This document shows positions 1 to 64,000 of a stretch of DNA of 64,000 nucleotides, in pieces (positions within the stretch are counted from its first letter, which is position 1; every line of letters begins with the position of its first letter). This stretch comes from Octopus vulgaris (lineage: Eukaryota). Made by a program: the position numbers and the translations under genes. A model generated the notes under the pieces. The model saw only the letters and a list, made by a program, of their open reading frames with translations. It was not told the origin of the DNA and did no database searches. Location: NCBI GenBank assembly GCA_951406725.2, contig OX597828.1, positions 43,276,001 through 43,340,000 on the forward strand, read 5' to 3'.

Positions 1-204
1 GGGAAGTAAGAGAGAGAGAATGAAACAGAAGAATTAAAGCTGGGTTTGTGTTCGGGCGCGCGCACGTGTGTGTTTGTTTTTTTTTTGTATGTAAATATAG
101 TGAAAGGAATTGACGAAAGAAGGATTGGGTAAAGACAGAAAGAGGTGCAATATAGTAAGAGAGAACGCAATCAGAAGCCAATGAGAAAGATTGATATATA
201 TATA

Positions 205-296
<92 letters not shown>

Positions 297-458
297 CATA
301 TATATTTAAATATATAAATATATATATACATACATATATATCCATATATAAATATATGTGTATATCTCTTCCTCTATCTTTCACTCAATATATATGGATA
401 AAATATATATATATATATATATATCCATATATATATATATATATCCATATATATATAT

Positions 459-514
<56 letters not shown>

Positions 515-538
515 ATATATATATCCATATATATATAT

Positions 539-610
<72 letters not shown>

Positions 611-860
611 ATATATATTGAGTGAAAGATAGAGGAAGAGAGGGAGAGACGAGGATAACAAACGGAAAGACAGCAAAGGAAAGTTAGAAAGACAGAGAGA
701 AAAACGAAGAGACATGTGTGGTGAACAATATTAAAATGCATTTTTCGTTGAAACAAATATGGCACCTCTTAATAGTTTAGAAGTGGGGGTGGTGGGGAGA
801 GTAAAGCCTTCGTCTGCAACAATTAATTACGACACCACCGCTGCCACCATCACCACCACC

Positions 861-905
<45 letters not shown>

Positions 906-1049
906 AACAACAGCAATAAAAACAAACAGCGGTAAAAACAACAACAGCACTAACAACAACAAACAACAATGACAAAATTACTATTGCGAGAAGAACAGTA
1001 AAGTAAAAGAACGAGAAGAGCGTCAACAGCACTAACAGTGATTTCTTTC

Positions 1050-1072
1050 ATTATAAATAATAATAATAACGA

Positions 1073-1131
<59 letters not shown>

Positions 1132-1648
1132 ATGATAATAATAATGATGATGATTGTGATGATGATGATAAAAATAATAATAATAGTAGTAATAATAATA
1201 ATGAGAAGAAGAGGAAGAAGAAAAAGAAGAAAAAGAAGAAGAAGAAGAATAAGAATAAGAATAAGAAGAAGAAGAAGAAGGAGATGATCATGATGATGAT
1301 GATGATGATGATGATAAAATAATAATAATAATGAAGAAGAAGAAGAAGAAGAAGAAGAAGAAGAAGAAGAAGAAGAAGAAGAAGAAGCAGAAAAATAATA
1401 ATAATGAGAAGAAGAAGAGGAAGATGAAAAAGAAGAAGAGGAAAAATAATAATAATGAGAAGAAGAGGAAGAAGAAAAAGAAGAAGAAGAAGAAGAAGAA
1501 GAAGAAGAAGCAGAAGAAGAAGAAGAAAAAGAAGATGAAGAAGAAGGAGATGATGATGATGATGATGATTGTGATGATGATGATAAAAATAATAATAATA
1601 GTAGTAATAATAATAATGAGAAGAAGAAGAGGAAGAAGAAAAAGAAGA

Positions 1649-1687
<39 letters not shown>

Positions 1688-1760
1688 AGAAGAAGAAGCA
1701 GAAGAAGAAGCGGAAGAAGAAGAAGAAGAAGAAGAGGAACAACAACAGCAACAACAATGA
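1050..1760. repeat. Compound trinucleotide microsatellite (ACT/GAT/AAT/GAA) with higher-order duplication
   Basis: Direct reading; block 1145-1210 recurs at 1560-1625. Confidence 0.9.
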
Positions 1761-2905
1761 CAAATATAAAAAAGACAAATAAGAAAGAATTGCATCCCGT
1801 CAGCAGCTCACAGTCAACGTGTTTGACAGATCGATGCATTAAGGCCGCTTAAGTAACTAACCAATGATATTGTCCGCTTGATTAACAGTCCTAATAGGGT
1901 AATTGATAGCTGGGCTTGAACACACCAGCATCAATACCAATGAAGTGACACCTGAGCCAGCCAGATAAGTCTGGCAGGCAAGAATTCTTCAGCCACTCGA
2001 CAACAATTACGGAGAATGCGAAGCTAAAACAAGGAAAGTGAGATATGGAGGAAAGAAGAGCAAAGTGTAAGGGAAAGAAATCTTAGCTAGGACATAAACA
2101 TGCATACACACACGCACACACACAAACACACACTCGCACATATATACATATATATATATATATCCCATAATAGCTCATACATCCACAAATACATATATAT
2201 ATATATATACATAGATATATACAAACTCGCTAACATGCATACATGCATAGATGCATACTTGCAGAGGAAGCATATCGGCCCGCTGGCGTCGTGTTAAAAA
2301 GCGGGGGTAAAAATAAAAAAGAGAAAGACGAAGTAATGGAAGCCTGTATTCCAAGTAACCAACAATAAATGGTCGTTTATCATTGAACAAAATTTGTTGG
2401 ACGACTTTAATAGAGAGCAAGAGGGAAAAAGAGCTGTCATTCAATGTCTTCGCTCGTTGGTGCCACGGGGCCATTCTGCGTTCGCGCCATTCTCTACGAT
2501 ACAATGATAATGACATTCGGTTAGTCTCTGCAGAGACTCTTATCACGTTGATTGTTGTTGTTGTTGTTGTTGTTATTGTCGCTGTAGTTGTAGTTGTTCT
2601 CGTTCTAGATGACGTCACATTTTTGTTGTCATTCTATTGCTGAGGCCATGTGGCAAGAACCAATTATTTTCATTATTATCATTGTTGTAGTTGTTATTGT
2701 TATTAATTATTATTATTACTATTATTATTATTATTATTATTATTATTGTTGTTGTTGTTTCTGTAATTTATTTTAATCAATATTTTACTCTATAAATACA
2801 AATATATATACATACAGACACGCATAAATATATAGGCACACGCACACGCATACACACCCCATCCGTGTAATGTGTATATATATACGTGTGTGTGTGTATG
2901 TGTGT

Positions 2906-3150
2906 GGAGGCGCGTGGCTTAGTAGTTACGGTGTCAGCATCATGATCGTAAGATTGTGGTTTCGATTCCCGGACCAGGCGACGCGTTGTGTTCATGGGCA
3001 AAACACTTCATTTCACGTTGCTCCAGTCCACTCAGCTTGCAAAAATGAGGAACGCTGCGATGGACTTGCGTCCCGTCCAGCTGGGGAACACATACGCCAT
3101 AGAAACCGAGAAACCGGGCACATGAGCATGGCTAGGCTTTAAAAGGGCGC
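2906..3150 (+). mobile_element. tRNA-derived CORE-like SINE
   Basis: A box TGGCTTAGTAG, B box GGTTTCGATTCCC, TGTGTTCATGGGCAAAACACTT CORE-like block. Confidence 0.75.
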
Positions 3151-3153
3151 ATT

Positions 3154-3218
<65 letters not shown>

Positions 3219-3231
3219 CATATATATAAGT

Positions 3232-3328
3232 GAGGTGTATGAAAAATCTTGCGCCTCAAAAAGAGAAAACATAGTACAAGACTTCAAGGCTTAAAGGCTT
3301 TGAAGGCTCACAACATTTCATACACCTC
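3232..3328. mobile_element. Small MITE (Tc1/mariner-like termini)
   Basis: 13-bp perfect TIR GAGGTGTATGAAA / TTTCATACACCTC between (TA)n tracts. Confidence 0.55.
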
Positions 3329-3330
3329 TC

Positions 3331-3378
<48 letters not shown>

Positions 3379-3511
3379 GGTTTAGTTCACTGGTGATCTA
3401 AAGGAATGTGTACGCTGTTATAATTGGTCGTCCATTAGGTTCCAAAATCACAGCTGAAGTTGGAACTAAGGATCCGTGTTAGCAGTTATAGAGTAATAGG
3501 TCAATAAGAAC

Positions 3512-3801
3512 CAAGGCAAGACGCGTATCTCAAGTCATTTATAATAATTTCATTAGAGTAAGCTGGATTTGAAGACTTACAGCTATTTCTGGGATATTCC
3601 AAGCGATAGGCTAGCTTTTCTGTACGTTTCTGTAATATCCCAAGTGATAGGCCAGCATGCCCGTACATTGGGTATTCCGTAATACCCAGTGTACTGCATG
3701 GTAGCCTATCAGTTGAGATATCCCAGAAAAAGCTGTAAGAATTCAAATTCACCTTACTTTAATTACATTATTATAAATGACTTGAGATATTTCTTACCTT
3801 G
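3512..3801. repeat. Imperfect foldback (long hairpin) element
   Basis: 3526-3548 is the perfect reverse complement of 3767-3789; further paired blocks inward; apical hairpin GTACATTGGGTATT ccgt AATACCCAGTGTAC. Confidence 0.8.
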
Positions 3802-3840
3802 ATGTTTTGGTCCTTTTCCTACAACACATACATATATATA

Positions 3841-4400
<560 letters not shown>

Positions 4401-4636
4401 AAATGAACGAACTAAGGAAAGCAATTCCTTTACGTTCCTTTACGTGTGAAACATCCAATTCACTTGTACGTCAGATAAATACCACAGAAATAAGAGTATA
4501 TTGTTGTTGCTTTTGGTTTTTAATAACTTTTTATGTTATCTAAAATTATATTATATACATAGTATATTACGTTATATTATCATGTAAATAAATTATTACA
4601 TTGTCAATTGTATCTCTCTTTTCAATTTATTGCTTG

Positions 4637-4734
<98 letters not shown>

Positions 4735-4819
4735 ATATGTATGCATGTATGTATGTATGTATGTATGTATGTATGTATCCCCACACCGAAACACCAATCT
4801 CACACCTCGCACAATATAT

Positions 4820-5020
4820 ATTTGTGTGACTGCGTTTGCCCCCTCACCATCCCTTGACAACAAATGTTGGTGTGTTCACGTCACCGTAGCTTAGCGTTTT
4901 GGCGAAAGAGACCGATAGAATAAATACTAGGCTTACAAAGGATAAGTCCTGGGGTCGATTTGTTCGACTAAAGACGGTACTCCAGCATGGCCGAACTCAA
5001 ATGACAGAAAACAAATAAAA
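4820..5020 (+). mobile_element. SINE family A, 3' half
   Basis: Homology to 7240-7440. Confidence 0.8.
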
Positions 5021-5117
5021 GGTATTTCATTTAAGGTATTTCATACAGGTATCACGTTTAAGGTTTAAGACTCAGCACCATAAATAGATTTGTACGAGTC
5101 GAATAACGCATTGGGGA

Positions 5118-5545
5118 AGGCGCTGTGCTGGCAGAAACGTTATCACGCCGGGCAAACTGCTTAGCAGTATTAAGGCGGCGAGCTGGCAGAAACGTTAGCG
5201 TGCCGGGCGAAATGCTTAGCGGTATTTCGTCTGGCGCAACGTTGAGAGTTCAAATTCCGCTGAGGTCGACTTTGTCTTTCATCCTTTCGGGGTCGATAAA
5301 TTAAGTACCAGTTACGCACTGGGGTCGATGTAATCGACTTAATACCTATGTCTGTCCTTGTTTGTCCCCTCTATGTTTAGCCCCTTGTGGGTAATAAAGA
5401 AATAAGTATTACGTCTGTCTTTATGTTCTGAGTTCAAATTCCGCTGAGGTCGACTTTGACTTTCATCCTTTCGGGGTGGATAAATAAAGTACCAGTTGCG
5501 TACTGAGGTCGATCTAATCGACTGGTCACCTCCCCACAAAAAAAA
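5118..5545 (+). mobile_element. tRNA-derived SINE family B (Nin/Deu-like block), internally tandem
   Basis: GGCGGCGAGCTGGCAGAAACG head, GAGTTCAAATTCC B box, and CTTTCATCCTTTCGGGGTCGATAAATTAAGTACC block repeated. Confidence 0.85.
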
Positions 5546-5922
5546 TTTCGGGCCTTGTACCATATGCTTATTCGAAGGTTATTGGTGGTTTCCTATATGA
5601 TTAGACATAATGGAAGCGTAAGCACTAGCGAAGATGATGTGATTCATTTTGGGATTGTCACACTCAGTCTTTGGTCACTAATGATAGTCTGTTTTAGTTT
5701 TAATGGAGTCATAATACTTCTCCTGTGGTCTTATCCAGTACCGGAATTATATCTTCTTCTTCTTCTTCTTCTTCTTCTTCTTCTTCTTCTTCTTCTTCTT
5801 CTTCTTCTTCTTCTTCTTCTTCTTCTTCTTCTTCTTCTTCTTCTTCTTCTTCTTCTCCTCTTCTTCTTCTTCTTCTTCTTCTTCTTCTCATTATTTTTAT
5901 TACTACTGTTATTATCATTTTT

Positions 5923-5960
<38 letters not shown>

Positions 5961-6008
5961 TATTATCATTAGTAGTAGTAGTAGTAGTAGTGGTAGTAGT
6001 AGTAGTAT

Positions 6009-6049
<41 letters not shown>

Positions 6050-6109
6050 TCGTTATTATTATTATTTATATACCAAGAATTGTACCAATATGCACAATAA
6101 TGGCGTAGT

Positions 6110-6533
6110 CAAATGTTTGTTACTTGTATCAGTCATCAGACTGCAGCCATGTTGGGGCACCGACCTGAAAAATTTTAGTCGAATCGACAACAGTACTCGT
6201 TTTCTTAAAGCCTTGTAATTATTATATCGGTTCCTTATTGGAACCGCTAAGTTACCGGACGTTAGCACATCAACACCGGTTGTTAAGCGGTGATGAGGGA
6301 CAGACATACAGACACAAACAGCGACACAGACACACACAACACACACACGAACACACAAATAAACACACATATAACGATCTTTCGGTTTCCATCTAACAAA
6401 TCAGTTCACAAAGCTTTTGATCAGACCGAGGCTATAGTAGAAGACACTTGCCCTATGTACCACGCACTGGGACTGAACACGAAGCCATGAGATTAGGAAG
6501 CAGACTTTCTTACCACACAGCCACATCTGTGCC
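6110..6533 (-). mobile_element. SINE family A
   Basis: Reverse-complement homology to 7039-7452. Confidence 0.8.
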
Positions 6534-7038
6534 TTAATTCAGAACGAATCTCTGTCCTCCAACATCATATCAGCATAAAGGAATGTATTCACACAAATGG
6601 ATTTGATAAGGCGGAGTCGGCGGAGAGACACTTACATCCAACAGAACAGCGGGAATTCTAACATTAAGCAATCTACTCTCATCTACAAAGTGAATCCCGG
6701 TTGTCGACAATAGACGCGAAATGCGGAAGACAGAGAGGTTATTAGGACAATACCTGTCTCTAAATGTCCAAACATCACGAGATGCTTTACTGCGTAGAAG
6801 TTAATTGCTCGTTACTATATTCGGCAATCTGCTCGTAAATATAATCCATAATCACTTTATAAAGGGGTTATTGACACTGAAATATCGAAATTTTAAACGA
6901 AATCAGCTGTTTAGTCTCTCTTATAGTTCCATTCTCTATTTCCGTTTTGCATTCTGATAATTTTTAACGCAATATTTGCATAGATACATATGCATATATG
7001 GATGAGCGTGGGCGTATATGTATGTCTGTATATACATA

Positions 7039-7452
7039 GGCGCAGGAGTGGCTGTGTGGTAAGTAACTTGCTTACCAACCACATGGTTCCGGATTCAGTC
7101 CCACTGCGTGGGATCTTGGGCAAGTGTCTTCCACTATAGCCTCGGGCCGACCAAAGCCTTGTGAGTGGATTTGGTAGACGGAAACTGAAAGAAGCCCGTC
7201 GTATATATGTATATATATATATATGTGTGCGTGTATGTTTGTGTGTCTGTGTTTGTCCCCCTAGCATTGCTTGACAGCCGATGCTGGTGTGTTTACGTCC
7301 CCGTCACTTAGCGGTTCGGCAAAAGAGACCGATAGAATAAGTATTGGGCTTACAAAGAATAAGTCCCGGGGTCGAGTTGCTCGACTAAAGGCGGTGCTCC
7401 AGCATGGCCGCAGTCAACTGACTGAAACAAGTAAAAGAGTAAAGAGTAAAGA
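7039..7452 (+). mobile_element. tRNA-derived SINE family A (CORE-like block), full length
   Basis: A box TGGCTGTGTGG, B-box-like GGATTCAGTCC, CTTGGGCAAGTGTCTT block, internal TA/TG tract, (AAAGAGT)n tail; many copies in the window. Confidence 0.9.
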
Positions 7453-7492
7453 GTATATATATGCATGTGTTTGTATATATGTATACATATGA

Positions 7493-7536
<44 letters not shown>

Positions 7537-8867
7537 GAAAGTATGCATGTGTGTATATGTATGTTTGTGTGTGTATGTGAGTGGGCCTATCTATATATGT
7601 TCATCCCTTGTTCCTTTTTGGATCGCAGTTATTACAAGGGAGATAACCGTTTTTCCATAATATTTGGCAGGATTAGAAATTTGAATTTGAAATTAAATTA
7701 AATAATTATAAGGAAGACGATGCACAGCATTCACAAATATGCCTTTTTTCACTTATGAAAAAATTATTAAAGTTTGTTGTCGTTGATAAACATATATAAT
7801 ACTATTTCACTCTTTGGAAATCGTCAGCATGATATAACCTATAAGTTATTAAATTAAGCACTTTGAGGTGACATGCTTCATTAAAGACTGGAATTCACAA
7901 CGAAGCTCAACACATCCCTTGATGCTGATATTTTGTTAGATGACAGTGTTTTTTTATGGAATATGTTCCCTTTTCTTTTTCCACGTTGAACAGATGCACT
8001 ATAGGAATCAACAGAAAAGAAAGTTCGTTTACATACAGGATAATAACTGTTTGTAGTGAATTATATTAGGCAATACATGCTGCTTTATCTACTAGCAACT
8101 TTAAAGAACCACTTTTCCGAAATAGTTTTCGTAGCTTAAATATTCGTCCCATGCAACTATTTCGCAACAGACATTTATACTTAAACATAAGTAATTTACC
8201 ATCCTCAAAAGTTAAAATAGATTTTCGTGAAATGATACCAGGAGTTTCTCAAAGCAATTAGTTCCCTGCTGCCCAAAGATATTATAAGACACAGTCACAA
8301 TTTCATAATATTCAGCAAGATTAGAAATTTGTGTTCGAATTTGAGGAATTTCAGTTTAAAATTAAATAATTGCAATTAAGGATTCAAGGAAAAAAATGTT
8401 GCGGAGAATTCGCTTAATAAATTCTTCTTTAATTATTATCAGGTTTGTAAAATTCCTAGGTAACAGTAATCCACGATATTCATGCATAGAACTATTTCAT
8501 TCCTTTTTAGAAAGCACCAGCATTATTTAAGATTTTACTGTATATGTATATATATGTATATATGTGTGCATATATATATATATATAAGGACGTCCCGCTT
8601 TGGTAGGCAAGGTGGGCAGTGCCTACCTTGAATAAAATAGATCGATAGAAACATTTTCTTCTCATGGCAAAATATGCACCTAATTCAATACAAGTATGAA
8701 GGTTACTCTGATTACTATGCATAAAATACAAAATGTTTTATTTTTTTGTAGATTGCATAGGCATATTTTGTCCCTGCCTTTCACTCTCAACAACAACAGC
8801 AACAACAACAACAGCAATAATAATAATAATAATAATAATAATGATAATAATAATAATAATAATAATA

Positions 8868-8975
<108 letters not shown>

Positions 8976-9246
8976 ATAATAATAATAATAAGAAGAATAC
9001 TAATAATAAGACAGTCATTAGTAACAATGTAATGCGGTAGTACCCGTGCTGAGTATATTTCTACAACACTGTTTTCTTTACGTGCTATAAAGGCAGAAAT
9101 AGATCTGCCTTTAACTCAGTTGCGCGCCTGTGTTTCGCATATTTTTTGTGTGTTTTATTACATAAAGCTCACCAACTGCCTATACTGAGTACTTACTGAG
9201 TGTTACTTCATTTTGTTTCGGAATTCGAATACACATACATATATAT

Positions 9247-9455
9247 GTGGGGAGAGTTTACGAAAAAAACAAAAGACGAAGACAGGTGGTGTACAAAACA
9301 AACAGATGTATTAGTGTAACGCTCAGGAATAGAAAAAGTATTTTACGTTTCGAGCCTACGCTCTTCTACAGATAGGGACACAGAAAAAACAAGGAGAGGA
9401 ACAAGAAGAGAAAAAAGGAGAGAAAAAAGGAGAGAAAAAATGTGTGTAGTGGCTA
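9247..9455 (-). mobile_element. PLE 3'-end fragment with HHR motif (about 9341-9375, core CUGUAGA)
   Basis: Visibly homologous to 41670-41860 (aacaaaagacgaag.caggtgg, gtattagt, cgtttcgagcctacgctcttc); TA-flanked. Confidence 0.8.
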
Positions 9456-9746
9456 TATATGTGTATGTATATCAAATATTATCTATACATATGTTTGTGT
9501 GTGTACGGTGGTCACGTTCGTGCATACGTAGGTCTGTATATATGTGCATGTGTAAGTGCCTCACTGATTTGAAAAGTTTCATTAGGAGAAGACCCGAAAT
9601 AGCTCACAACACTTAAATAGCAAAGATATCTTTAAGTTCCTATCTATCCATATATCTATACAAATACACCGATATAAAAATATATATTTATTGAATTAAT
9701 TAAACGTCTTAGTAAACTGAAAAATGCATGTCATGTACAAATATTA

Positions 9747-9908
9747 TGCGCAGGATTGGCTGTGTGGTAAGTGGCTTGCTTACCGACCACATGGCCCTGG
9801 CTTTACTCCCATTGCGTCGCACGTTGGGCAAGTGTCTTCTACTATAGCCTCGGGCCGACCAAAGCTTTTTGAGTGGATTTGGTAGAGGGAAACTGGAAGA
9901 AGCCCGTC

Positions 9909-9966
<58 letters not shown>

Positions 9967-10220
9967 GCGCGTGTGTGTGTGTGTATGTGTGTGTGGGTGC
10001 GTGCATCTGTGCATCTGCGTTTATCCCCCGACATCGCTTGACAACCGATGCTGGCATGTTTAGGTCTCCGTAACTTACCGATTCGGCAAAAGAGACTGAT
10101 AGAATAAGTACTACGCTTACAAAGAATAAGCTCTGGGGTCGATTTGCTCGAGTAAAGGTGGTGCTCCAGCATGGCCGCAGTCAAATAACTGAAACAAGTA
10201 AAAGAACAAAAATAAAAGAA
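9747..10220 (+). mobile_element. SINE family A
   Basis: Homology to 7039-7452. Confidence 0.88.
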
Positions 10221-10451
10221 TATCTATATGTATATCTATCTATGTATCTATGTATCTATCTATATACGTATATATATATGTGTATATATATTCATATGTA
10301 TGTATGTATATATATGTGTGTGTATATATTTGTATTTATATATATATATTAATATATAGCTGACAATATATTAATATATATATAAATGCATGTATCTATA
10401 TATATGTATATATATATTATATATATATATATATATATATGTATTATATAA

Positions 10452-10493
<42 letters not shown>

Positions 10494-10500
10494 CATATAC

Positions 10501-10539
<39 letters not shown>

Positions 10540-10579
10540 ATATATATATATATATGATATATATAGATTTATATATATA

Positions 10580-10629
<50 letters not shown>

Positions 10630-10771
10630 TATACATATTATATAGCATATAACACTATATACATACACGTGCATTCTATGAATACAATCTATATTCAGTC
10701 GCTTGACATTTCCATCTTAATAAGTAGCAGCGAACTTGTTAATTAAGAAAGCGATATAGCTATGATATATG

Positions 10772-10802
<31 letters not shown>

Positions 10803-10815
10803 CATGCATATATAC

Positions 10816-10860
<45 letters not shown>

Positions 10861-11380
10861 TATATATATATGTATTCTAATAAGTCCGTACTTTACACCA
10901 TATGTAAGAGTTCTCTTATTAGAACGGCTGAAGACGATTCTGTTCACTATGTTGCAGCCAGTCGTAATAAGATCGATGATTCCAATCTGTGACCTTAGCA
11001 GTCACAGCTGGAATGTTGTAACTATGATCCGTCTATACAAAGGTTGCCTGGTTCACGCAAGGTTGACGGATGAGGTTTTCATTCCGCTGGTCGTATTCAA
11101 TCAATATTTGAGAAGAACAGGAAAGAAGCAGCATCTTAGTTCTGGTGGTGGATGAGAAAGGGTAAAACTAGCGATCGCACGGTATATGTGTATCTCCTGA
11201 AAACTGGGTGCGTATGTTTATCTGATTTTATTAATGTACGTACACACACCGACACACCCACACACACACATGTGATACTTGACACTTTTAGTGTATTTGT
11301 GTTCCTGCACTGGGTGGAAGTATGTAACGTGTACGTTGTTTAAATTGACTGTTTATGTCAATATACCCTTGTGTCCTAGA

Positions 11381-11419
<39 letters not shown>

Positions 11420-12239
11420 AGTATATTAATCATTCTATATGGTTTTGCACGTACATAGGTACATATAGATAGATACATGCATACATAGAAATACATACAG
11501 AAAGAGAGAAATAAATACAGGTGTATAGGCGGTGAGTGAGAGGTATAGACTTTGATATGTAAAGATAGATGCATACTGATGTATAGTTATTTGCATACCA
11601 AAATGCGAAAATATTAACATATGTATCCAAGGGTGCAGATGTATTATTTAGTAGAGTTGAGGAACTTGTGGAAGACAAGAAGACTTTTAGGCTTGGTGTC
11701 TGATTAATTTTTCTGTATTAAATATATAACATTATTGACATATACGTAAATTTGTGTTCTTGTACACACCCACCACCGCCATGCACACTCCCACACCCAC
11801 ACAAACACATAATACCAGAACATAGACAATATACACACATACAAATATACACACGCACGCACGCAACACGCATAGACAAAGATAACTTTCGCCCACATAC
11901 ATACATAATGCACATGCACACTATGTGCACACGACGACACGCACACACAAATACGCATGTAAACACACCATGTATAAAAGAACACTTCAACTGCTATACA
12001 AAACACACACACACACTTACACACGCACATACATGAAACGCACTTACACCCATTCACACATACACATCCCCATTCACACACCATTCTTACATAGACACAC
12101 AAGCTTGCGCTCCTCTTCTTGTAGGGATCACCATGAATCATCTCCCTTCAAGTCAACCTCTATTATTATCTCCCTTTCATTCAACATCTTTTTTTCCAAA
12201 CCATCGCCATGTTAGACCACTGAACTCAACAGGCTATTT

Positions 12240-12397
12240 ACATTTCCTCAATTTGTTTTCCCTTATTCCTTTCTGTCGAAGAGCGTAAGCTTGAAATATA
12301 AAAAACAATTCCATATATTTCCCGAGCATTAAACTAATCCACTTGCTTGTTGTTCCTACACCTGTTTTCTTCTTTGTTTTTCTAGAAATTTGAACTG
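12240..12397 (+). mobile_element. Diverged PLE 3'-end fragment with HHR motif (12270-12303, core CUGUCGA)
   Basis: ttt CTGTCGA A GAGC gtaa GCTT GAAA TATA aaa. Downstream sequence matches the PLE terminus and ends at (TA)n. The CA-rich 11750-12240 stretch may be more of its 3' UTR. Confidence 0.65.
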
Positions 12398-12431
12398 TAT
12401 GTATATATATATATACATACACACACATACA

Positions 12432-12542
<111 letters not shown>

Positions 12543-12835
12543 GTATATATATATATGTGTGTGTGTGTATGTGCATATGTATATATGTATATATGTATAT
12601 ATATTTCTAGCAAACATTGGTGTCTTGTTCAGTATGTTCTATAATTGTCGAAGAGATTTTCAATTTTTGGGACAATTGAATGAAGTAAATAAAATAATTA
12701 TGAATACATACATACTTATGCATTATGAAGAAATAATAGTAATAACAAAGTTCTATAAATAAAATGTCAAATGTTTTGATGTGTGATTTTTTTCCCAAAC
12801 TGTACACACACACATATATTTATATATATACATAA

Positions 12836-12929
<94 letters not shown>

Positions 12930-12949
12930 TATATACATATATATTTATA

Positions 12950-13117
12950 TGTACCTATATTATTTGCATTATTTACATTTGACGGATATTTGTCCTCAAC
13001 TTGTTTGTTGTTAACACAACGTTTCGGCTGATATAACCTCCAACCTTCATCAGGTGGCTTGGGGAAATTTCGAACCTGGGTTTTCGTTCCTAAAGTATTT
13101 TTCGATGTTGTTGTTGC

Positions 13118-13193
<76 letters not shown>

Positions 13194-13270
13194 TAGGTCA
13201 CTGCCTCGAATCGTACACCAAATCTTGGGGTTAGTAGCCCGCGTTCTTAACCGCTACACTATATGCCTGT
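12950..13270 (-). mobile_element. Composite short element: tRNA-derived head + (AAT)n + hammerhead-bearing tail, ending in (TA)n
   Basis: Minus strand: A-box-like TAGTGTAGCGG (13261-13251), anticodon-arm-like GGGCTACTAACCC, degenerate B box GTACGATTC (13216-13208), then (AAT)n, then HHR at 13056-13015. Confidence 0.65.
13015..13056 (-). ncRNA. Minimal hammerhead ribozyme motif, canonical core
   Basis: CAC CTGATGA A GGTTG gaggttatat CAGCC GAAA CG TT GTG. Stem I CAC/GTG, stem II with one G-U pair, palindromic helix III. Confidence 0.8.
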
Positions 13271-13342
13271 GACCTGAATAATAATAATGATAATAACAAC
13301 AACAACAGCAACAACAATAAAAACACCAACAACAACAACAGC

Positions 13343-13380
<38 letters not shown>

Positions 13381-13410
13381 TAACAATAATAATAATAATA
13401 ATAATAATAA

Positions 13411-13474
<64 letters not shown>

Positions 13475-14154
13475 TGTAGTTGTAGTAGTAGTAGTAATAA
13501 TAATAAGAATAAGAAGAATACGAATAATAAGGCAGTCATTAGTAACAATGATAATTCTGTGTTTTTTGTGTTTGTTTATACATCTGCGTTGTGCATTCTT
13601 ACTCTCCTTACGGAAAGCTAAAGAGTTTCTGTTGCTATTTTTTCACAGTTTGAAATGTGGGTTAAACCACAAATACGTTTAAGATACGGACATACCACCA
13701 CTGAATCTCCATCTTCACAGTGAATGGAAGAGAAGCACATGCTTCAACGCTCAACGCTTGTAGGAGTAATCTCAAATAGTGAATACCAATTTGCCACATT
13801 ATAATACATTAGCACTAATATATCTTTTTACAGTTACCTGTATTTCAGTATGGTTTAAATATTCATGTGGGACATAACTCAACGGAGATAAATATTTCTT
13901 TGGAGGAATAATTTTCAATTATTTTTCTTGCAATATTGGGCATATGCAAGGTGAATGCCATAAAAAATTTAAAAGATTAAAAATAAGAGGAGTATTATGA
14001 ATATATTTCGAAATAGGCACATAATGTAAGAGGTGCAAATTATCAATGGATAAATTGTTATAACGTTTGTGGAATAGAGAGCTGAGGAAGGAAACAGAGA
14101 GAGAGAGAGCAAATCTTACGGGGAAATTGCTATTTCACCAATTCACCATGCATT

Positions 14155-14336
14155 CTTATATTCTTTTATTTGTTTCAGCCATTTGACTGCGGCCATGCTG
14201 GAGCACCGTCTTTAGTCGAACAAATCGACCCCAGTACTTATTCTATCCGTTTCTTTTGCCGAACCGCTAGTTTACGCGGACGTAAACACATCAACATCGG
14301 TTGTCAAGCGATGGTGAGGGGACAAACATAGACACA

Positions 14337-14371
<35 letters not shown>

Positions 14372-14568
14372 CAGGATTCTTTCAGTTTCCGTCTACCAAA
14401 TCCACGGACACACAAACATACACACGCGTACACGCACACGCATATAAGGCTTTGGTCGGCCCGAGGTTATAGTAGAAGACACTTGCCCAACGTGCCGCGC
14501 AGTGGGACTGAACGCAGAACCATATGGTTAGTAAGCAAGCTTCGAAATACACAGCCACTCCAGCGCCT
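14155..14568 (-). mobile_element. SINE family A
   Basis: Homology to 7039-7452. Confidence 0.88.
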
Positions 14569-14882
14569 ATTACTTTATTTTAAAGAACTCTGATGTGTAT
14601 AGATTCTTGAATTTGTCTCCATGCACTTTCGAAGGTGCGTTTCGGAAGTTGGTGGTGTAATACTTTCCTTCTGTGGATTTAGTTGGGTGACAAAGGCACC
14701 ACACAATTCTCTATGTTGTTGGTGTCTTTTGCGTATTGTTTGTAAAATTGAAGGTTCAGGAACATCAGTTTTCTAGAGTATTCGACAAAAGTTAATGACA
14801 GAGCAACAGGTAATTAAATATAAGTACATCATCGCTTTCTCTTTATATCTCCTTATTTTATATTTTTAGCAGAGATTGATAA

Positions 14883-14914
<32 letters not shown>

Positions 14915-15276
14915 ATAAATGTATATCTATATATATGTATATAGAGATGGATAGATAAATAAATAGGTAGATAGAAAGATAGATAGATAGTTAGAAAGAC
15001 AGATAACTAGCTAGATAGCTAGCTAGCTAGATAGAATAAGGTGGTTGTATGCATATACATACATTTATAAAATAACCGTGTATATATCTACATGTGGTGA
15101 CACCTTCTAAATATATTTCTTTCATTATTTTTTTGTTCTTCCGGTTCATCCATCCTTGTGCCTCCTTTCTTCCTCTTTCTCCCTCTCTATATACATATAA
15201 ATATATGTATATATTCTTTCTCTCTGACACATAAAACCCCACACATACACACACACACACATGCATATTTATACAT

Positions 15277-15388
<112 letters not shown>

Positions 15389-15804
15389 ATAAATATGCAT
15401 GTGTGTGTGTGTGTGTATGTGTGGGGTTTTATGTGTCAGAGAGAAAGAATAAGACGCGGAGAGGACGGTGTGAGAAGAGAAGAGTTTTGTAAATCTATAA
15501 TTGGCGAACTAGAACTGACGTCGTCTAATGATAGATAACAACAACAGTCTAATAGAAAGAGACACTAAGTGCCTAATGTAAGACACCGAATTTCTTTCAT
15601 TATTAGTTTAGACTAAAAATAATTTTGACATCCAGGCATTCCTATATATACGTACGTACGTACATACATACATACATACATACATACATACATACATACA
15701 TGCATACATACATACATACAGGTATATATATATATGCAGACATATATATATATAAATCTATACATATATATATATATATATACATGTGTATATTTATATA
15801 TCTA

Positions 15805-15844
<40 letters not shown>

Positions 15845-15848
15845 TACA

Positions 15849-15898
<50 letters not shown>

Positions 15899-16008
15899 CA
15901 CACTCGAATATATATATATATATATATACTTGTATATATATATATCTACATTCACAAATATGCATATGTATATATATAGATATATAAATATAATATATAT
16001 TTATATAC

Positions 16009-16041
<33 letters not shown>

Positions 16042-16160
16042 CATTCATATACATACACGTATGATAGAAAATTAAAACATACATACAGTCGTATATGTAG
16101 CTATATGTGAGTAAACATGTGCACCTATGTGTGAATTTATGTATGTCTCTGCATATGTAT

Positions 16161-16234
<74 letters not shown>

Positions 16235-16244
16235 GCACATACAG

Positions 16245-16450
16245 ATGTGGCGAGCTGGCAGGATGCTTAGGACACCGGATAAAAAGCTTAGCATCGTTTC
16301 CTCAGATTTTATGCTGGAAATTCAAATTCTGCCTCGATTGACTTTGCATTTCTTTGCTTTGTAGTCGAATAGATAATTTCTAGTTGAGACCTTGGGTTGG
16401 TATAATTAACTGACTAGATGCCTATCACAAACTTTCACGGCCCGTTTTTA
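16245..16450 (+). mobile_element. SINE family B, old copy
   Basis: ggcgagctggcagg...ttcaaattctgcc, degenerate match to 5170-5340. Confidence 0.6.
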
Positions 16451-16459
16451 TACTATATA

Positions 16460-16501
<42 letters not shown>

Positions 16502-16513
16502 CATATACATACA

Positions 16514-16571
<58 letters not shown>

Positions 16572-16607
16572 CACGTGATCATGTGATCTATATACATATA
16601 TACACAC

Positions 16608-16652
<45 letters not shown>

Positions 16653-17010
16653 CGAATATTCTTAGAAATATACATATATCTATACATACATGTATATGTA
16701 CACACACACACACACACACATATATATATCCTTATTTTCTAAATGATATTTAAGAGGGCATTAGTATTTGTAAGTTGGTATCGTTCAAGGGTACCTAGTG
16801 TATTATTATATCAATCTTAATTGGACTTTCGCTGGGGTTTTTAAAGCAGTATACAAAATGACCTTTGCGAATACGACGAAATATTTCTAAAATTCGTAAT
16901 GTCCGAATCGACACGCATATACCCAGTTACATTCCCAAACATATACATAAACAAAAACAATCATATTCATTCAAAAATGCATACACACAATGGTAGATAG
17001 ATGGGTTTAG

Positions 17011-17076
<66 letters not shown>

Positions 17077-17889
17077 GGAGAAAGCCAAATAGAATGATAT
17101 GTGGCACATGAATACGAATATTTGCCTGTATGGTAGTGTCTTGAATGTGTATGTGTGTGCTTGTCTATTATTTTTACAGACTTCTGATTGTGTGAGAGTG
17201 TCTGTGTGTGTGAGTGTGTACGTGCGTATGTCGCAGATACTGCGTAGAACTGAAGAAATTCCAGTACAATATTAGATCTGTCAATAGTGATTATCCAGAA
17301 TTCCTTTACCAAAATCCTTTCATAGCCCAAAAATACAATCTTACAGTGAAGGCATATCCAATTTTTGATAGATAAAAAGAACCAAATGTGTTTGTATGTG
17401 TATGCGTTTTTGTAAATATAACTCGTTGTTATTATGCAAAAGTTTCGTAAGTCGAAAACGTTGTTTCTTTCAGAAAACGAAAAAAAATGCTTTCACCATT
17501 CCATTTCGTTTTACATTAACAACAGCCTCAGTTTTAAAATAATACTTTGTTGGGTGCATAAAGTCGTATCGTAACTCCATGCATGTATGACATTTTCAGT
17601 TGGAAATGCTTTTGCAAAATTGTCGTATGTGGGGCTTACTACACTCTTGAAAAATGCTAAACCGTTCTATTACACTTTGACAAGTTTCATATCTCGGCAT
17701 CTGAAGCAGCTGGAGGTACGATAGTTTGAGCAAATGAACCGGCTATTGCAAACAGAATTAAATATTGAAAACAAAGCATTTGGTCAAATTTAGACATACG
17801 ACAGTTTAGCATAATAACAACGAACTGATTGTAGTCGCCCCGTTCGATTGCGAAGTCTTTATCTTTTTTATTCATATTCCCTAGATATA

Positions 17890-18140
17890 AGTACTAGTTA
17901 CGTACTGGGGTCGATATAATCGACTTGATCCGTTTGTCTGCCCTTGTTTGTATTCTCTGTGTTTCGCCCCTTGTGGGTAGTAAGGAAATAGGTATTTAGT
18001 CTGTCTTTACGTTCTAAGTTCAAATTCCGCCGAGGGCAATTTGCCTTTCATCATTTCGGGTCGATAAATTAAGTACCAGTTACGTACTGGTACGCCCTCC
18101 CACCAAAAAAATAAAAAATTCGGGCACTGTGCCTAGAATA
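17890..18140 (+). mobile_element. SINE family B, 3' part
   Basis: Homology to 5300-5555. Confidence 0.8.
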
Positions 18141-18280
18141 AAAAAATATTTCATAAGATTAAAGATTGCTGCGGTTTTGATAGTCTCTGGAATGTTGGTT
18201 CGGATACTGACTGTGTTGCAGGGGGAGGAGGTTGATGCTGTGAAGGTGGTTAAATATATATTCATATAGAAATGTACCAT

Positions 18281-18403
18281 AGGCGCAGGAGTAGCTGTGT
18301 GGTAAGAAGCATCACGACCAAATGGTTCTGGGTCCAGTCCCACTGCGTGGTACCTTCGACAGGTGTCTTTTCCTATGGCCTCGAGCTGACCAAAGTCTTG
18401 TGA
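18281..18403 (+). mobile_element. SINE family A, 5' part
   Basis: Homology to 7039-7165. Confidence 0.75.
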
Positions 18404-18446
<43 letters not shown>

Positions 18447-18448
<2 letters not shown>

Positions 18449-18750
18449 AAGGAAAAAGCAAAAGAGTCAAAAGGAGGAGTAAGTACGGTTAGGCAGCTTT
18501 TAAATCGCTACAAATTTTTCGATACATACAGATCCTCCTATGTACAGGATTTTAAAATTAAGTTTAAATTAAATTATGTAACGATATACCTGCATAAGAT
18601 CTATATGTATCTCCTCAGGCGATACTCAGTTGCTGCCTCCGTAAGTAAATTTAATTTAAGCTTAAATTTAATCCTGTATATACGAGGATCTGTATGTATC
18701 GACAAATTAGTAGCGATTAAAAAGCTGCCTAACCGCACCAACTCATCTTT
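18447..18750. repeat. HHR-bearing insert with diverged inverted copy
   Basis: About 18478-18575 is an imperfect reverse complement of 18646-18745; left edge is (TA)n. Confidence 0.75.
18504..18623 (-). ncRNA. Hammerhead motif with long stem II (helix III slightly degenerate)
   Basis: ATCGC CTGAGGA GATACATATAGATCTT ... AGGATCTGTATGTATC GAAA aattt GTA GCGAT. Confidence 0.7.
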
Positions 18751-18751
18751 T

Positions 18752-19075
18752 TCATGGTACTTAATTTATCGACACCGAAATGATGAAAGGTAAGGTGGAC
18801 CTCGGGGAATTTGAACTCAGAACGTAACGGCAGACGAAATACCTATTTCTTTACTACCCACAAAGGGCTACACACAGAGGGGATAAACAAGAACACACAA
18901 ACGGTTCAAGTCGATTACATCGACCCCAGTGCGTGACTGGTACTTATTTAATCGACCCCGAAAGGATGAGAGGCAAAGTCGACCTCGGCGGAATTTGAAC
19001 TCAGAACATTACGGCAGACGAAATACAGCTGAGCATTTCGCTCGGCGTGCTAACGTTTCTGCCAGCTGACGCCTT
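18752..19075 (-). mobile_element. SINE family B
   Basis: Reverse-complement homology to 5170-5500. Confidence 0.85.
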
Positions 19076-19085
19076 AGAATTACAA

Positions 19086-19138
<53 letters not shown>

Positions 19139-19160
19139 TGATGATGATAATAATAATAAT

Positions 19161-19241
<81 letters not shown>

Positions 19242-19694
19242 GATAAAGTAAAGATATAAATAAAGTAAAACAGAAAAGAGCGGGAAAAGAGAATGAAATT
19301 AGTAAGAAGGTAAAATAGCAGGTTACTTTAGTAAAGGTGCAATTTGCTTTACAAAGAGCAAAGCTAATGATTTCACTGGCAGCTATTGGAAAGAAAGAAG
19401 AATGAAACGGTGACTGGCCTTGTAATTAACTGCGTGGACACCTCCCAGTCGACATAGAGTCGCCTATTTAATTACTGTCTTCCAACATCTATCTTTCTTG
19501 CAGGTCGTCTGTCAAGTAGCTATACCAGTTAGTACGTACCCACAGAGAGTGTATATCTCTCTATTCCACTATTTGTCTGTATCGATGTACGTACACGTAT
19601 GCTTGTATATGCGCGTACGGATGTATACATGTTTGTATGCATGTATGTATTATATATATGTGTGTATGTGTGTGTTTATGCGTACATACATACA

Positions 19695-19733
<39 letters not shown>

Positions 19734-19931
19734 TTGAGTATATATATATATATAAATAAATGCATTTCCTCGAAAATGCGCATCGCATGAAAATGTATAT
19801 ATATATATGTGCATATGTACATGTGTATGTATGTGTGTATAAATACATATACACATTATATATACATATATTTACATAAACATATATAAATATATACATA
19901 TACACACATGTATATATATATATACATTATA

Positions 19932-19986
<55 letters not shown>

Positions 19987-19999
19987 GTAAATATGTAAG

Positions 20000-20045
<46 letters not shown>

Positions 20046-20132
20046 AGAGAGAGAGAGAGAGAGAGAGAGATGTGTAAGTATAAGCGTGTATATATATACA
20101 TGTATATAATTAATATATACATAACTATATTC

Positions 20133-20194
<62 letters not shown>

Positions 20195-20629
20195 GTATAT
20201 ATATACGTATATATATATGTATATATTTATATATATATATATATACGTACATATATATACATACGTACATATGCCAATTAGCGTATGAGGAAATTTATAT
20301 AATACGCCATCACAGAGCATCTGAACTAATTAATACTTTTGTAATATTACATATTATTTCTACCCTTTGTCTAAAACCTGAACTCAGAACTTGATCACAT
20401 CCTCCACACACAGACACATCCTGCTTCCCTTTCTCTCACCTTTATTTTGCTTCTCTTTCTTTGCATCTTTCCCTCTTTCTTTCTTTATTTCTTACTTTCT
20501 CGCTTTCTCTTGCACTTGTTTTATCGTTTTGTTGCGTTCAATCTAATACTACTATCTATATATTCCATTTTATCCTTCTCTTTATTCTACACTTCTCTCT
20601 TTCTCCCACTCTCCCCGCCTCCTTCATTC

Positions 20630-20800
20630 TCTCTCTCTTTCTTCCTCTCTCTCTTTCCCCTTTTTTCTCTCTCTTTCTTCCTCTCTCTCTTTCCCCTTTT
20701 TTCTCTCTCTTTCTTCCTCTCTCTCTTTCCCCTTTTTTCTCTCTCTTTCTTCCTCTCTCTCTTTCCCCTTTTTCTATCTCTTTCTTCCTCTCTCTCTCTA
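20630..20800. repeat. 36-bp pyrimidine minisatellite, about 4.5 copies
   Basis: Unit ctctctctttcttcctctctctctttcccctttttt (12-aa periodicity in ORF track). Confidence 0.85.
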
Positions 20801-21458
20801 TCCCCATCTCTTTGTGAGTATTTCCTTTATTTTGCCAAGATGTAAAATAAAAATGTACTTCTTCACACGTTCATTTGAGGTTAACTGTATTGGAAATATC
20901 AAACACATAAATCTATGTGGCTATTAGACATTTGAAATTACGTGGTATTAATGCAGCGGAAGTGGAGATTCAAAACACCGTGCTAGGAGCACAGGTGCTT
21001 TTCGCGATGCTCATATTACTAGTATCGAGAAATATTTTCAACTGGAGAATATTCGTCTTTTATATTAACTTGCTTTCGTGAGTAGACTGTGCCGTGCTGG
21101 GGCTCAACCTGGAATGTATTTTGCTTTAAGACTGGTTATTACTGTATCGTTCCGTTTTGCCGCACTGCTATGTTAAGAAAACAAACTACTACTGTTTGTC
21201 AAGCGTCGCTGGTGTTCAAACACAAGTACAATCACACACACACACGTATATGTTTACACGTATGTATGTATATATATATATATACACATACACACTACAT
21301 TATCAACGATGCAAAAACATCACAAAAATATCATCGTTCAGTTGTGATCCAGACTGGAATAAGAATTCTTATTCTGCTATGGATCACAACTACCTCTTCA
21401 ACAGAATAGAATAAGAGAAAATAAACAGAGGGAAAACGGAAAAAAAAAACTTGTGAAT

Positions 21459-21542
<84 letters not shown>

Positions 21543-21569
21543 ACATATATATATCTCCCCCTCTCTCTC

Positions 21570-21618
<49 letters not shown>

Positions 21619-22522
21619 GTACTTGGAGAAGAAGAAGAAGAACGGAACGAAACGAACGAATTGAATCGAATCGACGCGAGGGCGCTGTCAAACAATAGTG
21701 TAATAAATAAAATATATGCATACATACAAACATATATGTACGTACCTACATCTACATGTACATATACATGCATATATAAATATATACGTAAGTACAGGAC
21801 ACCACAACAAGACGTAGAACTCAACGAGAAACGAAAACGGAAAAACAAGCATGGAACAAACCATTTTTTTACAACATATATATATATATAAATTTATCAA
21901 CACAATTTACATCGAATATTTTTTTTGCTTATAAGTAAAGATTACAAAATATCTATTTTCAGAAATTGCATAATAATTTCGTTTCAGTCCTTTGGCAGTT
22001 TTGCTGATTTGGGCACGTTGGTAGAAAGCAGAAAAATACAAAAATAAACAAATCAATAATTATAGAAAAAAAAAAGAAGAAAGAAACATGCTTTGCATGC
22101 AAGCAGGGCGGTCAAAAACGTATATAAAAAAAGTAAATCTCTCTACGTTTGGAAATATAAAATATTACAAATGTTTTAAGTACTGTAGGTACTGAACCAA
22201 ACACATTTATAAACTTTATTTTATAATAAAATTTATAAATGTGTTTGGTTCAGCAAAAGGTGGCCTTTTAATTTTTTTTTTCAAATTTAACAGAGAGAAA
22301 GTGCTTTTTAGCTTTCGTGGTGAAATATTACTCCATATGTTAATACTGTTACAAAATAAAACGTTTTTGACAAATTGATACTCGACAAAAAAGCGTTTCA
22401 AAATTCAAGTCAGCAATACCTCTTGTTTGGTAGGTATGATGGAGAGAATGGCGACGGATAATTTGACAGAAATAAGTATGGCGGTTTTAATGAAATATAT
22501 ATATATGCATATGTATATATAT

Positions 22523-22723
22523 ATACTAATTAATTAAGGGTTCAGCAACGATTTGCCTCACCACATACCGAATTTAGAAATAGCAGTTAAAAAGTTTTGG
22601 CTATTCTTTCTACTTAAAAGGGCCCCTTTTAAGTAGAAAGAATAGCCAAAACTTTTTAACTGCTATTTCTAAATTCGGTATGTGGTGAGGCAAATCGTTG
22701 CTGAACCCTTAATTAATTAGTAT
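22523..22723. repeat. 201-bp palindrome: two 100-bp arms with a 1-nt centre (22623)
   Basis: Arms are exact reverse complements by eye. Confidence 0.92.
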
Positions 22724-22864
22724 TACTTAAACCTTCCTTGAATGGGTCTTTTACATACCGAACTCTACTTGGTGAAATTGATGATTATTTCTAAATTAAT
22801 TAATTAATTTTACCCTATATTATTGATATATATATATATATATATATAGTACACGCGCGCCTGT

Positions 22865-23066
22865 GTTATCGCAAAATACAAAAAGCTCGAGTTCCGCTGG
22901 GCAGGAAAAGTCGCAACGTTCACAGGCAATCGGTGGATCCGTGCATGTAGTGAATGGTATCCTGGAGACCGGAAACGGCCCCATTGAAAATCTATACAAC
23001 GATGGGAAGACGATGTAGTCAAGCAATTTAAGTCAAGATGGAAATAAAGGGCACCCTCACGATAGA
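22865..23066 (+). mobile_element. RTE-clade LINE C-terminal fragment (degenerate)
   Basis: Translates VIAKYKKLEFRWAGKVATFTGNRWIRACSEWYPGDRKRPH*KSIQRWEDDVVKQFKSRWK*, matching the RTE pattern RWAGHVAR..DNRW...EW.P...KR..GRP..RW.D. Confidence 0.75.
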
Positions 23067-23185
23067 AGGATGAAAGGCAAAGTCGACCTCGGCGGAATTT
23101 GAACTCAGAAAGCAGCGGCAGACGAAATACCGCTAAGCATTTCGCCCGGCGTGCTAACGATTCTGCCATTCTGCCAGCTCGCAGC
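23067..23185 (-). mobile_element. SINE family B, 5' part
   Basis: Homology to 5170-5290. Confidence 0.8.
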
Positions 23186-23347
23186 CTTCTTACCATATAG
23201 CTTCGTCCAAAGACACACGTGAACGTATTTAGTGTAATATCAGTTCATTTAAGTGGTGAGACATGCTTAACTGACCGGCGTTTTATAATGCAGACTGTAA
23301 GTTTCGATCACATTGCATGGTATTGTGAGCAAACGTCATTTCTTGGA

Positions 23348-23728
23348 TGGAAGCACTCCGTCGGTTACGACGACGAGGGTTCCGGTTGATCCGGTCAACG
23401 GAACAGCCTGCTCGTGAAATTAACGTGTAAGTGGCTGAGCACTCCACAGACACGTGTACCCTTAACGTAGTTCTCGGGGATATTCAGCGTGACACAGAGA
23501 GTGGCAATGCCGGCCCTTTGAAATACAGGTACAAGAGAAACAGGAAGTAAGAGTGAGAGAAAGTTGTGGTGAAAGAGTACAGGAGGGATCACCACCATCC
23601 CTGCCGGAGACTCGTGGAGCGTTAGGTGTTTTTCGCTCAATAAACACTCACAACGCCCGGTCTGGGAATCGAAACCGCTATCCTCCGACCGCGAGTCCGC
23701 TGCCCTAACCACTGGGCCATTGCGCCTC
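23348..23728 (-). mobile_element. tRNA-Arg-like SINE family C (resembles octopus OR-type SINEs)
   Basis: Head GAGGCGCAATGGCCCAGTGGTTAGGGCAGCGGAC-TCG-CGGTC...GGTTTCGATTCCC; tail shared with 39550-39720. Confidence 0.8.
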
Positions 23729-24727
23729 AGACGTCATTTCTTAGTGCGTTGACGGTCTGATAGATTATGCAAGAAATTCAATAGGCAAAAACTGTACAGC
23801 CGCCTATTGAAGTTGCATAGCCGTGTCTCACACCGTGCCACGTTGACTTCTGCTTGAATATTACGCTGAAGTTGCACACATGATAAGGTTAAGGATGATG
23901 CACAGACCTTAACATTGTAAGTGAATGAGAATGCTATTCTGTTGAACAAACAGTTGAATCCATATAGTTAAAAATGAGGAACCATGTGCATCGGAGGACG
24001 TGTGCCTCTGTATGTGTATGTTCGTGAATGAATGTATATTTGTGTGCGCGTTTGCGTGCATGTATGTGCGTGTGCGTACGTGTACGTGTGTACGTCTGTG
24101 TGTGTCTGTGTGTTTACACGAGAAATGTTGACAGTTGCGTTTTAGTTGCCATCCATATCCATCCATATACATGCATAATCTCATACATATGTAAAATGAA
24201 GGCTGACAATATTTTTCATAATTTTATGCCTTTATACGTACACGTGTATCGTGGAGTTAATTACACAATCGTAGAATTCATTACACACTTCTTCAGTATC
24301 TCAACAAAAACTGACAGTTGCCTTCGTCAAAAACAAAAAAAAAAGAAAAGAAAAAAGCAAAAACCGATAGGAATCACTCTCTAACATTCCTTTGTAATAT
24401 CAAGTGAAGAGGATAGTCTATTGACGTTTAGATATCGAGATATTCATAAATTAACATGTTGCTGCTTTTACATAAAAATATGCATAAATCCAAGATTAAA
24501 TGCACACACTCGCATCTAACAATCCATTCATTCATCCGTCCATACACACGCATATTCATATACACACTCGTACATACAAGCATACGTAAAAAGAAAGCGG
24601 TTAATATTTTTGATATTTTTATACGCGTTTCGTCAAGTTAATTACACACCTCTTCGGTATCTAAGCAAAAGTTGCGATCTAAATAACTTAACTCTTTGAC
24701 ACACACACACACACACACACATACACA

Positions 24728-24788
<61 letters not shown>

Positions 24789-26496
24789 ATGCAGACATAA
24801 ATATCAAATCATTTTTTGCTTCCATTTGATATATCACGTCACTCTTTTTCAGCATTTTATCACTTTTATCACATCCTTCGATGTAACGATTAAGATTTCT
24901 ATATTAGTAAATAGCTGTATATAAAAATATACACGGGTTTTAGTAGGGCTGACCTCTGAATCATAAACTTACAGGTTACGTGTCATGTACGGCAGCACAT
25001 TATTATTATCTAACTCACAAGCACACGCACACACAGCTAACATACATATGTATTATACCAATAGGTTGGATACTATATTGTATAAAAAGGGATCGTCAAT
25101 ATTTATCTAGTCTTATAGTCTTGTCCAGTCTTTGAGAGTTATATAATTATATTGGTTACCACATGGTATAAAAGTCTGTCATTATTTATTATACATGTTT
25201 CAACCATTCTTTCGCATCTGTTTTCTGATATTTTAAAATTAACGCCAATGGTAACACCTATGATAGTCACTGTAGCTAACATAACACAATATGATTGTTC
25301 ATCACAGGTTTCCAAGTATTATTTGAATTGTGAATTGAACAATATTATTTCATGATATGCTGCCAGTAACTTACAGATAAATTTACTAATATTCTGGCAT
25401 CTTAATATGTATCTTCGGCAGTTTTCTGAACGGAGACGAACTCCTATCTTCCTTATCTTACAACAAAATGCCCGGAAACTCTGCCTCCTGTATGTAATTG
25501 TATGGCTTGGAATTGTGATAGAAATCGGTCATGTTATGCTTACTATCACGAGCACAAATATTCCTATATTTCTTCCTTCCATCTTCATCGTGGATTTACT
25601 AAATCGTATCTTAAAAATCAACAAATATGCACAACTCTAACTTATTCTGCTCCATTCCCTTCAGTTCCTTCTTTATAGTTATCTTTTTCATTATTCTTTT
25701 CAAAAATATAATTCAGATTTTCCTCAACTCTCTCGTTCTCTTTCGTCCAAAAGAATGAATATAAATAAGCAGTATAAAATATAAGGAAAGAATGAAAAAG
25801 AAAAAAAGATAAGAAAGAAAAAAAAAAACGATTTTAATCCAATAAGCTGTTGATATGGCATTTTAACTGATGTACTCTTTGACCTTGGTATCTTCCCGGA
25901 TGTCGGGGCGACAGGCTCCTGTCTGGACGGTATCGTATCAGGCCTTAGCGCCCTCGGTATATTACCCCATCATACTTTGTCTATCCATCTCCTTTCCTCT
26001 TAAGCCGCCCACCCCTTCATTGCACCAGCAATAGCGAAATTTCATAGACATATGCATTAAATGGCTGTACATCCCTCCGCTTCGCACATGCTATCACTCT
26101 CATGTACGTCTCCAGTAAGCTAGACACTTAGACTTCCCCTACCGTACGGCAACCCCAGTCAATGTTCATATCTCATCAGACACCGTGACCCTTCTTCAGA
26201 AACACATGCATAGATTTGGTGTTGCACTCATTAGCGTATCGTTTGCACATTGCTATGCGTCGCATCATCTTGAAGGACAGGCGCCAAGATGTTAAAGAAC
26301 CTAAAAATAACAATAATAAAAAATACCATAAATCATATATATTCCCACACAGACACACACACACACACACATGCACACACAGGTATAGACATAAATACTC
26401 ATATAAAAACCTATATGATTCATATTTATATGTACGTATACATACATACACACACACAGATATATATATATATTATATATATATATATACAAATAC

Positions 26497-26528
<32 letters not shown>

Positions 26529-26637
26529 GAATGTATTATTATTTATATACATGTATAAATACACATGCATATATATATATATGTACATATATATATACAT
26601 CATATATATAAATATGTAAATACTTACATATATGTAA

Positions 26638-26682
<45 letters not shown>

Positions 26683-26769
26683 CTATATTTATATATATTT
26701 GTATATACATATATCCATACATACACATATATATGTATATATACAATGTACATATATATTTGTATATAA

Positions 26770-26817
<48 letters not shown>

Positions 26818-27303
26818 GCATATATATATATACATACATACAAATACAAATACACACACACGCACACACACATATATATATATACATATACACATTTTAT
26901 AATAGTTCCACGTTCCTATATATGTATGTATATATGTATATATGTATATACGTGTGTGCATGCGTATGCGTATAATACAGTGTTGCCTATGTCAACTGCT
27001 TATACTGTCGTTACATCAACGATTACCAAGCATGAAATTACAAGATCGCTGAATCCCCTTAACTGCCATTAACATCGCATCCACCGGTGTAACCCCAACC
27101 GGCAGCACAATTAACTTCAGAAAAAAAAAAGCGTAGAAGAAATTTGAGTCGTGAGTTAAAATTAAAAAGAAGAAATTCATTTAATATCTTAAAAGAATTA
27201 TTTTTACTAAAGCTATTTCATTATAATTGCACTTGAATGATGTTACATGCATGCATAGATACATACGTACGTATATATATATGTATATATATATGTGTGT
27301 ATG

Positions 27304-27395
<92 letters not shown>

Positions 27396-27396
27396 A

Positions 27397-27665
27397 AGGC
27401 ACATGGCCTATTGGTTGGAGCAGCGGATTCGTGATCGCGTGTTCGAATCTCAGACCAGGCGATGTACGTGTTTATGAGCGAAACACCTACGCTCCATGCG
27501 TCTCTGGTAGAAGGTAATGGCGACATTCTGCTGACTCTTTCGCCACAACATTCTCTCACTATTTCCTCCTGCATCTTGCAGCTCACCTGCGACGGACAGG
27601 CGTCACGTCCAGGTGGGGAACGTACGCACCAAGGAAACCGGGAAACCGGCCCTATACGCCACAAA
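27397..27665 (+). mobile_element. SINE with family C head and a different 3' tail
   Basis: 5' part matches the reverse complement of 23540-23728; 3' part (CTGCGACGGAC.GGCGTC.CGTCCAG.TGGGGAAC...GAAACCG.GAAACCGG) matches 3055-3120. Confidence 0.75.
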
Positions 27666-27776
27666 AGTAAAAAAGCATTAAGAAGATATATAATGTTATA
27701 GATGTATATATATATATATAAATATATATATGTATATAAATATATATGTATATATATATATATTTATTTATATATA

Positions 27777-27811
<35 letters not shown>

Positions 27812-28219
27812 CTCTCTCTTTACTCTTTTACTTGTTTCAGTCATTTGACTGCGGCCATGCTGGAGCACCGCCTTTTTAATCGAGCAGCTCGACCCCGGGA
27901 CTTATTCTTTTGTAAGCCCAGTACTTATTCTCTCGGTCTCTTTTTGCCGAACCGCTAAGTAACGGGGACATAAACACACCAGCATCGGTTGTCAAGCAAT
28001 GCTAGGGGGACAAACACAGACACACAAATACACACACACATATATATATATATATATACGACGGGCTTCTTTCAGTTTCCGTCTACCAAATCCACTCACA
28101 AGGCTTTGGTCGGCCCGAGGCTATAGTAGAAGACACTAACCCAAGGTGCCACGCAGTAGGACTGAACCCGGAACCATGTGGTTGGTAAACAAGCTACTTA
28201 CCACACAGCCACTCCTGCA

Positions 28220-28222
<3 letters not shown>
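27812..28222 (-). mobile_element. SINE family A
   Basis: Homology to 7039-7452. Confidence 0.9.
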
Positions 28223-28315
<93 letters not shown>

Positions 28316-28643
28316 TATATAAATATATATATATATACACACACAGAATAAAGCCAGATATGTATTATATCTTATAGCATCAAGATTTGAATGACGATAC
28401 GATAAAAAAGTGTAACTAAATATCTATTTTTATTTTGTTTTGTGTTCTATACTCCGTAAAATATTTGAATGTATATAAAACGAAAAGAAACAGCAATGTA
28501 CTAATTAAATTTCATACTTGATTGGAATTCGGATATGCACGGTTTTACAAGGAGTTCAAAGCACTTGTTAGCCAGAATGGTATTCGAAAAATGATAACTG
28601 TTGGAAATATCTGTCTTTTTATTTGGCCCGTCTCTCTCTCTCC

Positions 28644-28734
<91 letters not shown>

Positions 28735-28915
28735 TATATTTATTGATAGTAGTTCCCACATGTACAGTTCGATATACGAATGTGGTTGTGAGTTTAGAAC
28801 TTAACAATGATAAACCGTAAGTAGGAAATGAATGGCATAACCGGCATCTTCTATCAATTATACTTCCTTCATGATGTGTATGTATGTATATATATATATT
28901 TTTATATATATGTAC

Positions 28916-28983
<68 letters not shown>

Positions 28984-29159
28984 GTATATATATATATAAA
29001 TTAGAAAAATACCACCTTTTATCAATTTAAAATGAAAAATTAAATTACACCATCTAGAAAATTACATATAATAGAAATATTAAATATAAGATAAAAATGA
29101 TATACCGATGATTAAGTAATGTGCAAAATAATAAATAAAGCGTATATATTTGGTAGAGG

Positions 29160-29263
29160 AACGATACGTGTTTCGTGGCTATATTTAAGAAATGATTATA
29201 GCCAAAATATTATTATCAGTAGTAAAATCACTTCAATATAATTATATAGCCACTCGTCAGGTT
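29160..29263 (-). ncRNA. Hammerhead motif with long stem II inside a TA-flanked AT-rich insert (about 29000-29340)
   Basis: AAC CTGACGA GTGGCTATAT ... ATATAGCCAC GAAAC acgt ATC GTT. 10-bp stem II, palindromic ACGT loop; AUC is probably a decayed GUC. Confidence 0.7.
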
Positions 29264-29350
29264 AAAAAAATAACTACAATAAAAAATAATTAAGTAAGAA
29301 ATATATTATATACTATATACATTAAATCAGATTATTAATATATATATGTG

Positions 29351-29394
<44 letters not shown>

Positions 29395-29781
29395 CTTTTA
29401 TTCATTTATTCTTTTATTTATGTCAATCATTTGACTATGGCCATGCTGACGCACCGCCCACAGTAGAATAAATCGATCGACACCAGGAATGGTCTTTGTA
29501 AGCCTAGTACTTATTCTACCGGTCACTTTTGCCGAGTTGCTACGTTACGGCGGCGTAAAGACTCCAACATCGGTTGTCAAGCGATGGTGATGGTGGTGGT
29601 GTGGGGGACAAACACATACATATATATTTATGCGACCGGCTTTTTTCACTTTCCGCGTACCAAATCCAAATCCACTGACAAGGCTTTGGTCGGCCAGAGG
29701 CTATAGTAGAAAGCACTTGCCAAAGGTGTCACGCTGTGGGACTGAATCCGGAACCATGCGGTCGGTAAGCAAGCTCTCCTG
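29395..29781 (-). mobile_element. SINE family A (diverged)
   Basis: Homology to 7039-7452. Confidence 0.8.
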
Positions 29782-29827
29782 TAGTAGACGATAGATTGGG
29801 GATATATATATATATATATATATAATT

Positions 29828-30675
29828 TTAATCCAAACGGGAAAACAAAAAAACAACAACAATGGAACAATTACAGTATTATTATTAATAGGCGCTCAGG
29901 AAATGGAAGCAGGAAGGTATGACGTTTCGAGCGGAGCTCTTCGTCGGAAACATAAAGAAGGAAGAGAGAGGAAAGAAAGATCCCAAAGCGGGCAACAGGG
30001 GATAGAGAAAAAAAACGACTGGTATTTACGAGTTACACATGGTGAAAGGCGGAAGTTTACGATAACAAGAGCAAAGTAGGTTTTTAAAGCCAAAAGAGTG
30101 GAGACAAGGTTGGTAACGCAACAGATGTGTGTGTATGTGTGAGTGTGTGCGTGTGCGTGTGTGTATGTGTGTGTGTGAGGCGAGAGAAAAAAAAAAAAAT
30201 ATATGTATGTGTTAGTGTGTGCGTCTGTGTGTAGGCGTGTGAGGTAGGGCGAGACAGTGGTAGGCATAGCAGACAATGGTCAGTAGTAAGAAAAAGAAGG
30301 AAGGGAGGGAGGGGAAGGGGTGGGGGCGTATGTAGCGTGCCAGTGTGTGTTGAGTAGTAGTGTGTGTGTGTGTCCAGTGTCGTGGTAGTATTAATGGCGA
30401 GTAGATTGAATGTGTGTAAGAGTAATGTATATATTTAAGCAATGTGTGTATATGTGTGCGCGTGTGTGTAACAAAAAAGGGGGGTTAAGGAAAAAGGACT
30501 CCAGCTGAGGGGAAGATGGAAGAGTGGTCCCGCGGAGACGGGCGTGGGAAAACCCAACGACAAGCGACGGTCCCAGGAACGAGCGGGAGGCCTCGTCGGG
30601 TCCAAGAGCGAGGTGCATGCGGCGCGTATGCGTGCGCGAACCGGCGCAAGCGCGTGTGTGCGCGCGCCTGCGAGT
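29828..30675 (-). mobile_element. PLE 3' fragment, second family, with HHR motif at 29917-29951 (core CCGACGA)
   Basis: CCGACGA A GAGC tcc GCTC GAAA CG TC. Shares the gcgctcaggaaa block and GT-rich UTR style with the full PLE; GC-rich coding-like 5' part; TA flanks. Confidence 0.7.
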
Positions 30676-30686
30676 AATATATATAG

Positions 30687-30890
30687 TTAATCCACACTAG
30701 AAAACAAAAAAACACAACAACGCAAGGACGTGGAACAAATAAAGTATTATTGGACGCTCAGGAAAGGAGGGAAGAAGGAGGGTTTAACGTTTCGAGCGGA
30801 GCTCTTCGTCGGAAACATAGGAGAAGGAAAGATCCCGAGAAGGGTAGACAGAGGAAAAAAATCGCCGGTGGTACTCACGAGGTCACATAC
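30687..30890 (-). mobile_element. PLE 3' fragment, second family, with HHR motif at 30782-30816
   Basis: GTTT CCGACGA A GAGC tcc GCTC GAAA CG TT AAAC; diverged paralog of 29828-30050. Confidence 0.75.
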
Positions 30891-30896
30891 TGAAAA

Positions 30897-31089
<193 letters not shown>

Positions 31090-31561
31090 TGAAATTTTGA
31101 ATTTAGTTCACAAACCCCTACTACTACCTTTGCAGACTACCAGGAGTCCGCGGACTACAGGTTGGGAACTACGGGTCTGGACTCTAACACATATACACAC
31201 TTTACATATATGCAAGATATTATATCATACGATTAATACAATATATTTCCTAGCTACCCAGTTCGATAATGATGAGCAAAAAACCCATGTGCATCGCTAA
31301 AAATGCTTAGAATTTGGGTTTTGCAAAGGGAACATTTCTTTTATTCGATATGGAAAAAAATAACGTAAGATATTTATTTATCTTAGAAATACATTTTCAG
31401 GGTAACATAGAAATGAAATATATTATCGCGATAAATAACTTTAGTTACATTCCACAAAGCGAAGTAAAAGATATATTGTTTGTTTCGGTGATATGGATTA
31501 GACTATTTCTGAAATATTGTGCTCTATATACAAGAACTGTCATTTTAAAATAGTGCCATCC

Positions 31562-31642
<81 letters not shown>

Positions 31643-32113
31643 TATAGATTGATAGATAGATAGATAAATATATGCATATATATGTATATATAAATATGTA
31701 TATATATGTATATATACGTATATATATAAGTATATACATATATATACATATATATACGTATATACATATATATACCTTTATTACATACACATATATATAT
31801 ACATATATATACATACATATATTTATATATATATGTAGAGGATGATACAGATATATTTATATATTATATATGCATGTATGTACATATATGTATGTGTATA
31901 TATATATATGAGCATTCACTGGTACACGTGTGTATGTTTGTGCAATTATATGTTTATATCCATATATACATTTATCATGAAATATGTTGGACGAGGATTG
32001 CTTGTGTTCTGAACCAAATTGTGTTTCGCGACTTCGCTGTCGAAAATATAAGTACATATTTCATTCGAGTAAAATACGTGGCTATATATATATTTCCTTC
32101 GAGTAAAATATGT

Positions 32114-32158
<45 letters not shown>

Positions 32159-32849
32159 CGTACACATAGAGAGGCACGCATACACACACACACACACAAA
32201 CTCACACACGCATGCATGAATAACACTGCATCCATAAAACCTCTCTCCCGCTGCTGGTTTAGTATTTATTGCTTTCAGACGATTCATTGTTTTCTGTAAA
32301 AGCTTCCAATTATATTTTAGATACACAATTTAGGTATGCTTTTATGCTAAAATCGGAAAACGAATTACCAGTGGATCTCCTATGTAAAGAGAAATTACAA
32401 AAACCTATACAGTTGAGTATACATAATCCGGACATATTTTTCATTTTCCCAATACACATACCCACACGTATATACATTCCTATTACATTTTCTTCCAATA
32501 TATATATATATTATATGGTGAGAGAGAGAGACAGAGAGACAGAGAGAGAGATGCATAAATAGATATTTTTGTATATATGTAACATATATGCAAACGCATG
32601 TCTGCACATGTGTTGGTTTCTCCATATATATATATATATTTCGTAGTTTTGAAATTTTGTTCTGTGCTTACGTTCTATCTTTCTACATAGACGTGCCTAT
32701 GCTACACCACATATTAGTGCTGAGTGATATTGCAACCCCACGTGCAGTATCTTCTACTCACCTTCTCACTGGTTGTTTTATGTACTTGCTCGTATTTAAT
32801 GGTTGCATATATACGCATATATATACATACATATATAACTCGTTTAGTC

Positions 32850-33238
32850 TTTTACTCTCTTATTTGTTTCAGTCATTTGAATGAGGCCACGCTGGAGCAC
32901 CACCTTTAGTCGAACAAATAGACTCCGGGGCTTTATTATTTGTAAGCCTAATACTTATTCTATCGATCTTTTTTGCCGAACAGTTAAGTTATGGGGACGT
33001 AAAGATACCAGCATCGGTTGTCAAGCGATGGTGGGAGGCCAAAAACAGACACACAAACACCTCCCCCACACACAAATATATACGGCGGGCTTCTTTCAGT
33101 TTTACTAAATACACTGATAAAGCTTTGATCGGCCCGAGGCTATAACAAAAGACACTTTCCTAAGGTCCCACGTAGATGGCCCGAACCCGGAAGCATATGT
33201 GTTTAACAAGCAAGCTACTTACAACAGAGCCACTCCTG
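32850..33238 (-). mobile_element. SINE family A
   Basis: Homology to 7039-7452. Confidence 0.82.
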
Positions 33239-33386
33239 TACGTATGTATGTGCATGCATGTATGTATGTATGTATGTATGTATGTATGTATGTATGTATG
33301 TATGTATGTATGTATGTATGTATGTATGTATGTATGTGCGTGTGTATATATATATAATATGCCTCTGTGTGTGTATGTGTAAGTTA

Positions 33387-33453
<67 letters not shown>

Positions 33454-33779
33454 AATCTGGAGATTTGGCAGCACCAGTAAAGCAAAAGATATGTTTAGTT
33501 ACTATGGTTTGATTCGATAGGAAACGCCTCCGTTATAAAATCTTCGAGGATTGGTTAGGTTCAAGATCGGATATAATTGTCTGTTCTCTTCCACCAAAAT
33601 ATTTTATAACGTTATTCTCTTACAACAGGTTTGCGGAACAACAGAATCGTTAAAGCATCAGCAAAATGCATGTTGTTATCTAATCTAGTTCAGCTTAACA
33701 ATATTCTAATTTGTAATATCACCTTTACGTTACTTCTTTCCACAGCAGATTTATTTTAGAAAGTTAGAGCAAGACCCAA

Positions 33780-34060
33780 CTCCGAGTTCTTTTATCGTCT
33801 CTCATTGGCCGAGCGATATACACAAAATTACAATGAAATACAATCAGCCGAATGCACCTGATCCGAACTCCACTAGATGTGGTATTTCATAAACGCCAGG
33901 TGGATACATAGGAGCCTTGACAAGGTGGATCTGGCTTTCTTAGAATACCGGAAACTAATTGACCATAACCCTTGCTTGACGGGTGTTCCTCAGAAGATTG
34001 CATACACTTTCCTCTCGCCCTGTAGCAACTGTTAACTTGCTAGAACCAGTCAAGTTCTCG
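33780..34060 (+). pseudogene. Possible very old CR1/L2 RT remnant
   Basis: VDLAFLEYRKLIDHNPC...QKIAY resembles VDxxYLDFxKAFDxVPH; many disruptions. Confidence 0.25.
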
Positions 34061-34699
34061 GGTCAATATAATTGGCTAAGTTTCTGCCTTTAAAGTTCCA
34101 TACATTGCGTCTATATTAGAAACAATATTTGCATACAATAAAGGTGGCGAGATGGCAGAAACGTTATATATATGATTACATAGTGTAATCATTAAATTTC
34201 TAATGTTGAGTTTTTGACAACTTTAGTATCTCTTAGAACGATCCAAAAGCCTGAATCTTTAGAACATGTTTTTGACCAATCTGCATGCAGCTTAAACATC
34301 ACCGTTTGCCAGGCGTACTGATATTCTGTAACTTGTTTATATTTATATGCTATAGATAGATTTATATGCTAGAGATAGATTTTGATCCACATAGTTAACT
34401 GGTTGTTATATTATTGCTGTTATTTCCGTTCAGAACAGGTTTCAATATTTTAATTAACAGTCTTTCTTTTATCTTTCTTCCAACCTCACTTGTGTCATGT
34501 AGTTTGTGGAAAGGATTCAACTGTCAGTTAGACACATTTGAAATTTGATGATTACACTATGTATGAAAGCGCTAATTCAATTAATGAGCACTAGAAAATA
34601 GTTTTATTATTTTAAAACACCGTAATAAAAAAGGAGAAAACCAGGCTATGTTTTAAGTTTATTCAACTGATATATTATTCTATACACATTCACAATATG

Positions 34700-34789
<90 letters not shown>

Positions 34790-34855
34790 CTCTGCCTGTG
34801 CCTTAAGAAAAAATATGGAGCTAGTCTCAAGAAAAAACATATATATATACATACA

Positions 34856-34993
<138 letters not shown>

Positions 34994-35064
34994 TGTATGT
35001 ATGTATGTATGTATGTATGTATATATGTATGTTTTTTCTTGAGACTAGCTCCATATTTTTTCTT

Positions 35065-35245
35065 AAGGCACAGGCAGACGCCATGGCCTTATGATAAGAA
35101 GTTTGCTTCCCAACCGCATGTACTCAAGTTCAATCTCATTGCGTGGCACCTTGGGCAAATGTTTTTTCTCTCTAGCCTCGAACCGACCAAGGACTTGTGA
35201 GTGGATTTCATAGACGGAAGTATTGCGTATGTTTATCCCCGTCAT
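35065..35245 (+). mobile_element. SINE family A, 5' part
   Basis: Homology to 7039-7190. Confidence 0.7.
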
Positions 35246-35858
35246 ATATTATATATATATATGTTATATATATCGGCATATATTTAGATTTACTCATATA
35301 TAAATATATACATACACATACGGCACTAAAATTACGTCGTTAGACAGAAGACTTTTACGTGTACACACGCGCCCCCGTATGTATATATGCATGTATATAT
35401 GTATGTATGTATGTAAGTAGGTATGTATGTACGTACGTATGTACGTATATATGTATGTAAGTATATGTAATCATGCGTTAACATTTCCTAAATTTACTTT
35501 CTTTTCATTTGAGACAAACATTGGTGTCTGTTTTATGAGGTTAGTGTTTGCGAGGTTATATCAAAGTTAAAAGCCGCTATGTGAACGCTTACACAATTTG
35601 CATGTATCTTGAACTGAAAAGGGGTTGAGAGAGTGAGAGAAAAGAAGAGTGAGAGCAAAGATTAAGTGGAGCAGGTACTTTATATATCTATGTTTTACTC
35701 ACTTTACTTGATTTATTACTTCTTTGTGTGTCTGCGAGTAACCCTACCTGTCTATCCATCGCCATTTATATGTCTGCCTTTATCTGTCAAACATTATGTC
35801 TATGTATGCACGTACGTATCTATCTTTTTATCTATCAATCTATCAGTTTATCTATCTA

Positions 35859-35909
<51 letters not shown>

Positions 35910-36119
35910 ATATATATATATTTACCTGTCTGTCCGTCCGTCCATCAGTCCCTCTGTCTGTCTGTCTATCGATCTATCTATCCATCCATCTATCTATCTA
36001 TGTATCTATCTATCCAACTATCCATCCATCCATCCATCTATCATCAATGTATCTATCTCTCTACCTAGCTAACACCTTACCTCCCTCCCTCCCTCCCTCC
36101 CTCTCTACCTACCTACCAG

Positions 36120-36180
<61 letters not shown>

Positions 36181-36958
36181 ATGTCTGTCTATCTATCTAT
36201 TTCATTCCCTCTATTAATTTAACTATGAGTTCATCTGTCTACCTGTCTGTCTGCCTGTCTCTCTCTCTCTATCTTTCTATCTATCTATGTACCAATCGAT
36301 TAATAAATTTGTGTGCGTTCGCATGAGTGTTTGTGTACTTCTATATTACGTCCTCGAGAAATATCTGTTTATCTGTGTGGATGTGTGTGTGCACGCGCGC
36401 GTGTGTATGTATGTGTATGTGTGTGTCTAAAAGAGAAAATACAGAGATCAATAAACCGAAAGACTGAGAGAAATAGATAGACAGAATGAGAAAGAGAGAG
36501 GGAGAGAGATAGAGAGCGAGAAAGAGGAAGCAGAGAGAGAGGTGTATTTTAGTTGAAAGACAACAGGAGTGAAAAGCCGTTAGAGGCTGCGATGTAAACA
36601 GAAAGCCATGATGTTGCACGACTTGCATTCCCTCGTGTTTAGTTGATGTGAAATAAAGGTGCATATGAATACAGCAATTGATGTAATAGGACGGCAAAAG
36701 CCTTAATATTTGATCTGTCTGTCAAATTGAGTCGTTGTCAATGGTGGAAGAGCGATTTGTTGTCATCGAGCGAAAAATCTGTTCAAACATTAGTTTAAGA
36801 CTTCAATTGAAATGATCTTTCATCGTTGTTGCATCGGGGTTCAGTTGATTGCAGTATTAAGTATGACAGTCACCTTTTAAACCAGTGAAGTGAATGGATG
36901 AGTTCCCAACTGAATATCTGTTAAAACTTAAAGTGTGTCCATCATATACAGAGATAAA

Positions 36959-36991
<33 letters not shown>

Positions 36992-37151
36992 GTACACATA
37001 TATATTTATGTATGTATTTATGTATTTATGTATATATATATATATATATATATGAATATAAATGAAAAAAAATAAATATGAAGAGATATGAATGCGACAA
37101 ACGTAGGCAGTGTGTCGTGTTATTACGTTCCGATGAAATAACAGCAAACTA

Positions 37152-37199
<48 letters not shown>

Positions 37200-38419
37200 A
37201 TTCACTTTTTTTAGTCTGTCGTTCCGTCTCTCTCTTTAAACTACATAGAAGTATCTTCTCTATGCCTCTTTCTCTCGCTTTGCTATATATCAAAATCAGA
37301 ATACAATCAATCTGGCACTCACTGTGTGTGTATTCATTATAGTTATATATATATATATATACACATACATACATCTATCTATTCATATACTACATAAACA
37401 TCCACACGCACACAGATATATAAATAGATACGAACACGCACATACATATATATATATATATGTACATACATACACGTGCAGTCACACATACACGCACAAA
37501 TACACATATACTGGGACATACATCGTTTCACTCCCGTATTACTCAGGTTTTTGTTACACACGTACACCATGCTTTTAATCCCCAATGTTGCTCCGTATAA
37601 TAGGTCGTTGAGCAAAGTGCATTTGTAAGTTCGCTTCTCATTGGTCAAGGCTACTTACATGATCCGATGTTTCGCATATCTACAGGAGATCTCCATTATA
37701 ATTGAGAAAGAGTCGAGGACGATGGTTCGAGCGTATCGATATCGATTCCAATTTGTTCCGTCATTCCACATTAAATTGCACTTAAAATACATTATGATTT
37801 CTGTCGGCTGAAAATGCTTTGATTTCATGTTGGCTGGATATTTTTCGAGGAACTGGAGTATTGTAGCATCAATTGGAAAAGATATCTGACTTCCTGTTAT
37901 GGGATGTCGCTTCTTACGTCAGTGGATGTCTATACTTTAACCAGGCCCTAAGAACAACCTGTCACTTTGTTGGATGCTCTGCTAGCCAAGCCGCAATCCT
38001 CTACATTTTGCATATAAACGAAGCAGATACAACAGTTGCTGAAAGTTGATTGAAGATACGATTTACATCGATAAATGTTTGAACCACTCGGTAGCCATAA
38101 TAAATACCATCGTAACATGTATAATCACGCGAGTCTCTAAACTAAACTAAGAGAGGAATAGCTAGCATATGATTCACTAGTATTATAAGATGTCTGCTAG
38201 AGAAAAGCCTCTTCAGTGTCAAATTGACATAATAAACTACGAAGAGCAACACTATAAAACAGTGTTGACCTCGATAAAGGAATACAATTTTTTTTATTTA
38301 CGGCATAGCTTAGCAACCGTCTTATAAATATATGCCTATTTCTTAGCTTTAATGAAACATCATATCTCACATGACCTGTACCTCAAAATAACATTGGTTT
38401 CAAAATGTTAGGAAAACGC

Positions 38420-38545
38420 AAGTCGATTACATCATCCCAAGTGCAGTGTTCAACTGGTTCTTAATCTGTTGACCCCGAAAGGATGAAAGACAAGGTCGAC
38501 TTGGTGGAATTTGAATTCAAAATATAAAGACGGACGAAATACATA
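38420..38545 (-). mobile_element. SINE family B fragment
   Basis: gaccccgaaaggatgaaag.caaggtcgac. Confidence 0.7.
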
Positions 38546-38794
38546 CCTCTGAATAATATAAATGTCAACTAAACCTGTATGGAAAACTTAGCTTCACAGA
38601 TCAAATTCTACTGCAGAAATCATCCTCATGCAACAAGCTCGCCATTGTCCAAATTGTAATTGTTTGCATTCATTGTGAAGGCAAATATTTATGTGAATAG
38701 AAATAACGAATGTAAAAAATTTCTGTCCGCTCTCGAAATTCACATGGGAAATCAACGACAAAATATCAGTACGAATTGTAAATTGAAAATAGTT

Positions 38795-39148
38795 GATAAG
38801 GGTTTTCTTCCCAACAACGTGGTTCTGTGTTCAGCCCCACTGCGTGAAACCTTGAGAAAGTGTCTTCTATTATATCCTAGGGCCGACCAAGGCCTCGTCG
38901 ATGGAATTGATTGTCGGGAACTGTAAGAAGACCGCTGTATGTATGTATGTGTATGAATATATATATATATATTTATATATCATCATGATCACCGTGACCG
39001 ACCAGGATATCAGATGTTGGTACACATCGCTGGTCACAATGCGCTTGGCATTGTTTTAGCCTTCAGATGACGCCACCCCGTTGGCTAAGCGAACAGGCCA
39101 ACATTTATACACACACACACACATAAACACACACACACACACACTCAT

Positions 39149-39199
<51 letters not shown>

Positions 39200-39420
39200 T
39201 GTGTGTCCTTGTGTCTGTGTTTGTCTCCCATCACGTTCAACAAACACTGTTGGTATGTTTATGTCTCTCTCCAACTTTCCGGTTCGGTAAAAGATAACGA
39301 TAGACTAAGTACCAGGCTTTAAATAAATAAGAACTGGGGTCGATTCATTCGACCAAATGTTCTTCAAGTCGGTGCCCCAGCATTGCCGCAGTCTAACGAC
39401 TGAAACAAGTAAGATATAAA
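38795..39420 (+). mobile_element. SINE family A interrupted in its internal microsatellite by a ~120-bp insert (about 38980-39102)
   Basis: 5' part about 38795-38935, 3' part about 39200-39420. Confidence 0.7.
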
Positions 39421-39549
39421 AAAAAATACAAAGATTTACTGCAAACGATGAATGTCGCTCTCACAGTTCGGGAGAGAAATTCATTGAGAATTTCCTTGTA
39501 TGAATTGCAATAAGACTTAAGATAGTCGATAAGGGTAACTTAATAATAA

Positions 39550-39845
39550 TGGCACTCCATTGGTTACGACGACGAGGGTTCCGATTCATCCGATCAATGG
39601 AGGAGCCTGCTGGTGAAATTAGCATGCAAGTAGCTGAGTACTCCACAGACATACGTACCCATAACGTAGTTCTCTACGAGATTCAGCGTGACACAGAACG
39701 TGACAAGGCTAGCTCTTTATAATACTGGAACAACTCATTTTCTCCAGCTGAGAAATAAAATGTCTCACTCAGGGAAACGACACATCGCTGGGTATCGAAC
39801 TCACGTCCTTACCATCGTGAGCCGAATGCCCTAACCACTAAGGCG
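39550..39845 (-). mobile_element. SINE family C-related copy
   Basis: Tail homologous to 23350-23520; tRNA head TAGTGGTTAGGGCATTCGGC...GAGTTCGATACCC. Confidence 0.75.
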
Positions 39846-40374
39846 TGTGCTTTGACAGGAACACCTACGTTTTATTCTTAAGTAATCTGCATTATCTATT
39901 ATACAGTTGGAACGAAATAGTGGCCAATTGCCGAAAGTGAGGGAACATTTTTCTCGAGAAATTTCTTGGCAAACAGAGGACAGAATCTATGAAAATCGTT
40001 TTTAGACGACTTCATTCAATTTCGTGGTATAATTGCCCTCGACAGCCTTATACACTACAGTAACAAAATGACGAAAGCCATCGACAAACCACCAACAAAT
40101 ACCAACGTGCAGTGAGCCATAAGTAATTACATTGAAAAATGCGAGCATAAAAAATAATATTCTTAAGATTATAAACCTGAAAAGTACAAGTTATTACACC
40201 TGTAAAAGTATAGGACAAGCTATTACTTCTAGTAAAGTAAAGAAAAATAAACTTTTTACTTAAAATATTGAAGCACAGAATGCCAGTTCTTCTAATTTAT
40301 CACTCTTTACAGTTCTCATCATTTAAATTTATTGTACAAAACTCTTCAGCTAATTTGTAAGTTTGTCTAATTAG

Positions 40375-41030
40375 TCGACCTCTGCGGAATTTGAACTCAG
40401 GACGTAAAGACAGAGGAAATACCGCTTCTAAAATACAAAATATTGTCAACAACGTTAAGACTAAAGCCTGTTTTATGTGACACATTCTACCAGTATCGGA
40501 AGTTTGAAAGTGTTTAGTTAAAAAAATTAATGAAATAATATGAAAGGCGAAGTCGACCTCGGCGAAATTTGAAGTCAAAACGTAAAGACAGACAAAATAC
40601 CTATTTCTTTACTGCCCACAAGGGACTAAACACAGAGACGACAAACAAGGACAGACAGATAGATTAAGTTGATTATATCGACTCCAGTGCGTAACTAGTA
40701 CTTATTTAATCGACCCTGAAAGGATGAAAGGCAAAGTCGACCTCGGCGGAATTTGAACTCAGAACGTAGCGGCAGGCGAAATACCACAAAGCATTTCGCC
40801 CGGCGTGCTAACGTTTCTGCCAGCTCGCCACCAGACAGACAAAATACCTATTTCTTTACTACCCACAAGGGGCTAAACACAGAGAAAACAAACAAGGACA
40901 GACAAACGGATTAAGTAGATTATATCGACCCCAGTGCGTAACTGGCACTTATTTAATCGACCCCGAAAGGATGAAAGGCAAGGTCGACCGTTAAGAATTT
41001 TTCCTGGTGCAATAACGCTTCTGCTAGCCC
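40375..41030 (-). mobile_element. Cluster of nested/tandem SINE family B pieces
   Basis: At least three partial copies. Confidence 0.82.
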
Positions 41031-41636
41031 GGCACCGTAGAGAATAATCATTCATTTTAGAAATATATTCTTTACTCTTATTCCTTAAGCGTTATACTCC
41101 CTTACTTCCTTACCTACATGACATTAAATTTCGTAACATGTTACCTCATAACTCTTTTTTTACTCATTTTCGCGACTAGCGATTCTGAATTCCTCATGCA
41201 TTTTACTATCATTTTAGCCTAAGTAAAGTGTACTTTTAATTTAAAATTTTAAAAAATTATATTAATTGAAAATGAATATCTGCCTTAATGCCCCCCCCCC
41301 GCCTCGATGTCGCATATATGTTCATGTAACTTTCTTTTCTACTGAACCAAATCTCAAACTATTTATGCAATTAAAAGTTTGCAATTTAGTAAAGAACTGA
41401 ATTAGTGGTGAAATTTGGAAGCTGCTGCGATTGAGGAAATGGTGGACTTAAGAATGATTAGGTTCAAGCCTAACACCTTTCACGTTTATTTCACAGATAT
41501 TTACGCTGTCATGTGATGAATCAGCTAGAAACAGGTCGTATCCCAGTGTGAAATTTGTATACATCCATACATATATATGTAAAGATACATTGAGAAAGAG
41601 AGGGGCAGACATGATAAATATTTACATTTACATGAC

Positions 41637-41662
<26 letters not shown>

Positions 41663-41669
<7 letters not shown>

Positions 41670-42994
41670 ACGGGAAGCTTTATGAAAATAAACAAAAGAC
41701 GAAGGCAGGTGGAAAACAAACGAACAATTGTATTAGTATGGCGCTCACGAAATATAAATAAAACAAGTCTTTAACGTTTCGAGCCTACGCTCTTCAACAG
41801 AAAGATACACAGAGAGAGAAAAACACAGAAAGAAGGAGAGAAAAAAAATGCGTGCAGTAGCTAACGAATCAACATGGCGATCTGATTTCGGACAGAGGTC
41901 AAAGATCAAACATGAGACGCGAGAGCGAAATAAGGGGAGATAATAGGGTTGATAAAAGGGTTGAGGGACAAGCTAAAAGTGCGTGGGAGGGGTCTGGATG
42001 TGTGTATGTATAGGGTTGGTGTATGTATTAGTATGTATAAGGGTGTGTGTGTGTGTGTGTGTGTATGAGAGAGTATTAGTGCGTAAGATTGGTCTGGACG
42101 TGCGTATGTATGGGGTTGGTGTATGTATTAGTATGTATTAGTATGTATTAGTACGTATTGGTATGTATAGGTGTGTGTGTGTGTGTGTGAGAGAGTATAA
42201 GTGCGTATGCGGGGTCTGGACGTGTGTATGTATAGGGTTGGTGTAAGTATTAGTATGTACTAGTATGTATTAGTACGTATTAGTATGTATTAGTTGGTGT
42301 GTGTATTAGTATGGCACATCATATGTGATGTGATGTGTAAAGTCATGTGGTGTAGTGAGGAGAAGAGGGGAGGGGGAGAGGGGGAGAAGAGGGGGAGAAG
42401 GGGAGGGGAAGAAGAAGGAGGGGGGGGAGATGGAGGATGGGGGAGATGAGAGGATGGGGGAGAAGGAAGGGGATGAGGGGGATGAAGGAGGAAAGAGGGA
42501 GAGGAGGAGAGAGAAGGGGAGAGAGGGAGCAGAGGGAAGGGGAAGAGGGAGGGAGAAAGAGGGAAGAAGGGAAGGGGAGTAGGGGTGAAAGGATGAAGGA
42601 CTGAAGAAGTAGGGGTCGGGGGGAGAAAGGATAGGTGAGGAGGGGGAGAGGGGGGTTAGATGAGGAGGGGGAGAGTTGAGACCAAATGGCGTATAAGAGC
42701 GAAGAGAGAAGATTAATTCCTGTTCACGGCGCAAACGGGAATCCGGATGGCCTCTGTGTAAGGACAAACCGAACACAGATAGGTGTTGCAAGGAGTGACC
42801 GGTGGAGCGGAAATGGCGTGAGACCGGTGTGTCGTTCGCAAGGTGGATGTCACGAAGGTGTTCCGCGAACCGGTCAGCCAAGCGGCGTCCCGTTTGTCCG
42901 ATGTACAAGGAATTGCAGAGAGAGCAAGAGATGCAATAGATAATATTGCTGGAGGTGCAGGTGAAGGAGTGGATGATGGGATAGGGTCGATGGT
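41663..42994 (-). repeat. 3' pseudo-LTR of the PLE
   Basis: Near-identical to 46157-47467, with a handful of substitutions and indels in the polypurine tract. Confidence 0.92.
41768..41805 (-). ncRNA. Minimal type I hammerhead ribozyme motif (PLE 3' pLTR), core variant CUGUUGA
   Basis: Minus strand: TCTTT CTGTTGA A GAGC gtag GCTC GAAA CG TT AAAGA. Stem I TCTTT/AAAGA, stem II GAGC/GCTC, palindromic AACGTT helix III. Confidence 0.8.
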
Positions 42995-45539
42995 GGGTGC
43001 TAGTGAGGCGGGTGGTGTTGGAGAGGTAAGGGCAAGTGCGGCAACGTGGGCGGGAGCAGGGGAACGAGCCGGGTTGGGAGGTAGGGTCAGGGAAGGAGCT
43101 ATGGACCAAAAGGTCTCGAAGGTTGTGGGCTCGTTTGAAAGGGGGGAGGGGTCGGTTAGGGAAGAGGTGTGAAGTGGACGGGTCGGACTGGAGATGACGG
43201 AAAGCTCGAAGAATGGTGCGTTGGAGACGTAGGGTCGTGGGGTGGTAAGTGAGGGGAAAAGGGAGGCGGGAGACTACAGGGCGGGTTCGGGGAGAGAGAG
43301 CAGATACACGGTCCACGGACCGTGCTCTGGCAAGGGCGGTGTGGATAGTGGTGAGGGGGTATCCACGTAGGGTGAAGTGGTGAGCCATACGTTGAGACTG
43401 AGTCTCAAAGTCATGGTCGTCACTACAGAGCCTACGTAGACGGAGGAATTGGGAATAGGGGATGGAAAGCTTGGTGTGTTCTGGGTGGGAGGAAGAGAAG
43501 TTGAGGTATGAGTGTGAGTCTGTGTGTTTGTAGTGAATGGAGGTGGTAAGAGTGGAGTGAAGAATGCTAACCGAAATGTCGAGGAAGGAGACAGAGGTGT
43601 TGGAGATAGTGGAAGTGAAGTGGAGGGCTGGATGGAAAGATTGGACGAAAGAGAGGAAGGAATCTAGATGTTCGCGGGAGAGTGAAGTGGCACCGATAAT
43701 GTCGTCAATATAACGACCATATAGTTCAGGAGTGGGACCAGTGAAATTAGAGAATATTTGGGCCTCAACATAGCCAACGAACAGGTTCGCATAGTTGGGG
43801 CCCATTCGCGTTCCCATGGCCACTCCCGAGACCTGATGGTAGAACTCGCCCGCGAACGAGAAGCAGTTCAGAGTAAGGACAAGTTCGGCCAGACGAATGA
43901 GTGTGGAGGTGTCAGGTACAGGGTTAGAGCGGAGGTCAAGAAAGTGTCGAAGGGCCTGCAGTCCTTCGTGGTGAGGGATAACAGTATAGAGGCTTTGGAT
44001 GTCCATAGTAAAAAGGATTTTGGAGGAGCCGGGAGGAAAGGAGAAAGAGTTGAAAAGCCGGAGAGCATGGTTGGTATCGTGGATGTGGGAGGGAAGAGAT
44101 GCCACTAGGGGGGCAAGGACACGGTCGAGGTATTTAGAGATGAGCTCCGTGGGGCAGTTACAGGTGGAGACGATGGGGCGGCCAGGGTTGTTGGGTTTGT
44201 GGATTTTGGGGAGGAAGTAAATGGTGGGGGTACGTGGGGTTCGCACAATTAGGTTGGATGCGGTGCGGGGGAGACGGGAGGACGAGATGAGGTCTTGGAC
44301 AGTAGAGGATACCGTCTGTTGGTAGCTACGTGTGGGGTTAGAGGGCAGAGGGGAATAGAAGGAGGTGTCATTGAGTTGGCGGAAAGCTTCGGCCCTATAG
44401 AGGTCCGCGCGCCACACCACTACAGCTCCACCCTTGTCAGCCGGTTTGATGATAATGTCAGCGCGCCGTTGGAGGGAACGAAGAGCCAAGAGCTCAGCCG
44501 GGGAGATGTTGAAGCGGCGTTGGCGCCTGGAGAAGTTGAACCGCTCCAATGCACGCTGACAAGCGCCCGCGAAAAGATCCACTGCCAGGATCTGGCCAGG
44601 GGCAGGCGTCCACGGGGATGGTCGGCGGCCCAGGCCAGTGAAGCAGTCGTCCTCTTCGTTGGGTGTGGGTGGCGAGTCGTGGTAATGCGCACTCAACCGG
44701 ACACGGCGCACAAAGCTGTGGACATCAACTCGCGTCTGGAATTCCTTACAGGATGGAGTGAGGGGGATGAAACGCAGACCCCTACCAAGGACGGAGCGTT
44801 CAGCCGCAGAGAGGGGAAGATCGGGGGGAATGGTAACAACAGACGGAAGTGGAGAAGGGGTGGTAGGTCTCGTGGAGGTCTGAGGGGGAGGGATTGGAGA
44901 GGTGTGTGGGGGGTGGTTGGGCGGGGCAGTAGGGTTAGGTGTAGGTGGATGGAGCCTAACGGGAGGGGAGAAGGGGTTGTAGGGAGGGGCAGTGGGGTTA
45001 GGTGTGGGTGAATGGAGCCTATCGGGAGGGGAGAAGGGTGGTGGAGGAGTTGGGGTAGTGGCGTCGGGTAGGGTGGAATGGAAGAGTGATTGGAGTTTAC
45101 GAAGTTTGGTATCAGAAAGCAATTGATGGAAGAGTTGATTCAAATGGATAATGAAGCGTAGCGTGTTTGGAGCATAGAGAGGCGGCAGAGAGGAGAAGAA
45201 GGTGGAGAAAGCAGGAGGAAGAAGGCGGTTGATGGCATGTAGTTTGGAGAGATTGGAGCGAATGGTGGCCCGCATAAGGCGGTAAGATGTGGTGCGGAGT
45301 ATGGGTAAGATGGAAGAATCCGAGTGGAGAGCAGGGTGGAAGTGGAGGCGGAAACCTTTAGGGATGAGTCGGTGATGTAGGCAGCGGCTTAGGAAAGAGA
45401 CATGGCTAGAGAAGCGGGTTTTTTTAAAAAGAAGTAGAGAGAGATTAACGGACGGCTGAAGGCAATATACAGGAAGAGAACGGAGATGATCCTTCAAACG
45501 GTGATGGAGGGTGAGGAGGTAGGACCTAGGATCCGGCAT
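42306..45539 (-). CDS. PLE polyprotein: reverse transcriptase + Cys-rich linker + GIY-YIG endonuclease (about 1077 aa from first ATG, MPDPRSY...)
   Basis: PLE RT motifs IKPADKGGAVVVW, YFLPKIHKPNNPGRPIVS, MDIQSLYT, GVAMGTRMGPNYANLF, YGRYIDDI, FLDISV and thumb SHPEHTKLSIP. Linker PCSRPRCRTC. GIY-YIG region [30 protein letters not shown]...REQELI...GLN. No stops or frameshifts. The track's start at 45773 is non-ATG and low-complexity. Confidence 0.93.
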   Translation of the reverse strand: MPDPRSYLLTLHHRLKDHLRSLPVYCLQPSVNLSLLLFKKTRFSSHVSFLSRCLHHRLIPKGFRLHFHPALHSDSSILPILRTTSYRLMRATIRSNLSKLHAINRLLPPAFSTFFSSLPPLYAPNTLRFIIHLNQLFHQLLSDTKLRKLQSLFHSTLPDATTPTPPPPFSPPDRLHSPTPNPTAPPYNPFSPPVRLHPPTPNPTAPPNHPPHTSPIPPPQTSTRPTTPSPLPSVVTIPPDLPLSAAERSVLGRGLRFIPLTPSCKEFQTRVDVHSFVRRVRLSAHYHDSPPTPNEEDDCFTGLGRRPSPWTPAPGQILAVDLFAGACQRALERFNFSRRQRRFNISPAELLALRSLQRRADIIIKPADKGGAVVVWRADLYRAEAFRQLNDTSFYSPLPSNPTRSYQQTVSSTVQDLISSSRLPRTASNLIVRTPRTPTIYFLPKIHKPNNPGRPIVSTCNCPTELISKYLDRVLAPLVASLPSHIHDTNHALRLFNSFSFPPGSSKILFTMDIQSLYTVIPHHEGLQALRHFLDLRSNPVPDTSTLIRLAELVLTLNCFSFAGEFYHQVSGVAMGTRMGPNYANLFVGYVEAQIFSNFTGPTPELYGRYIDDIIGATSLSREHLDSFLSFVQSFHPALHFTSTISNTSVSFLDISVSILHSTLTTSIHYKHTDSHSYLNFSSSHPEHTKLSIPYSQFLRLRRLCSDDHDFETQSQRMAHHFTLRGYPLTTIHTALARARSVDRVSALSPRTRPVVSRLPFPLTYHPTTLRLQRTILRAFRHLQSDPSTSHLFPNRPLPPFKRAHNLRDLLVHSSFPDPTSQPGSFPCSRPRCRTCPYLSNTTRLTSTHHRPYPIIHSFTCTSSNIIYCISCSLCNSLYIGQTGRRLADRFAEHLRDIHLANDTPVSRHFRSTGHSLQHLSVFGLSLHRGHPDSRLRREQELIFSLRSYTPFGLNSPPPHLTPLSPSSPILSPPDPYFFSPSSFHPYSPSLLPSFSLPLPLPSAPSLPFSLLLSLFPPSSPSSPSFSPILSSPPSSISPPSFFFPSPSPPLLPLSPSPLLLTTPHDFTHHITYDVPY

Positions 45540-46156
45540 GATGGGATAGCGGGAAAAAAACGTTCGAAAAAACAAAAAAAACAAAAAACAAAAATTATCG
45601 TATGAAAAAAATAGAAAAAAAGGATAGCGAGAAAAGGGGAGAAAACAAATGTTCAAAAAAACAAAAAAATAATAATCGTATGAAAAAACTAGATAAGTAA
45701 GCGATAGGGGCAGAAAAGACGGGGCAAACGGAACAGGGAAAGAAAGAAGGGAAGCAGAGAGAGGGGGAGGCAAAAAAAGTGGGGGTGCAGGCAGAGGAAA
45801 CGGAGTATGGACATCCAGAGAGGGAAGAAAGACGGAAAGGAGAACAAAAATTCAGGAAAATGTGGGAAGCATGAAATGAATGTAAAAAAAGTGGTAATAT
45901 AAGAGAAAATAAAAATACAACAAACGGGACAGTTTATGCGAACAAGTTCAAGGTTGAAAGTTCAAGGTGAGAAATGTGTAGACGTCGTGGTATATTTTTT
46001 AAGGATTTCACATCAATGCAAAGTCACTTTGATCCGCGAAAGAGAGGTGCAGCCAATGGTAAGTATCCAAGAGGTAAAGAAAATCCAAGGTAGAGGTAAG
46101 TGTTGATAGTGGTATTGGTAGAATATAGGATGAAAGTGAGACCACGTGAGCGCATA

Positions 46157-47467
46157 ATATATAACGGGAAGCTTTATGAAAATAAACAAAAGACGAAGGC
46201 AGGTGGAAAACAAACGAACAATTGTATTAGTATGGCGCTCAGGAAATATAAATAAAACAAGTCTTTAACGTTTCGAGCCTACGCTCTTCAACAGAAAGAT
46301 ACACAGAGAGAGAAAAACACAGAAAGAAGGAGAGAAAAAAAATGCGTGCAATAGCTAACGAATCAACATGGCGATCTGATTTCGGACAGAGGTCAAAGAT
46401 CAAACATGAGACGCGAGAGCGAAATAAGGGGAGATAATAGGGTTGATAAAAGAGTTGAGGGACCAGCTAAAAGTGCGTGGGAGGGGTCTGGATGTGTGTA
46501 TGTATAGGGTTGGTGTATGTATTAGTATGTATAAGGGTGTGTGTGTGTGTGTGTGTGTATGAGAGAGTATTAGTGCGTAAGATTGGTCTGGACGTGCGTA
46601 TGTATGGGGTTGGTGTATGTATTAGTATGTATTAGTATGTATTAGTACGTATTGGTATGTATAGGTGTGTGTGTGTGTGTGTGAGAGAGTATAAGTGCGT
46701 ATGCGGGGTTTGGACGTGTGTATGTATAGGGTTGGTGTAAGTATTAGTATGTACCAGTATGTATTAGTACGTATTAGTATGTATTAGTTGGTGTGTGTAT
46801 TAGTATGGCACATCATATGTGATGTGATGTGTAAAGTCATGTGGTGTAGTGAGGAGAAGAGGGGGAGGGGGAGAAGAGGGGGAGAAGGGGAGGGGAAGAA
46901 GAGGGGGAGGAGAAGGGGGAGGAGAGGATGGGGGAGAAGGAAGGGGATGAGGGGGATGAAGGAGGAAAGAGGGAGAGGAGGAGAGAGAAGGGGAGAGAGG
47001 GAGCAGAGGGAAGGGGAAGAGTGAGGGAGAAAGAGGGAAGAAGGGAAGGGGAGTAGGGGTGAAAGGATGAAGGACTGAAGAAGTAGGGGTCGGGGGAGAA
47101 AGGATAGGTGAGGAGGGGGAGAGGGGGGTTAGATGAGGAGGGGGAGAGTTGAGACCAAATGGCGTATAAGAGCGAAGAGAGAAGATTAATTCCTGTTCAC
47201 GGCGCAAACGGGAATCCGGATGGCCTCTGTGTAAGGACAAACCGAACACAGATAGGTGTTGCAAGGAGTGACCGGTGGAGCGGAAATGGCGTGAGACCGG
47301 TGTGTCGTTCGCAAGGTGGATGTCACGAAGGTGTTCCGCGAACCGGTCAGCCAAGCGGCGTCCCGTTTGTCCGATATACAAGGAATTGCAGAGAGAGCAA
47401 GAGATGCAATAGATAATATTGCTGGAGGTGCAGGTGAAGGAGTGGATGATGGGATAGGGTCGATGGT
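46157..47467 (-). repeat. 5' pseudo-LTR of the PLE (duplicated GIY-YIG coding end + 3' UTR)
   Basis: Track ORF 46800..47594 repeats the same GIY-YIG peptide; 5' junction runs directly into (TA)n. Confidence 0.92.
46262..46299 (-). ncRNA. Minimal hammerhead ribozyme motif (PLE 5' pLTR)
   Basis: Identical to 41768-41805. Confidence 0.8.
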
Positions 47468-47485
47468 ATATACATATATATATTG

Positions 47486-47559
<74 letters not shown>

Positions 47560-47808
47560 CATACATACATGCATACCTTCAAATATACATACATATTAAC
47601 AGATGCAGTTGAAATAGGAGTTTTAGTGACAAATCAACTCAAAAGCTTATCGTTCATACCTATTACAATGTTTGTTCATTTGAGAGAATTTTTTATAGTT
47701 ACTGCTACATACATACATACATACACACCAACTCCCTCACACACACACACATATATATATATATACACATAGACATATATAGATACATACATGCATATAC
47801 ACATGTGC

Positions 47809-47864
<56 letters not shown>

Positions 47865-48054
47865 TTTTTTGATTTGGTTTGTAAGATTCTTTATATGAGT
47901 TCGTGTGTTGAAGCATATTCTGTTGTGTCTGGGTAGAGTCATTCTCTTTTAGTGCCTTATTATTTAACACACTCACCGGTAAAATTTCCACTTATTTCTT
48001 ATTTTTATTTTCTAAAATTTTCTTTGCGTCTTGCAACCTTTTCAATTGTCTTGA

Positions 48055-48134
<80 letters not shown>

Positions 48135-48454
48135 CATATATATGCAAGCACGGATGCATATGTGTGTGTGTACGTGAGTGTATGTCTGTGTGTGTGTGTG
48201 TGTATATATATGTGTGTGGGCGGGTGGGTGGGTGGTTGTGTATGCAGACAATATACATCCGCTATGTAAGGAATCATAATACGGTTATGAAATTATCTTC
48301 GGTGGTGTCACACAATCATGGAGAAGCAGTTAAAATTTACTACGGAGCTGTGAACTCGAAATATAAAGTTCAAATCAGTCCAAGCGTAAATATATCGTTA
48401 ATGAATTCACATCTAAAAAGTCAGATGCTTCGAGCAGATATAGGTGACAACATA

Positions 48455-49010
<556 letters not shown>

Positions 49011-49212
49011 TAAGTTATTATTATTGGTGTGGTTAGTATTAGTATTGCGAAATGTATATATATGTATATATCTGCCAATCTAAATACGTATTTACATATG
49101 GTGCGTACAAGATTACATACAAATATAGTTTAATGTATGTATGTATGTATGTATGTATGAACGCTTGTATGTGTGTATATATATATATATATAAATATAA
49201 ATATCAAGTTAT

Positions 49213-49292
<80 letters not shown>

Positions 49293-49532
49293 GTATATAT
49301 TTCTGTAGAGGCGCATCCATGTTATAGTGTAGCACATGTGTAAATTTCACATCGAATCTTAAATGCTAATCAGTGAACGATGAAATTAAATAAGTATGGA
49401 TGACTTTAGTAATGTCGAATTGATGTTTAGATTCTTCCGCGCACTGAACATTTTAAAATCATTCAGATACAACAATTAATTGATAAAGGTTACTCGATAA
49501 ATGTTATTAAAATAATAATAGTAATAATAATG

Positions 49533-49607
<75 letters not shown>

Positions 49608-49783
49608 GTAATAATAATGATAATAATAATAATGATAATAATGATGATCAAAGATGGTAAATAGCGAAAATAATACAGAACGCAAGCGACGATGTTGCTG
49701 ATGGTGCTACACGGCGATCGATAAAGAAACACCGGAAGCTTTAGCGATTTAACATAAACACTCCATGTATAAGTTTTTATGTG

Positions 49784-49832
<49 letters not shown>

Positions 49833-49938
49833 GTGTGTAATGTGTGCTTTGTATGCATGTTTCTTGTGTGTTGAGACACACATGTATAGAAATTTCACTT
49901 TTATGCAAATATGTATTTACACGTGTGTATACATATAA

Positions 49939-49991
<53 letters not shown>

Positions 49992-50082
49992 TATTTTCAA
50001 TAAGTCCCGATGTATGCATATATGTATTTATGTAAATATGTTTATGGACAGACAGAAAGGAAGGCAGATACACATACATATT

Positions 50083-50135
<53 letters not shown>

Positions 50136-50189
50136 TTAGGCAGATAAATAGATAGATAGATAGATAAATAAATAGATAGATAGATAGGC

Positions 50190-50272
<83 letters not shown>

Positions 50273-50452
50273 ATAAACAGAAGATACAAGTTCAAAATAT
50301 TTAGAGAGAAAGAGAGAATAATGATCGAAAAAAGATGCGAGAGAGAGAGAGAGAAGGAGAGAGAGGAAAAGAAAGAGAGAAACATTGAGGTTAGGTAAAA
50401 TATTTGTGGTATTGATTGTTATAGAGCCACGATTGAATGCAAACCGCAAGAT

Positions 50453-50543
<91 letters not shown>

Positions 50544-51552
50544 TATTTATATGTGTATATATATATATATACTTACATATATACATATATATATATATAT
50601 ATTTATCTATGTGCACATACATTTTATATATATATATATTGTATGTATATATATATAATATATATATTTATATGTATATATATGCATACATATATACATA
50701 TATATATAGTTATCTATGTAAACATACATTTATATATATGTGTATATATATATATAAACACACCCAAACGCAATCACGTATGCATATGTATATATGTATA
50801 TATGTGCGCGTTTGTTTGTGTTTGTGAGAGTGCAAGCGCGCGCATGTGTGCGTGGGTGAGTGTGAGTGTGCGCGAATATGTTGGTAGAGGGTAAAAGTGA
50901 AATTCTTTTGTAAATTTATAGCGTTTTCACGGTTGAGTGGCAATGGCTGTAAATACCAAAATTTACGTAATGTGCACTTTCTGCATATGAAAAGCTTGTT
51001 TGAAATATAATGTTCTTCCGATATTTATCAAGTCCAATGCTTGAACTGGTTGTTTGTGGAATTGAAGGCAACACATCTTGAGAATCGATTCGGGTTTTCA
51101 CAATATAAAGATACACATACACACATACATACATACATACATAGCTACATACCTACATATATATATAGATACATGCAACATATATTCATACATACTTACA
51201 GATATACATACATGCATACATGTATGTATGGGGTAAGGCACAAAGACATACACAATGGCACACACATAAATATATGCATGCACACATACATGCATACATA
51301 CATACACATATACATGCATATATACATACGTATATACACAACACAACCAGACATATGTATAATTGATTATATGTATGTATTTCTATATATCCATATATGC
51401 GTATGTATATATGTTACACCCCCCCATATATATATATATATATATCCACATAAACAGATATATGGGTATACACGTTTGTTTCAGGTTGCTGAGAGGGAAT
51501 TCTTGATTGCAGCTTCCTTAACTTCCTTTACACGACTGCTTATAGATGTTCA

Positions 51553-51610
<58 letters not shown>

Positions 51611-51804
51611 ATATCTATCTATCTATCTATCTAGTCTGTCTGTCTGCTGTCTGTCTGTCTGTATTTCTGTCTATCTTTCTATCTGTCTATGTATGTATGA
51701 ATGTATGTATGTATGTATGTATGTATGTATCTATCTATCTCTCTATCTGTCTATCTGTTTGCTTTTCTAGTCATCTATCGATCGATCGATCAACCTCCCC
51801 GTGC

Positions 51805-51864
<60 letters not shown>

Positions 51865-52181
51865 ATATGTAACTACATAATTATATTTATGTATGCATTT
51901 ATATCAATATGGGTCTCTCTATATATGTTTGTGTGTGTGTGTTTGTGTGTGTTTGTGTGTGTCTGTGTTTCTGTGGGTACATGTACATACGTAAGCGAGT
52001 GTACATTTAGACATACACAATTATATATACATATATGTGTGCGTCAGTGCATGAATGACTGTAAGTAATTGTTCATGCGAATGTTTTTAGAACGATGCAG
52101 ATATACATATGTTATGTGTGTATGTATATACCCATAGATACAGACATCTATGCATGTATACATACATATACGAACGCATAC

Positions 52182-52343
<162 letters not shown>

Positions 52344-52896
52344 CATAGAGTGATACATATATATATGTAATGTACGCATGTATTCAATTATCTGTTTGTA
52401 TTATACGTATATGGATATACCAACTTTTTTATGGATACGTACATAGATAAAATAAAATGGAGTTTTATTTAAGGCTCACGTTATTTGAAATAGCATTTTT
52501 GTGCTCTGATTCAGTTTATTGCTTTTAATTTATAGTTCTATATCCTACATCAACCTTGTTTTCCCCTTGAGATGATTAAGGGTTAATGAATCTTTTTAAG
52601 TTCTTTCAAATTCGAAATCGCTTTTGTTGTCTCTTTTTCGATATTTCCCATGAATCTCTGACCTTTGATGTTCTGTGATACTCCAATATGTTTTATGTTA
52701 TTTAAGAAGTGATTTTTAAGTAATTTTTACCAACGAGGGAATTTATATGAGTGAGCTCTCACTTTACGGGATGTATCAGCCCATTTCACACAAGTAGAAT
52801 TTTATACTTCAATAAAGAAGGAGCGATTCTGTATTGAGGTGATCCTGTTGTTGCATGAATACAGGAAAGCAAAACATCCATGTATATTATGTATAG

Positions 52897-52997
<101 letters not shown>

Positions 52998-53056
52998 GAT
53001 AGATCTGATATTAAGAGATATTTTAGCATTCGCAGAAAATCCAAAAGAAAAAATAC

Positions 53057-53139
<83 letters not shown>

Positions 53140-53153
53140 TTAATGATAATAAA

Positions 53154-53670
53154 TGACCTGATGCAGTAACAGGCAGTGGCTCTCATTGCTTCTAATCTTA
53201 ACTGATTGGAAGTGTTATATACATTGTTTTGTCTTGGTATAAAGGATGATCTACAGCAAATATTCTGCTCAATACCACAGATTTGCTTGTCAGTTGTTTG
53301 ACCTTAACCTGTTGAGCATGTTCCTTGGTGGCTGACGATATGTGCATCTCTGACTACGAGCAGGTATAGTGGGGGAGCATCATACCCGTGTGTTGAAAGG
53401 AAATCTTGGAGGTTTGGGTAATTCACCTTTGGAAACATGGATGGTTCGTTCAACATTCTTAAACAGTCCTTATTCAGGGACCTTTTGAGCGGAAAATTCT
53501 TGCAAGGTCATATACTGTTTATCTTGATATGATATCACCATGTCGCCCACATATGGTTGTGAAGCATGTGCCTAGTGTAACCTTACCAGACCAGTAGACA
53601 TGATGGGTATACAGGGCTTCGTATATTTTACCCCAGTGTCACTTTGATGGCATGCGCAGCGCTCTCACCC
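53154..53670 (+). mobile_element. Probable retroelement 3' UTR inserted in (AAT)n
   Basis: About 515 bp of complex sequence bounded on both sides by long (AAT)n; family not provable from this window. Confidence 0.4.
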
Positions 53671-53752
<82 letters not shown>

Positions 53753-54154
53753 GGGCGGCAACTTTGGGGAGGGATGAGTCAATTAATAATGATGAAGCTG
53801 ATGATAATGTTAAGAATGAGGATGACGATGAGGAGGTGGTGGTGGTAACTTGTCGTCGTTGTGTAGAAGGAAGAGGAGGTGGTGTTTTGTGGTAGTGTTC
53901 CTGTCAGTGGTGGTCGTAGTGTTCGTAATAATCGTAGTGATAACGAGGAATATGATAATGATGATGATGACGACGACGACGACGATGATTATGATGATGA
54001 TGATGATGACGACGACGATAATGACGATGATGATGATGACTATGAAAGGCTAAGTCGATGTCGGCGGAATTTGTATGATGATAATAATAATAGTGGTTTT
54101 AAATTTTGCCACAAGCTCGGCCATTTTGTGTTTGTGTGTGGGAGGGGAGGATGT

Positions 54155-54320
54155 GTCGATTACATCGACCCCAGTGTTCCACTGGTACTTACTTTATCGA
54201 CCCCGAAAGGATGACAGGCAAAGTCTACTTCGCCGGCATTTCAAATCAGAACGTGAAAACAGACAACGTACAGCAAAGCATTTTGCCCGGCGTACTAACG
54301 ATTCTGCCAACTCGCCGCCA
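54155..54320 (-). mobile_element. SINE family B
   Basis: Homology to 5170-5340. Confidence 0.78.
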
Positions 54321-54359
54321 TAATAATAATAATAATAATAATAATTAAAATTATGATAC

Positions 54360-54768
54360 CCTTTTATACTTTTACTTGTTTCAGTCATTTGACTGCAGAC
54401 ATGCTGGAGCACCGCCTTCAGTCGAGCAAATCGCCACCAGGACTTATTCTTTTTAAGCCTAGTACTTATTCTATCGGTCTCTTTTGCCGAACCGCTAAGT
54501 TACGGAACGTTAACAAACCAGCATCGGTTGTCAAGCGATATTGGGAAGACAAACATAGACACACAAACGTACACACACACATATATACATACGACGGGCT
54601 TCTTTCAGTTTCCGTCTACCGAATCCACTCACAAGACTTTGGTCGACCCGAAGCAATAGTAGAAGACACTTGACCAAGGTGTCACGCAGTGGTACTGAAC
54701 CCGGAAACATGTGGTTGGTAAGCAAGCTACTTACCACACAGCCACGCGACACAGCCACTCCTGCGCCT
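54360..54768 (-). mobile_element. SINE family A
   Basis: Homology to 7039-7452. Confidence 0.88.
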
Positions 54769-54789
54769 ATAATGTTAACAATAATAATA

Positions 54790-54937
<148 letters not shown>

Positions 54938-55139
54938 TAATAATAATGATTATTAAGAAGTGATATAGCATTACGTTTAATTCTTTATATATATACAGCT
55001 TTACATAGGACTTACAGATGTTTCTTCTGCATCGATTATTAACCGTTGCAAATGCAACGGTACTATAGTACCGGTACAGTTACATACCGGTCTTTAATAT
55101 CCTTCGATTTAACTGTTTAGAATTTTCGTAATCATTGTT

Positions 55140-55233
<94 letters not shown>

Positions 55234-55291
55234 ATCTATTTCACTAACTGTCTTTTTCTCTCTTTCTCTACTCACACACACACGCACTCAC

Positions 55292-55323
<32 letters not shown>

Positions 55324-55584
55324 GTATGTACTTGAAAGCAACGTGCTCATATTTCAGCAGACGCACATACACTCAGTAAAGGACAGATGTACATACGCAC
55401 ACACATCACGCTATTACACATATATATACGCAAATTCAAAAATCAAATCACACACTTTCATACACACACAAACACACACATGCACGGGATCACTCAAATA
55501 TATGCACAGTAAGACACACATATTTACATACACAAACATACAAACGCAAATACAACGACAGATGCACTTACACAAACGTAAGCC

Positions 55585-55629
<45 letters not shown>

Positions 55630-56094
55630 GCACATACGCTTACACACGCGCGCAAACACATACTGACATAAATTAAAAATACATGTGCCCACTAGAAAAC
55701 CCGCATGGGACCAGCATCCACACACACACACACATACACACACACCTATTCATAGGCATGTATGTATGTATGTGTGTATGTATGTATGCGCGCACCCTCG
55801 CGCATTAGCATAAAGCCTGCTATTTCTTAAGCATATGTGGTGTGTGTGTTTGTAAGGGTGTATCATAAAGATATTTTAAAAATTATAGGAAACAAATGCG
55901 ATTGTAAATCAAAGGAAGTGACGTCACCAGCATTAACATAAAAAAGGGAATCTGGAGCAGGAGGGTGCAATAATTATGCAATTGAATTTTAATATCAGAA
56001 ACATGCACATATTGTGTGCACGTCCGTCTGGTGCATTAGATAGGACCTTTCAAGTGGCTCCCCTATTTTTGTTTTATATATATATATATATATG

Positions 56095-56164
<70 letters not shown>

Positions 56165-56189
56165 TACATATATATATACATATATATAC

Positions 56190-56271
<82 letters not shown>

Positions 56272-56349
56272 CAGCGATCAACCAGCACCACCGCCTCCAC
56301 CAGCGACACCACCACAACCACGATTCTCATTACACCCTCGGCTTCTATC

Positions 56350-56369
56350 AAAATCATCATCATCATTAC

Positions 56370-56444
<75 letters not shown>

Positions 56445-56501
56445 CATTATTACTATTATTATTACTATTATTATTATTATTATTATTATTATCATTATTA
56501 C

Positions 56502-56534
<33 letters not shown>

Positions 56535-56715
56535 CATCATCATTATTATTAATATTATTATTATTATTATCATTATTATTGTTATTATTTTTATTGTCAT
56601 TATTATTATTATTATTGTTATTATTATTATTATTACTATTACTATTATTATTATCAGCAGCAGCATCAGCATCGTCATCGTTCTATTGTTGTTGTTGATG
56701 ATGATGCTGATGCTA
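56350..56715. repeat. Degenerate (ATT)n microsatellite
   Basis: Direct reading. Confidence 0.9.
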
Positions 56716-57114
56716 TCGATGCTCTTGAAGTTATTGTCGGCTTTATTGGTTCCATATGGTATATATAATGACCTGGGCGCTGTCCCTCCATTTTCATTCT
56801 TGAGTTATCAAGTTCTCTTATGTTTATGAACATCGTTGTGTGTGTGTGTTTGTGTGGCGGCTTGAGGGGTGGGTCGCGGGTAGATTTTAAGGCGTACGAT
56901 GCACAAACCCTTGCGCACATTTATACACCTACATGCACACGTACATGTGCAAGTACTTATGCAGTTTTACACATGCGCACACTTATCCACAAACACGTGC
57001 ATGAACACATAAATTAAAAAATGCATATGTATATATATATATGTACGTGTGTGTGTGTGTGATAGACACACACACTCACACACACATATGGATACATATA
57101 TATATATATATACT

Positions 57115-57510
57115 CTTTACTCTCTCTTTTACTCTTTTACTTGTTTCAGTCATTTGACTGCGGCCATGCTGGAGCATCGCCTTTAATCGAGCAACTCGAC
57201 CCCGGGACTTATTCTTTCTAAGCCCAGTACTTATTCTATCGGTCTCTTAAGTGACGGGGACATAAACACACCAGCATCGGTTGTCAAGCAATGCTAGGGG
57301 GACAAACACGGACACACAAACACACACACATACACATACATATATATATATACATATATATGACGTGCTTCTTTCAGTTTCCGTCTACCGAATCCACTCA
57401 TAAGGGTTTGGTCGGCCCGAGGCTATAGTAAAAACATTTGCCCCACGCAGTGGGACTAAACCCGGAACCATGTGGTTGGTAAACAAGCTACTTACCACAC
57501 ATCCACTCCT
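57115..57510 (-). mobile_element. SINE family A
   Basis: Homology to 27812-28222. Confidence 0.88.
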
Positions 57511-57730
57511 ATATATATATATATGTGTGTGTGTATATATATATATATTTACATACATATGTAAATACACACAAACACAAATATATAAATACATATATAT
57601 ATATACATATATAAAGACACACAAACACACACATAGAGATACATATATATATATATACATACATACCTATATAGATACACACAAGCTCACGCATTCAAAC
57701 ACACACACAAACACACACACACTCATATAC

Positions 57731-57805
<75 letters not shown>

Positions 57806-57893
57806 TTATTAGAGACAAAACCACTATTTTGCAAAACAAACAAGGAAAGACTTAACCAATACATAAAATTTTAATAAATAGTCAAAAAAACCG

Positions 57894-57936
57894 CCACTAC
57901 AATCGTTTCTTGTCTTGATCGACAATCTTCAGGTGG
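57894..57936 (-). ncRNA. Minimal type I hammerhead ribozyme motif (inverted copy)
   Basis: Reverse complement of 58320-58362. Confidence 0.85.
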
Positions 57937-58319
57937 ACTTCAATCTAAAATATCAATATTTTAAAATATACAAATAATAATAATAGGGATATATATATAT
58001 ATATATAGGTGTGTGGTTTAGTGTATGTAGTTAGATATGGTTATATATAATTAGGTATATGTGTATGGGTGTATATATAGTTTATTATTATATTATTATT
58101 ATTTTTTTGTTTTGTTTTATATTTTATATTTTATATTTTATATTTTATATTTAATTGTTGATAGGTTTATTTTAGTTTATATATTGTTTATATATTGATT
58201 ATATATGGATTATATATAGGTTATATATGGATTATATATTTATATTTTTTCATTCATACTTTAATTATTTTAAAATTATTATTTGTATATTTTAAAATAT
58301 TGATATTTTAGATTGAAGT

Positions 58320-58362
58320 CCACCTGAAGATTGTCGATCAAGACAAGAAACGATTGTAGTGG
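58320..58362 (+). ncRNA. Minimal type I hammerhead ribozyme motif
   Basis: CCAC CTGAAGA TTGTC gatcaa GACAA GAAA C gatt G TA GTGG; predicted GUA cleavage after 58358. Confidence 0.85.
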
Positions 58363-58536
58363 CGGTTTTTTTGACTATTTATTAAAATTTTATGTATTGA
58401 TTAAGTCTTTCCTTGTTTGTTTTGCAAAATAGTGGTTTTGTCTCTAATAATATTTTATAATATATTACTATAAAATTGGATTTAATCCTAAATCTGATTT
58501 TTTCCCTGTAAATTTGGATTTATTCCCTAATATTTA

Positions 58537-58584
<48 letters not shown>

Positions 58585-58944
58585 TTATATAAATAAACAG
58601 ACACATATATATATATATATACATGCATATATGTATATATGCATACATATATCAATACACACAAACGACCACAGTAGCACATGTATATATATAGTAAGTA
58701 ATGTATGTCGAGCCATACGGACATAGGTTCTGCATATCCGTAAAGTATACAACGCTGTTAACGACAAAGCTTGAGAGCCTTGTGGTTTACATCGAGGTTT
58801 ACTTATAACTGGCAACGCAGTTATATCATTGGTATATAACGAAATTATATACCAATGTGTATAATTTCGTTATATATGGGTTATGGAGGAACGCACACAT
58901 ACACATACACACACAAACACACACGCACACATATATATATATAT

Positions 58945-59106
58945 AACGGGATTCTTTCAGTTTCCGTTTACCAAATCCACTCACCAAGATTTGGTCGGCC
59001 CGGTGCTATAGTAGAATACACTTACGCAAGGTGCCACGCAGTGGGCCTGAACCCAGAACCATGGAGTTAGGAAGCAAGCTTCTCACCACATAACAACGCC
59101 TGCGCC
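58945..59106 (-). mobile_element. SINE family A, 5' part
   Basis: Homology to 7039-7200. Confidence 0.8.
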
Positions 59107-59502
59107 AGTTCTGATTCCCTACCAACATGTTTTCGTATTTGTATTCATTCATATTCTTTTACTCCACCCAAAAACAATGCTTTACTAAAGAGATTTCATA
59201 AAACCGGAATATGTACGAATTTGATCATGGAATATCATGATCACATTCGATAAATATTTATTAATAGTAATTTTCGAAATAATGTCTTCATATACTCACA
59301 GTAAAAATACTCCTAATTAGGTTGAAATAAATATTCAGGTGATTTCCCCCATTTTATGTCATCAAATTATAATAACATTTCTTAAAAATGCATATTTTGC
59401 ATTACTTTGTTTCCATACTCAACAACGGAAAATGTAATTTGATTTAACAATAAATATGTTAACACATCTTCTCTATATATCCGTTTCTCTGTACATAAAT
59501 TT

Positions 59503-59594
<92 letters not shown>

Positions 59595-59756
59595 CTTTAT
59601 ACCTATACATATATATATACATATATATATATATTAATACCTCTATATATCCATTTCATTATACATAAATTTTCTTCCTTTCTATCTATTTACTTTAAAT
59701 ATATATATATATATGTGTGTATATTTATATATGTGTATATATATACATATATATGT

Positions 59757-59821
<65 letters not shown>

Positions 59822-59840
59822 CATACACGCACCACACACT

Positions 59841-59877
<37 letters not shown>

Positions 59878-60302
59878 ACGCACACACATATAAATATATA
59901 TTTTAAAACCTTACATGTCTTTAAGCTAATGAGAAATGACGTTGTCATCCTTCGTAAAATCATAACTACATTTACTTTTAACTTACATGTCCGGTGACCG
60001 CATTTTCGTTGCAACATGAAGGACTCGCCATTCTCTCCCCCGCACAATACTGTTTATAACTTCAAACTATTTGAAGTGCATGCGCATGTGCATAGACAGC
60101 TGCAAGTCGTATCGTGTGTCTCTGTATGCACATCAGTGTATGTCCCTCATTATTTCCCTCCACCAATAAAATTCTATGGAAATGTGTTTTACACACGCAC
60201 ATACACACACACACAAACACACACATACGCATACCCACACTCACACATACAAACACATATACACACTTACACACGCACATATATGCATGTGCGCGTGTGT
60301 AT

Positions 60303-60530
60303 ACTCTTTTATTCTTTTACTTGCTTTAGACATCTGACAGCGGCCATGCTGAAGCACTGCCTCGAAGGGTGTCTTAGTCGACCAAATCGACCCAAGGACT
60401 TAATTCTTGAGCCTAGTACGTATTCTATCGGTCCCTGTTGCCGAACCGCCAATTTGCGTGGACGTAAACAGACCAACACCGGTTGTCAAGCGGCGATGTG
60501 GAACAAATATAGAGTCAAAGACACGCACAC
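60303..60530 (-). mobile_element. SINE family A, 3' part
   Basis: Homology to 7250-7445. Confidence 0.8.
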
Positions 60531-60571
60531 ACACAATCGTTTCGAACCGTCTAGCGTCGTTCCCTCTTGAT

Positions 60572-60677
60572 ATTATCTGAAGAGACACATCTATACCGAG
60601 GGATACACATCAACCTGTTGTACAGCATCACACCCACAAGAGATCGATGCTAGATTGGTCGAAACGATTGTGGTAAT
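60572..60677 (+). ncRNA. Hammerhead motif with extended stem II; triplet GUG, probably inactive
   Basis: ATTAT CTGAAGA GACacaTCTA ... TAGAttgGTC GAAA C gatt G TG GTAAT, followed by AATAAA (60679-60684). Confidence 0.65.
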
Positions 60678-60719
60678 CAATAAAGTCCCTCATTTCTTCC
60701 GTCTCTCACTAATTACATA

Positions 60720-60783
<64 letters not shown>

Positions 60784-62155
60784 CTCACATCTAAATGAAA
60801 ATGCAGAACTATGTATATGTATATGCATGTGTGTATCAATATCTATATCTCTCTATCTGTCTTTATTTCTCTCTCTCTCTTTCTCTCTCTATATATATGT
60901 ATGTATCAAATAGTGAAGAGAAACTACCTATAACAGATAATTTTACACGCTAGAAAAAGAAGCCAAAACGACGAAAACCACATTTAAGAGCAATTTTCGA
61001 AAGGAATGAAAACTAAAAAACATTTACCTGTTTTTTTTTTATGGTTATTTTTTTAGCAAATAAAATATTTTACCAGGCGAAATTCTCATCAGTAACCGCA
61101 CCATAACATTAACATATAATCTAGAGACACGTGTCTCATCGATATAAGTTTTCAAATTCACCGCGCAAGCGCAGTTTCAGTCGGCCGTAGATGATAAATG
61201 CCGAACAGATCTTCGAAATGCTAAAATCATATACGTAAAAATATATAGGGTAGCGAATATTTTTAGAAATTTCACTGCCAGTGGCCTAGTATGTATAAAA
61301 AGTCAATGGACAACATATTCTCAATATAAAATATTGTACATTTAAACACAAGAGAAACTACATTTAATATGTTGTTTTATACGCTAGAAGAAGCAGCCAA
61401 AACGTCCAAAACTACATTTAAGAACAATTTTCGAAGGGAAGGAAAAATAAAAACTTTTACCTTGTTATTTATTTACGGTTGTACATAGATTTTTTATATG
61501 CATATATGTATATATGTATTTATTTATTTAGCCGCAGGTTTTATGTCGGAGTTATCTCAGTTACCTGAGTTACCTTCTCCTAAACCTGCGGCTCAGTGGT
61601 TACCGATGATGTCGACTTGTTCGTCTTTACGGATTATGGCTGCTGTTGCTTAGTGAGTGGGATTGAATCAGTGCACAGCCTTTCCTCACTTTAAAAAAAT
61701 CTTCTTGCACAGGCATTGCACGATAACAACATTGTTCATGATTGTTGATAGTGCTGTGAGTCTCAACTGAATGGCTGGCTGCAGCCTTAAAAAGCAAATA
61801 AAAGTCTCATTTGATCACAGCACCGATAACAGTTAAGCTTCGTGCAATGGCCATACTCGATAACGAGGGGGAAGCCATCATTTATTCATTTATGTATGTA
61901 TATGATGGCAAGAACTTAGCCTACATTCCCGGACCGGGGAATGCGTTGTGTTCTCCAGCAAAACATTTAATTTTATGTTGCTTCAGCACATTCAACTGTC
62001 TGTGAATATCCTCACGACGGACTGGCACCCTCTTATGATAAATGTTGTGATCTTTATCACACGTATGCCATGGAAACCGGTTACGTGGGCCTAAAAGCAC
62101 TACGAGTAATGTCGAAGTGACTTCGTTCCATCTTTTTGCTTCCTCCATCCTTTTA

Positions 62156-62204
<49 letters not shown>

Positions 62205-62314
62205 AATTTTCATGTCTTATGGGACATAATTTTACATTAGAGTTACCTCTAAACATATCTTGTCGTAAGTTGTCTGATAACTGTAAGTCCTTTATTTCTA
62301 TGTGTATATTTATA

Positions 62315-62872
<558 letters not shown>

Positions 62873-63029
62873 AATGAGTACCTACTATAGGTGTCATTTG
62901 TTTGTTTTCACTACCTCCCTTTATCTTCGCTCACTTATTCCCAGCAGCTGTTTGCTGTTGATGCAAACAAAATGAACATTCTTATCGTTTAAGGTGCGAA
63001 ATCGTTATGATTTCTGGATGAAAGCTGAT

Positions 63030-63591
63030 GAGGGAAGAGGATGCGACGGCGACACCACTGACACGATACTTGCACGTCGTAAAGTTGCTGAGAAAGCTCG
63101 TTAGATACGTCATAAACTGAATATAATTTTGGCAGATTTGACCAAAGCATATGGATCTGTCGTATCATTTTTTATGGCTAGCTTTCACAAATTGGGTACG
63201 GCGTATAAAACATCTGATGATATTAGTTTCATTGATTCAAGGATTAAAGTGTCTGTTTTATCAGACGATCAGCTTTCGTCCTTTTTTGACTATTCGAACT
63301 GCACAAATCAAGATTGTGCCTTGGCGCAAGTTCTTTTTGCGATTTTCTTTGAAGTCATGTTACACCATGCTTATGGCGGCCTCTGTTCATCTGCAGATTT
63401 CCAATTCCGTAACTGTAGCGGACACTTGAACCAGCATCAGTTTAAAGGCAAAGTATTTGTTCGAAAGGCAATGATACGGGTTTTCTTGTTTGGTGATAAG
63501 CCTGTTCTTGTTGCAAAATCTATTGAAGCAGCACAGGAACTTGTGAATCAGTTCTCTAATAAATGAAGCTTTCCCTGTTACCATCAGCGTT
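63030..63591 (+). mobile_element. RTE/Bov-B-like LINE RT fragment (degenerate)
   Basis: TTDTILARRKVAEKAR*...ADLTKAYGSV...NQDCALAQVLFAIFF...FLFGDKPVLVA resembles decayed DLTKAFDSV / KQGCVLAP.LF / LFADD..LVA. Confidence 0.8.
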
Positions 63592-63954
63592 AGTTAGTTA
63601 GTTAGTTAATTTTTTTGCTCAAAAAGCAAAAAGCAAGGCCATGTAGGGGGACATGGAGTTATGTACAGGGTGGTGTTCATGTAAAGAGTTCAGGCCACTT
63701 GAGGTCAAGGGAGACTTTGAACTGAGCGGTCGTCGGCATCTTCCCCATCACGTCTGGCAGCTTATTCCACGGATCCGCAACCCGGACGGAGAAAGCCCCT
63801 CTCCTTCGATTGAGATGAAATCGTCGCAGATAGAGCTTTTCGGAATGACCCCGCAGCCGACGCTCTGGAGCAGGAGTGAAGAACAGCTCTTTCGAGAGGT
63901 TACACTTTCCGCTTATGATGTGAGCAAGAATGAGATCTCCACGGCGTCGTCGTT
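63588..63954 (-). mobile_element. CR1-clade LINE 3' end with (TAAC)n tail
   Basis: 63952-63677 translates RRRRGDLILAHII...RLRGHSEKLY...AFSVRVADPWNKLP...FKVSLDLKWPELFT*, typical CR1 ORF2 C-terminus; short 3' UTR and (TAAC)n tail. Confidence 0.9.
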
Positions 63955-64000
63955 GAAACGAACGAATTCATACACCTGCCAAGGCTTATGCTCATTCAAA

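Follow-up and report, generated by a model that had tools for sequence, protein, structure and literature searches.

The window, i.e. the whole 64-kb stretch of Octopus vulgaris DNA analysed here, harbors a retrotransposon of the Penelope-like (PLE) type on its minus strand, organized as a partial tandem (Table 1). Its two ends are exactly those given in an earlier interpretation of the letters alone, hereafter the sequence-only reading. That reading had also claimed tandem pLTRs, and two direct repeats spaced by 4,494 nt are indeed found: positions 47467–46157 and 42994–41663 are 97.6% alike across 1,337 alignment columns. The 5′ pLTR is a 5′-truncated copy of the 3′ end of the unit, hence the description of the structure as a partial tandem. 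A 122-bp CA-rich tandem repeat lies inside the 3′ UTR of the 3′ pLTR. In the leader, a single AG at 45689, preceded by a long pyrimidine tract, constitutes a candidate splice acceptor. The short upstream ORFs of this leader were counted against competence. The motifs that make up the candidate promoter are TATATAT (46163–46157), CACGTG (at 46148) and an Inr-like TCACT (at 46139). The TATATAT belongs to the pLTR and stands 26 nt ahead of TCACT, a layout resembling that described in PMC3846280. In a comparison of the flanks for a target-site duplication, a 12-nt TA-rich string is found on both sides of the element, in surroundings made of low-complexity DNA. ARAGORN detects no tRNA within the element, and Pfam gives no match above cut-off for 20 further ORF-like stretches of the 64-kb window.

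Table 1. Features of the element, of its flanks and of the short related inserts in the window
Feature	Position	Strand	Remarks
Whole element, partial tandem	41663..47467	-	5,805 bp; ~1.3 units of a 4,494-nt unit
5′ pLTR, 1,311 nt	46157..47467	-	EN from ~aa 850, tail, 3′ UTR, hammerhead
3′ pLTR, 1,332 nt	41663..42994	-	ORF end and 3′ UTR
Leader, 617 nt, pyrimidine-rich (46% T)	45540..46156	-	Three short upstream ORFs
Candidate promoter at pLTR/leader junction	46135..46163	-	Post hoc motif match
ORF, 1,077 aa	42306..45539	-	Met 45539 to stop 42306; no internal stop
Pro-rich insertion, aa 160–220	44880..45062	-	Gapped in >80% of 37 homologues
RT core and thumb, ~aa 362–745	43305..44456	-	Catalytic D513, D612, D613
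Cx4CxxC linker, C828/C833/C836, then C861	43032..43058	-	CSRPRCRTC, aa 828–836
GIY-YIG endonuclease, aa 864–955	42675..42950	-	CCHH and R890/H894/E939/N955
Pro/Ser low-complexity tail, 122 codons	42309..42674	-	Beyond last nuclease motif
Minimal type I hammerhead motif, 5′ pLTR	46263..46298	-	Core CUGUUGA (U6); predicted cut after 46267
Minimal hammerhead motif, 3′ pLTR	41769..41804	-	U6 core; predicted cut after 41773
TA/TATG microsatellite, ~100 nt, 5′ junction	47468..47567	.	
Short degenerate TA/TATG run, 3′ junction	41623..41662	.	
Short related insert, hammerhead motif (U6) and 3′ tail	9241..9450	-	115/149 columns identical (77%)
Short related insert, hammerhead motif (U6) and 3′ tail	12269..12397	+	81/115 columns identical (70%); ends at long TA array

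The protein displays, in this order, an N-terminal helical domain, RT, thumb, Cys linker, GIY-YIG nuclease and tail. The uninterrupted frame of ~1077 codons announced by the sequence-only reading was recovered, together with the full set of RT motifs including YIDD, the CxxxxCxxC linker and the GIY-YIG nuclease with its CxxC and its His, Arg, Glu and Asn residues. The RT motifs are ADKG (aa 367–370), LPKIHK (443), GRPIV (453), D513, GVAMG (572) and YIDD (610–613); in the nuclease, the GIY-YIG stretch covers aa 867–881 and the CCHH residues are C872, C875, H909 and H915. Pfam recognizes RVT_1 above cut-off (E 1.4e-7) and GIY-YIG below it (E 0.0065), and a PDB sequence search returned 0 matches. 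An AlphaFold model of aa 1–956 has a mean pLDDT of 85, with disorder at 157–230, and the seven best Foldseek matches of this model are telomerase RTs. Two regions stand apart from this folded body. The Pro-rich insertion (61 columns) contains a 63-bp tandem repeat and is predicted to be disordered. As to the Pro/Ser tail, 36 of the 37 homologues terminate 2–11 aa past the terminal Asn motif, without a comparable extension. Judged by this alignment, both the insertion and the 122-aa tail are family-specific additions, so that 1,077 codons overstate the folded protein by ~180 residues. Conserved columns are departed from at 11 of 210 positions in the element (median 9 and range 0–24 in the 37 homologues), none of them at the catalytic site. 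Four conserved nuclease positions are changed (E882Q, N911R, G947R and T948S), identically in both pLTR copies; these departures therefore predate at least one copying round.

The divergence of the two pLTRs gives access to the age of the insertion. Overall they differ by nine substitutions and several indels; outside the purine tract, differences occur at seven of 1,008 sites (95% interval 2.8–14.4 changes). Assuming that the insertion began with two identical pLTRs and that they diverge at the rate deduced from PMC13282606 (0.09 per 25 My), it would be ~1 My old. Near-identical DNA is also found in sequencing runs: 65–78% of the 31-mers of the element occur in 20 of the 24 runs listed (seven studies and three organism labels), among which one may be the source sample; no RNA run is listed among them, which bears in no way on expression. 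Such proportions correspond to ~98.6–99.2% identity, if substitutions account for all loss, and they fit a young family, represented either by many young copies or by one insertion common to sister species. Taken together, the seven differences over 1,008 sites and the near-identical DNA in 20 runs indicate that the element is likely young, in agreement with the recent insertion previously claimed. The pLTRs are not identical, thus the insertion is not brand-new or the template was mixed.

On the basis of its sequence, the locus most probably contains an intact, full-length Neptune-type PLE in the form of a partial tandem, likely inserted within the last 1–2 My and likely still competent for retrotransposition. 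The activity of the element is to be understood as a potential only; partial tandems can be active according to PMC3846280. A less probable view, which nevertheless deserves serious consideration, is that the same element is dead and owes its intactness to its youth, its family having been silenced or disabled by the tail, by the nuclease changes or by the leader. The non-consensus residues of the nuclease and the 122-aa tail, as well as the nine pLTR substitutions with their accompanying indels, are compatible with such an end, whereas every catalytic residue is kept, the nuclease departures were already present before one or more rounds of copying and near-identical DNA occurs in many runs.

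Two short inserts of the window are related to the element (Table 1). Their identities, measured against its 3′ end, are far above those of shuffles, and they match each other over 91 of 123 columns (74%). The element and both inserts end in the same register, beside TA. The inserts are solitary and not in tandem, their 5′ ends differ and one has a broken stem I. A third insert, at 13057, was considered as a relative and is unrelated (score 20 versus a shuffle maximum of 30); similarly, extension of the homology upstream of the hammerhead motif of the 12-kb insert was rejected (score 36 versus a shuffle maximum of 46). Since they are solitary and have diverged much further than the two pLTRs have, the related inserts are most simply read as 5′-truncated copies of older related families. 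The sequence-only reading had instead seen in the element a source of trans-acting enzyme for short hammerhead inserts, a claim that finds no support in two solitary inserts of 77% and 70% identity and a third one that is unrelated. In its full form, this claim makes the short inserts a non-autonomous family, retrozyme- or SINE-like, mobilized in trans by the enzyme of the element. It can invoke their common features (U6 core, stem II sequence and 3′ tail), the shared end register beside TA, the PLE-derived non-autonomous hammerhead elements proposed in bioRxiv 10.64898/2026.07.22.740005 and the action in trans via pLTRs described in PMC3846280. Such mobilization is nonetheless unlikely, since sequences this distant from the element and from one another are far older than the element copy, monomers with unlike 5′ ends are not tandem retrozymes, one stem I is broken and the insert at 13057 is no relative. 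Non-LTR retrozymes, as presented in the same bioRxiv text, resemble the inserts in being short, hammerhead-bearing and related to pLTRs; they differ from them in being tandem hammerhead units.

Association of the element with TA repeats is clear at one end and less so at the other. TA repeats had been reported at both junctions, which holds for the ~100-nt array on the 5′ side; on the 3′ side, only a short and degenerate run is found, and its first TATATAT, which recurs at the internal junction, is encoded by the element. As ~14% of the positions in the window are no more than 5 nt away from a TATATA, a single insertion in TA says little by itself. All four hammerhead-bearing insertions of the window end beside TA, against this background of 14%, although some of that TA comes from the element. 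In relatives that carry this linker, (TA)5 is found no further than 3 kb from the nuclease end at one of 21 loci and TATATA within 250 nt of the hammerhead motif in 0 of 17, in loci that are TA-poor (0.5% versus 14%). The target bias expected by the sequence-only reading is suggested in the window and absent in the relatives examined, and the linker is not sufficient for insertion into arrays in every host. PLEs with a linker are reported in PMC8557442 to show a (TA)n bias, and the steering of Neptune to microsatellites by the Cys linker is cited there as a hypothesis (Arkhipova 2006). Absence of any targeting, with a TA-rich genome in which the terminal TATATAT of the element seeds arrays by slippage after insertion, would accommodate the high TATATA background, the partly element-encoded 3′ run and the relatives devoid of arrays. 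It accounts poorly for the long array on the 5′ side, to which the element contributes no TA, for the TA found beside all four hammerhead-bearing insertions and for the bias reported in PMC8557442, and appears improbable.

The presence of a hammerhead ribozyme in each pLTR is predicted from short motifs. The predicted cuts are exactly one unit apart, and that in the 3′ pLTR falls ~110 nt short of the end of the element. Both motifs match the consensus of Cervera and de la Pena (PMC4209133) and resemble the minimal hammerheads of metazoan PLEs described there: type I, an extra base after A9, G10.1–C11.1, a palindromic 15.2–16.2, no loop on stem III and one motif per pLTR. They differ by their U6 core, U3–A8 being what that source reports. 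Position 6 is U in all four related copies of the window, whereas positions 7 and 17 vary; A6 is found in 15 of the 17 hammerhead motifs of related loci. Of 80 such loci, 27 cover the end of the nuclease, 21 of them with at least 250 nt beyond it; nine of these 21 have a hammerhead motif on the same strand, 102–310 nt downstream of the nuclease end. This position is independent evidence for a hammerhead, as far as sequence can tell. In a 12-row alignment, both sides change in nine of 11 pairs (covariation 0.70 versus 0.22 when shuffled), a value reached partly by construction because the eight outside rows were chosen by a pattern that requires pairing. No hammerhead appears among the best 150 of 340 Rfam rows, all of which are sub-threshold and repeat-driven. 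Folding of the three hammerhead regions as monomers is no better than for shuffles (z −0.64, 0.28 and −0.39), as expected for motifs without stem III. A 20-mer of the hammerhead is absent from prokaryote genomes. In a naturally occurring hammerhead with A6C, activity is low in Mg and Mn is the preferred ion (PMC3088659, PMC7151607). By analogy, weak cleavage is predicted for the U6 hammerhead, which would probably be dispensable. In a thin literature search, a U6 hammerhead in PLEs was not found and ‘A6U’ hammerhead gave a twister paper only; hammerhead with octopus gave nothing on a U6 motif, and the four short motifs of the window gave no paper.

The element matches Neptune1_Ap, presumably an Acropora element, in its domain order, its Cx4CxxC linker and spacing, its CCHH residues and its RT motifs, the comparison being made over RT, linker and nuclease; the 61-aa Pro-rich insertion and the 122-aa tail are extra relative to near homologues. 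The hallmarks of EN+ PLEs are present, namely a single ORF with a telomerase-like RT, a GIY-YIG nuclease with R/H/E/N, pLTRs and a hammerhead motif, and so are those of Neptune, namely an EN C-terminal to the RT, a CX2-5CxxC linker followed by a long spacer, and CCHH. Reference linkers and RT motifs were compared by eye on Figs S2 and S7 of PMC8557442, and identities to named references are hand counts on Fig. S7, not computed values. By these counts, Neptune1_Ap is the closest named reference, with 52/94 and 62/95 identities in two RT blocks (~55% and ~65%). The corresponding figures are 36/94 and 34/95 for DreriNep1, 34/94 and ~27/93 for PoseidonFr, and ~28/90 for Nematis_C4 (second block only). 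Domain order, linker spacing, RT motifs and identity to Neptune1_Ap support, on sequence grounds, the Neptune-type assignment already made by the sequence-only reading. That reading had taken the Cys-rich linker as the mark of Neptune. The linker is present, but Nematis and Naiad carry it too, according to Craig et al. 2021 (PMC8557442), where Neptune is described as paraphyletic; the linker is therefore insufficient alone for diagnosis. It is found as CX2-5CxxC, with a spacer of 28–32, in 81 of the 85 homologues with a detected nuclease.

A quick, midpoint-rooted IQ-TREE was built with 65 rows out of 124 proteins (13 were dropped for <90% coverage and the rest without names were thinned by half). 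The query falls in a 13-row clade (SH-aLRT 98) together with four carriers of the DKG-region motif of Neptune1_Ap; a fifth carrier, from a shark, lies outside. The nearest protein of this clade has 65% RT identity and the sister clade contains an anemone. Since every inspected row is of Neptune type, this tree does not amount to a rooted test; viral contigs yielded no outgroup and longer protein searches yielded only Neptune-type RTs. The best whole-protein matches are 54–56% identical, with 3,825 clusters at E 1e-30 or better. Judged by these matches, the group is large and known, and the element's own family is not closely represented in the protein collection. Other groups were rejected in turn: Naiad/Chlamys by the C-terminal nuclease and the absence of an insertion in the fingers (59 aa from D513 to G572), the Hydra clade by DKG instead of DKT, CCHH and a Cx4CxxC rather than a CxCX5C linker, Penelope/Poseidon by the presence of the Cys linker, and Nematis by the long linker spacer and the RT motifs, which differ by eye from the Nematis type. 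Membership in Nematis or in another Cys-linker clade, for which the common linker, the paraphyly of Neptune and the midpoint rooting leave some room, is highly improbable in view of the Neptune-like long spacer between linker and nuclease, the Neptune-type DKGGA, EGLQAL and PNYAN motifs and an identity to Neptune1_Ap about twice that to Nematis_C4.

For this Neptune-type element, a retrotransposition cycle can be proposed. Transcription would start inside the 5′ pLTR or at its end, from a promoter formed at the pLTR/leader junction. The protein would bind its own RNA, and the nuclease, aided by the linker, would nick AT-rich DNA, here the TA array. Reverse transcription would begin ~110 nt past the hammerhead, at a UAUAUAU of the RNA, and this stretch may anneal to the nicked TA strand. 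The partial tandem would arise if a read-through or circular RNA were copied over more than one unit length, and early RT stops would account for the short hammerhead-plus-tail pieces left by older relatives. The AT-rich nicking, the internal RT start and the protein-assisted, dispensable hammerhead are carried over from Poseidon (PMC11167929). In that study, on the only PLE tested in vitro, RT is described as starting at a site without homology to the cleaved DNA, a result that speaks against the annealing proposed above. It is tempting to go further and combine five ideas: priming in the style of telomerase, with UAUAUAU on nicked TA, unlike Poseidon; a TA end that would serve as a TATA box in tandem copies only; a fixed U6 hammerhead acting as a protein- or metal-gated switch; an enzyme that would still mobilize short hammerhead monomers; and a lineage that possibly jumped from anthozoans. 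The last idea comes from the nearest named relatives, which are of coral/anemone type and not molluscan. As a whole, this combination is speculative and quite unlikely to be right in all its parts.

Comparison with PAc, the Poseidon of Anolis (Frangieh et al. 2024, PMC11167929), reveals similarities and differences. Both have a single RT–EN ORF, pLTRs and a hammerhead motif. PAc nicks AT-rich DNA, and its RT starts from a constant position past the hammerhead, features to which the octopus element is likened from its letters alone. As described for Poseidon, a Cys linker is lacking, the hammerhead overlaps the ORF start and priming proceeds without homology; the octopus element has a Cys linker, its hammerhead motif lies ~720 nt upstream of the Met in the tandem, and its end matches its TA target. 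Neptune is reported to be active in killifish, with intact young copies in Fundulus (PMC12602865), and 336 recent near-full-length Penelope-like insertions are reported in O. vulgaris (31 families, 1.83 Mb, ~5.4 kb each; PMC13282606). Since intact young Neptunes and hundreds of recent octopus insertions are already known, the find itself is not surprising, and the element is ordinary apart from its unusual ribozyme core and its TA-ending tail. Its value is that of a reagent: the ORF is intact, the 3′ end is mapped, the target site is TA and the hammerhead motif occurs naturally with U6. It suits direct tests of linker-dependent targeting, of homology-assisted priming and of the need for the ribozyme, in a field where the in vitro work found on PLEs concerns a Poseidon (PMC11167929) and where steering of Neptune by the Cys linker is presented as a hypothesis (PMC8557442). 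The element also belongs to the size class of the recent O. vulgaris families of PMC13282606, a likeness by size alone.

U at core position 6 (U6) of the hammerhead occurs beyond the window, since a Neptune relative outside it (L033) carries a hammerhead that combines U3–A8 with U6. A match resembling this motif in another related locus, L041, may be due to chance. The partial-tandem layout of the main element likewise recurs in a related element (L014), where two identical hammerheads are found without a TA array. The second minimal hammerhead of the window is unrelated to that of the main element and its two related short inserts; it is flanked by an (AAT)n array on one side and a TA array on the other, and is likely the 3′ end of a different PLE family.

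Coordinates of hammerheads and dispersed repeats
Feature	Position	Strand	Details
Second minimal hammerhead	window 13013–13061	−	core CUGAUGA, canonical
Hammerhead of Neptune relative	L033:2791–2830		U3–A8 + U6
Two identical hammerheads	L014:1028 and 4094		spacing 3,066 nt
SINE-like repeat, family D20	window 38482–38543, 40362–40423, 40540–40601, 40724–40785		dispersed copies

Between the two pLTRs of the main element, purine-tract indels (window 42356–42680 versus 46850–47150) sum to 21 nt, and therefore both pLTRs reach the same stop via different frames. This common stop could reflect chance, selection or a homopolymer assembly error.

Across the whole window, microsatellites are extremely dense (202 tandem-repeat rows). 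Outside the main element, the GC content is 22–40% and none of the 20 ORF-like stretches tested contains a recognisable gene. The D20 repeats presumably resemble octopus tRNA-derived SINEs. Among homologous Neptune-type proteins, P0112 and P0116 reach 1,282 and 1,326 aa, the latter with an additional domain, PF02338, which we take to be an OTU-like protease.
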